From the NCBI GenBank assembly GCA_003566715.1, contig PXCF01000139.1, forward strand, positions 18,275 to 82,274: a stretch of DNA of 64,000 bases, read 5' to 3'. The notes under the pieces are model-generated. The model worked only from the letters and a program-made list of their open reading frames with translations. It made no database searches and had not been told where the DNA came from. The stretch comes from Cryomorphaceae bacterium. Its GTDB lineage: Bacteria; Bacteroidota; Bacteroidia; Flavobacteriales; Schleiferiaceae. The number at the start of each line of letters is the position of its first letter. The first letter of the stretch is position 1. The position numbers and the translations under genes are program-made. This document shows positions 1-64,000 of the stretch, piece after piece.

Positions 1-287
1 GTAACGATGCTGCTCAGGTCATTTTGCAAAATGGCAAATACCGCAACGGCGTCAACCTTGTTGGTCTTGTTGTTCAAACTGATTACGGTTTCAAAGGGTG
101 CAATGGCAAAATCCGCATGATCGAGCTCAAGTTTTTTACCCGGTGTGACTTGGTAGTTGTCTTCAGCAGGATTGATGATGCTAAGTTCAATGCCTTGCTG
201 CTCATAAAGCCCCAGTTCTTTGGCGATTAAAAAGCCTATGTGATTGATATTTGGTGTCCAGTCAAGTGCTAAGTGTATGGTTGTCAT
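1..287 (-). CDS. NMT1/THI5-like protein (HMP-P synthase / ABC substrate-binding-like). The N-terminal part lies in the window and the gene continues past the window start.
   Basis: Manual reverse translation from the ATG at 287..285 gives MTTIHLALDWTPNINHIGFLIAKELGLYEQQGIELSIINPAEDNY..., which resembles the THI5/NMT1 N-terminus. The frame stays open to position 1. It is absent from the ORF track because it is partial. Confidence 0.6.
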   Translation of the reverse strand, partial: MTTIHLALDWTPNINHIGFLIAKELGLYEQQGIELSIINPAEDNYQVTPGKKLELDHADFAIAPFETVISLNNKTNKVDAVAVFAILQNDLSSIV

Positions 288-515
288 AAAATTGTTTTAG
301 CGTTTTTTAAACAAGCGCATGTCATGCTGCAAATTTTATTCGTGCCCCAAATATAGGCGATACTTGTTGGTTTGAAAACCCTCGGGCGCGTTTGTTGCGC
401 TCTCGTAAACACACCACCAAGCGGTGATCCTTATCCCAAAATCATCACGCAAATTTTTTTCGCTCTTTCCGCTGCATATCCGAACTTTACGCCACTTAAA
501 CGCCCCTTACATTTT

Positions 516-2498
516 ATGAATATTTCCTATAACCGCGAGTTGTTCGATAACGACGAACTAAAACATATTTATCGCACCATTCTCAAACCGAGATTGATTG
601 AAGAAAAAATGCTCATTGCCTTACGCCAAGGGAAAATCTCTAAGTGGTTTTCCGGCTATGGACAAGAGGCCATATCGGTGGGAACGACTTTGGCAATGAA
701 GCCCGAGGAACACATTCTCACCATGCACCGTAACTTGGGGGTATTTACCACGCGTGATATCGATTATTACCGCTTGTTTGCCCAGTTTCAAGGGAAAATG
801 GACGGTTTTACTAAAGGTCGCGATCGCTCGTTTCACTTTGGCAGCAAAGAACACAACATCGTGGGGATGATATCGCACTTAGGGCAGCAATTGGGCGTGG
901 CCGACGGGATTGCGCTGGCGTCTCTTTTGCAAAAAACAAAGCACGCGACGCTGGTATTTACCGGCGATGGAGGTGCCAGTGAAGGTGATTTTCACGAGGC
1001 ACTCAACGTGGCCGCGGTCTGGCAATTGCCGGTGATATTTGTGGTGGAAAATAACCAATGGGGACTATCAACCCCAAGCAATGAGCAGTTCCGATGCGCG
1101 TCTTTCGTAGACAAAGGTGTGGGATACGGCATGCGCTCGGAGAAAATCAACGGTAACAATATTCTCGAGGTAATAGAAGCCACCCGCTCTTGGGCGGAGC
1201 GCATCAGAGAGAAACCGGAACCGGTGTTGCTGGAATGCGTGACATTTAGAATGCGTGGTCACGAAGAAGCCAGTGGGACAAAATACTACCCCGATGGTTT
1301 GATTGATCACTGGGAGGCCTACGATCCTGTCAATAATTACCGAGATTTTTTAATTGAGGAAGGACTGCTTACCGATGATGAGGACGCGCAATTGCGCCAA
1401 GAGATTACCAAAGAAATATCCACAGCTTTACAAGCAGCCATGGACTCTCCCGACGTGGAGTACGATGAGGAGGTAGAAAAGGCAGACGTCTATGCGCCAT
1501 GCGACGCTCCCTTGGTGGAGCCAGGAGAAAAGACGGAAGAAAAGCGCCTCGTTGATGCTATTTCCGATGGTTTGCGCGAGGGGATGACCAAGCACGACAA
1601 TCTCGTGATTATGGGACAGGACATTGCCGAATACGGAGGCGTGTTTAAAATCACCGATGGCTTTGTCAAAGCATTTGGTAAAGACCGCGTACGCAATACC
1701 CCTTTATGTGAATCGGCCATTATCGGTGCCGGACTTGGACTGTCGGTACGCGGGATGAAAAGCGTGATTGAAATGCAATTTGCTGATTTTGTTACCGAGG
1801 GCTTTACGCAAATTGTTAACAATCTTGCAAAAATTCACTACCGCTGGGGACAAAATGCCGATGTGGTGATCCGTATGCCAACAGGCGCCGGGGTACAAGC
1901 CGGACCGTTTCACAGTCAGAGCAATGAGGCGTGGTTTGCCCATACTCCCGGACTGAAAGTGGTGTATCCCGCTTTCCCCGCTGATGCCAAGGGATTGCTT
2001 CTCCGTGCCATTGAAGACCCCAATCCAGTGATGTTTTTTGAACACAAGGGCTTGTACCGTTCGCTGTATGGACAAGTACCGGATGGTTATTACACTCTGC
2101 CATTTGGCGAAGCAGCATTGGTCAATGAAGGTCAAGCGGCCACCATTGTCACCTATGGTTTAGGCGTTCACTGGGCATTGGAATGGCAAAAGCATCACGC
2201 CGATACACAGGTAGATATCATTGACTTACGCACACTCGTGCCTTTGGATGAGGAGACCATTTATGCCTCGGTAAAAAAGACCAATCGCGTTCTTGTGTTG
2301 CACGAAGATTCTACCACGGGTGGTTTTGGTGCGGAAATATCGGCGCGGATATCTCATAACTGTTTCCGCGAACTCGACGCCCCCGTCATTCGCTTAGGCA
2401 GTGAAGATACCCCGGTGCCTTTTTCCGGTATATTGGAAAAAGGATTTTTGGCCAATGCCCGGTTGGAAAAAACGATGGAGGAATTGCTAGCGTTTTAA
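516..2498 (+). CDS. 2-oxo acid dehydrogenase E1 component with fused alpha and beta subunits (TPP-dependent, branched-chain/pyruvate type)
   Basis: The 708-aa ORF carries E1-alpha motifs (GDGGASEGDFHEALN, NNQWGLSTP) followed by E1-beta motifs (MGQDIAEYGGVFKIT, NTPLCESAI). I trimmed the start to the ATG at 516 (MNISYNRELF), because the ORF-track start at 372 is TTG. Confidence 0.85.
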   Translation: MNISYNRELFDNDELKHIYRTILKPRLIEEKMLIALRQGKISKWFSGYGQEAISVGTTLAMKPEEHILTMHRNLGVFTTRDIDYYRLFAQFQGKMDGFTKGRDRSFHFGSKEHNIVGMISHLGQQLGVADGIALASLLQKTKHATLVFTGDGGASEGDFHEALNVAAVWQLPVIFVVENNQWGLSTPSNEQFRCASFVDKGVGYGMRSEKINGNNILEVIEATRSWAERIREKPEPVLLECVTFRMRGHEEASGTKYYPDGLIDHWEAYDPVNNYRDFLIEEGLLTDDEDAQLRQEITKEISTALQAAMDSPDVEYDEEVEKADVYAPCDAPLVEPGEKTEEKRLVDAISDGLREGMTKHDNLVIMGQDIAEYGGVFKITDGFVKAFGKDRVRNTPLCESAIIGAGLGLSVRGMKSVIEMQFADFVTEGFTQIVNNLAKIHYRWGQNADVVIRMPTGAGVQAGPFHSQSNEAWFAHTPGLKVVYPAFPADAKGLLLRAIEDPNPVMFFEHKGLYRSLYGQVPDGYYTLPFGEAALVNEGQAATIVTYGLGVHWALEWQKHHADTQVDIIDLRTLVPLDEETIYASVKKTNRVLVLHEDSTTGGFGAEISARISHNCFRELDAPVIRLGSEDTPVPFSGILEKGFLANARLEKTMEELLAF

Positions 2499-2557
2499 AC
2501 CTTCAATTTCTAACTATAAAAAAACGCATAGGCTATAGAGTTCGAGACCAAGGCTTA

Positions 2558-3307
2558 TTATATTGAAAACAGCCAGGCTACACCAATAGCAACAATTACC
2601 GACACAATCTTCACCAAATTAAATCGGTGATCTTCGCTGGCCTCAAACAGAATGGTGGTAGAGATGTGCAGGAATATGCCCGCCACAAACGCTGTGGCGT
2701 ACATGTTGATTTGGTAGATGTCTGGTAAAAACTGTCCGGTAAACATACCCAGTGGCGCCATGATGGCAAACAACAGCAGCAAGCCGTAGGTGATGGGGAG
2801 GGATAGTTTGCGCTCTCTCAATAGCGAAAATAAAACCACGCCAACGGGGATGTGGTGAAGGGCAATGCCCCAGAAGAGTTTGTTACTGATTTCCGGAACG
2901 TGTAGTTGCGTGCCAATAGGGATACTCTCAATAAATGCGTGTAGGCATAAACTGAGCATGGCGGCAAGCGGTATGTTGTGACGTGGTCGTTTGAGTTCGC
3001 GATGGGCGTGACCATGTTCTACTCCGTGAGATATCATTTCCAAGATCACTTGAAACAAGAATCCCAGCATGACCAGAAGGCCGGGTAGGGGATTGTGCTG
3101 GTGACCGTGTGCGTGTGCGTGTGCGTGATCGTGCGGTTGATGCGCGAAAATTTCCGGCAATAGGTGCATCATGGCCAGTGCCAGTAAGTAGGCACCACTG
3201 AAGGCCAATAATATTTTTAGTCTCGACGGATTACCGTGTCTAAACCAATTGGCGATAATTGCGCCTACCATTACGGAGGCGATGAGAATGATGGTTTTAA
3301 AGATCAT
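2558..3307 (-). CDS. ZIP family divalent-metal transporter with a His-rich loop
   Basis: Multi-TM protein with an HQPHDHAHAHAHGHQH loop and the HNIPEG-like motif HHIPVG typical of ZupT/ZIP proteins. Confidence 0.75.
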   Translation of the reverse strand: MIFKTIILIASVMVGAIIANWFRHGNPSRLKILLAFSGAYLLALAMMHLLPEIFAHQPHDHAHAHAHGHQHNPLPGLLVMLGFLFQVILEMISHGVEHGHAHRELKRPRHNIPLAAMLSLCLHAFIESIPIGTQLHVPEISNKLFWGIALHHIPVGVVLFSLLRERKLSLPITYGLLLLFAIMAPLGMFTGQFLPDIYQINMYATAFVAGIFLHISTTILFEASEDHRFNLVKIVSVIVAIGVAWLFSI

Positions 3308-4035
3308 TTACGAGCAAGGGTAATGTAGCGCTTTGAGCTACTTATATTTAATGTGGAAAGTTGATAGTCGCCCCATTCACGTTCAATGGTAAATCCGGAA
3401 GATTTAAGCATCTCTCGGAATGTTTCCGGATAAATGAGTTTTACTTTTTCATGAAATGTATGAATATTGTCTTGGTCTTCCACGCGAATGGTTTTAATCA
3501 CGTACTCACCTTCAATTCGTCGTTGAATGTCAAACTGTACATTGTCGATGACTTTGGTTTCCGGGTTGGTGTTGATGTGGGAAAGAGTCTTGGGATTGAG
3601 GTAGTCAAAGAGAAAGCAGCCGTTGGGGGTCAATGCCTTGTGGATATTGTCGAATACCTGTTGATTTTCATTTTGGGTATTGAAATAGCCAAAACTGGTG
3701 AAGAGGTTAACCACAGCGTCGTATTTTTCTGAGCCTAGGTCATCGCGCATATCGCCTTGAACAAACGATAGTCCTTCACGAGCGAAGTGTTTATTAGCAA
3801 ATGCAATGTTTTCTGCCGAGAGGTCGAGGCCGGTAACATTGTAACCATTATCGGCTAGTTGAACTGCGTGCCGTCCTCTACCACAGGCGAGATCAAGTAT
3901 GTGGCTGTTGTGAGGGAGTGGATGTTTTTTTAACCATTGGTCTATAAACGATCCGGCCTCATTGAGGTCTCGATGTCGGTAGAGTAGGTGGTAATAAGGT
4001 GTGTTGAACCAAGTGGCAAACCATTCTTTATTCAT
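3304..4035 (-). CDS. Class I SAM-dependent methyltransferase
   Basis: Motif I is LDLACGRGRHAVQL. The ATG at 4035 (MNKEWFATWF) is preferred over the upstream TTG at 4053. The gene overlaps the ZIP gene start by 4 nt. Confidence 0.75.
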   Translation of the reverse strand: MNKEWFATWFNTPYYHLLYRHRDLNEAGSFIDQWLKKHPLPHNSHILDLACGRGRHAVQLADNGYNVTGLDLSAENIAFANKHFAREGLSFVQGDMRDDLGSEKYDAVVNLFTSFGYFNTQNENQQVFDNIHKALTPNGCFLFDYLNPKTLSHINTNPETKVIDNVQFDIQRRIEGEYVIKTIRVEDQDNIHTFHEKVKLIYPETFREMLKSSGFTIEREWGDYQLSTLNISSSKRYITLARK

Positions 4036-4084
4036 GCGGCAAAAATAACACAATAAAGAGTGATTGACGCGGTGAAATGCAACT

Positions 4085-5410
4085 TTATTGCAATATCGTT
4101 ACACCAAGTGTAAACATGGTACGGTTGCGCTCGTTCATAAATGGCGTTGGTATAAGGCCTTGATCGAAGACAAACTCTCCAGTTGTACTTTGGAAGTTGA
4201 CCAAGCTCATGTTGATGCCAAATTTTTTGGTTTGGTAGCCAATGCCTCCATGAATTCCGGTTACGTTGGTAGCGTTGAAGCGCTCGCTGTATCCACTGGT
4301 GGTTAAAGAGTAGCCGCCACGAAGGAAAAAGCTGCCAAGGCGAATTTCTGTTCCGGCTCGGAGGTGGGGCATAGGCGTCAAGTCATTTCTGATGTCTTCA
4401 CGTAGATTGTCTTTTATTGATTGCTCCATATCTCGTCCTCCATAACGTGAGGTTCTTGGGTCAACAAAGTCGTAATCGATGCTAATAAAGCCAAACTTGT
4501 TAAATACATAGGCCATACCGGCGTTTAAGCGAGCGGCATTATATGCTGTATAGCGGTAGTTTGGATTAAAGCCTCTTTCTTCTTCTAACTCTTCGAAAAT
4601 CCCTCCATCTCGATAAATAAAATCAAATTCACCGTTAAAGGAATGTGCAGTTGGTGTTTGTGCGGAAACACCAATTCTAAGTGCCGGTATAGGACGATAA
4701 ATAACGCCAGCACGCGCGTTGATGCCAACGCCAGAAACATCAATCCCTTCAGCATATTCTACAAACCCTTGCTCAACTTCATTTACATCGCTAACGGACT
4801 GGTCATTGAAATAATTTTGTCTAAAGGTGGTAAACGGAACACCGATGCCAAAGCCATAATACCATTTATGACCTTCGTTAAAGCCAAAGGTTAGACCCAA
4901 TTCATGTTGTGTGCCAATGATCTCTCTACTTACTGAATCATTGTAAAAATCACCGGGCTCAAATATGTCGCCTTCCGGGTTCATTACAAAACCACGGCCG
5001 TTATAGCTCTCTCTAAAAGATGCGGTTTGATTAAACGTCAACGCAAATACCGAACTGCGGTTGCGTTCTTCGTTCATCATCCACGTTTTTCCAAAGTTGG
5101 TGATGGTGACACCTGCTTCATTGTTGTCGCCAATACGTTGGCCGTTAAAGCTTGTGGCATTGTTATGCGAAAATATGCCGAAGTGCACATCTACTTGCTC
5201 ACGGCGAAAAACCCCGACACCGGCCGGATTGATGTGAATGGAGGAGAAGTCATTGCCCAAGGCCGAAAAGGCTCCTCCTACGCCTGCGCTGCGTGCTGTG
5301 CCTAGATTTTGATGGCGATTCAAATGATGCATCTCCATGGCCGTTTGCCCCTTAAGTGTCATGGATTCAAACAAAAACAGGGCAATACCGATAAAGAAAT
5401 TTCTGCTCAT
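4085..5410 (-). CDS. Outer-membrane beta-barrel protein, FadL/TodX/PorV-like (putative hydrophobic-compound channel)
   Basis: It has a signal peptide, the N-terminal motif GTARSAGVGGAFSALGNDFSSIHINPAGVG, and alternating aromatic/Gly beta-strand patterns to the C-terminus. Confidence 0.45.
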   Translation of the reverse strand: MSRNFFIGIALFLFESMTLKGQTAMEMHHLNRHQNLGTARSAGVGGAFSALGNDFSSIHINPAGVGVFRREQVDVHFGIFSHNNATSFNGQRIGDNNEAGVTITNFGKTWMMNEERNRSSVFALTFNQTASFRESYNGRGFVMNPEGDIFEPGDFYNDSVSREIIGTQHELGLTFGFNEGHKWYYGFGIGVPFTTFRQNYFNDQSVSDVNEVEQGFVEYAEGIDVSGVGINARAGVIYRPIPALRIGVSAQTPTAHSFNGEFDFIYRDGGIFEELEEERGFNPNYRYTAYNAARLNAGMAYVFNKFGFISIDYDFVDPRTSRYGGRDMEQSIKDNLREDIRNDLTPMPHLRAGTEIRLGSFFLRGGYSLTTSGYSERFNATNVTGIHGGIGYQTKKFGINMSLVNFQSTTGEFVFDQGLIPTPFMNERNRTMFTLGVTILQ

Positions 5411-5477
5411 ATTGGTTGTTGTAGAAGATAAAAAAAAGCATTCCTCACATCTTAAGAGGAATGCTTACATACTCAAT

Positions 5478-6827
5478 TTATCGGCGTCCACCGCCGCGTG
5501 AAGGTGCAGATCTTACGCCACCACCGCTGCTGCGTGAAGGTGCAGAGCGCATGCTGCCACCACTGCTACGTGAAGGTGTGGAGCGGAAGCTTCCACCTCT
5601 TGAGGGAGTAGAGCGGCTTGGGCTAACACTTCTCGAAGGAGAAACACCTCTGCTTGGCATGCTGCGTGAAGGCGCAGTTCTGGCGGGGGGGCTGTAGTTG
5701 CTTCTCGATGGCGCACGTTGCATAGTCCCACGTGCAGGAGAAGTGTTTGAGCGTGCAGGTGCAGCGCGTCTAGAGCTGGGCGCAACGGAGCGTGAAGGTG
5801 TGGTTGCTCTTTGGTTTGCCGCACCGGGCGTTGTACGTGCCCCACCAGTACGTGCAGCAGGTTGCGTAGTTCTTGAAGGCGCGTGCATAAAATTGCTTCT
5901 TGAAGAAGCGGCACTGCGCTGCGATACGTTTGAACGGGCCAAGTCAGAATAGTTGGTGGCACGGTTAAACGAAGATCCTCTGGTAGCCGCTGTAGAGCGA
6001 TTGCTTGTCGTATTGCGCAAACTGCTAATTCCTTCGGTAGATGATCCTGCTGTACGTGCAGTTGAGCGCGAAGACTGAGCAACTCTGTTGCCTCCTGTAG
6101 CTGTAGAAGTACGCGTGTTGGCAGAAGCTCGGTCGCGAGCGATGGAAGTTGAACGAGGAGCGGTGTTTATCGTTCTGCGATTAACACCACCGGGCATGGT
6201 TCCGTATCCAGAACCTCCGGGACGCGTTCCCGCAAAGCTTGAGCGACGATTTGGGGCATAGTCGTATCCGGCACCCCACATGGCGCCATGACGGAAGCCG
6301 GCGTTATAGCTGTGCCAGCCCATACCCATACCCATACCCATGCCCCAAGGGCGCATCATGAATGGATCGTAGAAAAAGGGATCGTACATGGCCATCGGGT
6401 GCATCCCCCAAGGGTGCATCATGCCCCAAGGACGCATACCCATACCCATGCCCCATCCCATGCCCATGCCATAGCCCATGCCAAAGCTCCATCCGGGCTG
6501 CATGCCCCAACCCATTCCGGGGTGCATACCCATTCCCATTCCCATACCACCGTAGTAGTTATTTACGACCGCACCACCACCGGCAGCGCTACCACCTCTA
6601 GAGTCACGAGATTTTTCGCGAAAATCTGGGTCGTAGTAATCGTCGTAAATTTCACTTTGTTCGCCCGTATTATCGGCCTGCATAGAATTGGTCGCGCCAA
6701 CAGAAGGAGCCATGTAGCCGGGATTAAAATATATTCCATCGTCGTAGTGATTGGAAACAATGTCGCTTTTTGAACGACATCCAATCAAAACGATTCCTAA
6801 CATCATTATGGTCATCAATTTTTTCAT
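5478..6827 (-). CDS. Low-complexity lipoprotein with a Met/Gly/Trp/His-rich central block and a Ser/Arg/Thr/Pro/Ala-rich repeat tail. Function unknown.
   Basis: The ATG at 6827 gives [17 protein letters not shown], a lipobox with Cys. Downstream come [20 protein letters not shown]...[16 protein letters not shown], and the protein ends in tandem [12 protein letters not shown] units. Confidence 0.6.
5497..5690. repeat. Imperfect 30-36 nt tandem repeats inside the lipoprotein gene, encoding [16 protein letters not shown] 10-12-aa units
   Basis: CGTGAAGG(T/C)G recurs at 5497, 5533, 5569 and 5664, with a diverged copy near 5599. Confidence 0.8.
6313..6556. repeat. Microsatellite-like CATACC/CATGCC repeats encoding the (GM)n/W/H/P block
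   Basis: Runs such as catacccatacccatacccatgcc and cattcccattcccatacc, which translate on the minus strand to GMGMGMGW and similar. Confidence 0.85.
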
Positions 6828-6857
6828 CACTTGGGCATTTAAAAGGGTTGTTTCTCG

Positions 6858-6865
6858 TAGCTTTG
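6858..6865 (+). promoter_or_regulatory. Candidate Bacteroidota sigma-A -7 box (TAnnTTTG) for proS
   Basis: TAGCTTTG lies 45 nt upstream of the ATG at 6910. Confidence 0.3.
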
Positions 6866-6909
6866 CACTACGATTAATAAACTTCAAATTTCATACCAAT
6901 AAACCTCAT

Positions 6910-8385
6910 ATGGCTAAAGTTCTTGCAAGCAAAGATAGTGATTACGCGCAATGGTACAATGATTTAGTAATAAAAGCTGATCTGGCCGAAAACAGTGCGG
7001 TTCGTGGCAGTATGGTTATCAAACCATACGGTTATGCCATTTGGGAAAAAATGCAGGCTGAGTTAGATAGAATGTTCAAGGAAACCGGACATGTCAACGC
7101 CTATTTTCCACTTTTTATTCCCAAATCATTTTTTAGTAAAGAAGCCAGTCACGTAGAGGGTTTCGCCAAAGAGTGCGCGGTTGTTACCCACTATCGACTT
7201 AAAAACGACCCCAACGGAAAAGGCGTAATCGTAGACCCGGACGCCAAGCTGGAAGAAGAATTGATTGTTCGTCCTACGTCGGAAACCGTTATTTGGGATA
7301 CCTATCGCAAGTGGATACAGTCTTACCGTGATTTACCGATAAAGATTAACCAATGGGCCAATGTGGTGCGTTGGGAAATGCGAACCCGTTTGTTTTTGCG
7401 TACCGCAGAGTTTCTTTGGCAAGAAGGTCATACGGCACATGCCAGCAAGCAAGAAGCGATAGAAGAGGCAGAAACCATGCTGAATGTTTACGCTACCTTT
7501 TTAGAAAACTTCATGGCCATTCCGGTTCTGAAAGGCATTAAAACCGAATCCGAGCGTTTTGCTGGTGCGGTTGAAACTTACTGTGTTGAAGCGTTGATGC
7601 AAGACGGAAAGGCGCTTCAAGCCGGTACCTCGCATTTTTTAGGACAAAATTTTGCCAAGGCGTTTGATGTAACGTTCGCCACAAAAGAAGGTACCAATGA
7701 GTTGGTATGGGCTACTTCATGGGGCGTTTCTACCCGCTTGATTGGCGCACTCATCATGACGCACAGTGACAACAACGGCTTGGTTTTGCCTCCAAAATTG
7801 GCGCCACACCAGGTGGTTATCGTACCCATTTATCGCAAAGATGAAGAGTTTGAAAAGGTCGATGCCGCTGCGAAAGACATTGTACAGAAACTTAGAGCGG
7901 CAGGTATTTCGGTGCATTACGACAACCGAGATACCCATAAACCCGGATGGAAATTCAATGAATATGAATTGAAAGGGGTCCCGGTACGTATCGCCATTGG
8001 TCCGCGAGATTTGGAAAAGCAACAGGTAGAACTGGCGCGGCGTGATACCTTGGAGAAGTCTTTTCAGCCAATGGAAGGATTAACCGGAGTTATTGCCGAC
8101 ATACTCGAGCAAATGCAAACCAGTCTTCTGGAGCGTGCCCGTAAGCGCACCCAAGACGGAACTTATGCTGTTGATACGTGGGAAGAATTTACCGAAGCCG
8201 TTAAAAATCGCGGAGGGTTTATCAAGGCCCACTGGGATGGCACGGCAGAAACCGAGCGCATCATCAAGGAAAAAACTAAGGCCACCATTCGCTGCATCGA
8301 ATTAGATGCACCGGAGGAAGAAGGGGTATGTGTATTCAGCGGCAAGCCTTCCAAAAGAAGAGTCGTGTTTGCAAAGGCCTATTAG
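6910..8385 (+). CDS. proS: Proline--tRNA ligase (archaeal/eukaryote-like class IIa type, about 491 aa)
   Basis: [27 protein letters not shown]..., class II motifs and the C-terminal ...[10 protein letters not shown] used the ATG at 6910, because the 6751 extension overlaps the divergent lipoprotein gene. Confidence 0.92.
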
Positions 8386-8391
8386 GCCTCA

Positions 8392-8417
8392 TAGAGACGC
8401 AAAATGTCGTGTCTCTA
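8392..8417 (+). repeat. GTAGAGACGCA-family palindromic hairpin, 7 nt after the proS stop
   Basis: tagagacgc-aaaatgtc-gtgtctcta forms a 9-bp stem including one G.T pair. The arm sequence matches the repeats at 32385-32473. Confidence 0.7.
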
Positions 8418-8457
8418 CGGTTGACCATTTTAACAATCATAAAAAAACACCGTTGCC

Positions 8458-9129
8458 ATGTCTGAAAATATTTCCTGTAACATCGATCTATACCGTTTAC
8501 TGACCAAAAAATCAGCCGCTAAGGTGGAGGTTTTTAATCACATAAAAACGGTGATGAGCCTTTGGAAGGAGGTGTTGGAAGAATTGGCCGGTGAACTGTC
8601 AACCAATGTTTGTGGCGAAAATGAAGACATCGTTATCGAATATTTAGACGTGTCAACATTTGAGGCTAAGTTAAGAGCCTCTGGGGATATATTGTTTTCT
8701 TACGTGCATACCAATGTCTTTGCTTTGGACGAAAGTCACTATTTACACCAGCACTCATATTTAAAAAAAAATGAACTAGAGGGCTACTTTGGTACGTTGA
8801 ATCTCTATTATTTCTTGGGCGATTCCATTAAATACAACCGCTTGAACGACAACGGTATTTTGATCGCTCGGGTGATGGTCAATAAGTCAGGTCTGTTCTT
8901 TGTTGAAGGCATTCGCGCCTTCGGAGAATTCGATCGATTTGATCATAAACGCCCATTGACCCGTGAGCGAATGAAAGTTTTGGCTGAGATGGCGTTAAAA
9001 CACATGCTCGACATCGACTTGACCTTGCCGCCCCGACAGCATGCACAGTTGTTAAGTGTTGGCGACATCCAGTCTTTGAGGCAGGAGTTGAGGTTTAATA
9101 CAACGCAGAGATTGGGATTTAGGAAGTAG
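8458..9129 (+). CDS. Hypothetical cytoplasmic protein
   Basis: A 223-aa ORF with normal composition. I recognise no signal peptide and no motif. Confidence 0.5.
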   Translation: MSENISCNIDLYRLLTKKSAAKVEVFNHIKTVMSLWKEVLEELAGELSTNVCGENEDIVIEYLDVSTFEAKLRASGDILFSYVHTNVFALDESHYLHQHSYLKKNELEGYFGTLNLYYFLGDSIKYNRLNDNGILIARVMVNKSGLFFVEGIRAFGEFDRFDHKRPLTRERMKVLAEMALKHMLDIDLTLPPRQHAQLLSVGDIQSLRQELRFNTTQRLGFRK

Positions 9130-9306
9130 GGGGATGGGGCGCTACGCGCGCTTTGATAGCGGTGAGCAGTGAGCCGTTCATAAACCCGTAGCCAAAATCA
9201 GAATAAAAGCCCACTCAAAACTCATCACTCAAAACTCATAACCAAATCAGTGGCATGTACAAAAAACGAAAAACGCTTGTGCCATCGACAAATCATCAAT
9301 CAAAAA

Positions 9307-10233
9307 TCAAAGCAACCCCTTACCGATCTTCTTAATCTGCTGATTTTCCTTCAATTGTGCGGTTAATTTATCGAGCACGCCGTTGATAAATACGCCCGAC
9401 TTGGAGGTACTGAATTGCTTGCTTAGTTCGATGTATTCGTTGAAGGTGACTTTGATGGGGATTTGAGAGAAGTATATCAATTCTGCCAGGGCCAGTTTCA
9501 TCAGCAATTTGTCGATAAGTGCGATGCGGTCAGCCTCCCAGTTTTTGGTTTGGCTGCCAATGATCTCCTCAAAGTAGTTGCTGTTTTGAATGGTTTTTTT
9601 CAAAAGTTGCAGGGCAAACTCGTGGTCTTCTTCGGATTTGAAAAGTTCGGGTATGGTCAAAGCGCTTTCAGAACTGTGTTTGATGAGCGCTACCACCAGC
9701 ATCTGCATGGCTTCCAGGTCTTCCGACCAATGGATGTTACGCTCCTCATATAGCTCGTGTAAAGTGTCGTTATAGGCAAAAAACTGCGTATAAATCTCTA
9801 GTACAAATGCTTTTTGGTTGTCCAATGATTGCTCGCCCGTTTTGTAAGCTTCGTATACGGGACTTTCGATGAATTTTTTGTAAACCGTAAACAGTAAGTC
9901 GCGGTCGTCGCCCCAGCGAACACTGTACTCATCGTATAGTGCATTGATGCTTTCGTCAAATCTCAACTGACGGAGAATGGGGTTGTCTACCATGGCCGTG
10001 CTGGGGTTCATGTCCTCGGCCGTGGGCATTTTTTTCTTTTTACCGCGTTCCAAGCGCTCTTCTTCAAAGCGATGAAACTCTCCGAGCGCCTTGGCTTCTA
10101 AGAGAAACAGCCCATAGATATTTCTTAGACTATCCTCCAAGGCCTGTACCGTATTGGTAAGTGAGCGCTCGGTAGCCCGTTGTCCGTAAAGCGATTGTAG
10201 CGCCTTAATGCGCAGTTGACGGCGTGTGATCAT
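9307..10233 (-). CDS. nusB: Transcription antitermination factor NusB (long Bacteroidota form)
   Basis: N-terminal RRQLRIKALQSLY and C-terminal FINGVLDKL motifs. The 308-aa length is typical of Bacteroidota NusB. Confidence 0.8.
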   Translation of the reverse strand: MITRRQLRIKALQSLYGQRATERSLTNTVQALEDSLRNIYGLFLLEAKALGEFHRFEEERLERGKKKKMPTAEDMNPSTAMVDNPILRQLRFDESINALYDEYSVRWGDDRDLLFTVYKKFIESPVYEAYKTGEQSLDNQKAFVLEIYTQFFAYNDTLHELYEERNIHWSEDLEAMQMLVVALIKHSSESALTIPELFKSEEDHEFALQLLKKTIQNSNYFEEIIGSQTKNWEADRIALIDKLLMKLALAELIYFSQIPIKVTFNEYIELSKQFSTSKSGVFINGVLDKLTAQLKENQQIKKIGKGLL

Positions 10234-10242
10234 GGTATCTGT

Positions 10243-11328
10243 TTAAACACTTGCTTTGGCCGCATCCACACGTGCTTGAGCAACTTCAAGTGCTGCTTGG
10301 TGTGTGGTGATGTTTTTGGTTTCTGCGTGGGTGAAAATTTCCAAAGTGGTATCGTATATTTTCTCGGTTCTTCTTAGTGATTCGGCGCGATCGTATTTGG
10401 CAATTTCAGAATATACGTTGATTAAACCTCCGGCGTTGATCAGGAAGTCGGGGGCATATAAAATGCTGCGCTCTGCCAATGCTTTGCCGTGAATGTTTTC
10501 GTCTTTCAATTGATTGTTGGCCGCACCGGCAATGATGCTACAGCGAAAGCGATCTAAGCTTTCATCGTTTACCGTAGCGCCTAGTGCACAGGGAGCGTAA
10601 ACGTCCACATCCGCATCCGCGTAGTGGCCTTCATAGACTTTAGCGCCATATTCGTTGACGGCCATAGCAATGCGGTCTTGGTGGATGTCTTGAATGTATA
10701 CCTCCATACCGGCCTCGGTGAGGTGTTTAACCAATGTAATTCCAACGTTGCCTATACCTTGAACAAGCACTTTACGTCCTTCTAAGTTGTCGCTGCCCCA
10801 CTTGTATTTCGCCGACGCTTTGATGCCCATATAGGTGCCGTAAGCAGTTACCGGAGAAGGGTCGCCGCTGCCTCCCATTTCCACTGGTATGCCGGTGACA
10901 TGCTTGGTTTCTTTCACTACGTGTTCGATGTCTTTGGTGGTAATCCCCACATCTTCTGCGGTGATGTATGATCCGTTCAGACGATCGACCATGCGACCAA
11001 AGGCACGCATCATGGCTTCGGTTTTTTGGGTGCGACTATCACCGATGATCACCGCTTTGCCTCCTCCGAGATTTAAGCCAGAGATGGCTGCTTTAAACGT
11101 CATTCCTCTAGACAGACGAAGGACATCGTTAAGCGCTTCCGCTTCGTTGTTGTAAGCCCACATTCTGGTGCCGCCTAAAGCAGGCCCGAGTACAGTACTG
11201 TGAACACCGATGATGGCTTTAAGGCCACTTTCTTTGTCGTGACAAAAAACGACTTGTTCGTGATCTTTAAAAGAGGGGTTTGAAAATACCAGAGGTTGAA
11301 CGTCAACGGCGGAAGTCGAATGATTCAT
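10243..11328 (-). CDS. Leucine (Glu/Leu/Phe/Val family) dehydrogenase
   Basis: GPALGGTRMW, the catalytic-Lys region GGGKAVIIGD, and the NAD-binding GIGNVG. Confidence 0.85.
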   Translation of the reverse strand: MNHSTSAVDVQPLVFSNPSFKDHEQVVFCHDKESGLKAIIGVHSTVLGPALGGTRMWAYNNEAEALNDVLRLSRGMTFKAAISGLNLGGGKAVIIGDSRTQKTEAMMRAFGRMVDRLNGSYITAEDVGITTKDIEHVVKETKHVTGIPVEMGGSGDPSPVTAYGTYMGIKASAKYKWGSDNLEGRKVLVQGIGNVGITLVKHLTEAGMEVYIQDIHQDRIAMAVNEYGAKVYEGHYADADVDVYAPCALGATVNDESLDRFRCSIIAGAANNQLKDENIHGKALAERSILYAPDFLINAGGLINVYSEIAKYDRAESLRRTEKIYDTTLEIFTHAETKNITTHQAALEVAQARVDAAKASV

Positions 11329-11415
11329 ATCAGTGCAGGTTTGTATTAGTCAAATTTAATGGCAAAAGTGGTAAAAATCTTGCTATGGCTTAAACATTAA
11401 CCGTCGGTCAGGGAT

Positions 11416-11423
11416 TACCTTTG
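11416..11423 (+). promoter_or_regulatory. Candidate -7 box (TAnnTTTG) for the ABC exporter gene
   Basis: TACCTTTG lies 85 nt upstream of the ATG at 11508. Confidence 0.25.
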
Positions 11424-11507
11424 CGTTCAGTTTTAAATACCGCGCTAAGCCGCTGCGAAATTAACCCAAAACACCGGCTGGAGCAAACCGCTAGAGAAAA
11501 TAATCAC

Positions 11508-13283
11508 ATGCGTCACCTTTTTACGCTCAATCACTATTTCGTCAAATACAAGTGGCACCTGCTCGGTGGGATAACCTTCGTATTGATATCGGTGCTCTTC
11601 AGTGTGATACCACCGCAGTATGTACGTGAATCCTTCAATGCGGTGGAAGATGCCATAAAAGCCAATGCAAATAACGGGACGACTGGTGTGTCAAAAGATA
11701 CCCAGCGCTTGATTCTCATGTATGGCTTAATCATCATTGGGGCAGCTTTGCTAAAAGGGGTCTTTATGTTTTTTATGCGACAAACACTCATTGTTATGTC
11801 GCGGCACATCGAATATGATTTAAAAAATCAGGTTTACGAGCATTACCAAAAGCTCAGTCAGCGCTTTTACCGCGCCAACAGCACCGGCGATTTAATGAAC
11901 CGCATCAGTGAAGACGTAAGTCGCGTGAGGATGTACTTGGGGCCCGCCTTGATGTATGGTATCAATACATCCATATTGGTTATTGTGGTGATCCAGCGTA
12001 TGGTGGCCATCAATCCAACATTGACCTTATATACATTGGTGCCGTTGCCCATTTTGTCGTATTTGATTTATCGGGTCAGTCACCTCATCAACCGACGCAG
12101 TGAGCGGGTTCAGGCGCAGCTGTCGACCATCAGTACTTTTGTACAGGAAACACTTTCCGGCATTCGCGTAATCAAGGCCAACGCCAAAGAAGAATACTTA
12201 GCCGATAAATACGACGAGCAAGCAGATATTTATTTTGAAAAAAATGAGCGACTCTACCGTATAAATGCGCTCTTTGGACCTTTGATGCTCTTGCTGGTTG
12301 GCTTGTCCACCATCATCATTATTTATATCGGCGGCATGGAAGCCATCCGCGGTGAGATTACCATTGGTAACATCGCCGAGTTTATTATGTATGTCAACAT
12401 GCTCACTTGGCCAGTTGCGTCTATTGGTTGGGTGACTTCCATCGTGCAGAGAGCAGAAGCTTCGATGGAGAGACTAAACGATTTCCTCAACGAAGACCCC
12501 GATATCGTCAACCCATCACAAGAACCGTTGACGGTTAATGGTACCATTCGCTGGGACAATGTCTCCTTTACCTATTCCCACACCGGCATCAATGCGTTAA
12601 AGGATGTTAGTTTTGAGATTGAAGCTGGAAAAACACTGGCCATCATTGGGGAGACCGGATCGGGAAAGTCTACAGTTGCAGCCTTAATGACCCGTTTGTT
12701 TGATCCTACTTCCGGACAAATAATGGTGGATGGCCACACATTGCGCACGCTAAACCTCGATGCGTTTCGAGAGCAAATCAGCATCGTTCCTCAAGACGTT
12801 TTCCTTTTCTCCGACACCATTGCCAACAACATCGCTTTTGGCGTTCACGACGCTACGCCGGAAACCATCGAACAAGCAGCAGAATTGGCAGGACTGCACC
12901 AAAATGTTATGGATTTCCCCAAGGGCTATGAGACCAGGCTGGGGGAGAGGGGGGTCACCCTTTCCGGTGGACAAAAACAACGTACCGCTCTTGCCCGCGC
13001 GCTGATTAAAAATCCGAAAATCCTCATCCTCGACGATTGTTTATCCGCCGTAGATACCGAAACGGAAGAACGCATTTTGCGTAGTTTGCGTCAATATTCA
13101 AGTTCTATAACTACCATCATCATCTCCCACAGAGTATCGTCTGTCAAACATGCCGACAACATCATTGTCTTGAAAAACGGGCAAGTTACCGAAAGAGGTA
13201 ACCACGATTCACTCATGAAAAAGCAGGGATATTATGCGGATATTTATGAGAAGCAGTTAAAGGAGGAGATGAAGGTCAATTAA
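11508..13283 (+). CDS. ABC transporter, fused permease/ATPase (MsbA-like exporter)
   Basis: Six-TM N-terminal domain, Walker A GETGSGKST, signature LSGGQKQR and Walker B ILILDD. I used the ATG at 11508. Confidence 0.88.
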   Translation: MRHLFTLNHYFVKYKWHLLGGITFVLISVLFSVIPPQYVRESFNAVEDAIKANANNGTTGVSKDTQRLILMYGLIIIGAALLKGVFMFFMRQTLIVMSRHIEYDLKNQVYEHYQKLSQRFYRANSTGDLMNRISEDVSRVRMYLGPALMYGINTSILVIVVIQRMVAINPTLTLYTLVPLPILSYLIYRVSHLINRRSERVQAQLSTISTFVQETLSGIRVIKANAKEEYLADKYDEQADIYFEKNERLYRINALFGPLMLLLVGLSTIIIIYIGGMEAIRGEITIGNIAEFIMYVNMLTWPVASIGWVTSIVQRAEASMERLNDFLNEDPDIVNPSQEPLTVNGTIRWDNVSFTYSHTGINALKDVSFEIEAGKTLAIIGETGSGKSTVAALMTRLFDPTSGQIMVDGHTLRTLNLDAFREQISIVPQDVFLFSDTIANNIAFGVHDATPETIEQAAELAGLHQNVMDFPKGYETRLGERGVTLSGGQKQRTALARALIKNPKILILDDCLSAVDTETEERILRSLRQYSSSITTIIISHRVSSVKHADNIIVLKNGQVTERGNHDSLMKKQGYYADIYEKQLKEEMKVN

Positions 13284-13346
13284 CAATACAAACAAATCTT
13301 TTTCCCATAACATCCAGCCGTACAAGTACGACTCAGCAACCAAACA

Positions 13347-14201
13347 TCAATCAATCAGCTTCTTCTGTGCTACTTGCACCACTTTATGGTTGGCTTTGTT
13401 GCGCAAGAATGTTACAATGTAGAGGTTGCTGGCTTCTAAGCCGCTGCCGAGTTGTTCACTCTTGGAATAGGTTTCAACGGCTCCTCTTGCCCAGATATTG
13501 GTGCCTATATCCTCACCAAAATGGTGGGAGAGTGACTGGCGAAACATGTAATTGTGAACATACTCCTCGTCAACATCATAGTTGGGAAGTATTTGCGGAG
13601 CGATGATGTTATTCTCAATTACAAAAACAGATAGCACCAATTCTTCGGAGTAATTTTCCAAGGCTTCAATATCGATATCTACCGAGGCGTTTCTCGAAGC
13701 GTTGTCCCACTCGGTTTTAATTCTAATGTCAAACAAAGGGTCATTATCCAATTCAGATTGAACGTGCGTGGCCCAGCCGCCGTGTTGTTTCATATGTCCG
13801 GTGCCAGTGCTGGTGTAATTTAATCGGTTTACCATCCCAACAGGAATGCCAAAAAACCTGTAGAAGTTAAAAATGGCTGTTCCTTCCGGGGTGCGCCAAT
13901 CATCAGGTAATTTACTGGTTGGGCCGGCGAAATTGTCCAGAACATGATAGCTGACGACCACTATTTTATCCCCAAAAGTGTTTTTGATTTGTGTAGACGT
14001 CACTTCGGCATTTGGACAGTTGTTGCAGCGGTGACCGGTAAACTTTTCAATCAGTACGCGCTGAACAGCCTCTTCGACTTCTCCGCCACCACCGCCGGTG
14101 TTACCACCGCCTTGCCTTACAGGCTCTTCAATGATATCACAAGAAGAAATAAGAAAGGCGCTAAACGCCAATAGAACGAGGTAGGAAAAATGCTTTTTCA
14201 T
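13347..14201 (-). CDS. Omp28-related / thioredoxin-fold outer-membrane lipoprotein
   Basis: MKKHFSYLVLLAFSAFLISSC lipobox, a Gly-rich linker, and EKFTGHRCNNCP resembling the Omp28-family E-FTG-WC--CP motif. Confidence 0.5.
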   Translation of the reverse strand: MKKHFSYLVLLAFSAFLISSCDIIEEPVRQGGGNTGGGGGEVEEAVQRVLIEKFTGHRCNNCPNAEVTSTQIKNTFGDKIVVVSYHVLDNFAGPTSKLPDDWRTPEGTAIFNFYRFFGIPVGMVNRLNYTSTGTGHMKQHGGWATHVQSELDNDPLFDIRIKTEWDNASRNASVDIDIEALENYSEELVLSVFVIENNIIAPQILPNYDVDEEYVHNYMFRQSLSHHFGEDIGTNIWARGAVETYSKSEQLGSGLEASNLYIVTFLRNKANHKVVQVAQKKLID

Positions 14202-14255
14202 GAGTGTGATAAATTGAAGGCGTAAAATATGAACGCTGCTAAGATACAAAATTTA

Positions 14256-16196
14256 TCAATTACCACTTTTAATAAATTGCGAATATGTTTTTGATATATG
14301 TTGAAATTCAGGGTCGTGCTTGGCGAAATAGGCCGCTAGATTAGGCCTTCTCCGGGTTTCTTGGGGTTCAGACGCCCACATGAGAATGGCTTTTTCAATC
14401 AATGGGTTAAACTTGGGGTTGCCATGATCAACCGCATATACCTGACTTAAAAAACCCAAAGCTTCGTGGTGATTGTTGTCGCGTAAACGCAGTTCAGCCA
14501 TATTGAGAAGTGATGCGGTAAAGTGCGGGGAATATTCCAGCGTTTGCAAATAAAATGCCTCGGCACGCTTCAAGAAATCGTCGTGGCGATCTACACCTGG
14601 TAAACTGTTGATTAATGTCTGACGCTCTTTGGGGTTCAAGTTGTCGTTACACATGCGGAAGAAGTCCCCCATTTGTTGCAAGGTAGGTAAGTTGTGAGGG
14701 GTAATGGCTAGGGCTTCTGAAAAAGCGTCGAAGGCTTGGGGCAACTGTTTCTGCGCGAAAAATGCCAACCCTTGGTAATAATACAAACTGTTGGCAACAC
14801 GATCGAGATTGTAATACGGATTCAATGTCTTATCTACAGCATCAATGAGTTGACGAGGGTTTCGGCGTTCGTGGGCCGATATAACACTGCTCAATTGAGC
14901 ATCGCCTTGCAGTCGGTGATAACCAACGTAGGTGCTCGTCAACATCACCGCAATCATTACGTAGGCAAGGATAGAGCGTTGGTTAAGCTTGAGATTGATG
15001 CCTGGCGCATGGCGTAGAAAATACCCCGCCAAGAACAGCATCAAAAATAGATGCTCTGGTCGTTCCAGTGGAAAATCAAAAAAGCTAAATATTAGATATC
15101 CCAACCAAGCAAAAATAGCCGCTAAGTGAAAGTGAAAATGGACGGTTTCTTTGGGTTTGTAAAAAAAAGCAGCAATGGTGGTCAGCAAAAGAAATCCCCA
15201 ATATCCCAAGGCACCTATCCAGCCCGACTCCGAAAGCACCCATAGGTAGTCGTTGTGTGGACGCAGTAATTGTGTTTTTCCTTGTTCTACCGAATGGTTA
15301 ACGCCTTCCAGCCCTTGCGTGGGCAGATGAATCTTCCACATGCCCGGCCCTACGCCATGGGGGTTTTCTTGCCACATATTGACCGATTTTTGCCAAAAAG
15401 CAACTCGGTGATTCAGGTTGGTGGCATCGGCTGCCTCATTGATGTTGAGGGCGTAAAGTGCTAGTATGCTCACAGGTATACCGATGATAGGTAAGAGCAG
15501 AAGCTTGGATACGGGAAGCTCGTTTGTTTTTGCGTGAAAATAGTAAAGCATCAATACGACCGGAACAGCCGTCATAACACCAATCCAAAGCGATCGCGTT
15601 CGCAAGGCCACCACGCAAATAAGTGCGAGAATCGCGCTGATGAAAAATAGTTTTCGGAGTAGCCCATTCTGGTCGTAACGCGCGGCAAACAACAAAAAGC
15701 CACCGCCAACAAACAACAACATGGTCAGCATGTTTTTATGTCCACCCAATCCTTGAATTTTGTAGAGATTCTCGGAAAGTGAACCATCAAGTGTGTACTT
15801 AAGGAGAGGGAAAATAGCTGATAGCAAAACGATGATAAAGGCAAACCCCATCCAGCGACTCAATGTAGCTCTATCCAGCTCGTCTCTTCTCCAGAATACA
15901 GAAATAGCCAAAGCCCCAATGGATACGCCTGCATATTTCCAAAATACCGATAGCGCTTCCGGCGCATTAACTGCCTGAATGGCAAGGGGGAGTTGCCATA
16001 TCAGCCAGATGAATATACCTATCCATGCCCAACTGAAGCCACGGACTTCTTTTCTAAAGTAAAAAACAATCGCGGAAACCCCCACGGTGATGGAGAGCCA
16101 CTTAACGGCCATCGAAGGATCGGGGAAGTCGGGTGTGTACACCAACAGAATGGCAATGATGAAAACACCGATAAGTTGCGAAATTCGTTGGGGCAT
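14256..16196 (-). CDS. O-antigen ligase (Wzy_C) family membrane protein with C-terminal TPR-like repeats
   Basis: About 10 TM segments, an RPHNDYLWVLSESGWIGALGY loop (Wzy_C-like), and a soluble helical-repeat C-terminus. Confidence 0.6.
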   Translation of the reverse strand: MPQRISQLIGVFIIAILLVYTPDFPDPSMAVKWLSITVGVSAIVFYFRKEVRGFSWAWIGIFIWLIWQLPLAIQAVNAPEALSVFWKYAGVSIGALAISVFWRRDELDRATLSRWMGFAFIIVLLSAIFPLLKYTLDGSLSENLYKIQGLGGHKNMLTMLLFVGGGFLLFAARYDQNGLLRKLFFISAILALICVVALRTRSLWIGVMTAVPVVLMLYYFHAKTNELPVSKLLLLPIIGIPVSILALYALNINEAADATNLNHRVAFWQKSVNMWQENPHGVGPGMWKIHLPTQGLEGVNHSVEQGKTQLLRPHNDYLWVLSESGWIGALGYWGFLLLTTIAAFFYKPKETVHFHFHLAAIFAWLGYLIFSFFDFPLERPEHLFLMLFLAGYFLRHAPGINLKLNQRSILAYVMIAVMLTSTYVGYHRLQGDAQLSSVISAHERRNPRQLIDAVDKTLNPYYNLDRVANSLYYYQGLAFFAQKQLPQAFDAFSEALAITPHNLPTLQQMGDFFRMCNDNLNPKERQTLINSLPGVDRHDDFLKRAEAFYLQTLEYSPHFTASLLNMAELRLRDNNHHEALGFLSQVYAVDHGNPKFNPLIEKAILMWASEPQETRRRPNLAAYFAKHDPEFQHISKTYSQFIKSGN

Positions 16197-16207
16197 GACA
16201 AACGATG

Positions 16208-17002
16208 TTAAGAGCTTAAATCACCGGCCATTTCTACCAGTTCGGCCAAGTCAAGTACTTTGATGCTGCCTTCTTTTTCTTTGTTTTTTACGCCATCGCT
16301 CATCATGGTATTGCAAAACGGACAAGCGGAGGCAATGATTTCCGGCTCGGTTTCCAATGCTTCTTCCGTGCGCTCGATGTTGATGTCTTTATTGCCCTTT
16401 TCCGGTTCTTTAAACATTTGAGCACCGCCTGCGCCACAGCATAGGCCTTTGGATTTACAGCGACGCATCTCTACAAACTCTGCTTCGATGGTCTCGATGA
16501 GTTTGCGCGGTGCTTCGTATTCGCCATTGGCGCGACCGAGGTAACAGGGGTCATGAAATGTGATGCGTTTTCCTTTGAGTTTACCGCCTTCAATTTTCAA
16601 CTTACCGGATTCTAAAAGATCTTTTAGGTACTGTGTGTGGTGCATCACCTCGTAGTTGCCTCCCAGTGCGGGGTATTCGTTCTTTAGGGTGTTAAAACAA
16701 TGCGGACAGGTGGTGACAATTTTTTTGATTTCGTAGCCATTGAGCACTTCAATATTGGTCATGGCTTGCATTTGAAAGAGAAATTCATTGCCAGCGCGTT
16801 TGGCCGGGTCGCCGGTGCAGCTCTCCTCTTTTCCAAGTATGGCTACATTGACACCGGCTTGCAATAATATGCGGGCAAAGGCTTTAGTGATTTTTTTGGC
16901 ACGGTCGTCAAAACTTCCGGCACATCCCACCCAAAATAATACATCGGGTTGTTTGCCTTGGGCCATTAAATCGGCCATGCTGGGTATGGATTGTTGACTC
17001 AT
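16208..17002 (-). CDS. (Fe-S)-binding protein with two CCG cysteine-rich domains (HdrB/GlpC/DsrK-like)
   Basis: Cys motifs VGCAGSF, TTCPHCFNT, CCGAGG and ACPFCNTM. Confidence 0.8.
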   Translation of the reverse strand: MSQQSIPSMADLMAQGKQPDVLFWVGCAGSFDDRAKKITKAFARILLQAGVNVAILGKEESCTGDPAKRAGNEFLFQMQAMTNIEVLNGYEIKKIVTTCPHCFNTLKNEYPALGGNYEVMHHTQYLKDLLESGKLKIEGGKLKGKRITFHDPCYLGRANGEYEAPRKLIETIEAEFVEMRRCKSKGLCCGAGGAQMFKEPEKGNKDINIERTEEALETEPEIIASACPFCNTMMSDGVKNKEKEGSIKVLDLAELVEMAGDLSS

Positions 17003-17012
17003 TCTAATTGTT

Positions 17013-17570
17013 TTAAGGCTTTTTATAAAAGGTTCCGTCTTTTTTTAACACGGTAAAACGTCGGTTCTGTTGGGGCTGAAAAACAAACATCTCGATGCCG
17101 TCTGAAGGGCGCTCACCGATAATGACGTCTGTGAGCGTATCATTTCCCGCTACAAATTCAGGCAAAATAGTGGTGAATTCTCCGGGGTTAATCATACCGT
17201 TGAAAATATCAATGGCCCAGCGAACGTTGCCCTCGAGATCTCTCATTGTCATTTTATCACCATCTTCAAACCCACGGGATTGCAGGGTTAAATTAAACGT
17301 TTCGTTGCCTGAAGTGTGAATCATTGTCACCAATTGACTGGTGGATTCAACACCTTCGCCATCGTCGCCAATGGGGACGATGTTGTGGATGTAGGCGCCA
17401 AAAGACAAGTAGATGGTGTCGTTTACATCGTTGATGTTGATATACGGAGCTTGACTTATAGAATCCGGCATCAACGCACGAGATTGGGTAACGATGGGCC
17501 ATATCGTTTCTTCTCTTGCGCAATTGGCAAACAAGAAAGAGACGATTAAAGTAATCATGAGCTTTTGCAT
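17013..17570 (-). CDS. Hypothetical lipoprotein
   Basis: MQKLMITLIVSFLFANC lipobox. The gene sits between the two Fe-S genes with gaps of 5 and 10 nt. Confidence 0.55.
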   Translation of the reverse strand: MQKLMITLIVSFLFANCAREETIWPIVTQSRALMPDSISQAPYININDVNDTIYLSFGAYIHNIVPIGDDGEGVESTSQLVTMIHTSGNETFNLTLQSRGFEDGDKMTMRDLEGNVRWAIDIFNGMINPGEFTTILPEFVAGNDTLTDVIIGERPSDGIEMFVFQPQQNRRFTVLKKDGTFYKKP

Positions 17571-17575
17571 ATCGA

Positions 17576-18889
17576 TTACAATTCAGAGGCCCAGTTGGCA
17601 CGATCGTCTTGAGGGAATTGCCAAGGCGCTCCGTTGTTTTCAACATTGGTCATCATTAGGTTGAGCTCTTGGGCAGCACTGGACTCTTCCATCACCATGT
17701 ACTGGCGCATTTTCATGATAATATCAAGTGGGTCAATCTGTACCGGACAGGCTTCCACACAAGCGTTGCAAGTGGTACATGCCCAAAGTTCTTCGCGACT
17801 GATATGGTCGTCAAGTAGGGACTTGCCGTCGTCTTGAAATGAGCCTTTATTGGCATCGATGTTGGCTCCAACAATTTCCGCGCGATCGCGCACATCCATC
17901 ATGATTTTCCTTGGTGAAAGCTTTTTTCCGGTTTGATTGGCCGGACATTCCGCCGTACAGCGACCACATTCGGTACACGCATAGGCGTTCATGATATTGA
18001 TCCAGTCTAAGTCCATGACGTCTTTGGCGCCAAATCGCTCGGGCTCTGCCTGTCCTTCCGCAGGTGCCGCGTAGGGGTCGGCATTGGGGTCCATCATCAT
18101 TTTCACCTCTTTGGTAACGGTTTCGTTGTTGGCAAACTTCCCCTTGGGATTCAAATTGGCATACCACGTATTGGGAAAGGCCAATATGATGTGAAAGTGC
18201 TTGGAAAATGGCAGGTAATTGAGGAAGGCAAGTATCCCTATGATGTGTGTCCACCAGAAAATTCTTTCGGCGGTGTGTAGTCCTTCCTGACTCATGCCGG
18301 AAAAGAAACTCGCCAAGTATTGACTTACAATGTAAGGGCCGGCAACAGCCGCTTCCATATTGGCTTCCGAGGCATTCATAAGTAATAGGGCAAACATCAA
18401 AACGATTTCAATAACGAGGATGTAGTTGCCGTCTTTGGTTGGCCATCCTTTCATTTCATCCTTGTGAAAACGCGGTAAGCGCTGCACGTTTCTTCGCCAC
18501 AAAAACACCACACAGGCAACGATGACCAAAACGGCCAATACTTCGAAGAAGTTAATGGCCGAGGTATAAACAGCTCCTAAGGGTGATGCCAAAATGCGGT
18601 GGGTACCAAAAATTCCGTCGATGAGGATTTCTAAAACCTCAATATTGATGAGAACAAAACCAACATAGATTAGGATATGAAAAAATCCAGCAATGGGGCG
18701 TTTCACCATTTTACTTTGTCCAAAGGCGACCAAGCCCATGTTTTTCCAGCGTTCACTTTTGTTGTTGGTTCGATTCACATCCTTGCCCAGCATGATGTTG
18801 CGGCGAATTTTACCCACATTTTTGGCAAATATGGCGATGGCAACAACCAATGCTGCTAGGAAAATGATGTTTGCAATTCCGAAACTCAT
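17576..18889 (-). CDS. Membrane-anchored (Fe-S)-binding protein: polytopic N-terminal domain with conserved His, plus a 2x[4Fe-4S] ferredoxin domain (HdrE+C / DsrM+K-like)
   Basis: About 5-6 TM helices containing FHILIY, WWTHIIG and SKHFHIIL, followed by CTECGRCTAECP and CTTCNACVEACP. Confidence 0.8.
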   Translation of the reverse strand: MSFGIANIIFLAALVVAIAIFAKNVGKIRRNIMLGKDVNRTNNKSERWKNMGLVAFGQSKMVKRPIAGFFHILIYVGFVLINIEVLEILIDGIFGTHRILASPLGAVYTSAINFFEVLAVLVIVACVVFLWRRNVQRLPRFHKDEMKGWPTKDGNYILVIEIVLMFALLLMNASEANMEAAVAGPYIVSQYLASFFSGMSQEGLHTAERIFWWTHIIGILAFLNYLPFSKHFHIILAFPNTWYANLNPKGKFANNETVTKEVKMMMDPNADPYAAPAEGQAEPERFGAKDVMDLDWINIMNAYACTECGRCTAECPANQTGKKLSPRKIMMDVRDRAEIVGANIDANKGSFQDDGKSLLDDHISREELWACTTCNACVEACPVQIDPLDIIMKMRQYMVMEESSAAQELNLMMTNVENNGAPWQFPQDDRANWASEL

Positions 18890-18891
18890 GG

Positions 18892-19920
18892 CTATTTTTC
18901 TTTGCGTTTCTCTCTTTTAATCTTATCTTCTTCGTGAAGTTGGTGTAATTCCTCTGCATCAACGCCACGTGATCTTCCAAATATTGAGAAATTGATGTAG
19001 CGCTTAGGGTTGAGCTGCATGTCCAACAGCAACAAGTTAACTCTGTCGCTAGCCAACTCTAAATTGTTGAACAAATCTTCGTCTTGCAATAACAAACCAA
19101 GATTTCCTTCGCCTTGTTCAACTCTACGGAGCAATTCATTGAAGTTAACCAGTGTAGAGGTCAATGAGCGGAAGGCTTCCCCGGGGTTGCTGGCCATCAG
19201 TGAGTCACTAACTGCAGCGAGGTTTTTAGCAATTTTGTCGAGATTGAATTTGTTTTCTTGCAGTATGTGTGATACCTCGCCAACATTCTGAACGGTTTGC
19301 GTCAAACTTTCTTCATTTTCAGTTAAAAGGGTTTCAAAAGATAGGGCCGATGTTTCTAAACTGCTAAACGTACTGCGCAATGAAGATACCGATCCCTCGA
19401 TGTTGCTTTTAAAATCTTCGGTGAAAATTTCTGATGTAAGCGTCAATATGGTATCCACTGATCCGAGTAATCGTTCAACTTTATTCCTCAATGGTGCAAC
19501 CTGTAAGTTGACCTCTTCGGATAAACTGAGAGAGATTTCGGATTGTAAGGTGTCACCAAGACTGATGGGAGGGCCGGTCTTGTGAATGAGTTCAATGGCT
19601 TTGCCTCCTAATAAGTCTGTGCTGGTTATTTGAGCAATGCTGTTTTTGCTGATGGGGAAATCGGTATTAATGGTCATTTCTACCACGATATTTCCATCCA
19701 TTTTTGGGTGAAACTGCATATCGGTAATGATGCCAACTTGGAAGCCGCTGATGATGATCGGTTGACTTTTCACCAAACCTTCAACCCGGGGATATACAGC
19801 ATACAATTTTGTGCTGGACGAAAACATATCACCACCTTTTAGAAAAGTGGCCCCCCAATAAAGTCCGAAGATGGCCACGATGGCGATGATACCGGCGGAT
19901 AGTTCTTTTGAATACTTCAT
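18892..19920 (-). CDS. MlaD/MCE family protein
   Basis: Single N-terminal TM segment, an MCE-like beta domain (YAVYPRVEGLVKSQPIIISGFQVG) and a long helical C-terminus. Confidence 0.65.
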   Translation of the reverse strand: MKYSKELSAGIIAIVAIFGLYWGATFLKGGDMFSSSTKLYAVYPRVEGLVKSQPIIISGFQVGIITDMQFHPKMDGNIVVEMTINTDFPISKNSIAQITSTDLLGGKAIELIHKTGPPISLGDTLQSEISLSLSEEVNLQVAPLRNKVERLLGSVDTILTLTSEIFTEDFKSNIEGSVSSLRSTFSSLETSALSFETLLTENEESLTQTVQNVGEVSHILQENKFNLDKIAKNLAAVSDSLMASNPGEAFRSLTSTLVNFNELLRRVEQGEGNLGLLLQDEDLFNNLELASDRVNLLLLDMQLNPKRYINFSIFGRSRGVDAEELHQLHEEDKIKREKRKEK

Positions 19921-20109
19921 TTTTTAAGCAATAGCGTTACGTGACAAGTGTCGCATAAAACGGATGTTTACATCGGTATTGTTCTCGAACAATGCATTGT
20001 TTTTAAAACATTGACGTTTAATCGTAGTTGTCAAATCAAGTGTTCCAAAGCATTAGGCCTCCGAAAAGGCCAGCTGCTTTTTCAAAACATCTGTGATGCG
20101 AAAATAACC

Positions 20110-21303
20110 TTAAAAAGAGGATTGAGACAAATTTTTTTCTTTTCGCTCTGCTACGTCTAGTCCTATTCGCTTGCCCTTGTCAAAAGCGACAACGAATGCG
20201 TCGTCAAATCCGGCTTTGCGCGCATTTTTACATGCAGCTTCAGCTTCTGTTTTATTGCTGAATTTACCGTGAAAGTATTTGAATAATCGCCCTTGGGGTT
20301 CCACAAAGACATGGTTAAGTCCGTTGAATTCCTCGGCAGTGGTTTTTCTTTCTTTACTTGAAACAAGGAGTTGTACGGTGTAATAGAAGGTAGGCGCTTC
20401 TTTGATGGGGTTGGCTATTGCTTCTTCTTTTATCTCTGGTGTGGCTGGTGTTTTTTCGGCCTCCTCACTCGCAATAATGGGTGGTGAAAGCTCGGTGCGG
20501 TTGATGATTTCAAAGGCCTCGCGTTTTTCTTTGTACTCTCTTACCGCTCGGTATATGGCCGATGCCATAATGTCTTGCCCATTGTCACTTTGTAAAAAAT
20601 CTTCCTCGTAACGATTGGTCAAAAAACCCAATTCCACCAGTACGGCCGGCATAGTGGTTCTACTGGTCACCACGAGCGGTTGCTGTTTTACTCCGCGATC
20701 TTTTCTCTTGGCTCTAACGCGAAACTGGTCTTGTATCTTTTGTGCAAAGGCAACACTCTGTTCGAGAAACGCATTCTGATACAGACTCAATGCAATATAG
20801 GTTTCCGGTCTGCTGGGGTCAAAGCCTTCGTACTGCTCTTCAAAGTTGTCCTCAAGGGTAATCACCGCGTTTTCTTGCATGGCCACACGCATTTGCTTGT
20901 CTCCTTGGCCGCGCCCCATCACATAGGTGGAAGCACCAAAGGCCTGAGGATTGGTAAAAGCATCACAATGAATGGAAACAAAGAGATCGGCTTTGTTGCG
21001 ATTGGCTATGGCAGCGCGTTCGTGCAATTCCACAAAACGGTCGTCTTTACGGGTATAGACAACCTTCACGCCTTTGAGGTTTTTCTCGATGTAAGCCCCC
21101 AATTTGAGAGATACTTTTAATGCCACGTCTTTTTCGCGTGAACGATAACGACCTGTGCCCAAATTACCCGGGTCTTTTCCTCCGTGCCCGGCATCAATGA
21201 CCACCAAGGTAAATTTATCATCGTTGGTGGGAAGCCAGCTTGCCTCGTAACCGGGGATGAAGATAAACATGGCCAAAAGTGTAAATGCAACTCGTTTGAG
21301 CAT
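20110..21303 (-). CDS. N-acetylmuramoyl-L-alanine amidase (Amidase_3) with a C-terminal SPOR domain
   Basis: VVIDAGHGGKDPG and SIHCDAF motifs. The C-terminal YYTVQLLVSS...AFVVAF is SPOR-like. Confidence 0.85.
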   Translation of the reverse strand: MLKRVAFTLLAMFIFIPGYEASWLPTNDDKFTLVVIDAGHGGKDPGNLGTGRYRSREKDVALKVSLKLGAYIEKNLKGVKVVYTRKDDRFVELHERAAIANRNKADLFVSIHCDAFTNPQAFGASTYVMGRGQGDKQMRVAMQENAVITLEDNFEEQYEGFDPSRPETYIALSLYQNAFLEQSVAFAQKIQDQFRVRAKRKDRGVKQQPLVVTSRTTMPAVLVELGFLTNRYEEDFLQSDNGQDIMASAIYRAVREYKEKREAFEIINRTELSPPIIASEEAEKTPATPEIKEEAIANPIKEAPTFYYTVQLLVSSKERKTTAEEFNGLNHVFVEPQGRLFKYFHGKFSNKTEAEAACKNARKAGFDDAFVVAFDKGKRIGLDVAERKEKNLSQSSF

Positions 21304-21377
21304 GGTTGGGTTAAATTTTTAACGTAATAATTTAAAAAATGCTGAGGTTGACCAATTTATGGTTGGGTAAATTGGCT

Positions 21378-21385
21378 TAGTTTTG
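21378..21385 (+). promoter_or_regulatory. Candidate -7 box (TAnnTTTG) for lptD
   Basis: TAGTTTTG lies in the amidase/lptD divergent intergenic region. Confidence 0.25.
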
Positions 21386-21472
21386 ACCCCATGTTATTTG
21401 CAGAACGTTTTTGTGTAAAAATGATATGCACCAACGTTTTAATCTGTGGCAAAAATAAGGCCTAATAAGCGT

Positions 21473-24190
21473 ATGTCCTTGTATTTACGGCAATTTTTAT
21501 TTGTACCTCTCTTGATTGTGCCGGCATTTCTTTTTGCTCAGGTGGAGCCTGATACGCTGTCACGCCTTCCCCGGCATCTGCAAGAAATCGATACCACAGC
21601 GCTAAGCCACGATGCCATGGCCAAAAAAGATTCTGTTCAACCGGATACGATATCACCAAGTATTTTGCCCAAAGAGCCCTATAGAACGTCAAAAAGTCTG
21701 GATGAAATAGTAGATTCAGACGCCCTTGACTCCATTGTAAGTAGCATGAAGCAAGAAAAAACGTTTCTTTACAACGAGGCAGTCGTGGTGTATGGCGATA
21801 TTACCTTAAAAGCAGGATATATTGAAATAGATAATAAGACCAATGAGGTGTTGGCTACCGGAATTATTGATTCTGCGGGTAATTTGGTGCAAAAACCCAT
21901 ATTTATTCAGGGTGGACAAGAGTATCGGTCGGATACCATTCGCTACAACTTTGACTCAGGCAAAGCCCTTATCAAAATGATGCTCACCCAAGAAGGCGAG
22001 GCATTTATGCAAGGGCGAAGAGCAAAGAAAATGGATGAGGACATTTTGTACATCAACAAGGCTTCATACACAACTTGTAGCCACGAGCAACCGCACTTTA
22101 GGATAATGACCACGAAGACGAAGGTGATTCCCAATGATAGAATTGTTACCGGGCCGGCTTATTTGGAGGTTTTGGACTTGCCAACGCCTTTAATGTTGCC
22201 CTTTGGTTTTATGCCCACACAAGAAGAGCGTAAATCGGGTATCTTAATTCCCGCCTACGGAAGCAGCTTAGATCGCGGTCACTTTTTACGCGGAGGTGGG
22301 TTTTACTTGTCGATCAGCGATTATTGGGATTACACCGTTCGAACAGATATTTTTACGCGCGGTGGTTATGGTTTGTTTAATAACGTCAATTATGCCCAGC
22401 GGTACAAGTTTAGAGGACAAGTAAACATCGATTACAACAAGCTAATTATTGGTCGCCCCGAATTTGCGGATTACGGTCAATACAACAATTCGAGTGACTT
22501 TTCTGTACGCTGGAACCACCAGCAAGACCCCAAGGCTAATCCAAATTTACAGTTTTCTGCCAACGTTAATATCGCTACCCAATCGTTTAACCAGTTGGCC
22601 ACACAAGACCCGATGACCAACCAACAAAACCAACTGCAGTCGTCCATTAACCTCAATAAGAGCTTCGACGGAAAGCCGTATTCACTGGCTATTCAAGCCG
22701 GTCATAATCAAAGTAATGCCACGGGTAATTTGAACCTCGACTTGCCTACGGTCAATTTCAACATGAACCGGATTTTCCCATTTAAGAAAAAAGTGTTTAC
22801 TGGAAAAGAGGCTTGGTATGAGAAAATCGGGGTGCAGTACACGGGTAATTTTAGAAATTCCATCGAAACCAATTTGGACGACTTTGAAATGAACCCCAAC
22901 TTCCTGCTTGAACAGTCAAGAAACGGGGTGCGACACAATATTCCTATCAATGCCAACTATAAGATTTTCAAATATTTCACCTTGGTGCCTTCGGTGAACT
23001 TCACCCAGCGCTGGTATTTTAATCGCATGGACTTTGAATACAACGAGCGTCAAATTACGGAGGACTCCGTGGCGTTTGGGGTAGATACAATTATTTCTCC
23101 GGGTTTTTACACACCTTCTAATTATCAGGTAAGAGCAGATGTTACAACCAAAATTTATGGTATGTGGCGTTATAAAAAAGGTCCGTTGGCTGCATTAAGG
23201 CACGTCATTACCCCAAGTGCCGGGGTGAGTTTTTCGCCTGATTTCGCCGATCCATTTTGGGGTGCCTTTCAAGAAGTGCAAATCAATCCCGAAGGTGAAA
23301 CCCAAATGTTTAACCGCTATGGCGGTAGAGATTATATTTTTCAGGGATTACAATCAGGAAGGCAAGGTAATCTTAACTTTCGTATAGATAACGTATTGGA
23401 GGGTAAGCTAAAGTCAAAAAATGATACCGTTGAGGGGCAGAAACTTAAACTATTGGAGGGCTTGAGCATGCAAGGAAGTTACAACCTTGCCGCAGAAGAA
23501 TTGCAGTGGAGTCAGATTCGCATAACCGCTCGTACGTCCATTCTCAAAGGACTTATCGCCTTTAACTACAATACAGCTTTCGATCCGTATGCAGCCAATG
23601 AACGCGGACAGAGAATCAACGAGTTTTATATCAACACAGATGGGCGATTGCTGAGACCAGTCAACAGTCAGTTCAACGTGTCAACGAGCTTAAACAACCG
23701 CACCTTTGGCACCGTGAAAAAAGGTGGCGAAAACCCGGCCAAGCAACCCGTGATCGATCCGCTTTACGATCCGCTCAACGTGGAGAGTGGTTTTGGTGCT
23801 TACACCACGGGCGACCCCAATTATCATTTGCTCAATTACTATGTTGACTATACCGCCACGTGGAACCTGCGCCTCAATTATGTGGTCACTTCGCAAATTC
23901 GACAAGATGAAACACTCGTCAATCAAACATTTGACTTCAGTGGCGATGTTCAATTAACGGGTAGCTGGCGCATTGGCTTTAGCTCGGGGTACGATGTTGT
24001 CAACGCCGGATTCTCTTATACATCCCTGGATTTTTATAAAGACCTACACTGCTGGGAACTCAATTGTCGCTGGATTCCCTTTGGCGTCCAGCAATCGTAT
24101 TTTCTTTCCATCGGTGTAAAAGCCCCGATGTTCCAAGATTTGAAACTGGAGCGTCAGCGGGGTATCGGAGACTTTGGCCAAACTTTCTAG
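21473..24190 (+). CDS. lptD: LPS-assembly protein LptD-like (OstA N-terminal fold plus large beta-barrel)
   Basis: About 905 aa with a signal peptide and an OstA-like segment (VVVYGDITLKAGYIEIDNKTNEVLATG). It is divergent from the amidase gene, as is common in Flavobacteriia. The alternative GTG at 21446 is possible. Confidence 0.7.
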   Translation: MSLYLRQFLFVPLLIVPAFLFAQVEPDTLSRLPRHLQEIDTTALSHDAMAKKDSVQPDTISPSILPKEPYRTSKSLDEIVDSDALDSIVSSMKQEKTFLYNEAVVVYGDITLKAGYIEIDNKTNEVLATGIIDSAGNLVQKPIFIQGGQEYRSDTIRYNFDSGKALIKMMLTQEGEAFMQGRRAKKMDEDILYINKASYTTCSHEQPHFRIMTTKTKVIPNDRIVTGPAYLEVLDLPTPLMLPFGFMPTQEERKSGILIPAYGSSLDRGHFLRGGGFYLSISDYWDYTVRTDIFTRGGYGLFNNVNYAQRYKFRGQVNIDYNKLIIGRPEFADYGQYNNSSDFSVRWNHQQDPKANPNLQFSANVNIATQSFNQLATQDPMTNQQNQLQSSINLNKSFDGKPYSLAIQAGHNQSNATGNLNLDLPTVNFNMNRIFPFKKKVFTGKEAWYEKIGVQYTGNFRNSIETNLDDFEMNPNFLLEQSRNGVRHNIPINANYKIFKYFTLVPSVNFTQRWYFNRMDFEYNERQITEDSVAFGVDTIISPGFYTPSNYQVRADVTTKIYGMWRYKKGPLAALRHVITPSAGVSFSPDFADPFWGAFQEVQINPEGETQMFNRYGGRDYIFQGLQSGRQGNLNFRIDNVLEGKLKSKNDTVEGQKLKLLEGLSMQGSYNLAAEELQWSQIRITARTSILKGLIAFNYNTAFDPYAANERGQRINEFYINTDGRLLRPVNSQFNVSTSLNNRTFGTVKKGGENPAKQPVIDPLYDPLNVESGFGAYTTGDPNYHLLNYYVDYTATWNLRLNYVVTSQIRQDETLVNQTFDFSGDVQLTGSWRIGFSSGYDVVNAGFSYTSLDFYKDLHCWELNCRWIPFGVQQSYFLSIGVKAPMFQDLKLERQRGIGDFGQTF

Positions 24191-24201
24191 TCAGCCACTT
24201 T

Positions 24202-25185
24202 TTATAACATGCCTTCAACCAATGCTTCCGGTTTAAGGTCTTTAATGTAGGTATCTGGTTTAATCTCTCTTAACCTGCTTAGCAAAGCACTTTCTTCGTG
24301 TTTGCATCCAATCAGTTTTTCCTCAAGTTCTTCCACGGATTTAATGTGGAAGAAGTCGCCGAGCAATTTCAATCCAGTGATTTTCCCGTCGGCCACATTC
24401 ATGTGAATTTCAATGGTCCCCGCGTCGGTGCGAATGCCTTGGGTGAGGTCGTATTCAGGAGAATACCCAAAGTTCCAATCCCAAGTAGCGTATTTCTCGT
24501 CGCGTATCTTTTGAATGGTGGCCAAATCGTTTTCGCTGAATTCATACATGCGGCAATTTTCGTGCGTAGCCACAATGTGATCCATGATTTTATCGCGAAA
24601 TGCTTCCAGTGAAATGGGTGACTCTAAGTGGTCAACAATATTGGTGACCCGTTTGGGGACGCTTTTGGTCGCTCGGCCTTTGTATTTTAACGGATTGATT
24701 TTTAGTGCCCCGCTGATGTCACGCATCTGCGATGAAAACAACAATGTTCCGTGGTGTAGTACTTTCTTTCCAACTACGTGCTCGGCATTGCCGGAAAACT
24801 TTTTACCCTCAATCATCAGGTCATTGCGGCCTTCAAATGTGGCGTTGACACCCAATGATTGCAGTACGTCAATGATGGGTTGGGTGTACTTGCGAAAGTC
24901 CACCATCTTAGAGGCGTCGCTTCCGGTGTGGGTAAATGAAAAGTTGAGATTGCCCATGTCGTGGTAAACGGCCCCGCCGCCGGATAATCGTCTGACAACG
25001 TGAATGCTCTTTTCCTTGACGTAATCTAAGTTGATTTCGGCCAAGGCATTTTGGTGCTTGCCCACGATGATGGCATTGTCATTTTGCCAAAGCATAAAGA
25101 CGTCTTCCTTTAGATGCTTAAAAATAAATTCGTCCGTGGCTATGTTGAAATATGGGTCGGTGCTTTTGTGTACGATACAGAGCAT
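24202..25185 (-). CDS. lplA: Lipoate--protein ligase
   Basis: RRLSGGGAVYHDMGNLNFSF and KFSGNAEH motifs, 327 aa. Confidence 0.88.
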   Translation of the reverse strand: MLCIVHKSTDPYFNIATDEFIFKHLKEDVFMLWQNDNAIIVGKHQNALAEINLDYVKEKSIHVVRRLSGGGAVYHDMGNLNFSFTHTGSDASKMVDFRKYTQPIIDVLQSLGVNATFEGRNDLMIEGKKFSGNAEHVVGKKVLHHGTLLFSSQMRDISGALKINPLKYKGRATKSVPKRVTNIVDHLESPISLEAFRDKIMDHIVATHENCRMYEFSENDLATIQKIRDEKYATWDWNFGYSPEYDLTQGIRTDAGTIEIHMNVADGKITGLKLLGDFFHIKSVEELEEKLIGCKHEESALLSRLREIKPDTYIKDLKPEALVEGML

Positions 25186-25190
25186 GTTGG

Positions 25191-25751
25191 TTAATTTAAA
25201 TCTGGATTGATCGGGCCTTTTGCATACATGGTATAGGGGTGTCCCTTGTCCTTAATGATGTCGTGCCATAAATGTTCGGTGCTTTCACCACATACCCAGG
25301 AAAAAGGACGGGCATCTTCGATAAACCAAGTATTTTCTTCAATTTCTCGTTGCAGTTGACCTGGCTCCCAACCGGAGATGCCAATGTAAAAACGGATAGA
25401 CGCTTTATCTATGGCGAAGCTATTCAGCAACTGTTCCAAAACCTCGGGGTCACCGCCAAAGTGAATGTCTTCGGAAAGCGGTTCGCTATCCGGCAGCAAT
25501 TGCGGTTGATTGTGGATATAATAACAACGGTTGTTGGCAACGGGACCGCCGCGATAAAATGAACGCGTAAATGCACCGATAAAGCCAATGTCTTCCGGGT
25601 TTTCAATCTCAATGGGTTGGTTGATGATCAAGCCTTCCGTCCCATTTTTACCGTGTTCGGTAATTAAGACGACTGTTCGTTCAAAAAAAGGATCACCTAT
25701 GTAAGGTTTGGAACACAGCAGTTGTCCTTTGCGAAGTTCGTTTATACTCAT
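25191..25751 (-). CDS. YqgE/AlgH family (UPF0301) protein
   Basis: F-RTVVLI-EH and GGPV motifs. I used the ATG at 25751 (MSINELRKGQLL). Confidence 0.8.
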   Translation of the reverse strand: MSINELRKGQLLCSKPYIGDPFFERTVVLITEHGKNGTEGLIINQPIEIENPEDIGFIGAFTRSFYRGGPVANNRCYYIHNQPQLLPDSEPLSEDIHFGGDPEVLEQLLNSFAIDKASIRFYIGISGWEPGQLQREIEENTWFIEDARPFSWVCGESTEHLWHDIIKDKGHPYTMYAKGPINPDLN

Positions 25752-25910
25752 GCTACAAATGTACAAGACACAGAAAAACTTCTGAACGGTGTGGCGTGAT
25801 TTTCTGTTTGTATTACTCGGTATTTCCGTGTGAATAAGGCGTCATTTATCTTCTTCGTTGCGTACTTTTACCTCGTAGAAATTTATGTCTAGTTATAAAG
25901 TTAATCAAAC

Positions 25911-26558
25911 ATGGAAAAAGATCTTCGTTCGGCACGAGAGCACTATAAAAAAGGGGTATTGCGAAGAGCGCAAATGCTAGAAAACCCCGTTGAGCAATTC
26001 GATCAGTGGCTAACAGAATACGGCAGTAAGCAGCTCGCCGATTTTAATGCCATGACCTTGTCGACCATTGGAGAAGACGGTTATCCGCATTCACGTTTGG
26101 TTTTGTTGAAGGGGATTGAAGATGGAGGATTTGTTTTTTACACCAATTACGAAAGCGATAAGGGCCGTGACATTGCTGCTAATCCACGTGTTGCTTTGAC
26201 ATTTTTTTGGCCCGAAATGGAGCGTCAGGTGCGCGTTGAGGGGAATGCCGAGAAATTGCCCGAAGCAGAATCCGAAGCCTATTTTAAGATGCGTCCACGC
26301 GATAGCCAGATTGGTGCATGGGCATCTCCTCAAAGTAGAGAAGTAGATGGGGAGGGTGACTTAAAGGAGCGTTTTGAGTCTTACGAAAAGCAGTTTAGCG
26401 GACAAACAGATATTCCGCGTCCACCTTACTGGGGCGGTTATGTGGTGCGTCCGCAGATGATCGAGTTTTGGCAGGGACGTCCATCGCGACTCCACGACCG
26501 CTTTCGCTATCAGCGTCAAGACAACGGTCAGTGGACATTGCACCGCTTAGCGCCTTAA
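25911..26558 (+). CDS. pdxH: Pyridoxamine 5'-phosphate oxidase
   Basis: PHSRLVLLKG, IEFWQGRPSRLHDR and the terminal RLAP. Confidence 0.92.
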   Translation: MEKDLRSAREHYKKGVLRRAQMLENPVEQFDQWLTEYGSKQLADFNAMTLSTIGEDGYPHSRLVLLKGIEDGGFVFYTNYESDKGRDIAANPRVALTFFWPEMERQVRVEGNAEKLPEAESEAYFKMRPRDSQIGAWASPQSREVDGEGDLKERFESYEKQFSGQTDIPRPPYWGGYVVRPQMIEFWQGRPSRLHDRFRYQRQDNGQWTLHRLAP

Positions 26559-26565
26559 CTATTTA

Positions 26566-27003
26566 ATGATGGATCAACGTATTTCTTCAATTTTACTCAG
26601 CGATTTCGCCGGTAATGAGATTGACCTTTTACGGGTTTACAATGGACGGCCTCTTTTACTTTTGATATACAACAACCAATGTCTCGGTTGCACCGGAAGA
26701 GCGGTGCCCTTGGCTTATCGTTTAAGTAAAGAATTTACTGGAGTCGAGGTGGTGGGCGTTCATACCAATTTTTCTGGAGAACCGGTTACCGAACGCGACA
26801 TCATGTCTATTTTTACCATAGAAGCGTTACCTTTTTCTATTTACCTGGATAATGAGCAGAAGGTGTACAGACAATTTGCCAGTGAAGGCACCCCGCAGTG
26901 GGTGTTAATTACAGCTGAACAAACGGTATATCGTTCAATTTTCGGTTCACAAGGAAACGCGGAGAATCGCTTGTATTACGCGTTGGAGCAGGTTAGGAGC
27001 TAA
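26566..27003 (+). CDS. Thioredoxin-fold (TlpA/redoxin-like) protein
   Basis: CLGC CxxC motif in a 145-aa alpha/beta protein, 7 nt after pdxH. Confidence 0.55.
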   Translation: MMDQRISSILLSDFAGNEIDLLRVYNGRPLLLLIYNNQCLGCTGRAVPLAYRLSKEFTGVEVVGVHTNFSGEPVTERDIMSIFTIEALPFSIYLDNEQKVYRQFASEGTPQWVLITAEQTVYRSIFGSQGNAENRLYYALEQVRS

Positions 27004-27109
27004 GAGCGGTGAGCTGGGCGTATGTTTTTGTTGAGAATGAGGTTGCGTTTGCTGTTTATTGAGGAAGCTGATTTTTCACATAAATCTAAAATCCTAAATC
27101 TGAAATCAA

Positions 27110-27349
27110 TCATTGCTTCTGGTTCTTAGACTTATGTCTGCCAGCCACAAAGCCTCTCAAGGAGCGATGTTTGGTTTTTCTCCCACTGACGCGCTTCCGC
27201 CACATGCGGAAGGATGATGGTTTCATCTCGCGGCGCATGATTTCAATAACTTCACTTTCCGAGATGCCAAATTGAAACTCAATGGCTTCAAATGGCGTGC
27301 GGTCTTCCCATGCCATTTCAATGATTCTGTTGACAACCTCTGGGGACAT
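27110..27349 (-). CDS. TIGR03643-family small protein
   Basis: IIEMAWEDRTPFEAIEFQFGISESEVIEIMRREMK and the basic tail match my recollection of this family. The start is uncertain (27349 or 27373). Confidence 0.6.
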   Translation of the reverse strand: MSPEVVNRIIEMAWEDRTPFEAIEFQFGISESEVIEIMRREMKPSSFRMWRKRVSGRKTKHRSLRGFVAGRHKSKNQKQ

Positions 27350-27407
27350 AATATGAGTCTTACGTTTGAACATAAGACAATTTTTTATCATGAAATGTTC
27401 TGAGGTA

Positions 27408-27893
27408 TTAAAAACGCATGATCAAACCAAGCCCATTGCGGGCAAAAGACACGTTGATTTCACTTCTATTTCTAAAAGTATTACTTTGAAGTCCCGAGTT
27501 GTAAGTGTCTACTGCTTGCCTTGCCTTTCTACTATAACTGGCGCTAATTGGAAACGAAGCAATCATTAATCCAGCACCCAAACCACCAACGGCCCAGTTT
27601 GGTTCACCACCACCTAATGCAGCGCCAACCTGCCAGCCAAAAATAAACGCCCCCACGATGCTAGTGGCATTGGATAAATTACGTCGTGTTCGCGCAGAAC
27701 GCATTTGATCATAAGCCATGGGGTTGGTTTTCATTATTTTAATGGCTCTGGTCAATGATATTTTTTTACCGTCTATATAATACTCAGGACTGCCGAGAGA
27801 GCTTTCCATGGTGATTGAGTCCGCAACCGTTTGTGCAAAGGAAAATGTTGTAGAAAAAAGGAGAAAAGCGAAAATGATAACAGTTTTACTCAT
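27408..27893 (-). CDS. Hypothetical secreted/outer-membrane protein
   Basis: Signal peptide MSKTVIIFAFLLFSTTFSFAQ, a Gly-rich hydrophobic segment, and a terminal Phe. Confidence 0.5.
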   Translation of the reverse strand: MSKTVIIFAFLLFSTTFSFAQTVADSITMESSLGSPEYYIDGKKISLTRAIKIMKTNPMAYDQMRSARTRRNLSNATSIVGAFIFGWQVGAALGGGEPNWAVGGLGAGLMIASFPISASYSRKARQAVDTYNSGLQSNTFRNRSEINVSFARNGLGLIMRF

Positions 27894-27908
27894 AGCTAAT
27901 GATGGGTC

Positions 27909-28376
27909 TTACATGGGCAAGTATACGCCAATGGCATAAGTTAATATTACTGGAGGGACACTTAAATCTTGAGGAAAAATGGGGCCTGTGTCGATGATCC
28001 GTCCCAATCCAATTTGTGCAGTAAACCATTTTTTTCCTCGATACACGTAATTTGATGACACGATGTTTTGCACAAATGCATCGCCAGTTCCCTGGTTCCA
28101 GTACTGAAGCGATAAAAATGAGCTTCTAATGGATGGCTTTAAGTGATAATTAATCCCGGCGCCAAAAGAGATCAGACCAACACCTAGTTGAAGCCCCAAT
28201 AAATCGTTTAAAAGAAACTCAAAATCAGCCCCAAGCAAAGCGCCACCACCTTTTAGAACACCAATGGTTACACAGGCTTTTTCTTCATCCGGCACATAAC
28301 CTCCGTACTGCGAATAGATTAAGTTGGTGCTGGTTAAGAAACAAATGGTTAGTAGCGTTTTTAATTTAGTATACAT
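27909..28376 (-). CDS. Hypothetical small outer-membrane beta-barrel protein
   Basis: Signal peptide ending in SQ, with an alternating Gly/aromatic strand pattern. Confidence 0.45.
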   Translation of the reverse strand: MYTKLKTLLTICFLTSTNLIYSQYGGYVPDEEKACVTIGVLKGGGALLGADFEFLLNDLLGLQLGVGLISFGAGINYHLKPSIRSSFLSLQYWNQGTGDAFVQNIVSSNYVYRGKKWFTAQIGLGRIIDTGPIFPQDLSVPPVILTYAIGVYLPM

Positions 28377-28594
28377 GTTTCATATTTGTGACGAAGAAAA
28401 GAATGATTACATCTAATGATTGCAAATATATTATAAAACGTTTTTGAAAAGCAAAAAGATTGAGGCAAGACTGTGCGGAACGCTTTTTCCAAATATTTAG
28501 AATAGTAAACGACTTTTTATTTTTTATGTTGAGTACCTTTACTTCAGAAAAAAAAGGATCAAACCTTTCACCATTTCAACAATACCATTCCTGC

Positions 28595-29464
28595 ATGAAT
28601 ACACTTTTACACGGCTTTCAGCATCTAAGACTCCATTTTTCGCTGTTCTTGCTGCCAGTTTTCTTATTTGCGCTGGCAATGTCTGACGCGCCTTTTCACG
28701 AGCAGACCATGTTGTTGTTTGTTCTTTTGCACCTGGTGATTTATCCCTCAAGCAACGCGTATAACAGCACACAAGATAGAGATGAAGGCAGCATTGGTGG
28801 ACTGAAAAATCCACCGCCCATACCCAACTCATTATCGTTAGTAACGCTGATCATGGATTTACTGGCGCTTTCTTTGGTTTGGGTTTTTATCAATGTTACG
28901 GTTTTTGCCTTACTGCTTCTTTACATCCTGGCATCTCGGGCGTATAGCTATCGCGGCATTCGCTTGAAACAGTACCCCATCGTAGGGTATCTGGTGGTAG
29001 TGACTTTACAGGGGGGGCTGGTATTTCTTGCCACGTCACTAACGGCTAGCGGGGTGTCTCTGTTGGACTTGTCTGTCAACCAATGGCTGGGCGCACTGGC
29101 CGCAACGGTGATGATTGGTGGGGGATATCCCATTACGCAGATCTACCAGCACGAACAAGACCGCCGCGATGGGGTCAATACCATGAGTATGTTGCTCGGA
29201 ATACGGGGAACACTGTTGTACGCCTCTTCGCTTTTTGGATTATTGACGGCGATGATGGTCTATCTTTGGTGGAGCCAACCAGTCGTTCCCATGCTATTCG
29301 TGGCCATAACCTCACCAACGCTGCTCTTTTTTCTTTATTGGATGAAGCGTGTGTGGGTGAACAATTCAGCGGCCAATTACGATAATACTATGAAGATGAA
29401 TTACATCTCCACCGCCACACTGAACGTGTTTTTTGTCGCCCTTTTACTTATCACGCACGCCTGA
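28595..29464 (+). CDS. UbiA-family aromatic prenyltransferase
   Basis: Polytopic membrane protein with Asp-rich motifs NSTQDRDEG and QHEQDRRDG. The start is ambiguous: ATG at 28595 (MNTLLHGFQHLRL) or ATG at 28526. Confidence 0.7.
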   Translation: MNTLLHGFQHLRLHFSLFLLPVFLFALAMSDAPFHEQTMLLFVLLHLVIYPSSNAYNSTQDRDEGSIGGLKNPPPIPNSLSLVTLIMDLLALSLVWVFINVTVFALLLLYILASRAYSYRGIRLKQYPIVGYLVVVTLQGGLVFLATSLTASGVSLLDLSVNQWLGALAATVMIGGGYPITQIYQHEQDRRDGVNTMSMLLGIRGTLLYASSLFGLLTAMMVYLWWSQPVVPMLFVAITSPTLLFFLYWMKRVWVNNSAANYDNTMKMNYISTATLNVFFVALLLITHA

Positions 29465-29467
29465 CTT

Positions 29468-30556
29468 ATGAACAGTTTCATCACGTCAATTGGTACCGCC
29501 GTACCGGAATACCAATATTCACTCGAATCCTTCATCGCCTGGGCTGAGTCAACGCATCAATTGCCGGTCTCTAAGCGCAAGTTGCAGTTTCTCGCCAAAG
29601 ATGCGGGTATCGACACCAAGCATACGGTGGTTGACGATTTCTCTTATAACGGGGAGGGCAGTCTCTACCAATGGAATAGTGAAGGCTACACCGATCCGTT
29701 AACGACCAAACGCTTGGAAAACTTTCTTCCCTTGGCTACCAAGCTCGGGGTAAAGGCAGCAGAAGATTGCCTCAAAAGCAGAGGTATAGAGACCTCCGAC
29801 ATCACCCATGTCATTGCAGTGAGTTGCACCGGGATTCAGGCGCCTGGATTAGAGATAGCCCTGCATAAGGCCTTGGCACTATCCAATCAAGTGGAGCGCA
29901 TGGCCGTAAACTTTTTGGGCTGCTACGCGGCCTTTCACGCCTTTAAAATGGCCGATTACATTTGTCGCGCCAATCCTTCGAGCAAGGTGTTGATTGTAAG
30001 TGTCGAACTTTGTTCCCTGCATTTTCGCAACGACGATACCAACGACAACTTATTATCCACCATTCTCTTTTCTGATGGTGCCGCTGCCGCCATCGTTGAA
30101 GGCAAAAAACCTCATAAAAGGACGTCATTTCAGTGGCGTACGTTTCATTCGGCACTCATTCGTGAAGGGGAAAGCGACATGGGCTGGCACATTGGCAATG
30201 GTGGTTTTGAAATGACATTAAGCAGCCGAGTTTCTCAGCATATTGGCAATCACATTCGCACAGTCTATCAGGAGTTGTTAGACAAATGCGCCATCAACGC
30301 GACCGACGTAAAAGGTTACGCCATTCACCCCGGCGGGAAGAATATACTGCGTGCCTTTGCCGATGCCATCGGGTGTGGTGAACATGATTTACACCCTTCG
30401 TTTGACGTGATGCGTCGGTACGGCAATATGTCTTCGGCGACAATTATGTTTGTGCTCAAGGATATCCTTCACGGCGATTACCCCGACGGCCATTACTACT
30501 CGGCGGCTTTTGGCCCCGGACTCACGGTGGAAAGCGGAATGTTTGTGCGCTCATGA
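29468..30556 (+). CDS. Type III polyketide synthase (chalcone/stilbene synthase family; SrsA/ArsB-like)
   Basis: Catalytic triad contexts AVSCTGIQAPG (Cys), AIHPGGKNIL (His) and YGNMSSATIMFVL (Asn), 362 aa. Confidence 0.9.
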   Translation: MNSFITSIGTAVPEYQYSLESFIAWAESTHQLPVSKRKLQFLAKDAGIDTKHTVVDDFSYNGEGSLYQWNSEGYTDPLTTKRLENFLPLATKLGVKAAEDCLKSRGIETSDITHVIAVSCTGIQAPGLEIALHKALALSNQVERMAVNFLGCYAAFHAFKMADYICRANPSSKVLIVSVELCSLHFRNDDTNDNLLSTILFSDGAAAAIVEGKKPHKRTSFQWRTFHSALIREGESDMGWHIGNGGFEMTLSSRVSQHIGNHIRTVYQELLDKCAINATDVKGYAIHPGGKNILRAFADAIGCGEHDLHPSFDVMRRYGNMSSATIMFVLKDILHGDYPDGHYYSAAFGPGLTVESGMFVRS

Positions 30557-31266
30557 ATTTCCGACAGCGCTCATACGAAAAAGAACGGATGGATGCTCCC
30601 GATTTGCATCCCTCGGAGTTCCACAACAACCTCAAGGAAATCGTCCTTATCAATCGCTATCTCGGCGGCGCATCGGTTACCGTTCAAGGCATCAACGCAC
30701 TCGTAAAAGCGCATGATTTACAAGACCTACACATCACCGATATTGGCTCCGGTGCCGGGGATATTTTTCCCTATTTAGACAAAAAACTGCATCAATACAG
30801 TCCGCACTTTACCGCGGTAGACATCCAGTCGGAGGCGCAGACCTACTTGGAAAAGCATTACCCCGCCTACAAAGATAAAGTGGACTGGATCATCGACGAT
30901 TACAACCGGGTGTTTGAAAAAGAAAACGCCACCGATATCGTTACGGCCAGTTTGTTTTGCCACCATTTAAACGACGAAGAGCTGGTCGACTTTCTTCGTG
31001 GTGCCGTGCGCTATGCCCGTGTCGGTGTGGTCATCAACGACCTGCACCGTCATCCTTTTGCCTACCACAGCATACGTTTACTCACCAAATGGTTTTCAAA
31101 TTCCGCGTTCACTAAACACGACGCACCGCTATCTGTCAGACGTGGATTTACAGCCAGTGAATGGTCCGAGTATCTATCCGAGGCCGAAATTACCAATGCT
31201 TCCATAACGTGGAAATGGGCTTTTCGGCATTTGGTGGTGATACCTACAAACAACCAATTGTTATGA
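30553..31266 (+). CDS. SAM-dependent methyltransferase (SrsB-like position)
   Basis: Motif ITDIGSGAGDIF. The start overlaps the PKS stop (ATGA). Confidence 0.75.
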   Translation: MNFRQRSYEKERMDAPDLHPSEFHNNLKEIVLINRYLGGASVTVQGINALVKAHDLQDLHITDIGSGAGDIFPYLDKKLHQYSPHFTAVDIQSEAQTYLEKHYPAYKDKVDWIIDDYNRVFEKENATDIVTASLFCHHLNDEELVDFLRGAVRYARVGVVINDLHRHPFAYHSIRLLTKWFSNSAFTKHDAPLSVRRGFTASEWSEYLSEAEITNASITWKWAFRHLVVIPTNNQLL

Positions 31267-32363
31267 AACCACCTGTTGTCATCATCGGCGCGGGATTGTC
31301 GGGATTAAGCTTGGCTATACTGCTGCGGCGTTTGCAAGTCCCAGTAACGATCTTAGAGAAGGACATCTATCCCCGACAAAAAGTCTGTGGCGAATACATC
31401 TCCGTCGAATCGGAGGCATTTGTGCGTTCACTCGGGGTGGACACCACTCATTTACCGCACATCAACACCCTTCATTTGACGTCCAATCGGGGGCGAGAAG
31501 CGCAGGTGAAATTGAAGACCGGTGGTTTTGGCATCAGTCGCTGGACGTTGGATCATCAACTGGCGCAAATCGCCTGTGCGGAAGGTGCCGACGTGCAATT
31601 TGGCGTCACCGTTCGCAACGTAGAAGGCAACACCGTGCGTACCGTCAAGCACGGCGATATGGAAGCCTCTCACGTCATTGGCGCTTACGGAAAAAGCAAC
31701 CGCTTGAGTGAAATTGAACTCCCTAAAAACACCACCCATTACGTGGGTATCAAATACCACGTGAAAAGTGATGCGCCGCAAGACGTGATAGAGATGCACG
31801 TTTTCAAAGGTGGTTACTGTGGTTTTTCTAAAATCGAAGATGACTTATATTGTCTTTGCTACCTGGCCGATGCCGCGCCTTTGAAATCCTTTGGCGGTGA
31901 TATCGACGCCTTTGAAAAAGAGCACTTGAGTTTGAACCCCAAATTAAAAACCCGATTTGCGCAGGTGGAGAAAGTGGGTGAGCGGGCGGCCACCTCACAG
32001 TTTCACTTTGGTTCCTACCGCGGCCATGTCAACAACCAACTGCTCGTCGGCGACGCTTCGGGCTTTATTCCGCCCATTACGGGCAACGGGATGAGTTTGG
32101 CCTTTCGCTCCGCCGCCAATACAGCGCCCCTTCTGGCGGATGTTTGGCACGGAAAGTTGGAAGAACAAGCGCTTTATAAAATACAGCAAAATTACGTGGA
32201 TACCTACTTGCAAAAGCGCATTTCCAAGGGCGTATTTCTGCAAAACCTGCTCTTAAAGCAAAATTGGCTGAGCGATGCGGTTTTGTTTGCCGGGTTGAAT
32301 CATCTGCCGTTTTTGGGACAAGTGTTGGCGGATACAGCGGTGGGGGAAGAGTTTAGAATTTAG
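31263..32363 (+). CDS. FAD-dependent oxidoreductase / aromatic-ring hydroxylase-like flavoprotein (SrsC-like position)
   Basis: VVIIGAGLSGLSLA dinucleotide fold and the GDASGFIPPITGNGM motif. The ATG at 31263 overlaps the upstream stop (ATGA). Confidence 0.8.
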   Translation: MKPPVVIIGAGLSGLSLAILLRRLQVPVTILEKDIYPRQKVCGEYISVESEAFVRSLGVDTTHLPHINTLHLTSNRGREAQVKLKTGGFGISRWTLDHQLAQIACAEGADVQFGVTVRNVEGNTVRTVKHGDMEASHVIGAYGKSNRLSEIELPKNTTHYVGIKYHVKSDAPQDVIEMHVFKGGYCGFSKIEDDLYCLCYLADAAPLKSFGGDIDAFEKEHLSLNPKLKTRFAQVEKVGERAATSQFHFGSYRGHVNNQLLVGDASGFIPPITGNGMSLAFRSAANTAPLLADVWHGKLEEQALYKIQQNYVDTYLQKRISKGVFLQNLLLKQNWLSDAVLFAGLNHLPFLGQVLADTAVGEEFRI

Positions 32364-32384
32364 AATTGAAAATGCAGAATTACC

Positions 32385-32409
32385 GTAGAGACGCAATATT
32401 TTGCGTCTA
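32385..32409 (+). repeat. GTAGAGACGCA-family hairpin (3' arm truncated)
   Basis: gtagagacgcaa-tatt-ttgcgtcta, with an 8-bp agacgcaa/ttgcgtct stem. Confidence 0.7.
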
Positions 32410-32425
32410 ATGAATAACCGCTGCC

Positions 32426-32473
32426 TATAGAGATGCGCACGGCTGTAGAGACGCACGGCAGTGCGTCTCTACA
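32426..32473 (+). repeat. GTAGAGACGCA-family element: an 18-nt half-site duplication followed by a perfect 13-bp hairpin
   Basis: tatagagatgcgcacggc is followed by tgtagagacgcac-ggca-gtgcgtctctaca. Confidence 0.8.
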
Positions 32474-32503
32474 TTCGCCAATAACTGTCCAATACCCCTA
32501 TAG

Positions 32504-32532
32504 CAAAACCCCGTAGGGGTGATCGTGATTAT
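32504..32532 (+). repeat. CCCCGTAGGGG-hairpin repeat, copy 1
   Basis: caaaaccccgtaggggtgatcgtgattat, to be compared with copy 2. Confidence 0.7.
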
Positions 32533-32559
32533 AGAAAATATGTGTTCACCTATTCCCCA

Positions 32560-32588
32560 CGAAACCCCGTTGGGGTGGCCGTAATTGT
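32560..32588 (+). repeat. CCCCGTTGGGG-hairpin repeat, copy 2
   Basis: cgaaaccccgttggggtggccgtaattgt is a direct repeat of copy 1 at about 80% identity. Each copy holds a 4-5 bp GC hairpin. Confidence 0.7.
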
Positions 32589-32795
32589 GCAAAAAAATTG
32601 TTTCGGTTGAAATCATCCACACCCCTAATTGGGTTTGCTGTTGTTGAGGTTTTGGCGTTTTATTCTCTCACACATACATGACCATCAATACAAATATAAG
32701 GCGCTAAATAATTTACCCGATAAAAACTCCTCTGCGTGAATACCTTTGCGTCACTTTAGGCACATTAATTGAAAGGTTCATAGAAAACATATCCC

Positions 32796-33545
32796 ATGAG
32801 AATTCTTATTTTGATTGCAATATTGACCGTTGGTTCGCTACATGCGCAAATGATCAATGCCAATACTGAGGTGTTTCACCGCGACGATAAAAGCAAGGTG
32901 GCATTTAAGGTGAATAAAGAGATCGAGGTGTATTCTCAACCCAATGACAAAAGCGGATGGTTTACGGTGAGAATGATTGTATTGGTGGAAAAGGCATCTG
33001 TCAGCGAAGAAGATTTGCTTGCCTCGGAGAGTTTTCTGTTTGATTTAGACGGAGAGAAGATTGGCGCTACGGTAGGGGAAATGTCCTTGCTGGAAAAATC
33101 CAAAGCGCAGGGAAGAAAGAATAAAGACAAGTGGGTGGCGGTCGTCGAAGGACAGGTGTTTAAGACGAAGTTTGTCCGCGGTACCGTACCGGAAATGACC
33201 TTAGAAAACATTTTTACATCGGGAAAAAAAGGAATGATGGCTCGTCAAGTGGACGACTACATCGAAGAGCATCGGTTGATTCGCGAAGATGTTGGCGAAT
33301 TTTCTTTCTACCCCATATACCGTGAAAACCATTCACTCAAGCGCGATAAAGATTTTAAGATTTTACTGGTGTACAAAAAAGGCGGTTCATTTTACGGCAT
33401 CGTTACCCATGATTTTGCTTTAGACATCCCCGCAAAAACCATCAAAGAAGACGCCCCCATCTACATGTACTTTCCGGTCATGAAAGCCAACGATCGCGAT
33501 CTGAATGAGATTTTTGAGCTCGTGTTTGAGTTTATTGCACTTTAG
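32796..33545 (+). CDS. Hypothetical secreted protein
   Basis: Signal peptide MRILILIAILTVGSLHAQ. I recognise no domain. Confidence 0.5.
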   Translation: MRILILIAILTVGSLHAQMINANTEVFHRDDKSKVAFKVNKEIEVYSQPNDKSGWFTVRMIVLVEKASVSEEDLLASESFLFDLDGEKIGATVGEMSLLEKSKAQGRKNKDKWVAVVEGQVFKTKFVRGTVPEMTLENIFTSGKKGMMARQVDDYIEEHRLIREDVGEFSFYPIYRENHSLKRDKDFKILLVYKKGGSFYGIVTHDFALDIPAKTIKEDAPIYMYFPVMKANDRDLNEIFELVFEFIAL

Positions 33546-33698
33546 TCAACCCGTGCCGTTAGGTACAGTATATCAGTAGCAAACTGATTAGTAACGAAGA
33601 TTCTAAAAAAATTAAAATTCCCGCATTAACATCCAATGCCTTATCAGCCTCACAGGCCTAACTTTAAACTATTCAGAGTTTGTCTACAAAGTTATTGC

Positions 33699-33810
33699 GG
33701 CTGAACTAGAAAGTCGAAAGCAAGGCTTGCGAATATTGAAAATTCGGGAGTTTACTGTAGTAAATGACCGGATTTTCAATTGAGCATAACGCACCTATCG
33801 GACTTTATAG
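33699..33810. repeat. Structured repeat of about 113 nt, copy A (8 nt beyond the tatA stop codon on the minus strand)
   Basis: Aligns at about 80% identity with 34247-34361. It shares the ggctg-NN-ctagaaagt...gcaaggcttgc...gggagtttac...agtaaatgac...tgagc-taacg...ctatcggacttt-tag architecture with terminal inverted repeats. Confidence 0.75.
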
Positions 33811-33818
33811 AAAGCCGA

Positions 33819-34109
33819 CTAGAGTTTTCGTTTGATGGTTCCTGTAATCTCCTCAATCGCCTTCTTCCCCTCCTTAACCGCATCTGTAAGCGAATCCTTT
33901 GCACTGTTGTCTTCGTCTAAGTCATCGTCGTTAAGCGCGCTGTCATTGATGCTGTGCTTGATGTCTTCCGTGGCGTTTTTTACCATGCGAATGCCTTTGC
34001 CCAATTCACGAGCAATGGCGGGAATTTGTTTTGATCCGAAGAACATGATGACCATGAGAACGACAAAGCCCAACTCCCCGAAACCTATGTTGAATAGTAA
34101 GAACTGCAT
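33819..34109 (-). CDS. tatA: Twin-arginine translocase TatA/TatE family subunit
   Basis: FGELGFVVLMVIMFFGSKQIPAIARELGKGIRMVK (TM segment plus amphipathic helix). The ATG at 34109 is preferred, because the TTG at 34130 would overlap the predicted -7 box. Confidence 0.85.
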   Translation of the reverse strand: MQFLLFNIGFGELGFVVLMVIMFFGSKQIPAIARELGKGIRMVKNATEDIKHSINDSALNDDDLDEDNSAKDSLTDAVKEGKKAIEEITGTIKRKL

Positions 34110-34127
34110 AGTAATTTGATAATGTTG

Positions 34128-34135
34128 CAAAGGTA
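34128..34135 (-). promoter_or_regulatory. Candidate -7 box (TAnnTTTG) for tatA
   Basis: Minus-strand TACCTTTG lies 18 nt upstream of the ATG at 34109 and just downstream of the secDF terminator. Confidence 0.35.
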
Positions 34136-34181
34136 CGATACAAATTAAACGTCACTATGCTTTGGATTGTGCTTCAAATGT

Positions 34182-34218
34182 AAAAAAAGCGCCCAATGAT
34201 AAACTCAAAGGGCGCTTT
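34182..34218 (-). terminator. Rho-independent terminator downstream of secDF and repeat copy B
   Basis: On the minus strand: aaagcgccc-(15 nt loop)-gggcgcttt followed by TTTTTTT. Confidence 0.6.
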
Positions 34219-34246
34219 GATTAAAAGCTAATACTATTACCTGTTT

Positions 34247-34361
34247 GGCTGTTCTAGAAAGTTTGAGAGCAAGGCTTGCAAAATTTAAAAATCAGGGAGT
34301 TTACAAATTAGTAAATGACTTGATTTTTAAATGAGCGTAACGAAGCTATCGGACTTTCTAG
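34247..34361. repeat. Structured repeat of about 113 nt, copy B (11 nt beyond the secDF stop codon, before the secDF terminator)
   Basis: See copy A. The terminal inverted repeat is ctagaaagt(t)/(g)actttctag, with internal hairpins gcaag-g-cttgc and aaaaatcagggagtttac/gtaaatgacttgattttt. Confidence 0.75.
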
Positions 34362-34372
34362 ACAGACAGAAT

Positions 34373-37300
34373 CTAAGGTGTGTTACTGCCTTCAGCAATA
34401 GGTTTATTCTTACGTTCAATCTCACGCAAACGCGCCTTTTCCGTGTAAGTATCCACCATGATCGGGGTGGCAATAAACACGGATGAGTAGGTACCAACAA
34501 CCACACCAACCATCAAGGCAAACATAAATCCGCGTATCACTTCTCCTCCAAAGATGAAGATGATGAGCAATACGAAGAAGGTAGTCGCTGAGGTGTTGAT
34601 GGTACGACTGATGGTGCTGTTGACCGCTTCGTTGACCACTTCTTTAATGGGCTTTCGCTTACTGTGGGTGGCAAAATATTCACGAATACGGTCAAATACA
34701 ACCACCGTGTCATTCAGCGAGTAACCGATGACTGTAAGTATAGCTGCGATAAATGACTGGTCAATTTCCAAGCTAAACGGAAGGATACCATAGAAGATAG
34801 AGAAGAGCGCCAATACGACCAACACGTCGTGCGTGGCGGCACTAACCGCTCCCAAACTAAATTGCCAGCCTCTAAATCTCAAGAGAATGTAGAGGAAGAT
34901 AACCACGATGGAGAACAAGATGGCCCAGATGGCTGCTTGCTTAATATCTGCCGCAATGGTTGGTCCAACCTGGCGTTCAGCTACCACACCGTAATCGGCG
35001 TTGTTGGGGTTCATAAAGGAACTGTATTCGGTGCCTTCGGCAATGAATGGCTGTAAACCTTCAAACAGCTTCTGGCGAATGGCATCTTCTACTTCAATAC
35101 CTGATTCATCAATACGGTACTTCGTGGTGATGATAACCTGGTTGGCGTCACCGATGGTTTTTACGATAGGAGGTTGAGGGGTGCCACCTTCGTCTACGAA
35201 GACGTTACCCAGTTCCGATTGAATGTCTACCGTATTCACCGGCTCTTCAAATCGCACTTGGAACGAGCGACCTCCAACGAAGTCTACACCGTAGTCAAGG
35301 CCTTTGACGAATAGTGACACAATACCGATAACGATGATGATACCACTGATGAGGTATGATTTATTGCGTTTTCCAACGAAGTCAAATGACAAGTTGGAAA
35401 AGGCATTCATCGTCAACTTGCTACCAAACTTCACCGATTGTTTTTTAGCCAAACGGCTTTCAAGAATCAAGCGGGTAATAAAAATGGCCGAGAACAATGA
35501 GGTGAAAATACCGATAATCAAGGTGGTGGCAAAACCACGGATAGGTCCGGTTCCGAATACGTAAAGGATGATACCCGTAAGTAGGGTGGTGATGTTCGCA
35601 TCGAGGATGGAAGACATCGCTTGCTTGTAACCGTGTTCAACGGCTAATTTTAATCCTTTTCCGGCGCGGATTTCTTCTCGAACCCGTTCATAGATAAGTA
35701 CGTTGGCATCCACGGCAATACCAATTGTTAAGATGATACCCGCGATACCCGGTAGGGTAAGTACGGCTCCCAAACTGGCCAATACACCAAAGATAAAGAA
35801 CATGTTAACTACCAACGCAACGTTAGATGCTACACCGGCAACGTTGTAGTAGAAGATCATGTACATAAGAACAATAATCAAAGCCAATACAAAAGAGAAA
35901 AGACCAGCGCGAATGGCTGCTTGACCTAGTGAAGGTCCAACCACGTCGGCCTGTACGATACGAGCTGGTGCGGGAAGTTTACCAGCCTTGAGAATATTGG
36001 CCAAATCTTGTGCTTCAAGAATGGTGAAGTTTCCACTGATTTGTGTGCTTCCGCCGCTAATCTCAGATTGAACGGTAGGGAAGGAGTAAACCAAGTTGTC
36101 GAGTACCACGGCCACACTGCGTTTAGGTTCTTGACTGGAGGCTTCACGGGTAATTTTTTGCCATTTCTGAGAACCTACGGCATTCATGCGCATGTTCACG
36201 ATGGGGCGGTTGCGTTCGTCGAAGTCTTGACGCGCGTCAACAACGACATCTCCATCAAGAGCCGGCGTCATATCGCGGTTGCCTTTTAGTGCCAACAAGT
36301 AAACGAGTTGGTCGGGGCCTTCAGGCTTGGCAGACCAAGCAAAGCGAACGTAGCGCATAGAAGCAGGAAGAAGCGCACGAACCTGAGGCATTCTCAGGTA
36401 TTCGTTAACTTTTGCCGTATCCTGAACGCGCGTATATCCTACGATAGGGCCTCTTCCCGGACGGTTCTCTTGAAAGTCGTAGTTGGGAGCAAATACGTCA
36501 AAGAGCGGATTAAACAATTGTTCTTCATCGATATCGGTAGTGTCACCTTCATCAGACAACAAAGATTCAAAGTCGTCTTCTTGTGTTTGTTCGTCGAGAA
36601 TGGCGTCTAGTTCGTCGGTTGATTCATCGCCTTCGTCAATGTTGTCAGCGGCTTCTATGTCCAGCTGATCAATTTCGTCATCGCTCATGGGTTCGATATC
36701 TAAATCACCCAAAACATCACTGATGTCTGCATCACGATCTTCGCCTTCCGGACGCTCTACCAACGTACGTAAGCGCTCATTGGCTTGTCCTAAGAATTCG
36801 ATCAACTCAACACCTTCGTAGAGGTTCCAGAACTCTAGTTGCGCGGTGCTTTGCAATAGGCGTTTAACACGATCCGGATCTTTTACACCGGGAAGTTCTA
36901 CAAGAATACGACCGGTATTTTCCAGTTTTTGGATGTTGGGTTGAACCACACCAAACTGGTCGATACGAGCGCGCAATACGGTGTACACATTGGAAACGGC
37001 TGCTTCTACTTCGCCGCGTAGCTCTTCTTTGATTCTCGCGTCTTGGGCGTTAAAGCCAAGACGGTCGTTCATCATTTTTGTACCGAACAAACGAGAAGAA
37101 GCATAGTTGATTTTCTCTTCTTCATTGGCGATGATGCGATCCAATTCACGGAAGAATACGTTGACGTATAGTTCATTAGACCCCCCTACATTTTTATCTG
37201 CAGCTTCTATTGCCGCGATGAGTAATGGCTCTTCTTTGTCGTTAGACAATTCCTTGATGATGTCTTTTACCGATACTTCAAGGATGACATTCATCCCCCC

Positions 37301-37549
37301 TTTAAGGTCAAGACCCAAGTTGATCTCACGTTCTTTGACCTCACTGAATGTGTAATTGCGCAACCCTAGATTGTAAACTCTTTGATTGGCCATGGAGTCC
37401 AAATACGCATTTTCCTTTTCAACATCGCCATCGGCGTAAGCCTTTGCGGCCTTTTCAACGCGATACGTCACGAATGAAAATGACAACTGGAAAAGGCAGG
37501 CTAAGGCAAAAACAACGGCAAAGCCTCGGATTAACCCCTTATTTTGCAT
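34373..37549 (-). CDS. secDF: Protein translocase subunit SecDF (fused)
   Basis: 1058 aa with SecD and SecF transmembrane bundles (GIAGIILTIGIAVDANVLIYERV; SLNDTVVVFDRIRE) and a large periplasmic domain. Confidence 0.92.
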   Translation of the reverse strand: MQNKGLIRGFAVVFALACLFQLSFSFVTYRVEKAAKAYADGDVEKENAYLDSMANQRVYNLGLRNYTFSEVKEREINLGLDLKGGMNVILEVSVKDIIKELSNDKEEPLLIAAIEAADKNVGGSNELYVNVFFRELDRIIANEEEKINYASSRLFGTKMMNDRLGFNAQDARIKEELRGEVEAAVSNVYTVLRARIDQFGVVQPNIQKLENTGRILVELPGVKDPDRVKRLLQSTAQLEFWNLYEGVELIEFLGQANERLRTLVERPEGEDRDADISDVLGDLDIEPMSDDEIDQLDIEAADNIDEGDESTDELDAILDEQTQEDDFESLLSDEGDTTDIDEEQLFNPLFDVFAPNYDFQENRPGRGPIVGYTRVQDTAKVNEYLRMPQVRALLPASMRYVRFAWSAKPEGPDQLVYLLALKGNRDMTPALDGDVVVDARQDFDERNRPIVNMRMNAVGSQKWQKITREASSQEPKRSVAVVLDNLVYSFPTVQSEISGGSTQISGNFTILEAQDLANILKAGKLPAPARIVQADVVGPSLGQAAIRAGLFSFVLALIIVLMYMIFYYNVAGVASNVALVVNMFFIFGVLASLGAVLTLPGIAGIILTIGIAVDANVLIYERVREEIRAGKGLKLAVEHGYKQAMSSILDANITTLLTGIILYVFGTGPIRGFATTLIIGIFTSLFSAIFITRLILESRLAKKQSVKFGSKLTMNAFSNLSFDFVGKRNKSYLISGIIIVIGIVSLFVKGLDYGVDFVGGRSFQVRFEEPVNTVDIQSELGNVFVDEGGTPQPPIVKTIGDANQVIITTKYRIDESGIEVEDAIRQKLFEGLQPFIAEGTEYSSFMNPNNADYGVVAERQVGPTIAADIKQAAIWAILFSIVVIFLYILLRFRGWQFSLGAVSAATHDVLVVLALFSIFYGILPFSLEIDQSFIAAILTVIGYSLNDTVVVFDRIREYFATHSKRKPIKEVVNEAVNSTISRTINTSATTFFVLLIIFIFGGEVIRGFMFALMVGVVVGTYSSVFIATPIMVDTYTEKARLREIERKNKPIAEGSNTP

Positions 37550-37588
37550 ACTGTAATTGTTTGTTAACTAATTTTTTTAAACGGACGG

Positions 37589-37596
37589 CAAATATA
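37589..37596 (-). promoter_or_regulatory. Candidate -7 box (TAnnTTTG) for secDF
   Basis: Minus-strand TATATTTG lies 40 nt upstream of the ATG at 37549. Confidence 0.35.
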
Positions 37597-37768
37597 TAAT
37601 ATTGATAAGGATAAATGAGGCATGGATTATAATTTGTCGCTTTTTTTTTGATTCATGAACTTGAATCACCCAAAAAAGCATAAATCACAATTGCCAGCTA
37701 CGGTTAATTAAGGTCAAAAAAAGATACATTTGTAACAAAAATCACGATTAAAAACGATCGTTATATTG

Positions 37769-37776
37769 TATATTTG
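37769..37776 (+). promoter_or_regulatory. Candidate -7 box (TAnnTTTG) for the FG-GAP/T9SS gene
   Basis: TATATTTG lies 20 nt upstream of the ATG at 37797. Confidence 0.35.
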
Positions 37777-37796
37777 TTAGCTGAAATCACTTTGAT

Positions 37797-40637
37797 ATGA
37801 AACGCGTTTATACCTTATTTATCATTTTTATAGCATCTATTCTTTCTTCTCATGCGCAAACACCGCAAATGAGATTAGACTTTGCATTTGTCGATACCGT
37901 CCCGGTTATTGTTGATGGCGACACCCTTTCTTTGGCATGGGCAGGAGGAATTGACCAGTTTCAAATGGTGGAAATGGATCTAAATCTCAATGGTATCATG
38001 GATATTTTAGGATTTGACAGAAGTGGAAACCGCTATGTACCATTGATAAAAGAAGGTGATTCTGGTAATTTTTATTACAGATACGATCACGATGTTATCA
38101 AGTATCTCCCACCGGCAGCCAACTATATTCAAACGGCAGATTATAACTGTGATGGTAAGTTAGACATCATGACCGTAGGTGAGCTGGGTAGTACCTCTGT
38201 AATGATTTACACCAATGTGTCTACCGCTACAGAACTGCGGTTTGAAAAAGCAGTGTCTGGGCCCTTCATCACTTACAGAACCAATACCGGAAGGGACGTA
38301 AGTATTCATATAAATGGATCAGATGTTCCGGTTTTTAAAGATGTCAATAAAGACGGCAGCATTGATATATTAGCCTTTAACATGCTGGGGGTCATCGTTA
38401 CCGAGTTTCGCAATACACAGCCTTGTGGATTGGATTTTGAAATTGCCGATATTTGCTACGGTAAGTTTATGGAGTCGATTACCGGGAACAGATTGGACCT
38501 TCTCTCTTGTAACTATTCCGGAAACCGCATTGATGATTACTACGATAGTTTGTCCTTAGGGCTTATTAATACCCAAAAACCTGAAGCCGTTCAACACGCT
38601 GAATCAGCTCTTTTATCTCTTGATCTGTCTGGCAATGGACTTTACGACATGATTCTCGGAGACAGTGAGTTTCCCGGAGCGATTGCAGCATTCAATACGG
38701 GTTCATTAGACACGGCCATAATGACTTCTATGGATACAATTTTTCCTTCTTATGATGTGCCCATTCATATGCCTAATTTTCCGGCCATGTTTTATTTAGA
38801 CGTCGATCACGATGGTGTAAAAGACCTCATTGTAACCTCTAACAGCATTATTTACGGTAGTTCAGATACGAGTGTACATTTTTACAAAAATATTGGGTTG
38901 GATTCCCTTCCCGATTTCCGTTTACAAAACAGACGTTTTCTTCAAGAAGATATGATTGAAGTAAGCACCGGAGCGTTTCCTGTGCTGGCTGATTTTACCG
39001 GTAATGGTTTGCCGGACTTGCTGATTGGTACCATCGGTTTTAGAGAGGATACCATGTTTAATTGGAATGGTCGTTTGTATTTATACCAAAACACAGGAAC
39101 AGCAACCCAACCCGAATTTCAATTGCTCGATACCGACTTTGGTAATATGGCGCAGCATAAAATATCTTATTTGTACCCGACAGTATACGATATAGATAAC
39201 GACGGTGATTTAGATATTGTACTTGGCCAAATGGACGGCAGTTTAATTTTGTTAGAAAATACGGGCGGTGCAACCAACCCACAGTTTGCCGCACCGGTAT
39301 TTAATTATTTAGGCGTGAGTGTTCCCAATATTTCTGCTCCGGTACTCTTTGACGTTACCGGAGATTCGCTACCTGAGTTGTTTATTGGCGATCAAGAAGG
39401 ACATATTCACTATTTTGAAAATACAGGTACCATTGGCAATCCTTCATTTCAGTTGGTAACCAATCAGTTTTCCGGTATCAGTACAAAACGCTCCATTGAT
39501 GCGGAAGGCAACGCCATGCCTTCGTTTTATCGTTATCCGACGGGTGAGCTCATGTTCTTGGTAGGTAGCTACGGTCAGGGCGTCCTTGCTTTTGACAGCA
39601 TACAAGCTGTACTGGGTTTGCCACAAAATACCAGCGTGCAAATGGGGTTCGATACCATAGAGTTAAATACGCCGGAGTTGAGCTTACTTGGCTCTACAAG
39701 ACGAAATGGCAGAAACCAATTCATTATCAAAAAGGAAGAGTTGCAAGCTCAAAATATCTATTCCGGCAGAATGACATCTTTGAGTTTTGAGGTAACATCT
39801 ACCGGAAACCCAAATCTTACACAGGGCTTTAGAATAAGAATGAGTAATGTGCAAAACCCAAGTTTTGCCAATGGTTTTTTGCCATCCGGGCAAGAGGTGT
39901 TTAGTGGTGTGTGGACCCTTAGCAGAGGTTGGAATGAAATACCTTTCAATGCCGGTGCGTTTGGATGGGACGGAGAAAGTGATATTTTGGTTGAAGTGTG
40001 TTTTCAAAGGAACAGCAATATCTTTTCAAATATTGACATGAACGGCACCATGCAAGCCGATTACCTTCATGCCTACGGATTAAATACCAACCAGAGTGGA
40101 AACAACACTTTACTACAAAATGGTTGCGAATTGCCATTTGCCGATTCTACCAAGGTAAGGCCAAATGTGCGATTTAATGTTGTGCCCTCCGTATTGGAAA
40201 GCAATCAGTTTTTAAAGAGTGGATGGCGCAACTCTGTGGCCATGTACGACTTTGATGGTGATTCTCTACCGGAAGCCATTTTGGGTAACGTATCTGGAGG
40301 TCTACACTTTTTCAAGGGTGTAATGGTAGAAGTTGAAGAAGATACCATGCCTACGAATACCGTTTACAATTTTGTTCAGCGCATTCAGCAAATTAAGCTT
40401 TACCCCAACCCCGCAGATCGGTATTTTGAAATTTCCTTTTCCGGCGAAACCGGTGTGACGTTAGGACGTGTAGAAATGTACGATTTAAATGGAAGGGTTC
40501 TCAGATCCTGGAACGATGTGGAAGATCGCAGTCGCCTGGAATTACCCGGGGTGTCAGATGGTGTCTATATTGTGAGAACACTTCTTCCCGACGGAAGGAC
40601 GTGGGAAAGTCATCGCTTGATGATTATTAAACAGTAA
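37797..40637 (+). CDS. FG-GAP/VCBS-repeat protein with a T9SS type A C-terminal sorting domain
   Basis: Repeated D-x-[DN]-x-D-G-x-x-D motifs (DYNCDGKLDIM, DVNKDGSIDIL, DVDHDGVKDLI, DIDNDGDLDIV, DFDGDSLPE). The C-terminus is KLYPNPADRYFEISF...GVYIVRT. Confidence 0.8.
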   Translation: MKRVYTLFIIFIASILSSHAQTPQMRLDFAFVDTVPVIVDGDTLSLAWAGGIDQFQMVEMDLNLNGIMDILGFDRSGNRYVPLIKEGDSGNFYYRYDHDVIKYLPPAANYIQTADYNCDGKLDIMTVGELGSTSVMIYTNVSTATELRFEKAVSGPFITYRTNTGRDVSIHINGSDVPVFKDVNKDGSIDILAFNMLGVIVTEFRNTQPCGLDFEIADICYGKFMESITGNRLDLLSCNYSGNRIDDYYDSLSLGLINTQKPEAVQHAESALLSLDLSGNGLYDMILGDSEFPGAIAAFNTGSLDTAIMTSMDTIFPSYDVPIHMPNFPAMFYLDVDHDGVKDLIVTSNSIIYGSSDTSVHFYKNIGLDSLPDFRLQNRRFLQEDMIEVSTGAFPVLADFTGNGLPDLLIGTIGFREDTMFNWNGRLYLYQNTGTATQPEFQLLDTDFGNMAQHKISYLYPTVYDIDNDGDLDIVLGQMDGSLILLENTGGATNPQFAAPVFNYLGVSVPNISAPVLFDVTGDSLPELFIGDQEGHIHYFENTGTIGNPSFQLVTNQFSGISTKRSIDAEGNAMPSFYRYPTGELMFLVGSYGQGVLAFDSIQAVLGLPQNTSVQMGFDTIELNTPELSLLGSTRRNGRNQFIIKKEELQAQNIYSGRMTSLSFEVTSTGNPNLTQGFRIRMSNVQNPSFANGFLPSGQEVFSGVWTLSRGWNEIPFNAGAFGWDGESDILVEVCFQRNSNIFSNIDMNGTMQADYLHAYGLNTNQSGNNTLLQNGCELPFADSTKVRPNVRFNVVPSVLESNQFLKSGWRNSVAMYDFDGDSLPEAILGNVSGGLHFFKGVMVEVEEDTMPTNTVYNFVQRIQQIKLYPNPADRYFEISFSGETGVTLGRVEMYDLNGRVLRSWNDVEDRSRLELPGVSDGVYIVRTLLPDGRTWESHRLMIIKQ

Positions 40638-40771
40638 TTTTATATTGTTGAGCAAACCTTCATAATCAACGGGGTGTTTTTATCAAGTGTACAATGAGTG
40701 TTTTACTGTTTTACACATGAGGTGTATGTATAACGATATTAATCTAGTTCTCCGTGACCGATCAGCATACC

Positions 40772-41173
40772 ATGGATGATTTGAAAAACAAAAACATCGT
40801 CTTTTATGATGGCTCCTGCGGTTTGTGTCATGGCTCAGTACAATGGTTGCTGAAGGTCGATAAAAACAGAGCGCTTTATTATGCCACCCAACAGGGAGAT
40901 TACTTTTCGTCCCTTACAGAGCGACCACTCAATCTCGACGCGATCATTTATTACCGAAAAGGTATGGTCTATGAAGCCGCAGAGGCTTTGGCTATGATTT
41001 GCTTGGATTTGGGGGGGAGGTGGCGTTTTTTTTACGGCCTATGGAAAGTGCTGCCGGGTGCGTTAAGTCGTTATCTATATTACGTCATTGCCAAGCGACG
41101 CTACGGTATTTTTGGTAAAGCAACCTCTTGTAAATTGCCGTCGATTGAAGAAAGGGCACGCATGCTCTCCTAA
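40772..41173 (+). CDS. Thiol-disulfide oxidoreductase DCC family (DUF393) protein
   Basis: The FYDGSCGLCHGSVQW motif. Confidence 0.8.
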   Translation: MDDLKNKNIVFYDGSCGLCHGSVQWLLKVDKNRALYYATQQGDYFSSLTERPLNLDAIIYYRKGMVYEAAEALAMICLDLGGRWRFFYGLWKVLPGALSRYLYYVIAKRRYGIFGKATSCKLPSIEERARMLS

Positions 41174-41182
41174 GGATAGCTT

Positions 41183-42424
41183 CTATTTTTTATCCGATGT
41201 CAGTTCAAAGTGTCGACTGTGCTCGATCCAAACCCCCAATCCGTAAGCATCGTCTCTTAATGGTACACATCGTTTGAGGACCGCCGAACGGCGCTTCAGA
41301 CTTTCTTTGGTTGTAGAGTACAAATAACCTTTTAGTTTAAAGTCCTCCCACACAAAAAACAGCTTTTCTCCAACCTTTCGCCCGGGTTTCATTTCCAATA
41401 AAAAATCCGTACCAAGTACCGTCTTCCTCATGTGTAAGTCACCGGCTTTTTCGCCTGATTGCAGTTTGCTATTGAGTTGTTTTACCAGTCTTCCGGCCAA
41501 AAAAGAGGAAGACAATGCCAGAATAGGATTATCACTCTGCTTACTTTTTATATACACCCCATCTTTTACATCGATAAGAAAACGGTGTTGGGGCACAGGT
41601 GCATCGCTGTTAAACAGGGGGGTTAAACGACGAAATTCAGAATATATCTTCCAATTGGCCAACCATTTATTGGCGTGTTTTTCACTTTCTGATTCAGAAG
41701 CCGCCATTTGGAATTGTTTGTCTACTGGCGCATCTGATAAAAACATGCGGGTGATGTTTTGTTTGGCCTGGTGTAAAGGACACAAATAAATACAAGAGCC
41801 GTGTTTGTCAAATACATAATAAACGCCGTGTTGGGTGGTAACATTCCTAAGTAAGTGGCGAAGTTTCTCGCCGCGAGTTTCACCCTGCTTGCCCGTGTAC
41901 ATACTCCGGATACCAAACAATTGTTTTTTTTCGTCCTTTTGTATGAGGATTTCAAAAAGTTCTAACGTTGCGCGGGCGTCACCATCCGCGCGGTGGGTGT
42001 CGCTGTTGACAATGTTCAGTTCTTTGCAAAGTTTGGAAAGACCATAGGCGGGTAATCCGGGAATCAGTCCCTCAGCTAAAAACAACGTATCTAACGTTTC
42101 TTTTTGAAAAACATATCCCAAGGAGTCAAATTCTTGCCGCAGCATTCGGTAGTCGAAAGCGATGTTGTGGCCAACCAGCACAGCTTTGTCGGTAATTTCT
42201 ACTACCCGCTTGGCAATTTCGTGAAATCTGGGCGCTCGGCGAACCATGTTTTCACTTATACCTGTCATTTTACTGACGTAGCGGTCTATTCGGCGTTGGG
42301 GATTTACGAGCGTAATAAGTTGGTCAACAACCTTTTCGCCGTCGTATAGGAAAATGGCAAGTTCAATGATTTTCTCTTCTCCAACTTGCCCTCCACTGGT
42401 TTCTGTGTCAATTACTGCAAACAT
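41183..42424 (-). CDS. DEDDh 3'-5' exonuclease (DnaQ/epsilon-like) fused to a degenerate GIY-YIG-like C-terminal region
   Basis: Exo motifs are VIDTETSG, GHNIAFDYRML and HRADGDA. Downstream, HGVYYVFDKHGSCIYL resembles a GIY-(x)n-YIG motif. Confidence 0.7.
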   Translation of the reverse strand: MFAVIDTETSGGQVGEEKIIELAIFLYDGEKVVDQLITLVNPQRRIDRYVSKMTGISENMVRRAPRFHEIAKRVVEITDKAVLVGHNIAFDYRMLRQEFDSLGYVFQKETLDTLFLAEGLIPGLPAYGLSKLCKELNIVNSDTHRADGDARATLELFEILIQKDEKKQLFGIRSMYTGKQGETRGEKLRHLLRNVTTQHGVYYVFDKHGSCIYLCPLHQAKQNITRMFLSDAPVDKQFQMAASESESEKHANKWLANWKIYSEFRRLTPLFNSDAPVPQHRFLIDVKDGVYIKSKQSDNPILALSSSFLAGRLVKQLNSKLQSGEKAGDLHMRKTVLGTDFLLEMKPGRKVGEKLFFVWEDFKLKGYLYSTTKESLKRRSAVLKRCVPLRDDAYGLGVWIEHSRHFELTSDKK

Positions 42425-42473
42425 TGCGGCAAAAATAGGTTGTAAAAAAGTGGTGACGTTTCTTTGTGGTGAT

Positions 42474-42481
42474 TAAATTTG
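42474..42481 (+). promoter_or_regulatory. Candidate -7 box (TAnnTTTG) for the DUF5686 gene
   Basis: TAAATTTG lies 47 nt upstream of the TTG start at 42528. Confidence 0.25.
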
Positions 42482-42527
42482 GCCTTTACTCGACAAAGCG
42501 TCGCCATTACCACAGAAAATAACAGAA

Positions 42528-45011
42528 TTGGTGCAACCATATTTACGCTGCTTTTTCTTTGTGTTTCAATTATTGCCGTTGCTTTTGGTGGGGAGCATGC
42601 ATGGTTCCTACTTGTTTTTTTACGATGTCAATACCAATAAGCCGGTACAAGGGGTGTTGCTTTTAAATGACCATTCCCACTCGTTTTCCAATGTTTCCAA
42701 TATAGAAGGATTGATTAAAGCAGATCATTTAACCGATGATTTTTCCGCCTTGAATATTTTTCACCCAAAATTTGATGTGGACACCATCTTTTCTTCGTCA
42801 TCAGATACCATTGTTGTCGCTCTACGTCCACGAAAACTGGTGTATACAGGCACCATGAATTTGCAGCCATACAATAATTTGGTACAAAGTAGGGCAGGCA
42901 TGGACGCTGCTTTTCAGCATTTTTATACCGAAGCTTTTCGAAAGACATTTACCCGCATAGACAGAACAACCAGAGAAATCCCTTATGTTTCGGGTAGATT
43001 TTTCCCGGGGAAACAAGATACGGGCATTGTTTTTCTCTCAAAGATACACTCTGCAATTACCAGAATAGCTGGAGAGTTGTCTAATGAAGAGGTCATCAAT
43101 AAAAGAGACTTTGGATTGATTAGAAATATTGCTTGGAGAGAATCTGCCGACTACATTTTTAACCCCTTCCAGCGATATAGCCATTTTAAAGAATTATCTT
43201 ATCGAGGCTACTTGACACCGTTGGACGAGGATTATGCAAGTGAATATTACGTTGACCATCTTGGATACTATAGCAACAGCGATTGTCATTTATACAAGGT
43301 GCGCCCAAAAAATCCTTATGAGCCGCTTTTTTATGGGTATATTATCATTGATGCATCAACCAATAATTTGGTGTACATCGATTGGAAACTCGACGCGCGC
43401 CAACAAATTGAATTGGTTGATTCCGTTAGAATTGTTCAGTTTCACCACCCCACGGACTCACTTATGCGACCAGTGTATACGTCACACTCCTTTTTCTTTG
43501 ACATATTTAGCAATTCCGGGGAGTATAGGAGTGAAATCGTCTATGCCGATTTTAACTTTTTGGAAGGTCAACCACCATACAGTCCGGTGGTGCTAAATCA
43601 AAACCAAGTAGACCAACTACCGGAATTGACATTGCCTTTTCACCTCACCTCAAAGGAGCGTCGAGTCATGGAGGATGACCACCTGTACAACAAGCGATGG
43701 GAATCCGGACAGATAGCCGATAGTTTGCAGCAATATTATTCTGATAGGCCATTTCAAACATTGTTTATTAAGGGTATGAACTTGCCATTTTACCAAAACA
43801 AACACTACGTACGTGTTTACCCCCTGTGGTTTGGTACGGGATACAATGTTATAGAAGGATTTTATACGAGGTTTATTCACGAGTCAAATTTTGATTTTGA
43901 AGATGAAACATTTAAAAACACCTTAGACCTTCGCTTGGGCTACGGTGATGTTCGATTAAAATTCCGCAACGTTACCGAATGGGACTTTAACCTCAAGCGT
44001 CCGGGTAAGTTGGCACTTGATTTTGGTAATTACGTGTTTCAGTTCAACGAAGCCGAACCCATTCTTCCGGTCATTAACACATTCTACAGTCTGTTTTTAG
44101 GCAAAAACTTTCTGCGTCTTTACAATAAAGAATATGCAAGGCTGCGGTATAAGCAAGAGATTGTAAATGGGTTAACCATCAATGCCCATATTGATTACGG
44201 CCGAAGGTCGCCGTTGTTTAATTTAGAAGACCCCATCAATTTATCGGGCGCATCGTGGAATTTCTTGACGTCTGAACAAGATTTTTTCAATAACAACAAT
44301 ATGGGGTCAGACAGATCGGATGTGATAAGCAGTGACGGTTTTGATCCCCATCGGGGGTTGATTCTAGACGTGGATGTTGTATATCAGTTTCGTCAGCGTT
44401 ATAAAATGATCAACGGCAGGAAAGTCAACGTGGATTCAGACTACCCCAAGATTTACATGCAGTATAAAATAGGACTACCCTGGGCTGGTGCCATTACCGA
44501 TTATGACTATTTGGCGGGGGGAGTTGGTTCGACCACTCGCTTTAGAAACGCCGGAACCACCCGTTTTGATATCAGCGGGGGAGGTTTTTTGAATAGCAGC
44601 AATGTTCCTTTTGTTGACTTTAAGCATTTTAATGGTTTGCAGACCATCTTCTTACAGCGTGTGCAAGACCGTTTCTCGGATATAAAACAGTTTAGAACCA
44701 TGCGGTATTATGACTTTAGTACGGATCAATTTTTCTTAGAGGCTCATTTGGAGCATAACTTTGGTGGTTATGTTATGTCTAAAATTCCCTATGTCAACCG
44801 GGCAAACTTGCACCTCGTTACGGGATTCAACTACTTGTCTAGCGAGTGGGACGCCCATTTCTTTGAAATGTTTTTTGGTTTTGACAACATATTTAAGGTA
44901 GCGAAAATTGAATTTTCTAATGGATGGGACGACTTTCGCGTTTTTAGATTTACGGTAAGAGTGGGCGTGAATTTTGATTATAATTTTTATCGCAATAACA
45001 AACGCAGATAA
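42528..45011 (+). CDS. DUF5686 / carboxypeptidase-regulatory-like domain outer-membrane protein
   Basis: About 827 aa with a signal-like N-terminus, a CarboxypepD_reg-like beta domain (YDVNTNKPVQGVLLL), and an aromatic-rich beta-barrel-like C-terminus. The start codon is TTG. Confidence 0.5.
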   Translation: MVQPYLRCFFFVFQLLPLLLVGSMHGSYLFFYDVNTNKPVQGVLLLNDHSHSFSNVSNIEGLIKADHLTDDFSALNIFHPKFDVDTIFSSSSDTIVVALRPRKLVYTGTMNLQPYNNLVQSRAGMDAAFQHFYTEAFRKTFTRIDRTTREIPYVSGRFFPGKQDTGIVFLSKIHSAITRIAGELSNEEVINKRDFGLIRNIAWRESADYIFNPFQRYSHFKELSYRGYLTPLDEDYASEYYVDHLGYYSNSDCHLYKVRPKNPYEPLFYGYIIIDASTNNLVYIDWKLDARQQIELVDSVRIVQFHHPTDSLMRPVYTSHSFFFDIFSNSGEYRSEIVYADFNFLEGQPPYSPVVLNQNQVDQLPELTLPFHLTSKERRVMEDDHLYNKRWESGQIADSLQQYYSDRPFQTLFIKGMNLPFYQNKHYVRVYPLWFGTGYNVIEGFYTRFIHESNFDFEDETFKNTLDLRLGYGDVRLKFRNVTEWDFNLKRPGKLALDFGNYVFQFNEAEPILPVINTFYSLFLGKNFLRLYNKEYARLRYKQEIVNGLTINAHIDYGRRSPLFNLEDPINLSGASWNFLTSEQDFFNNNNMGSDRSDVISSDGFDPHRGLILDVDVVYQFRQRYKMINGRKVNVDSDYPKIYMQYKIGLPWAGAITDYDYLAGGVGSTTRFRNAGTTRFDISGGGFLNSSNVPFVDFKHFNGLQTIFLQRVQDRFSDIKQFRTMRYYDFSTDQFFLEAHLEHNFGGYVMSKIPYVNRANLHLVTGFNYLSSEWDAHFFEMFFGFDNIFKVAKIEFSNGWDDFRVFRFTVRVGVNFDYNFYRNNKRR

Positions 45012-45019
45012 TTTTTTAT

Positions 45020-46684
45020 ATGAATGCTGAATTTGATGTTTGGTTACTGATTGCAGGATTAGGAATTTTCCTTTTTGGGATGGGGCAATTGGAACATGGA
45101 CTAACTGAGCTTGGTGGTGCTTCATTTAGAAAAATGATGCGTCGTTTTACCAAAAAGAGCTTCCATGGCGTGCTTACGGGGATTGTGATGACCGCTATTT
45201 TGCAGAGCAGCTCATTGGTGTCTCTTATGGTATTGGCTTTTTTAGGAGCAAAAATTATTCGTCTAAAAAATGCATTGGGCGTTATTTTGGGTGCACATAT
45301 CGGAACCGTTGTTACGGCTTGGTTGGTGGCAACCCTGGGTTTTTCTTTACCAATAAAAGCGTTTGCTTTTCCTTTTATTGGTCTGGGTAGCTTGGCATAC
45401 TTATTCGTGAGCACCCGCCCTTTTTTAAAGAATCTGGGCCTGTTTTTGCTTGGCTTTGGATTGTTGTTTTTGGGGCTGGATTTTATGAAGGAGGCCATTG
45501 AAGGCGTTGCAGAAAGTGTTTCTATGGAGCAGTTTGCCGATTACGGACGTTGGGTTTTCTTGCTGGTAGGAATCGTGGTTACGGCTTTAATACAATCCAG
45601 CTCTGCTATGATTGTTATCGTGTTGAGTAGCTTAAACGCCGGTGTCATCGACCTTACCCAAGGCGCTGTTTTGGTGATCGGTTCAAATATTGGGACTACC
45701 ATAACCGTAGGTATTGGTGCCTTGAAGGGGGTGGCAGATAAAAAGCGTTTGGCTTTAGCACATGTCATCATCAATGTTGTTGCCGGGCTTCTATTTTTTA
45801 TTTTAGTCGATTATGTAGTAAGAGGTGTTTTAGCTACGGGGGCATTCACTGATCCTTTATTGCAACTGGTGCTCATTAGCACGGTTATGAAAGTGGGAGG
45901 GGTTCTTTTGTTTTTTCCACTTTTGGCGCCATTTGAACGTTGGTTGTTACAGAGGTTTAAGAACTCAGAGGCCGTGGGTGCAACCGTTTACGTGAAAAAT
46001 GTTCCGCCGGATGTGCCGGAAATTGCCATTCAAGCAACGGAAAAAGAGCTTATACTTACCATAGAGCGGTGTGTTGCTTTTATAGAGAACGCTTTGAGTA
46101 TGACAACTACTAAAACCATGGCATTGCCATATTTGCGGTTTTTACAAACGGTTGAGTCCACAGACGCTGCTTATCAGCATTTAAAAAATATTGAAGATGA
46201 GCTCACCGATTTCAGCTTGCGAATCCAAGAGCGTTCACTAAGCGAGCATGAGGTGGAGCAACTCGACCGGTTAATGCAGTCCATTCGCTCGTTGATCTAT
46301 GCAGCAAAGGAGATTCGCGACATAACACATAATGTAAAGGACATCAAACAGTCTCAAGATAAAAGTGCAAAAGAGATTCTCGAACAGCTACTAGAAACAA
46401 TGAAGCACCTTTTTCTTGATATACGCGAAGCGCTTAAAGATGGACACATTGAAGGCATTGCGTTTTATGCCTACAAGGAAAAGTATCTTCGTGCGTATCC
46501 AGACAGTATAGCGGATTTGTATCGCAAGGTGAAAGATCAACCTTTGCGGGATATATCAATCAGTAGCATGACCAACGTTATTCGCAAAGTCTTTAGCTCT
46601 ATGCAATATCTATCTGAAGCCATTGATCAATTATCAATGGCTAAAGAGACTGTGTTTCCAGAAGTAGATATGAGTCGCGATTGA
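45020..46684 (+). CDS. Na+/phosphate cotransporter family protein with a PhoU-like C-terminal domain
   Basis: Duplicated Na_Pi_cotrans motifs (TAILQSSSLVSLMV; TALIQSSSAMIVIV) and a helical C-terminal domain. Confidence 0.85.
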   Translation: MNAEFDVWLLIAGLGIFLFGMGQLEHGLTELGGASFRKMMRRFTKKSFHGVLTGIVMTAILQSSSLVSLMVLAFLGAKIIRLKNALGVILGAHIGTVVTAWLVATLGFSLPIKAFAFPFIGLGSLAYLFVSTRPFLKNLGLFLLGFGLLFLGLDFMKEAIEGVAESVSMEQFADYGRWVFLLVGIVVTALIQSSSAMIVIVLSSLNAGVIDLTQGAVLVIGSNIGTTITVGIGALKGVADKKRLALAHVIINVVAGLLFFILVDYVVRGVLATGAFTDPLLQLVLISTVMKVGGVLLFFPLLAPFERWLLQRFKNSEAVGATVYVKNVPPDVPEIAIQATEKELILTIERCVAFIENALSMTTTKTMALPYLRFLQTVESTDAAYQHLKNIEDELTDFSLRIQERSLSEHEVEQLDRLMQSIRSLIYAAKEIRDITHNVKDIKQSQDKSAKEILEQLLETMKHLFLDIREALKDGHIEGIAFYAYKEKYLRAYPDSIADLYRKVKDQPLRDISISSMTNVIRKVFSSMQYLSEAIDQLSMAKETVFPEVDMSRD

Positions 46685-46689
46685 ACAGC

Positions 46690-47646
46690 CTATTGCTTTA
46701 TGGATAGAACATTAGCAAAGTAGTGCTTGCAATCGTAGAACCAGCCGCTTGGTTTTAAGTTGGCATTCGTCATCAACTGCTCAATATCTGCTTTGGTGTA
46801 CTTTCTAGATGTTTCTGTATGAATGGTTTCTCCGGGTTCAAAGGTGATTTTGAGTTGACTGGTAGGAAAGGTTACCACTTGCTTTTTCATACTAATTAAA
46901 TAGCTTCGCGCCTCCTTCCTTTCCGGATCATAAATAGGGTAGTGGGAAAAGTTGTCGAGGTCAAAATCTGTTTTTAGCTCGCGATTACATCGTGTTAGTA
47001 GGTTTAAATTAAACTGTTTGGTGATGCCGTTTTTGTCATTGTAAGCTTCGAGAATGGTGTGTGGGTTTTTGACTAGGTCAAAGCCTATCAAAAGACCGTC
47101 GCCAGGATTGAGTGAATCGCTTAACGATTGAATAAAGTTCGCTTGATTGTCACCTCTTAAATTTCCAATATTTGACCCGAGAAAGAGTACCAGCTTGCGG
47201 TTGTTGCTTGTCTTTTTATCTTTTAAAACGTGAAAATAATCACCGGCAACGGGTGTCATGCGAAGGTTATCAAACGATTTTTTAAACTCAGCCGCCAATA
47301 ATTGCAAGACATTTTTTGAGATGTCTATGGGTACATACGAAAAATCGAGTCCCATCTCCAGCCATTTATTAATGAGCACTTTGGTTTTTGTTCCATCGCC
47401 TGCCCCCAGTTCAATGATTTCAAAAAAGCCTTTTGGATCAAATGTTAACACAATGTCTTTGGCATGATGTAAGAAAACATCCATTTCGCTCCTGCTTAAA
47501 TAATATTCCGGCATATCCATAATGGCCTGAAACAAGGCGTCTCCAGTAGCGTCATAAAAGTATTTACTGGGCAGGCTTTTTGGCTCTTGCGCCAATCCAC
47601 TAATGATGTCTTTTTCCATAAGAGAAATATCTTGATTATTTGTCAT
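46690..47646 (-). CDS. egtD: L-histidine N(alpha)-methyltransferase (ergothioneine biosynthesis)
   Basis: PKSLPSKYFYDATGDALFQAIMDMPEYYLSRSE and ELGAGDGTKT. The start is 47646 (overlapping the egtB stop) or 47619. Confidence 0.8.
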   Translation of the reverse strand: MTNNQDISLMEKDIISGLAQEPKSLPSKYFYDATGDALFQAIMDMPEYYLSRSEMDVFLHHAKDIVLTFDPKGFFEIIELGAGDGTKTKVLINKWLEMGLDFSYVPIDISKNVLQLLAAEFKKSFDNLRMTPVAGDYFHVLKDKKTSNNRKLVLFLGSNIGNLRGDNQANFIQSLSDSLNPGDGLLIGFDLVKNPHTILEAYNDKNGITKQFNLNLLTRCNRELKTDFDLDNFSHYPIYDPERKEARSYLISMKKQVVTFPTSQLKITFEPGETIHTETSRKYTKADIEQLMTNANLKPSGWFYDCKHYFANVLSIKQ

Positions 47647-48793
47647 TGGCCAAACGTATTCCGTTAAACTGCCAGCGGAGGTGGGGGTGAAAGAAGTTGC
47701 GATACGTAGGACGGGTATGACCAATAGCAGTGGCTATGGAGTGCCCCCTAAGTACCATTTGGTTGATCATAAACTTACCATTGTATTCTCCCACAATTCC
47801 TTTCCACGGCTTATATCCGGGATATGGTAAGTAAGCACTGTTGGTCCATTCCCATCGCAGACCGTAATGGAGTTTTGAAGCGGCAACTTCCCATTCGCTT
47901 TCGGAGGGCAAACGTTTGCCCGCCCATAGTGCAAAGGCCGATGCTTCGTAAAAAGATAGGTGGGTAACGGGTGCATCCAGGGGAATATCTTTCGTGCCGT
48001 TGAGGGTGAAAATTTTTGAGCAATCCTCACGCCAATACATAGGGGTAGTGATGTGTTCAGACTTTATCCAATGATATCCTTCCTGATGCCATAAAGAGGG
48101 CGTTTGGTAGCCTTTATCTTGAATAAATTCGAGATAGGCTCTATTGCTGACGAGGTTTGTGGCAATTTCAAATGGATGCAGATAGATTTTGTGTTGAGGC
48201 GCTTCATTGTCGAAGTGAAAATCATTTCCTCCATGGCCTATGATATAAATACCTTCGTCAAATGTTATCCAGTCATTGGTTGTGGTTATTTCATCTGTTT
48301 CTCCAAGATTATACAGCGGTGTTTCAATAAGGTTAAAAGACATGATTTGTTTTATGTCGCTATGCAACAATTCTTGATGCTGCTGTTCGTGATTAATACC
48401 GAGCAAAAGAACAAACTTGGCTTTATCACTTAGCGGTTTTTTTTGAATATAGTCGCATACCTTTTGGGTTATGTAGTATCGATATTCTAGTATGTCATCA
48501 ATCGTAGGTCGGCTCAAGAATCCGCGCATGTTTCTGTTGACTTTTTCCCCAGCGCCTTCGTAGTAGCTGTTGAATAATGTAAGATATATGTGATTGAAAG
48601 GCTGGTAGTCCTTGCAAAATTGAATGAGAAAAAAGTATTCGAAAAACCAAGTGCTGTGTGCCAAATGCCACTTAGGAGGACTCACATCCTCACTTGGTTG
48701 AAGCACGCTGTCTTCGGGTTTTAAGAAGGCGCAAATCTGTTCCGTTTGCTTTCTTGTAGCGGAGAATTGATTGATGATTGTGTTTATGGACAT
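47636..48793 (-). CDS. egtB: Ergothioneine biosynthesis sulfoxide synthase EgtB (DinB_2 domain plus FGE-sulfatase-like domain)
   Basis: PPKWHLAHSTWFFE, NHEQQHQELL (HxxxH iron ligands), WEWTNSAYLPYPGY and NGKFMINQMVLRGHS. Confidence 0.8.
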   Translation of the reverse strand: MSINTIINQFSATRKQTEQICAFLKPEDSVLQPSEDVSPPKWHLAHSTWFFEYFFLIQFCKDYQPFNHIYLTLFNSYYEGAGEKVNRNMRGFLSRPTIDDILEYRYYITQKVCDYIQKKPLSDKAKFVLLLGINHEQQHQELLHSDIKQIMSFNLIETPLYNLGETDEITTTNDWITFDEGIYIIGHGGNDFHFDNEAPQHKIYLHPFEIATNLVSNRAYLEFIQDKGYQTPSLWHQEGYHWIKSEHITTPMYWREDCSKIFTLNGTKDIPLDAPVTHLSFYEASAFALWAGKRLPSESEWEVAASKLHYGLRWEWTNSAYLPYPGYKPWKGIVGEYNGKFMINQMVLRGHSIATAIGHTRPTYRNFFHPHLRWQFNGIRLANDK

Positions 48794-49073
48794 AGTTTTT
48801 TAACGAGGCTCAAATTAAAAAAGTTTACAAGGATAAAGGTATGAACCGAATGGCGAATGCCGCGCGATTGTTTATTTCTTGTGGAAAATTACCGCCATTC
48901 TTGTATTTGCGAGGGTTTAAACATTCGTATATTAGCGTACGATACTTTGATATGTGAATGCATTGAATATATGAAGGAGGTTGGTCGTTCAACAAGACAC
49001 ATTCTGGTAAAGGGTTTTGTTGGTTTATAAATAGAAAACATCAGACTATCAGTTGAGTAAAAGCCCTTAAGAA

Positions 49074-50924
49074 ATGGCAGAGCAAACAAACTATACCGAA
49101 GACAATATTCGGTCGTTGGATTGGAAAGAACATATTCGCCTTCGTCCAGGTATGTATATTGGGAAACTCGGAGACGGAAGTTCTCCGGATGACGGAATAT
49201 ATATTCTTATCAAAGAGGTGCTGGATAACAGCATCGATGAATTTGTAATGGGGACGGGAAAGACCATCGAAGTTAAGGTGTCGGAAGACGAAGTGAGCAT
49301 TCGCGACTATGGTAGAGGTATTCCTTTGGGAAAAGTTATTGATTGTGTGAGCAAAATCAATACCGGTGCCAAGTACGATTCCCAAGCATTTAAAAAATCG
49401 GTAGGTCTCAACGGAGTTGGTACCAAAGCTGTGAACGCGCTTTCAGATTATTTCAAAATCCAAAGTACGCGCGACGGAAAGACTAAGGTAGCGGTATTTG
49501 AAAAAGGAAACTTAAAAGAAGATGCGCCGGTGGTAGATAGTTCTGCCAGAAGAGGAACCTATGTTGTGTTTCGTCCCGACGTCAGCATTTTCCCTAAATT
49601 CCGCTTTGTCCCTGAGTACATCGAGCGGATGATTCGCAATTATTCCTATCTTAATCCGGGTTTAACGATTGTGTTCAACGGAGAAAAATACTTTTCGGAG
49701 AATGGACTCAAGGATTTATTGGAGGAAAACTTAGATACGGCCGTTCTGCACCCCGTAGTTCACCTACGAGGAGAGGACATTGAACTGGCGATAACGCATA
49801 GTGAAAAGTCCCAGTCGGAGACTTATTATAGTTTTGTCAACGGACAGCATACCACGCAAGGAGGAACGCATCAAGCAGCATTGAGAGAAGCTTTAGTAAA
49901 AACCATGCGCGAGCATTACAACAAGCAATTCGACCCCTCAGATGTACGCCAGTCTGTCGTCGCAGCCATCTCCATCAAGGTCATCGAGCCTGTGTTTGAG
50001 TCGCAAACTAAAACCAAGCTGGGTTCCAACGATATGGGGCCAGATTTGCCCACCGTGCGAACCTACGTGATTGATTTTGTAAAAACACATCTCGATAACT
50101 ATCTACACAAAAACCCCGACGTGGCCGAGGCCATACTTAAAAAAATTCAGCGGGCCGAAAGAGAGCGGAAGGACTTGGCTGGTATCAGAAAGTTGGCCAG
50201 AGAACGTGCCAAAAAAGTAAGCTTACACAATAAGAAGTTGCGCGATTGTCGTGTGCATTACACCGATTTAAAAAATGAACGCCGACAAGAGACGACTTTG
50301 TTTATTACCGAAGGAGATTCGGCCAGTGGATCCATCACCAAGGCGAGAGATGTAAACACGCAAGCCGTATTTAGTTTAAAAGGTAAGCCCCTCAATTGTT
50401 ACAATCTCACTAAAAAAGTGGTGTACGAAAATGAGGAGTTTAACTTACTGCAAGCCGCGTTAGACATAGAAGAAGGCTTGGAAAACCTCAGATACAATCA
50501 AGTGGTGATTGCCACCGATGCCGATGTTGATGGCATGCACATTCGCTTATTGTTAATTACCTTTTTCTTGCAGTTTTTTCCCGAACTTGTTCGAGAAGGA
50601 CATTTGTACATCTTGCAAACACCATTATTTAGAGTGCGTAATAAAAAGGAAACCATTTATTGTTACTCAGAAGAAGAGCGACGCAATGCCATGCAGAAGT
50701 TGGGCGGTAAACCTGAAATTACGCGATTTAAAGGCTTGGGAGAAATTTCACCCGATGAATTTAAGTATTTTATTAGCTCGGATATCCGTTTGGACCCGGT
50801 TATGATTGGTAGAGACGGGCAAGTCGATAAGTTGCTGGAATTTTACATGGGAAAAAATACCCCCAAACGCCAAGAGTTTATCATTGAAAATTTGAGGGTT
50901 GAGAAGGATGAGCTCGTAAGTTAA
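49074..50924 (+). CDS. parE: DNA topoisomerase IV subunit B (type IIA topoisomerase ATPase/Toprim subunit)
   Basis: [33 protein letters not shown], Toprim EGDSA and PLRGK-like SLKGKPLN. The 616-aa length and N-terminus fit Bacteroidota ParE rather than GyrB. Confidence 0.8.
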
Positions 50925-51048
50925 AGAAACCGTTTTATGTTGGCATTCGATTATTTTTGATATCTATCGATTAATAATTGTCCTGCCACTTTAAATCAGA
51001 TATTTTGACGTTAGTTAATAAATTTGTTGTGCGGAAAAAAGATTTAAC

Positions 51049-51056
51049 TATATTTG
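51049..51056 (+). promoter_or_regulatory. Candidate -7 box (TAnnTTTG) for the small T9SS-CTD gene
   Basis: TATATTTG lies 35 nt upstream of the ATG at 51092. A second match, TAAATTTG, lies at 51019-51026. Confidence 0.35.
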
Positions 51057-51091
51057 CTCATTGGAATGGTTGCATTGAATTGCATATATAA

Positions 51092-51529
51092 ATGAACCAA
51101 ATGTCACGAACTAACTACTATAAATTCATAACACTCACAGTATTTGTTATGACTTTTGTATTTTCATCGCAAGTCAGCGCTCAGATTAGCAGCGGTAATC
51201 CGCTACCCGAAAAGAGTATCGTTGACTGTAATTTGTACATCCCCAACGCTTTTACGCCTAATAATGACGGAAACAATGATAAGTGGGGTGTACGTGTTAA
51301 CCCCGGTTGTGAAGTAGTAGAATTCACTTTGAGAATTGTTGACCGCTGGGGAAGAAAGGTTTTTGAAGAGGTCGAACATGATGAACCTTTTTGGTGGGAC
51401 GGTACCTTTGATGGCACCAATCTCAATTCTGGTGTTTACTTCTACCAAATAACGGCTAGGTTTAATCCGCCTGGTGGTGGAGATACCCAGTTGATCAATC
51501 GACAAGGATCAATCACACTTATCAGATAA
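51092..51529 (+). CDS. Small protein made of a signal peptide plus a T9SS type B (gliding-motility-associated, CHU_C-like) C-terminal sorting domain
   Basis: IPNAFTPNNDGNNDKW...GVYFYQI... is the hallmark of this domain. Only about 16 residues separate the predicted signal cleavage (SAQ) from the domain. Confidence 0.75.
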   Translation: MNQMSRTNYYKFITLTVFVMTFVFSSQVSAQISSGNPLPEKSIVDCNLYIPNAFTPNNDGNNDKWGVRVNPGCEVVEFTLRIVDRWGRKVFEEVEHDEPFWWDGTFDGTNLNSGVYFYQITARFNPPGGGDTQLINRQGSITLIR

Positions 51530-51533
51530 ATTT

Positions 51534-51562
51534 AAACACCGCTTTTTGCGGTGTTTTTTTTT
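51534..51562 (+). terminator. Rho-independent terminator after the small T9SS-CTD gene
   Basis: aaacaccgc-ttttt-gcggtgttt followed by a T-run, 5 nt after the stop. Confidence 0.8.
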
Positions 51563-51853
51563 GCACCTTACTTAATTACTAGGTAAGGGAGGGCGAAGCA
51601 GCGACAGAATAAAGGAAGAGCAGATCTAACGAGTGGGTAATAAATGAAAGTTGCCAGATTAAAAGGGAGGAAGAAAAAAGAAAGCATCGGTAATTAAGGA
51701 GGCCAATCTCTCTCAGTTTACTATACTGCTCTAATGATGATATATATCATCTAATCTGTTTCACGTTATGCCGACATTTGCATAATCAAATCATTCATAG
51801 CTGCTTTTTTCTATATTATAGGAAAAAGTCAAAACACAAAAAAAATAGCAAAA

Positions 51854-52270
51854 ATGAAAAAGCGAGAATCAATTTCTACCATAATGACAGACTCATTGGT
51901 AACAGTTAATCTCAACGATGACTTGAGAAAAGTAAAGGACATCTTTGCCAAAGGTAAATTTCGTCACTTACCGGTGATGGACGGAGAAAAGCTGGTGGGT
52001 ATGGTTAGTAAAAACGATATCATGCGATTGAGCTTTGGTCAGGTTTTCGATAACCAAGGCGACGCAGATGAAGCTGTTTTGGATATGTTGAGCATTGATC
52101 AAATCATGACGCACAACATTACATCCATTGATGTAAATGCCACCGTAAAAGATGCAGCCGAGATATTTGTCTCGAGTAAGTTTCACTCTCTGCCAGTTAT
52201 GCAAGATGGAAAAGTGGTCGGTATTGTTACCAGTACTGACATTATTAAATACATGCTCGATCAGTACTAA
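51854..52270 (+). CDS. CBS-domain pair protein
   Basis: Two CBS repeats (HLPVMDGEKLVGMVSKNDI; SLPVMQDGKVVGIVTSTDI). Confidence 0.85.
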   Translation: MKKRESISTIMTDSLVTVNLNDDLRKVKDIFAKGKFRHLPVMDGEKLVGMVSKNDIMRLSFGQVFDNQGDADEAVLDMLSIDQIMTHNITSIDVNATVKDAAEIFVSSKFHSLPVMQDGKVVGIVTSTDIIKYMLDQY

Positions 52271-52307
52271 AAAAAAAATGGCCGTCTGAAAGACGGCCAT
52301 TTTTTTT
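52268..52307. terminator. Bidirectional rho-independent terminator between the convergent CBS and fasciclin genes
   Basis: An A-run, then atggccgtct-gaa-agacggccat (10-bp perfect stem), then a T-run. Confidence 0.85.
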
Positions 52308-52320
52308 AGATAAATTCTTA

Positions 52321-53322
52321 TTAGTTCAAATCCGGTAGTATCACATTATCGATGATGTGAATGGTACCATTTGTACCGGTGATATCAACAGTAGTAACTG
52401 TTGCCGTACGGTTTTCAGTGTCGGTCAATTCAACATTTCCATTTTGAATAGCTACAGTGAAATCTTGTCCGGCAGCTGTGGTAACCGAACCAGCTTGTAC
52501 ATCTGAAGAACGTACGTCTGCAGGTACGATGTGGTAAGCCAATACGGTGAATAAACCGTCAGTACCTACAGTTGCAACAACATCGTTTAAGTCTGCTGCG
52601 CCCAAATCACTAACCAATTGGTCGAAACCAGCGTTTGAAGGTGCAAATAGTGTGATGAAAGATGTTTCATCGTCCAAAATACTACCAGGATTGTTATCGG
52701 CAACGCTTACTGCTGTTACCAATGCATCAAAGTCATTGTTAGGACCAACAAGACCCAAGATGGTTTGTGGTAAAATAACCGCGTCGATTACGTGAATTAC
52801 CCCGTTGCTGGCTTCAATGTCAGTAGTTACTACATTTGAGCTGCCGTTAATGCTAACACCTCCAGAAGTACTGATGTACATTGACAAGTTGTTGTCATTG
52901 TCGTTGGTTGCCAAAGAACTTACGTAACCAGTAGTTACATCCGATGCCATAACTTTGGTTCCCAATACGTGATATAATAGTACATTGGCCAAACCTTCTG
53001 TTCCCAATGCAGCCTCAAGAGCGTCAAGATCGCTCAAGCCTAAATCGCCTAGCAAACTTGTAAAGGCATCATTGGTAGGCGCAAATACAGTTAAGTTGGC
53101 GTTGGCGTCAGATACTGCGTCTACCAAATTTGCTCTGGTTAATGCGTCAACTAAAATGCTGAAATCTTCATTACCTGCTGCTACGTCAGCAATGGTTTCT
53201 GCTCCGTTACCGTTACCGTTGCCATTTCCGTTTCCATTGTCGTCGTCGTCACTACAAGCTGTAAAGAAACCTGTTCCAGCGATCGCTGCGACTAAAAACA
53301 TGCGATTGAATACTTTTTTCAT
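52321..53322 (-). CDS. Fasciclin (FAS1 x2) lipoprotein
   Basis: Lipobox FFTAC, a DDDDNGNGNGNGNGNG linker, and two FAS1 motifs (TVFAPTNDAF, TLFAPSNAGF; VIHVID, TIHIID). Confidence 0.85.
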   Translation of the reverse strand: MKKVFNRMFLVAAIAGTGFFTACSDDDDNGNGNGNGNGNGAETIADVAAGNEDFSILVDALTRANLVDAVSDANANLTVFAPTNDAFTSLLGDLGLSDLDALEAALGTEGLANVLLYHVLGTKVMASDVTTGYVSSLATNDNDNNLSMYISTSGGVSINGSSNVVTTDIEASNGVIHVIDAVILPQTILGLVGPNNDFDALVTAVSVADNNPGSILDDETSFITLFAPSNAGFDQLVSDLGAADLNDVVATVGTDGLFTVLAYHIVPADVRSSDVQAGSVTTAAGQDFTVAIQNGNVELTDTENRTATVTTVDITGTNGTIHIIDNVILPDLN

Positions 53323-53499
53323 GGTGAGTTTATTTTTTGAATTAGAAACAGATAACGCCAGTAGTTTTCTTTTTGTTTAACGAATGGTGAAAAATGTTCC
53401 ACGTATAATTTGTTTAATGAATAAATAATTGGGGTTAAGTATTTGTAATTTAGGTTTTTGTTGTGGTGTTCTCGTGATGTTAAACTAAACAAAAAAACA

Positions 53500-54834
53500 T
53501 CAATACATCAAAGTGACAACATAAACCAAGCTCGCCACGATCATCATAAGGAAGGTGTAGGGAAGTACCTGATGTGCCTTTAATCCCGTAATAGCCAGAA
53601 GAGGTAATGCCCAAAAAGGCTGCAGCATGTTTGTCAACTGGTCACCGTATGCCATTGCCATAATGCCCTTGGAAATAGGCAAGTTGATGGATTCACATAT
53701 AGACAAAATCAGGGGTCCTTGAACGGCCCATTGACCGCCTCCACTGGGTACAAAAAAGTTAACCAAACCGGCACTGCCCATAATTAAAAATGGCATGCTG
53801 CTTTCAGAGCCGGCTGTAACAAACCACTGGGTGAAGGTTTCAATTAATCCGCCGTGTTTGAGAATACCCATTACGCCAAAATAAAATGGAAACTGAATAA
53901 TGATGGCAGCAGCGCCTTCCATTCCGGCCTTAACCGACTTAAAAAAATTATTGAGGCTGCCATATACCATTAATGCAAATCCCAAGAACAAACCATTGAG
54001 GGCATTGGGGCCAAATGTGTCTTTGTCCAAACTCAATGTCAACATTGTCGTTATCATTAATGCACCGCCAATGAATAGAGCAGGCCACTTTGAATGCTCA
54101 AAGCGTTCTGCCCCTATGGGCTTACTTTCATCGTGTGTTGTGTTGGTATAGGGTGTAAGTTCGTCTATGGCTTTGTTTCTCTTACGGAAAAGAAGCAGAA
54201 CTAAGGGCGCTAAAATCAATAGAAAGACAAAACTGAAAATGTTTTGTGTTGAAAGTATGGTTTCACTTATAGAGAGTGTTTCCGGAAGAGAAGCAATGCT
54301 GTGGTCACTTAATTCCCGAAGGTGGTTTTTCTCTGCCGCCTTCAACGGAGCAGAACCCGATAATCCGCTGTGCCACGTCAACATACCTGAGTATCCGGAT
54401 GCACCTAAGAGTGGAAAGTAGAAGGGTATGTTTCTTTTTTGAAAATTTTCTGCTGTTTTGCGCGCCATCACGGCACCAAACAAGAGACCCAAGCCCCAGT
54501 TAAGCCAGCCAAGGCACATGCTGCTGACCGTTAGTAATACAATGGCTTGTGTTTGGTTATTCACCATATCGATGAGACGATTGATGATTTTACTTACCGG
54601 CGGACTTACGGCCACACTGTAGCCCAAAATCAAGATAAGCGCCATTTGTATGGTAAATACCATCATGGCAGGATCCCAAAAACCCTTTTGCCAATGAAGT
54701 CCTATATCAACAGGCGATTGTTTCTCAACAATAAGAGAAAGGATGGCCGCTATAAAGGTTATAATAACGGCCAACCCAAATGGTCCGGGCAATATTGCTC
54801 GGAACAAACGCTCAATATGACGGGAAAGACCCAT
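53500..54834 (-). CDS. Short-chain fatty acid transporter (AtoE-like) family membrane protein
   Basis: 444-aa polytopic protein. Its N-terminal region and length fit my recollection of the AtoE/TIGR00366 family. Confidence 0.55.
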   Translation of the reverse strand: MGLSRHIERLFRAILPGPFGLAVIITFIAAILSLIVEKQSPVDIGLHWQKGFWDPAMMVFTIQMALILILGYSVAVSPPVSKIINRLIDMVNNQTQAIVLLTVSSMCLGWLNWGLGLLFGAVMARKTAENFQKRNIPFYFPLLGASGYSGMLTWHSGLSGSAPLKAAEKNHLRELSDHSIASLPETLSISETILSTQNIFSFVFLLILAPLVLLLFRKRNKAIDELTPYTNTTHDESKPIGAERFEHSKWPALFIGGALMITTMLTLSLDKDTFGPNALNGLFLGFALMVYGSLNNFFKSVKAGMEGAAAIIIQFPFYFGVMGILKHGGLIETFTQWFVTAGSESSMPFLIMGSAGLVNFFVPSGGGQWAVQGPLILSICESINLPISKGIMAMAYGDQLTNMLQPFWALPLLAITGLKAHQVLPYTFLMMIVASLVYVVTLMY

Positions 54835-54840
54835 CCGTTT

Positions 54841-55224
54841 TTAGAACGGCAAATCGTCGTCACTGCCGCTGTCGGCAGACGACTCCAAAGGAGGTAAATT
54901 TGATGGTGGCGCGCTTGTTTCTGCATGCGAAGGTTGCTGTGGGGCTTCGCTTTGCATTGGTTCAATGCGCCAACCGTGAATGGAGTTAAAGTATTTTACC
55001 TGTCCATCGGGAGCTGTCCACTCTCTTCCGCGTAAATTGATGGAAATCTTCACGTCTTGACCTTCTTGAAAATTGTTCAATAGGTCACATTTATCTTGTA
55101 CAAATTCGATGAGGATGTGTTGTGGATATTGTTCCTGGGTGGTAATCACACATTCTTTTTTTCGAAACGATGCCGTTACTTGTTTTTCGGGGTATAGCTC
55201 TTTGATTCTTCCGGTAACTTCCAT
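54841..55224 (-). CDS. DUF3127 family protein (OB-fold-like) with an SSB-type acidic C-terminal tip
   Basis: The MEVTGRIKELYPEKQVTASFRKKECVITT...YPQHILIEF...GREW...YFNSIHGWRIE pattern, followed by a Pro/Ser/Gln linker and the terminal DDDLPF. Confidence 0.65.
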   Translation of the reverse strand: MEVTGRIKELYPEKQVTASFRKKECVITTQEQYPQHILIEFVQDKCDLLNNFQEGQDVKISINLRGREWTAPDGQVKYFNSIHGWRIEPMQSEAPQQPSHAETSAPPSNLPPLESSADSGSDDDLPF

Positions 55225-55254
55225 AGTTGATGTTTGATTTATAATGATTAAACG

Positions 55255-56154
55255 TTATTTTTGAATGTTGTCGCTCAAAAGAACTTTCCAGGCTTTTTCA
55301 ACTTTTCCTTTGGCCAATAATTCTTTTGCGTAATGGTGAAGCAGTTCGCGGGCTTCCATACCATCGCTGCTGTCGTTAAAGATGGACTGCACACGTGGGT
55401 GATCTAAAACTGTTCTAATGTCTTCATCAGCGGGTAACTGTTCAACGTTACCCAGCATACCTAAATCATTGCCGTCAAAGACGTACGAATTTCTGATGCG
55501 AGGAGGAATGTTGTCTACACCAATACCTTTGTTGCGCAATGGCTTTTCTACTTCAAAAAGTGCGTCACCGTAGGCACGCGCATACCAGTTTCCGCCAAGT
55601 CGAGCAACGAGATCAATTTTGTGCTGGTCAATTTTTCCATCTGCATTGAGTATGTCTTTGCTGATATGCATGTGAATGACTTCACAGATAACCAAATTTC
55701 CGGCACCTCCTTCTTCCCCCAAAGGCACGATGTCTTTTACTTTACACTCCATTTGTACGGGAGATTCCTTTACGCGAGGGGGAGTCACACCCAGAGAGGG
55801 TTCCTCGGTTAAGCCGGCCTTTTTAAACTCGTTGATGCCGGTGTCGTACTCGGTGCTGGAAAGTGAACATTGCTGAACCAATGCGTGGTTGACAATATTG
55901 ATGACCACTTCTTTGGTGGCTTCGCAATTTGTTAAAGTGTCTTTTACTGTATTGTTTCTCACGCGTCTTGCCGGAGAAAAAATCAATATGGGTGGATTGC
56001 TGCTGAATACATTAAAAAAACTAAACGGGCTTAAATTGGGGTTTCCATCTCTGTCTACCGTGCTTGCAAATGCGATGGGGCGTGGGCCAATAGCTGCTTG
56101 TAGGTAAGCCTGTCTTTCCTGGGGGCTTAATTCAGATAACTTCAGTGATATCAT
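55255..56154 (-). CDS. Flavin reductase-like domain protein
   Basis: RPIAFASTVDRDGNPNLSPFSFFN (flavin reductase-like fold) plus a C-terminal extension of about 100 aa. Confidence 0.7.
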   Translation of the reverse strand: MISLKLSELSPQERQAYLQAAIGPRPIAFASTVDRDGNPNLSPFSFFNVFSSNPPILIFSPARRVRNNTVKDTLTNCEATKEVVINIVNHALVQQCSLSSTEYDTGINEFKKAGLTEEPSLGVTPPRVKESPVQMECKVKDIVPLGEEGGAGNLVICEVIHMHISKDILNADGKIDQHKIDLVARLGGNWYARAYGDALFEVEKPLRNKGIGVDNIPPRIRNSYVFDGNDLGMLGNVEQLPADEDIRTVLDHPRVQSIFNDSSDGMEARELLHHYAKELLAKGKVEKAWKVLLSDNIQK

Positions 56155-57251
56155 GCGTTTTTATGTGTTTTAATGAATGCTAATATTTCACGGTTATTGG
56201 CCATTTTCATGTAGCCACCGTTCTTTTCAATTTCTCTAAACAGATTCCAGGCTTCGGTCGCCATGTCTAGGGTTTGTATTTCAAAGAAATGACTACCCGC
56301 AGCCGGGTCGATGTTGGCATCAATATGTGCTTCGTACTGAAGGATCAGCTGAATGTTGCGAGCTATTCTCAAGCCAAAAGGGTCATAGGCTTTTGTGTGT
56401 GTGTTGTGTGGTTCAATGCACAGAGCATTTGCTCCACCAACCAGTGCGCCCATAGCTTCAGCTGTGTTTTTTATCATGTTTTGATACTCGTCCTCCGTTG
56501 ATTTGTTGTCTAATCTGCTTTTAACAAAAATATCGGGATGAGTGGGTTCCAGATTGCAGGTTTCCATAAGGAAGTGGTGCATTTGGCGGAGAGCACGTAT
56601 CTGAATAATGTCTAAGAAATAGTGACCAACAGTGGGGAGCGCATACCACAGTTCTTCAACTGGTTTGCCATTTTGAATGAGTTCATGGACTTGCGCAATG
56701 GCCAGTGCCAATCGAGCGGCCGGACGAATATCTTCGTGCTCCAACACATTTATAGAGCCCGACCGACAACCCGATCGTTCATGGCCATGCAAAAATCCTC
56801 GACAATCGTAAAAAACCGATGGGTTTTTGTCGGGATAGGCTTCAGCGATGTAAGTCTCCAAACTATCACAAACGGATTGGTTACTTGTAACGACATACAG
56901 TGTGATGTAGTCTAAAATAATATCATTCAATAACGTACGCCAATTAACTTTAGAAGAAGGTGTTAGAAACACGCCGTTTGCGCCGCCTTCTAGAGCTTTA
57001 ATAATGCGTTTGTTGTCTTCCTTTTCGTTGGTGATGTTTCCTTGAGGATGTACGAGTATGTGGGTGCGCTTTTCAGAAGGCAATGGTGCCTCATGCGCAT
57101 GGACTACTTGCAAGGGGTGGATGGGGGTGTTTTGAAAAACCTTTGTGGTTAATTCTTCCAAGCTTTCCACACCTGTTTCACGTTTGATTTTCTCCAACCA
57201 TTGTGCCTTGGTTAGTGAGGTAAATTCTGAAAAATCTAGTGATTTACTCAT
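56151..57251 (-). CDS. Methylmalonyl-CoA mutase family protein (MutA/small-subunit-like, no B12-binding domain evident)
   Basis: N-terminal F-EF---TKAQW-EKI pattern and a TIM-barrel-like length of 366 aa. It overlaps the downstream gene by 4 nt. Confidence 0.45.
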   Translation of the reverse strand: MSKSLDFSEFTSLTKAQWLEKIKRETGVESLEELTTKVFQNTPIHPLQVVHAHEAPLPSEKRTHILVHPQGNITNEKEDNKRIIKALEGGANGVFLTPSSKVNWRTLLNDIILDYITLYVVTSNQSVCDSLETYIAEAYPDKNPSVFYDCRGFLHGHERSGCRSGSINVLEHEDIRPAARLALAIAQVHELIQNGKPVEELWYALPTVGHYFLDIIQIRALRQMHHFLMETCNLEPTHPDIFVKSRLDNKSTEDEYQNMIKNTAEAMGALVGGANALCIEPHNTHTKAYDPFGLRIARNIQLILQYEAHIDANIDPAAGSHFFEIQTLDMATEAWNLFREIEKNGGYMKMANNREILAFIKTHKNA

Positions 57252-57381
57252 GCGTTTTTTTCTCCTTTCTATGACCTACAAAACTAAGATACAAAGTTGA
57301 AGTGGCAGGGTGTTTAAATGGATTTTTGGCGGTTACTTTTATTAATAAACACTAACCGTGGTCTCTGCACAAGCCCGACAC

Positions 57382-58824
57382 CTAAGGTTTTTCATCAGAT
57401 TGAAGAATATGGGGACCTTTTTCTTTCATAAATGCCATAGCCGCATCGTAGTCGTTGTGAATCTCACCATCGAGAATGGCTTCTTTGATGGCGCTTTTGA
57501 TGAGGCCAACTTCTCTTCCCGGCGGCAGATTAAATGCATCCATAATTTCTTTGCCGCTGATGGGGGGCTGCCAATTTCTCAGTTTATCCTCCTCTTCTAC
57601 TTTCACCAAACGCTCACGTACTTCACGGAAATTGTTAAGATACTTTCGTTTTCTGCGTTCGTTTTTTGTTGTAATATCGGCTTCCACCAACAGCATCAGA
57701 TCATCTATGTCATCACCGGCATCAAACAACAAACGGCGAACAGCTGAGTCGGTTACATTCTCGTTGGTTAATGCGGTGGGTCTGCTACTCATGGCTACCA
57801 TTTTTTGCACGTATTTACTGGTGCTACCCAATGGAAGTTTGAGTCGTTTAAATATTCGAGGCACCATTTTTCCGCCCAAGAATTCGTGTCCATGAAAAGT
57901 CCAGCCGACTTTACTGTCAAACTTCTTGACGACGGGCTTCCCGATGTCGTGGAGTAAAGCAGCCCAGCGAAGCCATAGGTTTTCGGTGTTTTTACTGATG
58001 TTGTCGACGACTTCAATGGTGTGGTAGAAGTTGTCTTTGTGCAGTTGTCCTTCCACTTCTTCCACGCCTTGCAGGGCGTTAATTTCGGGAAGAAAATAGG
58101 GAAGTAGTCCAGTTTCAAAGAGTAGTGCCAGGCCTTCTGATGGTCGTTCACAAGTCATGATTTTGTTGAACTCGGTCATAATGCGTTCTACCGATACGAT
58201 GTGAAGACGGTCGGCATTTTTTCTGATGGCTGCCAGTGTTTTGGGGTGGATGGTGAAGTGCAATTGTGCTGCAAAGCGAATGGCGCGCATCATCCGCAAG
58301 GGGTCATCGGAGAAGGTGATATCCGGATCTAATGGCGTTTGAATAATTTCGTTTTCCAAATCGGTCAACCCATTAAACGGATCGATTAGCTCTCCAAAAC
58401 CGTCATTGTTAAGCCGCACAGCCAAGGCATTGATGGTGAAGTCTCTTCGGCGTTGGTCGTCTTCTAGCGTACCGTCTTCAACGGTTGGTTTGCGGCTGTC
58501 GGCGCGGTAAGACTCTTTTCGGGCGCCCACAAACTCCAATTCTATATCGTTGTGGCGGAGCATGGCGGTTCCAAAGCGCTTAAAAACGGTTACTTTTGGT
58601 TTTTTGGGTAGGGCTTCAGACAGCTTTTCTGCCAGTTCAATGCCGCTACCTACCGCTACCACGTCAATGTCGTTGGGAAGTGGTCTTTTCAACATGAAGT
58701 CGCGCACATAGCCCCCCACCACATAGGCCTCCACCTTCATGGCGTCGGCAACATCCGAAATGGTTTTAAATATATCGTCAGAAATGATGTCTCTGCCTTT
58801 CATTTTTTTAGCTTTTGCTAACAT
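57382..58824 (-). CDS. CCA-adding tRNA nucleotidyltransferase / poly(A) polymerase family protein with an HD domain
   Basis: GGYVRDFML...DIDVV head-domain motif, RRDFTINAL, and the HD motif LLHDIGKP. Confidence 0.85.
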   Translation of the reverse strand: MLAKAKKMKGRDIISDDIFKTISDVADAMKVEAYVVGGYVRDFMLKRPLPNDIDVVAVGSGIELAEKLSEALPKKPKVTVFKRFGTAMLRHNDIELEFVGARKESYRADSRKPTVEDGTLEDDQRRRDFTINALAVRLNNDGFGELIDPFNGLTDLENEIIQTPLDPDITFSDDPLRMMRAIRFAAQLHFTIHPKTLAAIRKNADRLHIVSVERIMTEFNKIMTCERPSEGLALLFETGLLPYFLPEINALQGVEEVEGQLHKDNFYHTIEVVDNISKNTENLWLRWAALLHDIGKPVVKKFDSKVGWTFHGHEFLGGKMVPRIFKRLKLPLGSTSKYVQKMVAMSSRPTALTNENVTDSAVRRLLFDAGDDIDDLMLLVEADITTKNERRKRKYLNNFREVRERLVKVEEEDKLRNWQPPISGKEIMDAFNLPPGREVGLIKSAIKEAILDGEIHNDYDAAMAFMKEKGPHILQSDEKP

Positions 58825-59143
58825 ATACTGCGAATAACAGCACCATAATCAATATCCAGTACATCAATATATTCACACGTTTGATGCTACTTTTTTGTTC
58901 CTTGATTTCCTCGTTATCTCTATCATCAGTTTCTACCGGAAAGAATAAAGGATATAGCATCAAGGCTTCGTTGCGCAGCGGTTTATTAGCTGTGCTTTTC
59001 CAACATTCCCAGCGATTTAGGGGTCTTTTTTTCTTTTTTTGCAAATGCAATAATTCGTATTGCAGGGCCACTTTATAGGCGTAAACGACCAAAAGGACGA
59101 TTAGAAAAAGGGCAATGAAAATTGAAAAAACATGTTCCATCAT
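58808..59143 (-). CDS. Hypothetical small membrane protein
   Basis: Two hydrophobic helices (FSIFIALFLIVLLVVYAY; ILMYWILIMVLLFAVYV). It overlaps the downstream cca-like gene by 17 nt. Confidence 0.4.
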   Translation of the reverse strand: MMEHVFSIFIALFLIVLLVVYAYKVALQYELLHLQKKKKRPLNRWECWKSTANKPLRNEALMLYPLFFPVETDDRDNEEIKEQKSSIKRVNILMYWILIMVLLFAVYVSKS

Positions 59144-59221
59144 AACGTTGGCAAAAGTACGATGCAAGAATGCATTTCCCTACTGATTTGCCGTTGTACT
59201 TTTGCCGGAATGAACAAAACG

Positions 59222-60352
59222 ATGACTTTTAACAAGGAAGCAGTAGACAAACATTCACGCGCAAGAGCCGGAGTGCTTCATACACCACACGGGGACATTC
59301 AGACGCCTATCTTTATGCCAGTTGGTACACTGGGAACGGTAAAAGCCATACCGCATCGCGATTTAGAAAATGATGTACGTGCACAGATCATACTTGGCAA
59401 TACCTATCACCTGATGCTTCGCCCGGGCATGGAGGTCATGCAAGAAGCCGGCGGACTTCATCGTTTTTCTTCCTGGAATAAGCCTCTGCTTACCGATAGT
59501 GGGGGGTATCAGGTTTACTCTTTAGCAGCCAATAGAAAGATTACCGAAGAGGGGGTGACGTTTCAGTCGCACATTGATGGCAGTAGGCATATGCTTAGTC
59601 CGGAGCGCTCGATGGATATCCAGCGTATCATTGGCGCCGATATTATTATGGCATTTGACGAATGCCCACCTTTTCCATGTACGGAAGATTACGCGCGTAA
59701 AAGCATGCATTTGACCCATCGTTGGTTGGATCGCAGTGTTGATCACTGGAAGAAAAACCCCGAAGCTTATGGTAAGCCACAAATGCTATTTCCCATAGTG
59801 CAAGGCAGTGTATTTCCTGAGCTAAGAAAGATTTCGGCCGAGTATATCGCCAATGTGGATGCACCCGGAAACGCCATCGGGGGGCTAAGTGTAGGAGAGC
59901 CGGCAGAGGACATGTATGCCATGTGTGATCTCGTTTGCGGTATTTTGCCAGAAGACAAGCCCCGTTATTTGATGGGGGTGGGTACCCCGGCCAATTTGTT
60001 GGAATGCGTGGCTTTAGGCGTAGATATGTTTGACTGTGTGATGCCGACAAGAAATGGGAGAAACGGAATGCTGTTTACCAAGAACGGCATAATCAATATC
60101 AGAAACAAGAAATGGCACAACGACCATACACCCATTGATCCCAATGGTGATAGTTATGTAGATGCAGTCTACAGTAAGGCCTACTTGCGTCACCTTTTTG
60201 CCGCTAACGAATTTTTAGGGAAATACATCGCTTCACTTCACAATTTGCGGTTTTACCTTTGGTTGATGGAAACTGCTCGTCAACATATTTTGGAAGGGAC
60301 GTTCGCCGAATGGAAGTCGGGCATCATTCCGTCGCTGCAAAATCGCTTATGA
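59222..60352 (+). CDS. tgt: tRNA-guanosine(34) transglycosylase (queuine tRNA-ribosyltransferase)
   Basis: RAGVLHTPHGDIQTPIFMPVGT, LTDSGGYQV and the CxCxxC-like zinc region. The ATG at 59222 gives about 376 aa; the ATG at 59210 is also possible. Confidence 0.9.
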   Translation: MTFNKEAVDKHSRARAGVLHTPHGDIQTPIFMPVGTLGTVKAIPHRDLENDVRAQIILGNTYHLMLRPGMEVMQEAGGLHRFSSWNKPLLTDSGGYQVYSLAANRKITEEGVTFQSHIDGSRHMLSPERSMDIQRIIGADIIMAFDECPPFPCTEDYARKSMHLTHRWLDRSVDHWKKNPEAYGKPQMLFPIVQGSVFPELRKISAEYIANVDAPGNAIGGLSVGEPAEDMYAMCDLVCGILPEDKPRYLMGVGTPANLLECVALGVDMFDCVMPTRNGRNGMLFTKNGIINIRNKKWHNDHTPIDPNGDSYVDAVYSKAYLRHLFAANEFLGKYIASLHNLRFYLWLMETARQHILEGTFAEWKSGIIPSLQNRL

Positions 60353-61434
60353 TGTTTAAAATCGTCGATTGGTATATACTGCGGAAATTTTTAGGCACCT
60401 TTATCTTGGTGCTCGTTCTCATTATGTCTATCGCCGTGGTGTTCGACGTATCAGAACGAATTGAGGACTTTGTTACCAAGAATGCGCCTTTAAACGAGAT
60501 TGTCTTTAACTATTACCTCAACTTCGTCCTTTACTTCGGGAATCTGTTCAGTGCATTGATTGTTTTTATATCCACCATTTTGTTTACCTCACAAATGGCT
60601 AACCGCACAGAAATCGTGGCTATTTTAACCGGTGGGATGAGTTTTAGGCGCATGATGTGGCCGTATTTTATAGGTGCATTGATTATATCCGGAGGGAGTT
60701 ATGCACTGAATCACTACCTTATTCCGCAGACCAATGAAGTGCGTCTGGACTTTGATGCCAAGTACATTCACACCCATCAACGCACCAGTTATCGCAATAT
60801 CCACCGACAGATCTTACCCGGGGAAATGGTGTTTATGGAATCGTTTAACGTCAAGCGTGGGACGGGATATCGCTTTACTTATGAGCGGTTTGATGACCAA
60901 GTTCTCAAGGCAAAAATTTCCGGCGATTTTATTCGTTTTGATACAGTTTCACAAGGATGGAAATTAGATAATTATGTGATTCGATATATCGATGATATGG
61001 GTGAGGAACGATTAGAGCGTGGCAAGCGTTTGGACACCAATTTTGCCTTTTTACCCGAAGATTTAGCGCCCGGCGTATTCACCACCGAAACCATGACCAC
61101 GCCGGAATTAAAGAAATTGATCGAAGCAGAGCGCGTCAGGGGAGGGGAGACCATCAACACGTTTTTGATCGACTATTACAGTCGAAGCAGTTGGCCCGGC
61201 GCAACGTTTGTATTGGTCCTCATTGCTGTTACGCTCAGTTCGCGGAAAAAGCGAGGAGGACTTGGATTAAACATCGCCCTCGGATTGATCATTTGTGTGG
61301 TTTATATATTTTTCATGCAGATATCTACCACCTTTGCCACCAGTGGTAATTTGGAGCCTTGGTTGGCAGTATGGTTACCTAACTTTGTATTCACCGGCTT
61401 AGCCATTTATCTCTATCGCATTGCCCCTAAATGA
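60349..61434 (+). CDS. LptF/LptG family LPS export permease
   Basis: YILRKFLGTFILVLVLIMSIAVVFD N-terminus, a periplasmic beta-jellyroll segment and C-terminal TM segments. The start overlaps the tgt stop (ATGA). Confidence 0.8.
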   Translation: MMFKIVDWYILRKFLGTFILVLVLIMSIAVVFDVSERIEDFVTKNAPLNEIVFNYYLNFVLYFGNLFSALIVFISTILFTSQMANRTEIVAILTGGMSFRRMMWPYFIGALIISGGSYALNHYLIPQTNEVRLDFDAKYIHTHQRTSYRNIHRQILPGEMVFMESFNVKRGTGYRFTYERFDDQVLKAKISGDFIRFDTVSQGWKLDNYVIRYIDDMGEERLERGKRLDTNFAFLPEDLAPGVFTTETMTTPELKKLIEAERVRGGETINTFLIDYYSRSSWPGATFVLVLIAVTLSSRKKRGGLGLNIALGLIICVVYIFFMQISTTFATSGNLEPWLAVWLPNFVFTGLAIYLYRIAPK

Positions 61435-61447
61435 GAATACCGCCCTA

Positions 61448-62356
61448 ATGCGCATGCACATTGTTGTGTTTGTCTGGGGCTTTACCGCCATATTGGGTCG
61501 TTTGATCTCGCTAGACGCAGTGTCGCTGGTGTGGCACCGTATGCTGATTGCTGTTGCCGTGCTCATGGTTTACTTGATGGCGCGTAAAAAATTGCAGCCC
61601 TTGTCGCTGCGACAGTCGTTGCCGATATTGGCGGCCGGATTGGTCATTGCCGCGCACTGGATCACCTTTTTCTTGGCGATAAAAGTGGCCAATGTTTCCA
61701 TTACTTTGGCCATGATGTCAACGGCGGCATTGTTTACGTCGTTTCTTGAGCCACTGTTTTTTAAACGCAAAGTTGATGTGTTGGAAATTGGCCTGGGGGT
61801 GATTGTGGTGGGTGGTTTGTATATAATTTTCCGCGCCGATAGCACCCACTTTGTCGGTATGTTGATTGCCTTGGTGTCGGCTTTTTTGTCGGCCTTGTTT
61901 AGTGTAATCAATGGGAGGTTGATTACCAAACACCGCCCGACGACCATTACCACTTACGAATTGCTGGGCGGGGTTATTGGTATCACCATTTTTATGGTAG
62001 CTACCGGTAAATTTAATGCCGAATTGTTTGCATTGGGTCAGTGTACGGAAGGTGGATTTTGGGCGCTTTTGGGCGGCTATTGTGATTTGACTCTCCTATT
62101 GATTTTGGGAACCATTTGTACCGCATGGGCATTTATCGAATCCGTTGCGGTTATGAAATACCTCAGACCCTACACCGTTGTGCTGAGTATAAACATGGAG
62201 CCTGTGTACGGTATCATATTGGCTTTTTTGTTTTTTGGCGAAAGCGAGCGCATGGATCCCTTGTTTTATTTTGGAACGCTCATCATACTTTCGGCGTTGT
62301 TTACCGAGGCGATAGTGAAGCGGAGGAGGAAGCGGAGGGCGTCTTCAAATGATTAG
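61448..62356 (+). CDS. EamA/DMT family transporter
   Basis: Ten-TM pattern arranged as two EamA-like halves. I used the ATG at 61448. Confidence 0.7.
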   Translation: MRMHIVVFVWGFTAILGRLISLDAVSLVWHRMLIAVAVLMVYLMARKKLQPLSLRQSLPILAAGLVIAAHWITFFLAIKVANVSITLAMMSTAALFTSFLEPLFFKRKVDVLEIGLGVIVVGGLYIIFRADSTHFVGMLIALVSAFLSALFSVINGRLITKHRPTTITTYELLGGVIGITIFMVATGKFNAELFALGQCTEGGFWALLGGYCDLTLLLILGTICTAWAFIESVAVMKYLRPYTVVLSINMEPVYGIILAFLFFGESERMDPLFYFGTLIILSALFTEAIVKRRRKRRASSND

Positions 62357-62473
62357 TAATTAAAATAATCGGGTTTAAATCTTGCGTTATATTCTGCTAA
62401 ATAAGAAGATAGCTTTATAATGTCATTTATCACATTTTGAATTTCTAGCCCCAGCATGTACATTTGCTTATAC

Positions 62474-63208
62474 ATGCGTTTTATAATTCCACTACTTTTA
62501 TTCAGTGTATCGACACTCGCACAAAAATCTAAGCACTATATTGGGGTTAATTTAAATCCTTCTTTTACCAACGCTTGGATTACCGATGAATGGGGCAGAG
62601 AAGTTTTTTTAAATGACTTGGAAGTTGGTAGGGGGTTTATTGGCGGAAGTGTAGGTATTAGTGGGCTCATAGACCTTGGTTCGCGCTTAGATTTTCAAAT
62701 GGACATTCTGTACGGTGTTTATACGATAAGAGAGAAGTTTAAGCCTCGAAACGCAACTTTTCCAGACCTGGCTCCTGGCCCAACTTTTCAAAATATTAGA
62801 ATTGATGAGTATCATATGTTATCGATTCCCTTGTTGCTCAATTATTATTTAAATGACCCACGCGCCAAGTGGTCTTGGTATGTTTCGGGAGGCGTAAGGG
62901 GGCATGGATTAATCACAATATTTCGGCACTTCTATACGGATTTACATCTAACAAATGTAATGGGTTCCCCCATAGATATTCAAACGGGGAGATCAAAAAT
63001 AGAAGATGTTTATTTAGAAAATTACAGGCGATTAAACCTATCTGCTCAAGTAGGAATTGGTGTTGATTATCGCAAATCACAGCATCTGAAGTTTCGCTTA
63101 GCAACGAACTTTGAACATTTCTTATTAAAGACGTATAAAAACGATTTTTTTCGCCAAGGCTTTATTTATGCAATGGGGCTAAACCTCGGTATTTATTGGC
63201 GTCTATAA
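62474..63208 (+). CDS. Outer-membrane beta-barrel (porin-family/PorT-like) protein
   Basis: Signal peptide MRFIIPLLLFSVSTLAQ with an alternating beta-strand pattern. Confidence 0.5.
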   Translation: MRFIIPLLLFSVSTLAQKSKHYIGVNLNPSFTNAWITDEWGREVFLNDLEVGRGFIGGSVGISGLIDLGSRLDFQMDILYGVYTIREKFKPRNATFPDLAPGPTFQNIRIDEYHMLSIPLLLNYYLNDPRAKWSWYVSGGVRGHGLITIFRHFYTDLHLTNVMGSPIDIQTGRSKIEDVYLENYRRLNLSAQVGIGVDYRKSQHLKFRLATNFEHFLLKTYKNDFFRQGFIYAMGLNLGIYWRL

Positions 63209-63250
63209 TACCAATGATTTTATGTGGAGCCATCCATAACGACACAGGCA

Positions 63251-63472
63251 TTAACTCTCCTCCAAAAAGCGCTCAACAATCTCCTTGGCTTTTTCAAAAT
63301 CAGACGCCTTTACGTGGATGTCTACGTCGTTTTGCGATGTGCCGAAACCGGCCAGTCTTCCGGATTCTGTATTGTCTTTAATCATAAAAGGAATGCCACT
63401 TTCTTCTAGAATGGTTGCAATTCTATTGATGACGATTGAACTGTCGGACATTAACCGTATTAAATCACTCAT
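63251..63472 (-). CDS. DUF2007 (putative signal-transducing) small protein
   Basis: 73 aa. The pattern ...LEESGIPFMIKD...VDIHVKASDFEKAKEIV is typical of DUF2007. Confidence 0.65.
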   Translation of the reverse strand: MSDLIRLMSDSSIVINRIATILEESGIPFMIKDNTESGRLAGFGTSQNDVDIHVKASDFEKAKEIVERFLEES

Positions 63473-63702
63473 GGCTATTTCTGTTTGGTTTAGACTCTGC
63501 GAATTGGTCTTTTGACATCCATCAACAAAACGACATAGGTTGTTCGTTGTAAATATACATCATTAAACGAAATCAATGACCAACGAAGAAACAAAGTTTA
63601 TTTCTTTGGTAATTCTGACTTGACTTTCCCGAATTTTTTAGTCATGTGAAATACGAGCTTTTATATGCACGAAAATGAATTGTTTTGCCGACGCTAAGCC
63701 AT

Positions 63703-63732
63703 AAAAAAAGCCCCATCAATAGATGAGGCTTT
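63703..63732 (-). terminator. Rho-independent terminator after queA
   Basis: On the minus strand, a 10-bp stem with one mismatch (aaagcctcat/atggggcttt) is followed by TTTTTTT, 5 nt after the stop. Confidence 0.6.
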
Positions 63733-63737
63733 GCGCT

Positions 63738-64000
63738 TTACAAAATCAGCATGGCATCTCCATAACTGAGGAAACGGTACTTCTCTTTAATGGCTTCTTT
63801 GTATGCTTTGTTGAGCAATTCATATCCGGTAAAGGCCGCCGTCATCATTAAGATGGTTGATTGTGGCGGGTGGAAGTTGGTTACCAACGCATCGGCAATG
63901 GTAAAGTCGTGCGGCGGATAAATAAAGCGGTTGGTCCAGCCATCAAACTTCTTCAACTTATCTTCGGTGGTAATGGATGTCTCCAATGCACGCATGGTGG
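63738..64000 (-). CDS. queA: S-adenosylmethionine:tRNA ribosyltransferase-isomerase. The C-terminal part lies in the window and the gene continues past the window end.
   Basis: [17 protein letters not shown]...[12 protein letters not shown] is the QueA C-terminus. Confidence 0.88.

Follow-up and report, generated by a model that had tools for sequence, protein, structure and literature searches.

The 64,000-nucleotide stretch of DNA analysed here (hereafter the window) carries, next to the prolyl-tRNA synthetase gene proS, an open reading frame for an exported protein of extremely biased composition. Such a frame raises two questions, namely whether it is a gene at all and, if it is, what a protein of this kind might do in the cell envelope. 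The comparisons described below identify it as the Met-rich version of an unnamed, Bacteroidota-wide envelope protein, and they allow several readings of its function, including the one proposed when the frame was initially annotated, to be weighed against one another.

A constrained gene for a low-complexity lipoprotein

The initial annotation had described a lipoprotein built from low-complexity parts, and this description is confirmed: the 449-aa ORF comprises a lipobox signal, an acidic head, a Met block and an Arg/Ser tail (Table 1). In the N-terminal region, the lipobox cysteine C17 is invariant in both alignments A1 and A3, and in the motif that follows it N26, D30, G31, I32, Y33 and P36 are invariant in the alignment, with the DDGIY motif lying at a near-fixed distance of about 12 residues from the lipid anchor. 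The acidic Tyr/Asp head, which is counted as residues 18-92 when this motif is included, has further invariant or nearly invariant positions at D63, Y64 and P67 in the alignments. The 108 residues of the Met block include 24 M, 29 G, 8 W and 5 H, arranged with ten MxM motifs and one MxxM, and Tandem Repeats Finder (TRF) reports 6-, 12- and 18-nt arrays in the underlying DNA at 6319-6545. The tail, at 249 residues, holds 42 R, 55 S, 29 T and 21 P with 3 D/E and 0 K, and the C-terminus of the protein reads ...[36 protein letters not shown]. The tail ends in Arg-Arg, and most homologues likewise end in Arg; a tether to peptidoglycan of the Braun lipoprotein type is not supported, given that the C-terminal Lys is missing from this Lys-free tail.

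Table 1. Features of the locus, with positions counted from the first nucleotide of the window
Feature	Position	Strand	Basis
ZIP metal permease	2558-3307	-	Pfam
SAM methyltransferase	3304-4053	-	Pfam
Partner: 441-aa FadL-fold outer-membrane beta-barrel	4085..5410	-	AF2 mean pLDDT 85; Foldseek
Terminator-like hairpin, 11-bp stem + U8, between lipoprotein and barrel genes	5428..5466	-	RNA fold -18.4 kcal/mol, z = -2.7
Lipoprotein CDS (P0001), 449 aa, predicted disordered	5478..6827	-	Stop-free translation, stop codon 5478-5480; purifying selection; in-frame indels; open frame in homologues
Arg/Ser/Thr/Pro polycationic tail, Lys-free, residues 201-449, ends GGGRR	5481..6227	-	Composition
36-nt tandem repeat coding [10 protein letters not shown](G/S)(V/M) units	5488..5597	-	TRF: period 36, 2.7-2.8 copies, 79-80% matches
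Met/Gly/Trp sticker block, residues 93-200	6228..6551	-	Composition; partly encoded by 6-18-nt tandem arrays
Acidic Tyr/Asp head, residues 37-92, incl. DYYDP and VVNNYYGG	6552..6719	-	~20% D+E
N-terminal motif N26-x-Y-D-D-G-I-Y-x-x-P36	6720..6752	-	DDGIY core from +13 after the predicted lipidated Cys
Signal peptide with lipobox, [17 protein letters not shown], Cys = C17	6777..6827	-	Read from sequence; sole helix in AF2 model
proS, class II prolyl-tRNA synthetase, divergent syntenic neighbour	6913..8385	+	Pfam ProRS-C_1, tRNA-synt_2b, HGTP_anticodon

Of the 2,231 ORFs in this genome that reach 120 aa or more, none has a 100-aa segment richer in Met than the Met block (24% vs a background of 2.5%), the second richest being the M domain of SRP54 with 16%, and its composition is far beyond chance. 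The AF2 model of the lipoprotein has a mean pLDDT of 42 and shows no secondary structure beyond the signal helix, in line with the disorder proposed in the initial annotation; the protein is predicted to be almost wholly disordered, with no predicted fold. Neither Pfam nor NCBIfam returned a family for the lipoprotein or for six diverse homologues, the single match being a sub-threshold one to keratin-associated low-complexity sequence.

The lack of a family match, together with the long alternative ORFs found in other frames and on the opposite strand, could be read as the mark of a spurious ORF in GC-rich simple-sequence DNA. This reading has a negligible probability and is counted as refuted by the behaviour of the gene in its relatives. 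Over the whole gene the dN/dS ratio is 0.09-0.11, and it falls to 0.03-0.07 in the Met block, where constraint within the genus is strongest. A comparison with two congeners revealed 29 indels, every one of a length divisible by three, and an open frame was recovered from 18 of 41 related genomes, in relatives down to about 30% identity. Because of these low ratios, in-frame indels and open frames, the gene is regarded as real and strongly conserved. Further, synteny is kept, and peptides have been detected for the counterpart in F. johnsoniae (see below). Hence, homologues exist and the frame is conserved, where the initial annotation had allowed that either might fail; its expectation of length-variable repeats also holds, in that the repeat regions differ between species, always by multiples of 3.

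Methionine in place of aromatic residues

The Met block, at 20% Met, occupies the homologous place of a Tyr/Trp/Gly block in other families. Across the homologues the Met content of this block forms a continuum of 0-23%, this genus lying at 19-24% and families other than the Schleiferiaceae-type relatives at 0-4%, and it is inversely related to the content of aromatic residues (r = -0.89 for the blocks, and r = -0.64 for the full mature sequences of 59 homologues). The sum of W, Y, F and M in the block stays at 32-41% in all families and is 39% in this protein. In this genus, which occurs in soda-lake and photobioreactor communities, Met has taken over most of the Tyr and Trp positions of the block. 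This graded swap from Tyr/Trp to Met, occurring under strong purifying selection, provides a series of natural variants for comparison, and the selected property of the block is probably the supply of Gly-spaced polarisable hydrophobic side chains rather than of specific metal ligands.

These observations bear directly on the function proposed in the initial annotation, namely that of a Cu(I)/Ag(I) sponge, in which thioether and imidazole groups of the block would chelate soft metal ions within the periplasm. Thioether-rich peptides do bind Cu(I), and the abundance of Met, His, Trp and MxM in the block, its status as the most constrained part of the gene, and the presence of a same-strand ZIP metal permease gene downstream all fit such a role. 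However, the Met continuum, which trades off with the aromatic residues, implies that the ancestral function does not need Met. Nor is His kept: the His of the M-H-P units is replaced by S or N in one congener (L004), and another Met-rich lineage (P0191) has 0% His. The substrates of ZIP permeases are the divalent metals Zn, Fe and Mn and do not include Cu(I), and this neighbour is missing from three Owenweeksia loci (L024, L025 and L027). There are no cop or cus genes near the locus, the HMA-domain genes lying on contigs C1, C75 and C151, and CusF was not found in the genome.

The comparison with the known Mets-motif copper proteins (CusF, CopA/PcoA, CueO and Ctr1) leads in the same direction. 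These share with the present protein the MxM motifs with some His and Trp as well as export from the cytoplasm, but their motifs are located in or on folded copper proteins that belong to copper regulons, whereas here they occur in a disordered segment with neither Met nor His conserved and with no copper linkage. Pfam searches also detected no homology of the lipoprotein to a known copper protein fold. Copper binding is therefore unlikely to be the core job of the lipoprotein, the sponge as originally conceived being improbable, and would be no more than a secondary property of the Met variant.

A further possibility is that the block is a sacrificial Met sink, which would take up hypochlorite and other oxidants in the periplasm and be restored by a methionine sulfoxide reductase that is itself exported, on the model of MrpX, a Met-rich peptide working with MsrPQ. 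While the extreme Met density in an exported protein would suit this function, and the genome does encode an MsrB with an N-terminal signal peptide (contig C69), this msrB is unlinked to the locus and no homologue of MsrP (PF00174) was found in the genome, which is 99.6% complete. Additionally, the Met continuum argues that Met substitutes for aromatic residues and is not the purpose of the protein. A dedicated Met sink thus appears very improbable; a lineage-specific metal or redox side-function of the Met block may exist.

A gene pair across Bacteroidota

The lipoprotein gene is flanked by the divergent proS, 85 nt upstream, and by the barrel gene, which begins 67 nt downstream. Conservation next to proS, which the initial annotation had singled out as worth examining, is borne out: the order proS, lipoprotein, barrel is present in 12 of 12 family loci and in all 19 of the expanded Flavobacteriales loci whose flank extends far enough. 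The barrel itself was found in 49 of 61 Flavobacteriales genomes and in 65 of 121 Bacteroidota genomes. An automatic script, which relied on a strict barrel pattern, scored 34 loci, the rest being inspected by eye; in 32 of the 34 the gene upstream encodes an exported protein of low complexity with a basic tail, and the remaining two fail the C-terminal rule only, while one hand-read locus (L076) has no such lipoprotein-type gene upstream of its barrel. The unit is a gene pair that occurs across Bacteroidota, usually beside proS: the first gene encodes an exported, disordered protein of three blocks, and the second the FadL-fold barrel that belongs to it.

Architecture and synteny, rather than sequence, are what make the wider family recognisable. 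A tblastn search with this protein found no similarity outside its own family, a whole-protein homologue search gave 18 matches, low complexity limiting the word seeding, and an N-terminal profile run against 1.84 billion representatives recovered 54 clusters only. Likewise, PDB sequence searches with a lipoprotein from the genus Flavobacterium (L064), its barrel and the N-terminal profile detected no relatives. What the family members share is a [DE]D.[YF]Y motif at +11 to +16 after the Cys, seen in about 46 homologues from many families among the 51 lipobox homologues examined, an acidic head, a Gly-spaced block of about 110 aa with roughly 35% sticky residues (Trp, Tyr, Phe or Met), and long Arg/Ser tails, poor in Lys, with a net charge of +13 to +57 that end in RR, GR or PR.

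The terminator-like hairpin between the two genes has a 9-nt loop and is absent from the output of a consensus scan; 8 of 13 related loci have a hairpin with a U-run in this place, their stem sequences differing. On account of this element, the lipoprotein and the barrel need not be made in a fixed ratio, or even together. The methyltransferase and ZIP genes further downstream (2558..4053) are given as context, with no membership in the system implied; their order is kept in this genus, Schleiferia and Thermaurantimonas, and not in the three Owenweeksia loci mentioned above.

The pair has a counterpart for which published proteomic data are available. In F. johnsoniae, Fjoh_4939 is a proline-tRNA ligase, Fjoh_4940 an SPII 'periplasm-facing lipoprotein' and Fjoh_4941 an OMPP1/FadL/TodX barrel (PMC12045153), the gene order being the same as here and in six loci of the genus Flavobacterium. 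The assignment of Fjoh_4940/4941 as the counterpart of the window pair is based on this gene order in F. johnsoniae and the six loci, not on a comparison of the F. johnsoniae sequences. Mass spectrometry of outer-membrane fractions detected about 46 peptides per replicate for Fjoh_4940 and about 19 for Fjoh_4941, and upon TamL depletion the two rose 2.6-fold and 5.6-fold, respectively (PMC12045153). The Flavobacterium homologues differ from the present protein in having a Trp/Tyr/Gly/Asn block with 0-2% Met as opposed to 20%.

As for topology, surface export of lipoproteins in Bacteroidota follows the rule C-X-K-(D/E)2-X, or SDDDD/SDDFE (PMC5080379). The window's lipoprotein has no such signal, an acidic pair at +2 to +6 is seen in only 1 of the 51 lipobox homologues, and four homologues have a plain signal peptide without a Cys. 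Because a lipobox is present and the surface-export signal is absent, the lipoprotein most likely resides on the inner leaflet of the outer membrane, facing the periplasm, and the classification of Fjoh_4940 as periplasm-facing (PMC12045153) agrees with this. The same evidence weighs on the alternative of a surface-displayed adhesive, in which the barrel would expose the lipoprotein and the cationic tail would bind eDNA, capsule or LPS, the activity suggested for the tail in the initial annotation. Such an arrangement has a parallel in BamG, which anchors the surface lipoprotein BamH, and a strongly cationic Lys-free tail would be expected to bind polyanions. However, the missing export signal in 50 of the 51 lipobox homologues, the four homologues that dispense with the lipid anchor and the periplasm-facing class of Fjoh_4940 all disfavour it, and we assign it a low probability. 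Putative binding of polyanions by the tail, as distinct from display at the surface, is plausible.

The partner barrel and possible roles of the pair

The barrel is modelled as a 14-strand structure with an N-terminal hatch, and its NPA motif (N61-P62-A63) is invariant (AF2/Foldseek; alignment). Its top Foldseek matches are BamG (9n2d_B, 9hiv_F), FadL (2r4l, 3pf1) and TodX, with TM ~0.6, while profile scans give weak PorV/PorQ matches only. With E. coli FadL and Pseudomonas TodX (PF03349) it shares the barrel fold, the hatch and the NPA motif; in sequence, the identity is only ~10%, and the window's barrel falls below Pfam detection, no match being obtained for it in Pfam, PF03349 included. 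Among its homologues, L049 scores 35.9 bits and so exceeds the 29.7-bit cut-off of PF03349 (Toluene_X), L053 stays below it at 25 bits, and the NCBI name for such homologues is OmpP1/FadL family transporter.

These affinities suggest one alternative, in which the lipoprotein would be the accessory of a true FadL transporter: the barrel would import long-chain fatty acids or other hydrophobics, and the lipid-anchored greasy block, with Met bristles resembling those of the SRP54 M domain, would receive the cargo at the periplasmic face together with the Arg tail. Besides the fold with its invariant NPA, the passing score of L049 and the NCBI naming, this is consistent with the rise of the F. johnsoniae counterpart upon disturbed outer-membrane lipid supply, and with the fact that the second Met-richest segment of the genome is the M domain of SRP54, a known binder of hydrophobic peptides. 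However, no genes for fatty-acid activation or degradation are linked to the locus, the FadL-fold barrels of known role in Bacteroidota (BamG and PorV) are protein scaffolds and not transporters, and the barrel model matches BamG as well as it does FadL. Further, a polycation of 250 aa is unnecessary for accepting a fatty acid, and we know of no dedicated disordered lipoprotein partner of canonical FadL. A transporter accessory is on the whole unlikely.

The scaffold-type barrels furnish a parallel in the BamG-BamH complex (PMC12611786; PDB 9n2d, 9hiv), where a FadL-fold 14-strand barrel, which is also the top structural match of the window's barrel, is likewise paired with a lipoprotein and holds its lipidated N-terminal tail. 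In contrast to the lipoprotein studied here, which is predicted to be disordered and has no export signal, BamH is folded and surface-exposed. An identification of the barrel as BamG was rejected on score: its relatives reach 28-39 bits against an NCBIfam cut-off of 250, and the window's barrel gives no hit. Fjoh_4940 and Fjoh_4941 are both absent from the supplements of the BAM paper, and no association of the pair with BAM is known to us. The newly described Bacteroidota LPS translocon (bioRxiv 10.64898/2026.10.03.756453) was also considered and set aside, in that none of the subunit descriptions consulted corresponds to a 14-strand barrel of the FadL type accompanied by a disordered lipoprotein.

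The explanation that we favour as a whole, with a confidence somewhat short of even, is that this is the Met-rich form of an envelope protein working with the FadL-fold barrel encoded downstream of it. The lipid-anchored protein would hang from the inner leaflet of the outer membrane into the periplasm, and the DDGIY motif could dock it to its cognate barrel, on the analogy of BamH, which BamG holds. Multivalent contacts beneath the outer membrane might be made by the sticky block and the polycationic tail, be it between block and tail themselves (Arg-aromatic or Arg-Met), with peptidoglycan or with anionic lipids. Because the F. johnsoniae counterpart rises upon TamL depletion, the pair may serve outer-membrane or lipid homeostasis, a suggestion drawn from composition and this one proteomic response. 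Although widespread in Bacteroidota, a phylum that includes major gut commensals as well as fish and oral pathogens, the pair is without a name or a family model, and working it out may expose a missing piece of outer-membrane/lipid homeostasis. It would also represent a rare bacterial case of a functional, almost wholly disordered protein outside the cytoplasm.

A more specific form of this explanation, which we consider rather unlikely, holds that the family is a lipid-anchored periplasmic 'sticker-and-spacer' protein that would condense or gel into a layer below the outer membrane, with the FadL-type barrel as its nucleation site and with the stickers recoded from Tyr/Trp to Met in this genus. 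Were this so, the layer could be switched through oxidation of the Met stickers or through Cu(I)/Ag(I), and the recoding would amount to an experiment, performed by nature, on the grammar of disorder in bacterial proteins. The comparison is with eukaryotic sticker-and-spacer proteins, such as the FUS type with Tyr and RGG or the Met-rich Pbp1/ataxin-2, which have in common with the present protein Gly/Ser-spaced aromatic or Met stickers and an Arg-rich, Lys-poor region; the likeness is compositional only, since those proteins are cytoplasmic or nuclear and bind RNA, whereas the window's protein is exported, predicted to be lipid-anchored and most likely periplasmic. Two homologues from Weeksellaceae-like genomes (L065 and L066) end in GGFRGG repeats.

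Anatomy and conservation of the lipoprotein gene

The reading frame on the minus strand translates cleanly into 449 aa, and its layout (see the table) bears out the initial annotation, which had described a lipoprotein signal, an acidic head, a Met block, an Arg/Ser tail and repeats. The block, within which Tandem Repeats Finder also detects short-period arrays, is the most Met-rich 100-aa window genome-wide (24% versus a background of 2.5%), the second being the SRP54 M domain at 16%. AlphaFold2 returns a signal helix followed by no secondary structure (mean pLDDT 42), and the protein is accordingly predicted to be disordered apart from that helix and a DDGIY-type motif.

Features of the lipoprotein locus (nucleotide positions in the window; residues of the lipoprotein)
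Feature	Position	Strand	Details
Methyltransferase and ZIP permease genes	2558-4053	minus	SAM methyltransferase; His-rich ZIP permease; 4-nt overlap
Barrel gene	4085-5410	minus	weak PorV/PorQ and UPF0164 similarity
Intrinsic-terminator-like hairpin	5428-5466	minus	11-bp stem, 9-nt loop, U8; between lipoprotein stop and barrel start
Lipoprotein gene	5478-6827	minus	449 aa
Lipoprotein signal	residues 1-17	minus	ends at C17; read from translation
Acidic Tyr/Asp head	residues 18-92	minus	read from translation
Met block	residues 93-200	minus	24 Met, 29 Gly, 8 Trp, 5 His, 10 MxM
Tail	residues 201-449	minus	249 aa, C-terminal; 42 Arg, 0 Lys, 55 Ser, 3 acidic; ends GGGRR
36-nt tandem repeat	5488-5597		Tandem Repeats Finder
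proS	6913-8385	plus	prolyl-tRNA synthetase
223-aa protein gene	8458-9129	plus	directly after proS

An ORF in such simple-sequence DNA could be spurious, in which case its frame should be lost among relatives. On the contrary, of 41 related genomes searched by tblastn, 18 contain a homologue with an open, stop-free frame, among them 17 of the 24 other genomes in the window's GTDB family, and all 29 indels relative to two congeners are multiples of three. Codon alignments with these congeners put dN/dS at 0.09-0.11 for the gene as a whole and at 0.03-0.07 for the Met block, values that are approximate since dS is near saturation. On account of the open homologues, the low dN/dS and the in-frame indels, the ORF is a real gene, and the long ORFs in other frames are by-products of its repetitive, GC-rich coding sequence. 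The relatives with a homologue include Cryomorphaceae/Schleiferiaceae metagenome-assembled genomes, Schleiferia thermophila, Thermaurantimonas aggregans and Owenweeksia. None of the Pfam or NCBIfam models or solved structures covers the family, and a search of 1.84 billion proteins with a profile of its first 110 residues returns no more than 54 representative clusters, indicating that the family diverges fast and is recognisable mainly via architecture and synteny. With regard to the assembly itself, contig C110 of the same genome carries several long Arg/Ala/Gly-rich ORFs unlike the rest of the genome (~45% GC) and may be a high-GC contaminant of the bin.

A conserved pair with a FadL-type barrel

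In 12 of 12 family loci proS is followed by the divergent lipoprotein gene and then by a gene for a β-barrel of 430-500 aa; proS likewise adjoins the pair at every expanded Flavobacteriales locus whose flank is long enough to show it (19 loci), so that the adjacency to proS raised in the initial annotation holds well beyond the window. The AlphaFold2 model of the barrel, built from a 21-homologue alignment, is confident (mean pLDDT 85, pTM 0.80), with best structural matches at TM ~0.6 and ~11% identity. These comprise BamG of the F. johnsoniae, B. thetaiotaomicron and P. gingivalis BAM complexes, together with E. coli FadL, TodX, TbuX and CymD. Conservation along the barrel is highest in the N-terminal hatch region, where an N-P-A is invariant, and the Flavobacterium homologues are annotated as 'OmpP1/FadL family transporter'.

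The barrel is present in 49 of 61 Flavobacteriales and 65 of 121 Bacteroidota genomes (E <= 1e-8), and the pair spans a far wider range than the detectable sequence family of the lipoprotein. At nearly every locus read, an exported low-complexity protein is encoded directly upstream on the same strand. Its signal peptide, in most cases one with a lipobox, is followed by a [DE]D.[YF]Y motif and an acidic segment, then by a block of Gly-spaced aromatic residues and lastly by a tail of Arg/Ser(/Gly/Asn) that terminates in RR, GR or PR. Among the 34 loci that the automatic script could handle, 32 upstream genes pass its scoring, the other two failing the C-terminal rule only; a barrel outside this set (L076), read by hand, looks like a paralogue and has no such partner. 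The original observation is confirmed: the gene is one half of a widely conserved pair, as yet unnamed, in which a disordered lipoprotein accompanies a FadL-type barrel.

In the literature, the sole mention of the pair that we found is a TamL study of F. johnsoniae (PMC12045153), the supplement of which lists Fjoh_4939 as a proline-tRNA ligase, Fjoh_4940 as an SPII 'periplasm-facing lipoprotein' with no assigned function and Fjoh_4941 as an OMPP1/FadL/TodX barrel. As this order matches that in six Flavobacterium-genus loci, the orthology of Fjoh_4940/4941 to the pair is well supported, by synteny rather than by comparison of the F. johnsoniae sequences. Outer-membrane fractions yielded ~46 and ~19 peptides per replicate for Fjoh_4940 and Fjoh_4941, and TamL depletion raised them 2.6-fold and 5.6-fold, respectively (PMC12045153). 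The Fjoh_4940 peptides are peptide-level evidence for the family rather than for the window's organism.

The hairpin between the two genes, which has a 9-nt loop, is absent from the list of a consensus scan. Of 13 related loci, 8 have a hairpin and U-run at the corresponding site, with a stem of differing sequence; in the remainder the genes abut or overlap. This suggests that the lipoprotein is produced in excess over the barrel in the window's lineage, in agreement with the ~2.4:1 peptide counts of F. johnsoniae, a crude comparison.

The methyltransferase/ZIP order downstream of the barrel is kept in the window's genus, Schleiferia and Thermaurantimonas and not in the Owenweeksia loci L024, L025 and L027; the clades keeping it are those with a Met-enriched block, but these are kin and hence not independent evidence. 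The 223-aa protein has no Pfam or NCBIfam match, and similar proteins lie beside proS in many Flavobacteriales loci (e.g., L013, L015-L017, L058, L059), making it another conserved unknown of this neighbourhood.

Composition of the block and tail

W, Y, F and M together make up 32-41% of the block in all families, while the mix varies: Met accounts for 19-24% in the window's genus, 10-16% in Schleiferia, Thermaurantimonas and some other Schleiferiaceae, and 0-4% in other families. Across 31 sequence-detectable subfamily members block Met forms a continuum between 0 and 23% and falls as W+Y+F rises (r = -0.89), a value that is partly circular, as the block was delimited by composition; calculated over the entire mature sequence of 59 homologues, which requires no block boundaries, the correlation of Met with aromatics is r = -0.64. 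In the columns of the 24 block Met, the non-gap cells of other family genera hold Met in 32%, aromatic residues in 29% and aliphatic ones in 11%. In the repeated M-H-P-W-G-M units, a congener (L004) has Ser or Asn in place of the His, and the equally Met-rich protein P0191 has zero His in its block. No copper genes are linked to the locus, HMA-domain genes lying on three other contigs, and CusF was absent when looked for in the genome.

The initial annotation had proposed a Cu(I)/Ag(I) sponge. As a core role this is made unlikely by the range of Met content, the replaced or absent His and the lack of copper-gene linkage; such binding is possible as a lineage-specific side-property only. Instead, given the Met/aromatic trade-off, the unconserved His and the want of copper linkage, the Met residues behave as an interchangeable, Gly-spaced hydrophobic 'sticker' and not as a conserved metal ligand. 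An MrpX-like oxidant sink, in which the Met block would scavenge oxidants, is a weak alternative: MsrP is absent from the genome, even though its only MsrB (SelR) gene (L102 1492-1977, contig C69) encodes an N-terminal signal peptide (MKPSILAAIILSPLLAFCQQ...), implying methionine-sulfoxide repair outside the cytoplasm. Separately, the homologues at L054, L057, L058 and L059 carry His runs in the aromatic block (e.g., GHHHHHPYHYG, FYHHHHYAHYGYHGYHGHHGG), so His enrichment recurs in lineages without any Met.

Homologue tails contain 10-24% Arg, in all but L058 (6% Arg, 12% Lys), and usually 0-1% Lys with few acidic residues, a net charge of +13 to +57 and basic ends. They were lengthened via independent, unrelated tandem repeats in separate lineages, and it is apparently by such expansions that tail length and charge are preserved. 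For instance, the homologue at L052 1860-3383 has more than 12 copies of SSGSSRSSSGIRS in its tail, and that at L068 1597-2634 has four copies of the 22-aa unit RRSGNTRQYQYRPSTQYKSSQY. A covalent peptidoglycan link of the Braun-lipoprotein type is argued against by the absence of Lys, C-terminus included. An Arg-only polycation joined to an aromatic/Met block recalls eukaryotic phase-separating proteins and their 'sticker-and-spacer' make-up, and Weeksellaceae-like homologues terminate in GGFRGG repeats, as a resemblance only.

Topology and a candidate docking motif

In Bacteroidota, lipoproteins displayed on the surface are marked by an acidic export signal that directly follows the Cys, namely C-X-K-(D/E)2-X or SDDDD/SDDFE (PMC5080379). 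The window's lipoprotein reads C-R-S-K-S-D here, an acidic pair within +2 to +6 occurs in just one of 51 lipobox homologues, and in four homologues the signal peptide is of the ordinary kind and lacks the Cys. Judged by the absence of this signal, the lipoprotein most likely faces the periplasm.

The DDGIY-type motif is the sole conserved sequence element, with N26, D30, G31, I32, Y33 and P36 invariant in the family alignment. Its first residue stands at +13 relative to the lipidated Cys, and at +11 to +16 in homologues of many families. Being short, conserved and fixed in spacing from the lipid anchor, it could serve as a docking peptide, by analogy with BamH, whose lipidated N-terminal tail is held by BamG (PMC12611786). 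The best-supported mechanism, to which we give slightly less than even credence, is that this motif would dock the periplasm-facing lipoprotein to its own barrel, such that the sticky block and polycationic tail would act beneath the outer membrane and the pair would serve envelope or lipid homeostasis.

Follow-up and report, generated by a model that had tools for sequence, protein, structure and literature searches.

Four co-directional genes at positions 28595-32363 on the forward strand of the window, a 64,000-nt stretch of a Cryomorphaceae bacterium contig, form a candidate operon that probably directs the synthesis of a membrane phenolic lipid of the alkylresorcinol or alkyl-methoxyhydroquinone type bearing an added prenyl group. 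We assign a probability of about 0.6 to this reading, in which the operon would be the functional Bacteroidota counterpart of the agqABCD cluster of Actinoplanes missouriensis. The genes encode a UbiA-family prenyltransferase, a type III polyketide synthase (PKS), a methyltransferase (MT) and a flavoprotein. In the proposed pathway, the PKS would use a fatty acyl thioester primer and three malonyl-CoA to form a cyclised 5-alkylresorcinol, a product suggested by the genomic context, and the PRK06202-like class I MT would then methylate the ring, with O-methylation the more likely position. The HidB-like FAD enzyme, of the geranylgeranyl reductase (GGR)/halogenase-fold branch, would hydroxylate the ring to give a methoxy-hydroquinone, as homology and co-occurrence suggest, and the integral-membrane UbiA-like enzyme would transfer a prenyl group from a prenyl diphosphate to the phenolic ring or to one ring hydroxyl.

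The close packing described in the initial annotation was confirmed at every junction. The prenyltransferase stop codon (TGA, 29462-29464) is separated from the PKS ATG at 29468 by 3 nt, and ATGA overlaps join the PKS gene to the MT gene (30553-30556) and the MT gene to the FAD gene (31263-31266). Judged by comparative gene order, this packing is not a product of chance, because dozens of other genomes carry the four families side by side. The prenyltransferase gene had been taken to begin at the upstream ATG at 28526, which would give 312 aa. The start is most likely 28595 (289 aa), because homologues of the first ORF span 285-295 aa and the first residue of its closest named homologue, a Lunatimonas protein, aligns with window residue M24; two gene callers picked 28595 too. 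A search upstream of the candidate operon detected no Bacteroidetes-type -7 box (TAnnTTTG), and a sigma-70 promoter scan gave background level only. Downstream, a repeat search located a perfect 13-bp stem with a 4-nt loop (32444-32473, forward strand, 81 nt past the FAD stop) that may at best be a candidate terminator, since it has no following T-tract; it was not among the matches of a consensus terminator scan. The branched-chain 2-oxo acid E1 gene (372-2498) and the Leu-type dehydrogenase gene (10243-11328) had been put forward as a source of starter units. That link is disfavoured, as both genes lie 18-28 kb from the operon behind unrelated housekeeping genes and outside the conserved neighbourhood.

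Conservation was evaluated by a pattern scan of species-representative genomes for PKS relatives, which returned at least 598 confirmed stretches. The neighbourhoods examined were the best 80 of these, nearly all with Bacteroidota titles (Cytophagales, Sphingobacteriales, Chitinophagales, Cryomorphaceae). Unbiased clustering of neighbouring ORFs at these 80 loci recovered the PKS at 80, the MT at 60, the FAD protein at 49 and the UbiA protein at 46, and the next family at 16; by this clustering, the four are the sole recurrent families among the best 80 of at least 598 loci. With tblastn on the same best 80, an MT gene adjoining the PKS was found at 64, the FAD gene at 52 and the UbiA gene at 47, and at 43 the UbiA gene lay directly upstream of the PKS gene, with 8 pairs co-directional (5-69 nt apart) and 35 divergent (62-299 nt apart). 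All four genes occur together at 22 of the 52 loci from the best 80 that are flanked on each side by at least 5 kb; the four-gene block is recurrent in Bacteroidota. A natural UbiA-PKS fusion was also identified: six 652-aa proteins, 97-99% identical and from separate assemblies of one Dyadobacter lineage (for example WP_149244224.1 of Dyadobacter sp. 32), each contain a complete UbiA domain and a complete PKS. Because the adjacency is conserved and this fusion exists, the comparative sequence evidence establishes the UbiA enzyme as functionally part of the PKS operon, and bears out the earlier proposal that the genes, UbiA included, form a compact operon in which the product of a type III PKS is tailored into a phenolic lipid. 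The fusion further suggests that the PKS works at the membrane beside the prenyltransferase.

By analogy, the addition of a prenyltransferase to a PKS, MT and hydroxylase set is not new in kind, because agqABCD has already been characterised in an actinomycete. Papers citing the original work describe that cluster as a type III PKS, a flavin-dependent monooxygenase, a methyltransferase and a UbiA-like prenyltransferase, which together produce alkyl-O-dihydrogeranyl-methoxyhydroquinones; the prenyltransferase, studied in vitro, is an O-prenyltransferase (Awakawa 2011, ChemBioChem 12:439, cited in PMC7692728, PMC10896814 and PMC4044012). Both agqABCD and the window hold the same four enzyme classes in a small cluster, with a membrane UbiA-like prenyltransferase that in Agq acts on a polyketide phenol, but the likeness is at the enzyme-family level only, and the two differ in phylum and gene order. 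Reports also exist of srs-like operons with a UbiA gene nearby in Jiangella (divergently encoded), Gephyromycinifex and Micromonospora. These precedents speak against treating UbiA as an uncharacterised addition to an srs-like set. Ring prenylation, the outcome proposed in the initial annotation, is likewise not to be taken as established, the sole characterised precedent being O-prenylation. Literature searches found no product reported for the Bacteroidota version of the cluster, in agreement with the earlier statement on this point. The srsABC cluster of Streptomyces griseus resembles the window in logic, with a type III PKS, a methyltransferase and a hydroxylase that make membrane phenolic lipids; its alkylresorcinol is converted to a methyl ether and then to an alkylquinone, and the system gives beta-lactam tolerance. 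Unlike the window, that cluster lacks a UbiA gene. The MT beside one srs-like PKS was annotated in one report as an isoprenylcysteine carboxyl methyltransferase, which would differ in fold from the class I MT of the window.

The four domain assignments made earlier all held, with Pfam scores above the gathering thresholds (PF01040, PF00195/PF02797, Methyltransf_25 and FAD_binding_3), and the SAM and flavoprotein GxGxxG and GD motifs named with them were present on translation. The MT (30553-31266, forward strand, 237 aa) is a class I SAM-dependent enzyme with motif I (DIGSGAGD) at 30739-30762. It scores 39.3 bits with Methyltransf_25, and matches NCBIfam PRK06202 over its full length at 126 bits, below the cut-off of 243. 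The FAD-dependent oxidoreductase (31263-32363, forward strand, 366 aa; FAD_binding_3, 55.2 bits) falls in the GGR/halogenase-like branch of group A flavoproteins and carries GAGLSG at 31287-31304, an invariant CGE at 31386-31394, GDASGFIPPITGNGM at 32049-32093 and the motif GDASGF.

Both tailoring enzymes have relatives in operons of the hid type. The MT-FAD-PKS arrangement occurs in 58 planctomycetes (mtr-fdo-t3pks) and in cyanobacterial hidABC (hierridin B/C, Cyanobium); these pathways have no prenyltransferase, their products need a ring hydroxyl, and the operon members tested yield alkylresorcinols (PMC6836626, PMC10896814). One MT-FAD-PKS operon on a plasmid of Paludisphaera borealis, known from its genes alone and arranged as described in PMC10896814, encodes a PKS 35% identical to that of the window (E 1e-67), a full-length MT homologue (E 2e-11) and an FAD protein of 27% identity (E 2e-14) that has the motifs PRxKVCG, GGYxG and GDAxGxxxPxTGxGM in common with ours. 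The window likewise carries adjacent MT, FAD and PKS genes with MT and FAD proteins homologous to those of Paludisphaera, but in the order (UbiA)-PKS-MT-FAD rather than MT-FAD-PKS and at identities of 23-35%. Given this homology of the MT and the flavoprotein to their counterparts in a planctomycete operon with the hierridin (hidABC) arrangement, ring hydroxylation is a likelier role for the FAD protein than prenyl reduction, an analogy to be read with the knowledge that the hydroxylase role of the HidB-type flavoprotein is itself putative and that co-expression of the Gimesia fdo gave no assignable product.

The same pathway could instead employ the flavoprotein as a GGR/MenJ-type prenyl-chain reductase that would saturate one or more double bonds of the chain added by the UbiA enzyme (compare the dihydrogeranyl moiety in the Agq products), leaving the cluster without ring hydroxylation, which we regard as unlikely though worth weighing. 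The best NCBIfam model of the FAD protein is GG-red-SF (TIGR02032), and the models for MenJ and DGGGPL reductase also matched, but the TIGR02032 score of 89.4 bits lies under the curated cut-off of 158.8. The cysteine of the CGE motif (C42) is invariant as in GGRs, so the distant relationship to the GGR family is real; the structural search ranked GGR 3OZ2 among its best hits, and JGI names relatives of the protein 'menaquinone-9 beta-reductase'. These points are offset by genomic context. At 15 of the 52 well-bounded loci the FAD gene accompanies the PKS and MT genes with a UbiA gene absent within at least 5 kb, a homologue is found in the hid-type planctomycete operons that have no prenyltransferase, and in Deinococcus the corresponding slot of a PKS-MT-FAD set is held by a classical UbiH/PHBH-type enzyme, a bona fide aromatic-hydroxylase family. 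Foldseek searches with the AF2 model (pLDDT 93.6) and profile searches matched flavin halogenases, 3NIX, GGR, PqsL and PHBH at approximately 17% identity. The protein lacks the hallmarks of a flavin-dependent halogenase: the WxWxIP segment of Mpy16 (WVWQIP) aligns to GGYCGxSK, and across 38 homologues the E49-G87 interval contains no invariant Lys that could be the catalytic residue. Halogenases are still the best profile and structural matches of the protein.

The PKS (29468-30556, forward strand, 362 aa) is by sequence a type III enzyme of the CHS/STS superfamily, with 102.8 bits for Chal_sti_synt_N (PF00195) and 60 bits for Chal_sti_synt_C (PF02797) against a cut-off of 27, and has at least 7818 relatives at E<=1e-20 in a database of 5.8 billion proteins. 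The complete Cys/His/Asn set claimed for it stands, with one residue reassigned: C152 (NFLGCYAAF, codon 29921-29923), H287 (30326-30328) and N320 (30425-30427) align exactly with C175, H313 and N346 of Mycobacterium tuberculosis PKS18 and are invariant across 23 homologues. The 'SCTG' cysteine (C120) proposed as catalytic was rejected, since it is C152 that aligns with PKS18 C175. The MT and FAD partners, together with the closest solved relatives, Steely1 (2e-43), an Ectocarpus PKS (4b0n) and PKS18, suggest a putative alkylresorcinol synthase, which would cyclise a tetraketide built on a long-chain acyl starter by an aldol-type reaction. Formation of an alkylpyrone or another ring, so that the operon would yield a methylated, prenylated pyrone lipid, seems distinctly improbable. 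JGI annotates many relatives as alpha-pyrone synthases and the pyrone synthases PKS18 and PKS11 are among the closest solved relatives, but the best PDB match, Steely1, is no pyrone synthase, and all the characterised PKSs identified alongside an MT and an FAD enzyme (srs, hid, agq and four tested planctomycete enzymes) produce alkylresorcinols. Bacterial alkylresorcinol synthases such as SrsA and ArsC commonly release pyrones as well.

The prenyltransferase (28595-29464, forward strand) is a member of the UbiA superfamily with a clear polytopic, all-helical predicted fold: PF01040 scored 66.6 bits against a gathering cut-off of 34.2, and the AF2 model (pLDDT 95.6, 11 helices) was matched best in Foldseek by DGGGP synthase (6M31), AfUbiA (4TQ3/4), ApUbiA (4OD4/5) and UBIAD1 at TM 0.61-0.69; a sequence search of the PDB gave no match. 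Two UbiA-type Asp-rich motifs had been noted, of which the conserved polar and acidic residues hold up while the canonical NDxxDxxxD and DxxxD patterns do not. In homologue alignments, the first motif (NAYNSTQDRD, 28754-28783) has invariant N54, N57, D61 and D63 in the pattern N-x-x-N-x-x-x-D-x-D, and in the second, YPITQIYQHEQDRRD (29126-29170), Y178, P179, Q182, Y184, Q185, H186 and D189 are invariant and D192 is kept in at least 90%. NxxxDxD and DxxDG thus replace the canonical motifs, with acidic and polar residues kept at a different spacing, and with this alteration a different prenyl donor, or even a different chemistry, is conceivable. That the gene is instead a housekeeping MenA, or another enzyme of primary metabolism beside the PKS by accident, is scarcely credible: 1,4-dihydroxy-2-naphthoate octaprenyltransferase is the JGI name for many relatives, but no MenA or UbiA equivalog model in NCBIfam matched at E<=0.01 (the top match, PRK12884, reached 35 bits where the cut-off is 269), the family forms a small group of its own, its position directly upstream of the PKS at 43 of the best 80 of at least 598 loci spans several orders, and in Dyadobacter a single protein combines it with the PKS. 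In the plant cannabinoid and daurichromenic-acid pathways a type III PKS likewise makes an alkylresorcinol-type ring, which a membrane enzyme of the UbiA superfamily C-prenylates; those pathways differ in being eukaryotic, with a resorcylic-acid acceptor, no operon and a prenyltransferase of an unrelated clade. A plasmid search found no member of the UbiA subfamily of the window, and a search of 1.84 billion cluster representatives with its profile retrieved only 1008 at E<=1e-3, consistent with a distinct small subfamily.

The four genes at 28595-32363 on the + strand constitute a real, conserved biosynthetic operon, the Bacteroidota representative of a known kind of pathway in which the UbiA subfamily is the unusual component. 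The region reads as four ORFs in the same direction, and Pfam searches returned the four domain families named in the initial annotation: UbiA (66.6 bits), Chal_sti_synt_N and Chal_sti_synt_C (102.8 and 60 bits) for the type III polyketide synthase (PKS), and Methyltransf_25 and FAD_binding_3 for the methyltransferase (MT) and FAD flavoprotein. The tight packing described there was confirmed at all three junctions, with the UbiA stop codon TGA at 29462-29464, the PKS ATG at 29468, and ATGA overlaps of PKS with MT (30553-30556) and of MT with FAD (31263-31266). The start proposed for the first gene, 28526, most likely has to be moved to 28595, as gene callers place it there (289 aa) or later, homologues of the protein are 285-295 aa long, and the Lunatimonas homologue begins at exactly the residue aligned to M24 of the 28526 reading. 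The cluster stretch is 100% identical in contig SKVZ01000103.1 of the MAG assembly GCA_007129165.1, and Lunatimonas is the closest named source of the UbiA, PKS and FAD proteins among the matches listed (61-63% identity).

Conservation of the block across Bacteroidota, which the initial annotation had proposed to survey, was evaluated by scanning a single genome for each GTDB species with an alignment-derived pattern, and this gave at least 598 confirmed stretches. Nearly all of the best 80 carry Bacteroidota titles (Cytophagales, Sphingobacteriales, Chitinophagales, Cryomorphaceae). Label-free clustering of all their ORFs of at least 90 aa found only four recurrent families, PKS (80 loci), MT (60), FAD (49) and UbiA (46); the fifth-ranked neighbour family occurs in 16/80 and is lineage-specific. 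Searching the same best 80 loci with tblastn located MT in 64, FAD in 52 and UbiA in 47. The UbiA gene lies immediately 5' of the PKS gene in 43 of these 80, co-directionally as in the window in 8 of the 43 pairs (gaps of 5-69 nt) and divergently in the other 35 (62-299 nt). Among the 52 of the best 80 loci that are flanked by 5 kb or more on each side, the module recurs with all four genes in 22, while 15, including all Hymenobacter and Pontibacter loci, have PKS, MT and FAD without UbiA; PKS with UbiA and MT (4/52), with UbiA only (3/52), with MT only (2/52) and PKS alone (6/52) make up the remainder. By these gene-set and orientation counts, the fully collinear, overlapping order in the window is thus a minority form of a common module.

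The UbiA-like protein is a small, distinct branch of the UbiA superfamily and not a housekeeping quinone enzyme, since it matched neither the MenA nor the UbiA equivalog model of NCBIfam, no PDB chain was found at E<=1 with its sequence or with a 23-member profile, its predicted fold is that of UbiA, and only 1008 proteins in 1.84 billion cluster representatives matched its profile at E<=1e-3 (365 at E<=1e-30). The best 150 of those 1008 matches, from a search aimed beyond Bacteroidota, are all strong family members. The highest NCBIfam score, 35 bits, was to an archaeal-type prenyltransferase model. An AlphaFold model built with 32 homologues in the alignment (pLDDT 95.6) resembles DGGGP synthase, AfUbiA, ApUbiA and UBIAD1 at TM 0.61-0.69 and 16-18% identity. 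Homologue alignments show that the two Asp-rich motifs noted earlier are conserved but not canonical: the first is kept as N54-x-x-N57-x-x-x-D61-x-D63 and the second as Y178-P-x-x-Q-x-Y-Q-H-x-x-D189-x-x-D192-G, with a conserved basic segment, YSYRGIRLK, between them. Several relatives in this subfamily (P0446, P0450, P0451, P0452 and P0497) are 490-560 aa long, and at their C-terminus have an apparently soluble domain of ~210 aa that matches no Pfam family.

The PKS has a complete and conserved catalytic triad, as first proposed, although the SCTG cysteine is not part of it. HMMER alignment places C152 (NFLGCYAAF), H287 (AIHPGG) and N320 (YGNMSSA) on residues 175, 313 and 346 of M. tuberculosis PKS18, the established catalytic triad of that enzyme, and all three are invariant across 23 homologues. 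C120 of SCTG is likewise invariant, yet aligns to the region of CHS Thr132. Joint action of the UbiA-like enzyme and the PKS is independently supported by a natural fusion of the two, found among the matches listed. This 652-aa protein from Dyadobacter sp. 32 (WP_149244224.1, encoded on a 7.1-Mb contig) aligns over residues 11-289 with the UbiA protein of the window (40% identity) and over residues 293-649 with its PKS (37%), and Pfam detects both domains. The fusion was seen, again among the matches listed, in six versions 97-99% identical to one another from separate assemblies.

The enzyme set of an srsABC-like cluster (Streptomyces griseus) with an added prenyltransferase stands as annotated, but the combination is not new. 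The agqABCD cluster of Actinoplanes missouriensis is described as joining a type III PKS to a monooxygenase, methyltransferase and UbiA-like prenyltransferase (PMC7692728, PMC10896814, PMC4044012). Its products are alkyl-O-dihydrogeranyl-methoxyhydroquinones, and in vitro work addressed the O-prenyltransferase activity of the prenyltransferase (Awakawa 2011, via the same three sources). Compared by description, agqABCD and the window cluster have these four enzyme classes in common. An adjoining UbiA gene has also been noted beside srs-like operons in Gephyromycinifex, Micromonospora and Jiangella, in the last of which it is divergently encoded. Within Bacteroidota, genome papers list unassigned antiSMASH 'type III PKS' regions, e.g. 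in Reichenbachiella, and our literature searches for a characterised product of any Bacteroidota type III PKS returned none, in agreement with the initial annotation.

A tblastn search of plasmids with the window PKS extended the comparison to annotated PKS/MT/FAD trios in other phyla; the same plasmids gave no match to the UbiA-like protein. In the planctomycete Paludisphaera borealis the order is MT-FAD-PKS, an arrangement reported in 58 planctomycetes as well as in cyanobacterial hidABC (hierridin), with alkylresorcinols as the products of the PKSs tested (PMC10896814). Judged by alignment, the window MT and flavoprotein are homologous to the Paludisphaera proteins of this hid-type operon, the MT over its full length (E 2e-11) and the FAD protein at E 2e-14 with PRPKVCG, GGYVG and GDATGYVEPFTGEGM in common. 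Deinococcus megaplasmids (e.g. locus L085, Deinococcus proteolyticus pDEIPR01, 5001-7970) have PKS-MT-FAD in the order seen in the window, but the FAD slot holds a classical UbiH/PHBH-type hydroxylase with GDAAHVVSPIGGQGMN, unlike the HidB-like type of the window, a non-orthologous replacement in the same slot. The best plasmid match, 43% identical, is a gammaproteobacterial PKS (L084, Psychrobacter urativorans plasmid 5, NZ_CP012711.1, 5001-7824) with convergent FAD and MT genes beside it and IS630 and recombinase genes close by, a context that suggests that PKS, MT and FAD have spread horizontally as a set. Two Streptomyces plasmid PKS matches were inspected; one has a different gene set and the other is unannotated.

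If the srs, hid and agq pathways are a guide, the PKS, MT and FAD enzymes would most likely yield an alkyl-methoxy-hydroquinone, to which the UbiA-like enzyme would afterwards attach a prenyl chain. In this scheme we infer a resorcinol as PKS product, the sequence of the steps, the hydroxylating role of the FAD enzyme, and the acceptor atom and length of the prenyl chain. For the MT, a class I SAM enzyme, PRK06202 is the best curated match (126 bits, full length, under the cut-off). The family membership of the flavoprotein is ambiguous by sequence: among NCBIfam models it scores best with the geranylgeranyl-reductase (GGR) family (89 bits, where the cut-off is 158.8), followed by QhpG, and it keeps the invariant Cys of PRQKVCGE, as GGRs do. 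Halogenases, C. hutchinsonii 3NIX, GGR 3OZ2, PqsL and PHBH are almost equally good structural matches to its AF2 model (pLDDT 93.6), so that hydroxylase and reductase are inseparable by fold search, every group A flavoprotein class standing at ~17% identity. The flavoprotein might accordingly reduce the prenyl chain instead of hydroxylating the ring. We consider this unlikely and favour ring hydroxylation, because the HidB-type family is present in pathways without a prenyl group, the FAD gene lacks a nearby UbiA gene in 15/52 loci (of the best 80 of at least 598), and a true aromatic hydroxylase occupies the equivalent slot in Deinococcus; it retains some weight because the function of HidB is itself only putative. 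A halogenase, suggested by the best matches of a 38-sequence profile (Mpy16, PltA, ChlB4 and Bmp2, up to 5.7e-24) and by the unknown chlorinase of hierridin C, was rejected, as GGYCGxSK replaces the halogenase WxWxIP and the homologues have no invariant Lys at the place expected for the catalytic one.

The product could conceivably, though we think it improbable, be a C-prenylated, methylated and hydroxylated quinol or quinone with a PKS-built rather than chorismate-derived ring, which in many aerobic Bacteroidota would work alongside menaquinone as a second membrane redox carrier or as a lipid antioxidant. Polyketide quinones have been proposed for mycobacteria and would be a parallel, but here the isoprenoid tail would come from a dedicated, non-canonical UbiA subfamily. 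The initial annotation had also pointed to a 2-oxo acid dehydrogenase E1 (372-2498; fused alpha-beta, 708 aa, E1_dh, Transket_pyr and Transketolase_C) and a Glu/Leu/Phe/Val-type dehydrogenase (10243-11328) as possible starter suppliers. A cluster-specific link was rejected: both are housekeeping-type, lie 18-28 kb off beyond genes for ProRS, NusB, an ABC transporter, O-antigen ligase-like proteins and others, and are not conserved neighbours in the best 80 related loci.

Few small biosynthetic gene sets are as widely conserved as this module in environmental Bacteroidota (Cytophagales, Sphingobacteriales, Chitinophagales, Cryomorphaceae). If its product is a prenylated phenolic lipid, this would be an unrecognised membrane lipid class for the phylum, relevant to how cells withstand envelope stress (the analogy is that of srs lipids with beta-lactam tolerance in Streptomyces) and perhaps to redox chemistry too. 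With altered metal-binding motifs and a natural PKS fusion, the UbiA subfamily offers a tractable model for passage of a lipid phenol from a soluble PKS to a membrane prenyltransferase. As the enzyme logic has characterised precedent, no general principle is altered; a redox-active prenylquinone in respiration would, if true, give the finding greater weight.

The G+C content of 28595-32363 is 0.493, against 0.452 +/- 0.023 in other large genes sampled, and GC3 of the cluster genes is 0.56-0.58 against 0.485 +/- 0.043; this excess of ~2 SD is slight and not decisive for horizontal transfer. Sizeable ORFs without a Pfam match lie at 4085-5410, 5478-6887, 8458-9129, 27408-28376 and 32796-33545, and ORFs of this kind include two small opposite-strand ones immediately upstream of the cluster. 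The 249-aa ORF directly downstream, also without a Pfam match, is absent from the best 80 of at least 598 related loci, and its family is not among their recurrent neighbours. Sigma-70 promoter and terminator scans gave nothing above background, and the Bacteroidetes -7 motif TAnnTTTG does not occur in 28377-28600. The 432-nt intergenic region 3' of the FAD gene (32364-32795) is rich in short hairpins, including one at 32444-32473 whose 13-bp stem is perfect and whose loop has 4 nt (TGTAGAGACGCAC-GGCA-GTGCGTCTCTACA), a related copy at 32385-32408, and two AAACCCCGTnGGGGTG hairpins at 32506 and 32562, which may represent a terminator or a REP-like element. At <=1 mismatch, the window contains 5 copies of the 11-mer GTAGAGACGCA, against 0.58 expected.

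Follow-up and report, generated by a model that had tools for sequence, protein, structure and literature searches.

The closest behavioural precedent for the repeats described here is provided by the ERIC elements as known from Yersinia. ERIC copies are reportedly co-transcribed with their neighbours, and their effect on the mRNA is said to depend on orientation. The ERIC/IRU elements of Enterobacteriaceae are non-coding palindromic MITEs of ~127-150 nt with a long hairpin, whose copies lie at or overlap stop codons mostly in one orientation, and the habit described for Yersinia is similar to the one reported below (PMC2229807, citing De Gregorio et al. 2005, J Bacteriol 187:7945). ERIC duplicates TA, whereas the element studied here duplicates a 6-bp TAWWTA sequence. 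The two belong to different phyla and have no sequence similarity, and our element differs further in that the centre of its hairpin is hypervariable and covarying.

The Correia/NEMIS elements of Neisseria and the RUP elements of Streptococcus pneumoniae resemble the present one in being short, AT-rich MITEs bounded by inverted repeats, with targets that contain TA and numerous copies close to genes; their hairpin can be processed as RNA, and their duplications are TA (PMC2229807). RUP has a candidate parent, IS630-Spn1, whereas none was found for the element here, and the promoter and IHF motifs of Correia were not seen in it (PMC2229807). REP and REPIN sequences are also dispersed palindromes, often located behind genes, with stems kept by compensatory change; unlike our element, REPINs lack a signature of terminal repeats plus duplication, and they flank a co-occurring RAYT gene. 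Within Bacteroidota, MITEs are described from Porphyromonas gingivalis, which are unrelated in sequence and of other size and structure (PMC4596501, PMC2575886).

Here we analysed a 64,000-nt stretch of DNA (the window; contig C82:18275-82274) from a genome of 2.46 Mb in 153 contigs, referred to as G000, together with five congeners, G001 to G005. A first-pass annotation had noted two related repeats behind tatA and secDF and had offered two identities for them: a structured 3'-UTR element or sRNA precursor common to the two export genes, or a REP/MITE-like element that targets gene ends. The second proposal was borne out, as the repeats are short and non-coding, with terminal inverted repeats, a fixed 6-bp duplication and dispersed copies whose sites are filled in one genome and empty in congeners. 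We conclude that both are very probably copies of a family of non-autonomous DNA transposons (MITEs), with both insertions lineage-specific and their association with tatA and secDF incidental.

Anatomy of the element and of its two copies in the window

The two window copies, A and B, are direct repeats that align in three collinear blocks, namely 33699-33714 with 34247-34262 (88% identity), 33716-33755 with 34265-34304 (83%) and 33758-33814 with 34309-34365 (84%), and BLAST gave 80% over 116 nt, in agreement with the first estimate of ~80%. The flanking genes were also correctly named: tatA (33819-34130) encodes 103 aa with a PF02416 domain, and secDF (34373-37549) encodes a fusion protein of 1058 aa. 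These genes and all features of the two copies are assigned to the minus strand. The first-pass annotation had delimited a 113-nt unit ending in inverted repeats, which covers just the inner portion of the element; an outer inverted repeat was detected, and the true spans are 33676-33819 and ~34240-34369. The bases that had been counted as gaps of 8 nt after the tatA stop and 11 nt after the secDF stop belong to the element or its target.

Copy A (33676-33819) has the complete form, is 144 nt long and matches the full-length copies of G002 over query positions 1-148. Its gene-proximal terminal inverted repeat lies at 33801-33819 (GTCGGCTTTCTATAAAGTC on the minus strand), and its distal outer repeat (33676-33693; GAGTTTGTCTACAAAGTT on the plus strand) had been overlooked. 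The conserved 3' module (33697-33730) comprises an inner, third terminal repeat (GCGGCTGAACTAGAAAG-TCGAAAGC) and a small perfect hairpin, GCAAGGCTTGC, which is visible at 33720-33730 as first described; it is followed by the variable central hairpin (33735-33780; arms 33735-33756/33759-33780), the stem of which covaries among copies. The 5'-to-3' module orientation of copy A is the direction of tatA, and base 33819 is both the first base of the copy and the G of the tatA TAG stop (33819-33821).

Copy B (34240-34369) is ~130 nt long, and its ends are blurred, with the distal outer repeat mostly deleted. Its variable central hairpin lies at 34283-34332 (arms 34283-34307/34308-34332); the long interrupted hairpin of the first description was recovered by repeat search in both copies. 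The proximal end is adjoined by the hexamer TAGATT (34370-34375), which contains the secDF stop TAG (34373-34375), and the distal end by TAATAG (34234-34239), a hexamer that in G001, where the site is empty, comes after the last codon of SecDF. Beyond copy B, as first noted, lies a hairpin followed by U7 that resembles an intrinsic terminator of secDF (34182-34222, minus strand, -20.3 kcal/mol), and which a simple terminator scan misses because its loop is long (15 nt). This hairpin also occurs in G001, where the site lacks the element, and it therefore predates copy B.

Both copies fold stably on either strand, with z-scores for folding energy of -3.5 to -9.0 relative to shuffled sequence. 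Copy A folds as a single long hairpin (-46.1 kcal/mol on the plus strand, -35.1 kcal/mol on the minus strand), and the plus strand also folds better in copy B (-51.9 vs -37.3 kcal/mol).

The genome-wide search proposed in the first-pass annotation yielded 49 BLAST matches in G000, which four rounds of nhmmer developed into 41 distinct loci, and further copies were found in relatives. About 41 loci, 32 of them of at least 100 nt, are thus held by G000; the copies are 110-157 nt long and non-coding, with stops in all three frames within ~42 nt of the 5' end. A complete element measures ~145 nt and carries 18-nt terminal inverted repeats, GTGGCTGTCTATAAAGTC vs GAGTCTGTCCATAAAGTC. Its order is GTGGCTGTCTATAAAGTC, a conserved 5' module (CGATAGCTGCGTTATGC), the sequence-variable long hairpin, the conserved 3' module with its inward-facing third terminal repeat and small hairpin, and the second terminal repeat. 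The full-length G002 copies, which reach ~25 nt past the originally delimited unit on one side, read in the direction of the upstream gene as hexamer, GTGGCTGTCTATAAAGTC-CGATAGCTTCGTTATGC, hairpin, GCAAGCCTCGCTCTCGAACTTTCTAG-nn-CAGCCAC-TTTGACTTTATGGACAGACTC and the same hexamer again. Owing to its near-palindromic structure, the element matches the model on both strands at every locus; one strand was always better by 5-10 bits, and module-specific patterns agreed on the orientation.

In the G000 alignment the ends are conserved, and the sequence of the central stem varies from copy to copy with its pairing kept. About half of the G000 copies also carry an optional perfect hairpin of 14-18 nt, CCCCGATAGCTATCGGGG, between the 3' module and the central hairpin. 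This hairpin contains the CCGATAGC string that also occurs in the 5' module, which suggests that the optional hairpin may have arisen by copying from the opposite arm.

Other repeats were seen alongside the main form. A second, shorter subfamily (~80 nt) has the terminal repeat and 5' module of the main form, with a GC hairpin, GGGTTAGCGCAAGGCTAACCCC, in place of the long AT-rich one (G000 C34:2052, C141:2608, C47:25930, C50:28389 and C125:7429; also L063 in G005). At 24175-24199 of the window, 18-20 nt match the inner terminal repeat (AACTTTCTAGTCAGCCAC) in surroundings that hold no other element sequence; this is either a relic or chance. Other hairpin repeat families (GTAGAGACGCA hairpins) are listed at 8386-8420 and 32385-32592, one of them 7 nt past the proS stop, so that several repeat families would lie behind gene ends in G000.

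Target duplication, empty sites and the presumed mobilising enzyme

Target duplication was examined in 39 complete elements from at least eight genomes. The flanking 6-mers were identical in 28, compared with 4.9 expected and a maximum of 12 in 2000 partner shuffles. The duplication has the consensus TAWWTA, within a flank logo of Y-T-A-W-W-T-A at both ends, and includes TAATTA, TAACTA, TAAATA, TAGTTA and TATTTA; in G002 the flanking hexamer is the same within a copy and different between copies. The duplicated unit is a hexamer, and not the TA dinucleotide of ERIC-like or IS630-derived MITEs. Both window copies are old, and the decay of their duplications counts against a MITE: the flanks of copy A read ACTCTA vs TGAATA, and the ends of copy B are readable in two ways.

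Comparison with congeners showed the corresponding sites without the element. In G001 the copy B site reads ACACCA-TAATAG-CATTTGG followed by the terminator, and the SecDF C-terminus (NTP*) is unchanged; none of the five congeners searched has a copy after secDF. Copy A is missing from G001 and G005, the two congeners with a readable site after tatA, and TatA ends in KRKL* in all. Other G000 element sites are empty in one to four congeners, among them one locus that is empty in 4/4 of the congeners fetched and another where G001 has no insertion and the flanks on either side contain TA. There are also common sites: one copy beside a tRNA-Arg gene is common to G000 and G001, and one site is filled in three species by variants with differing inner hairpins.

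These data bear directly on a dedicated 3'-UTR element or sRNA precursor that would coordinate secDF and tatA, an idea suggested by two stably folding copies behind functionally related neighbouring genes. The empty orthologous sites refute it as the primary identity, and the ~39 other G000 copies adjoin unrelated genes and tRNAs. Three of them lie 11-15 nt from different tRNA-Arg genes (C97:18803, C25:10043 and C153:29401; L006, L009 and L018), which have the anticodons tct, ccg and cct; two are at the 5' end of the tRNA and one is at the 3' end. The Rfam search that had been recommended returned no relevant family at E up to 1 for 33000-35000 on both strands, the only hits being chance snoRNA-like ones inside secDF. 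With the transposon hallmarks added, such a dedicated element is very improbable, and the MITE reading is the one that we follow.

Several sites may record further rearrangement. At C45:1608-1718 of G000 and the corresponding locus of G001 (C64, L062) the boundaries are identical (TAGCATTGGCTG ... CAGCCAAACGG) with the element interior inverted, and the G001 copy additionally has a CCCCGG..CGGG hairpin; this would be explained either by recombination of the terminal repeats that flipped the interior or by two separate hits on one site. Complete G002 elements often adjoin, just past the duplicated hexamer, the start of another, often partial, element (L070, L076, L078, L080, L082, L083 and L086), so new copies seem to insert at existing edges and build tandem arrays. 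In L139 (JAVLBR010000259.1, 1407-2368), on a contig with ~2x the usual coverage, a flavin-reductase gene (PF01613) has an element of a further variant on each side, with outer hexamers TACTTA and TACTTG; the two may be neighbours by chance or form a composite unit.

The element is present in 5/5 congeners. A single BLAST hit was obtained in 1/19 other genera of the family, and no match was found in any of the 16 other families of the order that were searched. The terminal-repeat pattern (at most one mismatch) gave 21, 13, 160, 37, 19 and 5 matches in G000 to G005, respectively. One genome from a different genus has 233 and a few more genomes have fewer than ten each, compared with 0-1 matches for the reversed-pattern control. 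In GTDB representatives a 25-nt pattern gave at least 115 stretches; the matches listed come from MAGs that carry the label Schleiferiaceae, Cryomorphaceae or Flavobacteriales or, in a few cases, Bacteroidales or Bacteroidaceae. Near-identical copies are found, for example, in MAGs from the Uz-K11 and CCAP 1475/9 samples. Lineage-specific variants keep the 5' module and the long hairpin, with entirely different stem and apex sequences. As far as searched, the family is confined to an uncultured Schleiferiaceae/Cryomorphaceae clade of Flavobacteriales.

The 6-bp duplication points to a DDE-type transposase, by which the element is presumed to be mobilised in trans. A search of G000 and of 115 loci of 8 kb, all from fragmented MAGs, turned up no autonomous element that has these terminal repeats; assembly or binning of such MAGs often misses insertion sequences. 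Three pairs of terminal repeats enclose host genes instead (an MscS-like channel, a sulfotransferase-like ORF and a flavin reductase), and no such repeats were found near IS1595-, IS4/IS5- (DDE_Tnp_1) or rve-type transposase genes in G002, G003 and G042. The missing parent speaks against a MITE, but it is weak evidence because all the genomes searched are fragmented MAGs.

Mobilisation by a REP-associated Y1 transposase (RAYT), as for a REP/REPIN-type element, would suit the palindromic architecture, and G000 has two PF01797 genes, one of them a Y1_Tnp gene on contig C6 that lies 760 nt from the best-conserved, near-consensus copy. However, 6-bp duplications and true terminal inverted repeats are not products of Y1 transposition, and hairpin repeats that differ from the element, and belong to the C6 gene itself, stand on either side of that gene. 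Nor do the two co-occur: homologues of the C6 gene were found in 21/121 genomes of the family, are missing from the MITE-bearing G001, G003, G004 and G005, and are present in many MITE-free genomes. We rejected this link as extremely improbable.

Contig C6 (L031) deserves a description in its own right. Its IS200-like Y1_Tnp gene (1344-1811, minus strand) stands between arrays at 650-1330 and 1900-2450, which consist of 50-300-nt repeats rich in short GC hairpins (CGTGCCTAACGGCACG, CCATCCCGTTAGGGATGG, CCGTCCCTACAGGACGG) and have BLAST matches almost only on C6 itself. The layout is like that of a REP-RAYT locus.

Stop codons and orientation

According to crude ORF-based gene calls, which underlie all statistics on element context, ~25 of the 41 G000 loci have their 5'-module end 0-13 nt from the stop of a gene reading towards the element. 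An ORF of at least 80 aa stops within -3 to +8 nt of 21/35 proximal ends in G000 and, by the same measure, of 40/119 ends in other species. Almost all of the latter are at offset -1 (TA|G), where the stop is formed by TA and the first G of the element, or at +3, where it is the first three bases of the hexamer. At these offsets the stop therefore lies in the duplicated target, preserved or rebuilt. Of the non-disruptive TAWWTA sites, only 12-14% share bases with a stop, and the observed 34-60% thus amounts to a three- to five-fold enrichment over availability.

A sequence of events can be proposed from these observations. The element enters a TAWWTA hexamer and duplicates it, a step that is shown by the flanks. 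As the hexamer holds TAA or TAG and the element starts with G, TA|G restores the stop and the protein therefore stays intact. In a genome that is ~88% coding, stop codons may be among the few harmless sites, and copies would pile up on them and so join 3' UTRs. The enrichment could reflect either such harmlessness combined with selection, or true targeting or a wider target preference.

Orientation at stop codons is one-sided in G000, where the 5'-module end is at the stop in ~20 cases and the other end in 0-1 (two-sided binomial, ~2e-6). The bias is weaker in other species, at 22 vs 9 in a symmetric 45-nt window and 8 vs 3 among complete elements. The hexamer is unlikely to set the orientation because the target is almost palindromic. 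The G000 copies are more diverged than those of other species and have the stronger bias, which, on few data, is compatible with selection after insertion. One-sided orientation of this kind is not expected of plain MITEs, and it stands among the points against that reading.

A position directly after stop codons also recalls the integron attC site, a structured, strand-specific site of site-specific recombination that follows cassette ORFs. The imperfect palindrome, its conserved ends, the variable but structure-keeping centre and a slight single-strand asymmetry would all agree with such a site. The genomic distribution contradicts it, as the copies are single and dispersed behind housekeeping genes on more than 30 contigs with no cassette arrays; hexamers are duplicated at the ends, and there is no GTTRRRY/RYYYAAC core in the sequence. 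We regard the probability of an attC-like site as negligible and retain the transposon.

Pairing in the central hairpin and its possible meaning

Covariation was assessed on an alignment of 40 copies from six genomes, using the RNAalifold structure extended by hand. Standard pairs filled 93.8% of cells, compared with 88.4 ± 0.4% after shuffling, 16 pairs had changed on both sides (10.2 shuffled), and changes on both sides were seen in 107 cells (35 shuffled), although copies share descent and such per-cell counts overstate the number of independent events. The observed pairing values were reached by 0/500 shuffles, and slid controls paired at 31-42%. In the central helix, compensatory change affects 12/20 pairs, one of which is GC in 18, AU in 14 and UA in 8 copies. 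The compensatory change that the first-pass annotation had read from two copies is thus real and general.

The same annotation had held that many dispersed copies with duplications and no covariation would indicate a plain MITE. Copies and duplications were found, whereas the hairpin covaries, and more strongly than expected of plain MITEs; it may therefore have a secondary role at the RNA level or as a single-strand structure. Complementarity could be kept either by selection on the folded single strand or by template switching during replication, which can keep hairpins complementary without selection (PMC8794818).

The preference for the plus strand that had been noted from G.T pairs is present but weak. 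The window plus strand, which is antisense to tatA and secDF, pairs better than its complement (93.8% vs 89.1%), and two conserved G.T columns and a tandem G.A account for most of the difference. Once these are set aside, the comparison is 39 G.T vs 24 A.C cells, which is not decisive. No Bacteroidota-type promoter box (TAnnTTTG) was found when the consensus was read by eye on either strand, and a sigma-70 and terminator scan of the region yielded no informative signal.

We also considered whether the MITE might have been taken over as a putative 3'-UTR RNA module, in which the hairpin would modulate mRNA decay, termination or ribosome release according to its orientation, and in which that putative function would maintain both hairpin and orientation. 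The covariation described above is consistent with this, as are the retention of a long hairpin in other lineages despite its entirely different sequence, the common direction of the stop-codon copies in G000 and the precedent of ERIC (PMC2229807, citing De Gregorio 2005). Moreover, copy B lies between the secDF stop and an older terminator and should therefore be transcribed. However, the better-pairing strand is antisense to the mRNA, other species have a weak orientation bias, insertions are not conserved at orthologous sites, the interior is inverted between two species at one common site, and template switching offers a route to the same pairing without selection. On balance we consider a takeover of this kind unlikely. 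Direct selection on the central hairpin as a folded single strand, whether in a mobile 3'-UTR module or in a strand-specific DNA intermediate of an undescribed transposase that recognises gene ends, is similarly doubtful, and the preferred reading is that of a MITE.

The proposal of an RNA regulator specific to secDF and tatA was a false lead, which is now removed. What replaces it is an undescribed MITE superfamily in uncultured freshwater and saline-lake Flavobacteriales, defined with exact ends, target and copy numbers, which is useful for annotation and for explaining assembly breaks in MAGs. Terminal-repeat counts per genome range from 5 to over 200, so the family is also a marker of recent genome dynamics, and its hypervariable, always paired hairpin lends itself well to telling structural selection from template-switch mutation. 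If the hairpin were selected as a single strand, the family would be more than junk DNA and would regulate gene ends in Flavobacteriales as a structured element that spreads itself; in the 3'-UTR form, orientation-specific retention on stops would reflect an effect on translation termination or mRNA decay. Taken together, this is a selfish element of an ordinary sort whose landing habit is unusual, and its stop-regenerating insertion is a clean natural example of a transposon that fills 3' UTRs without harm to genes.
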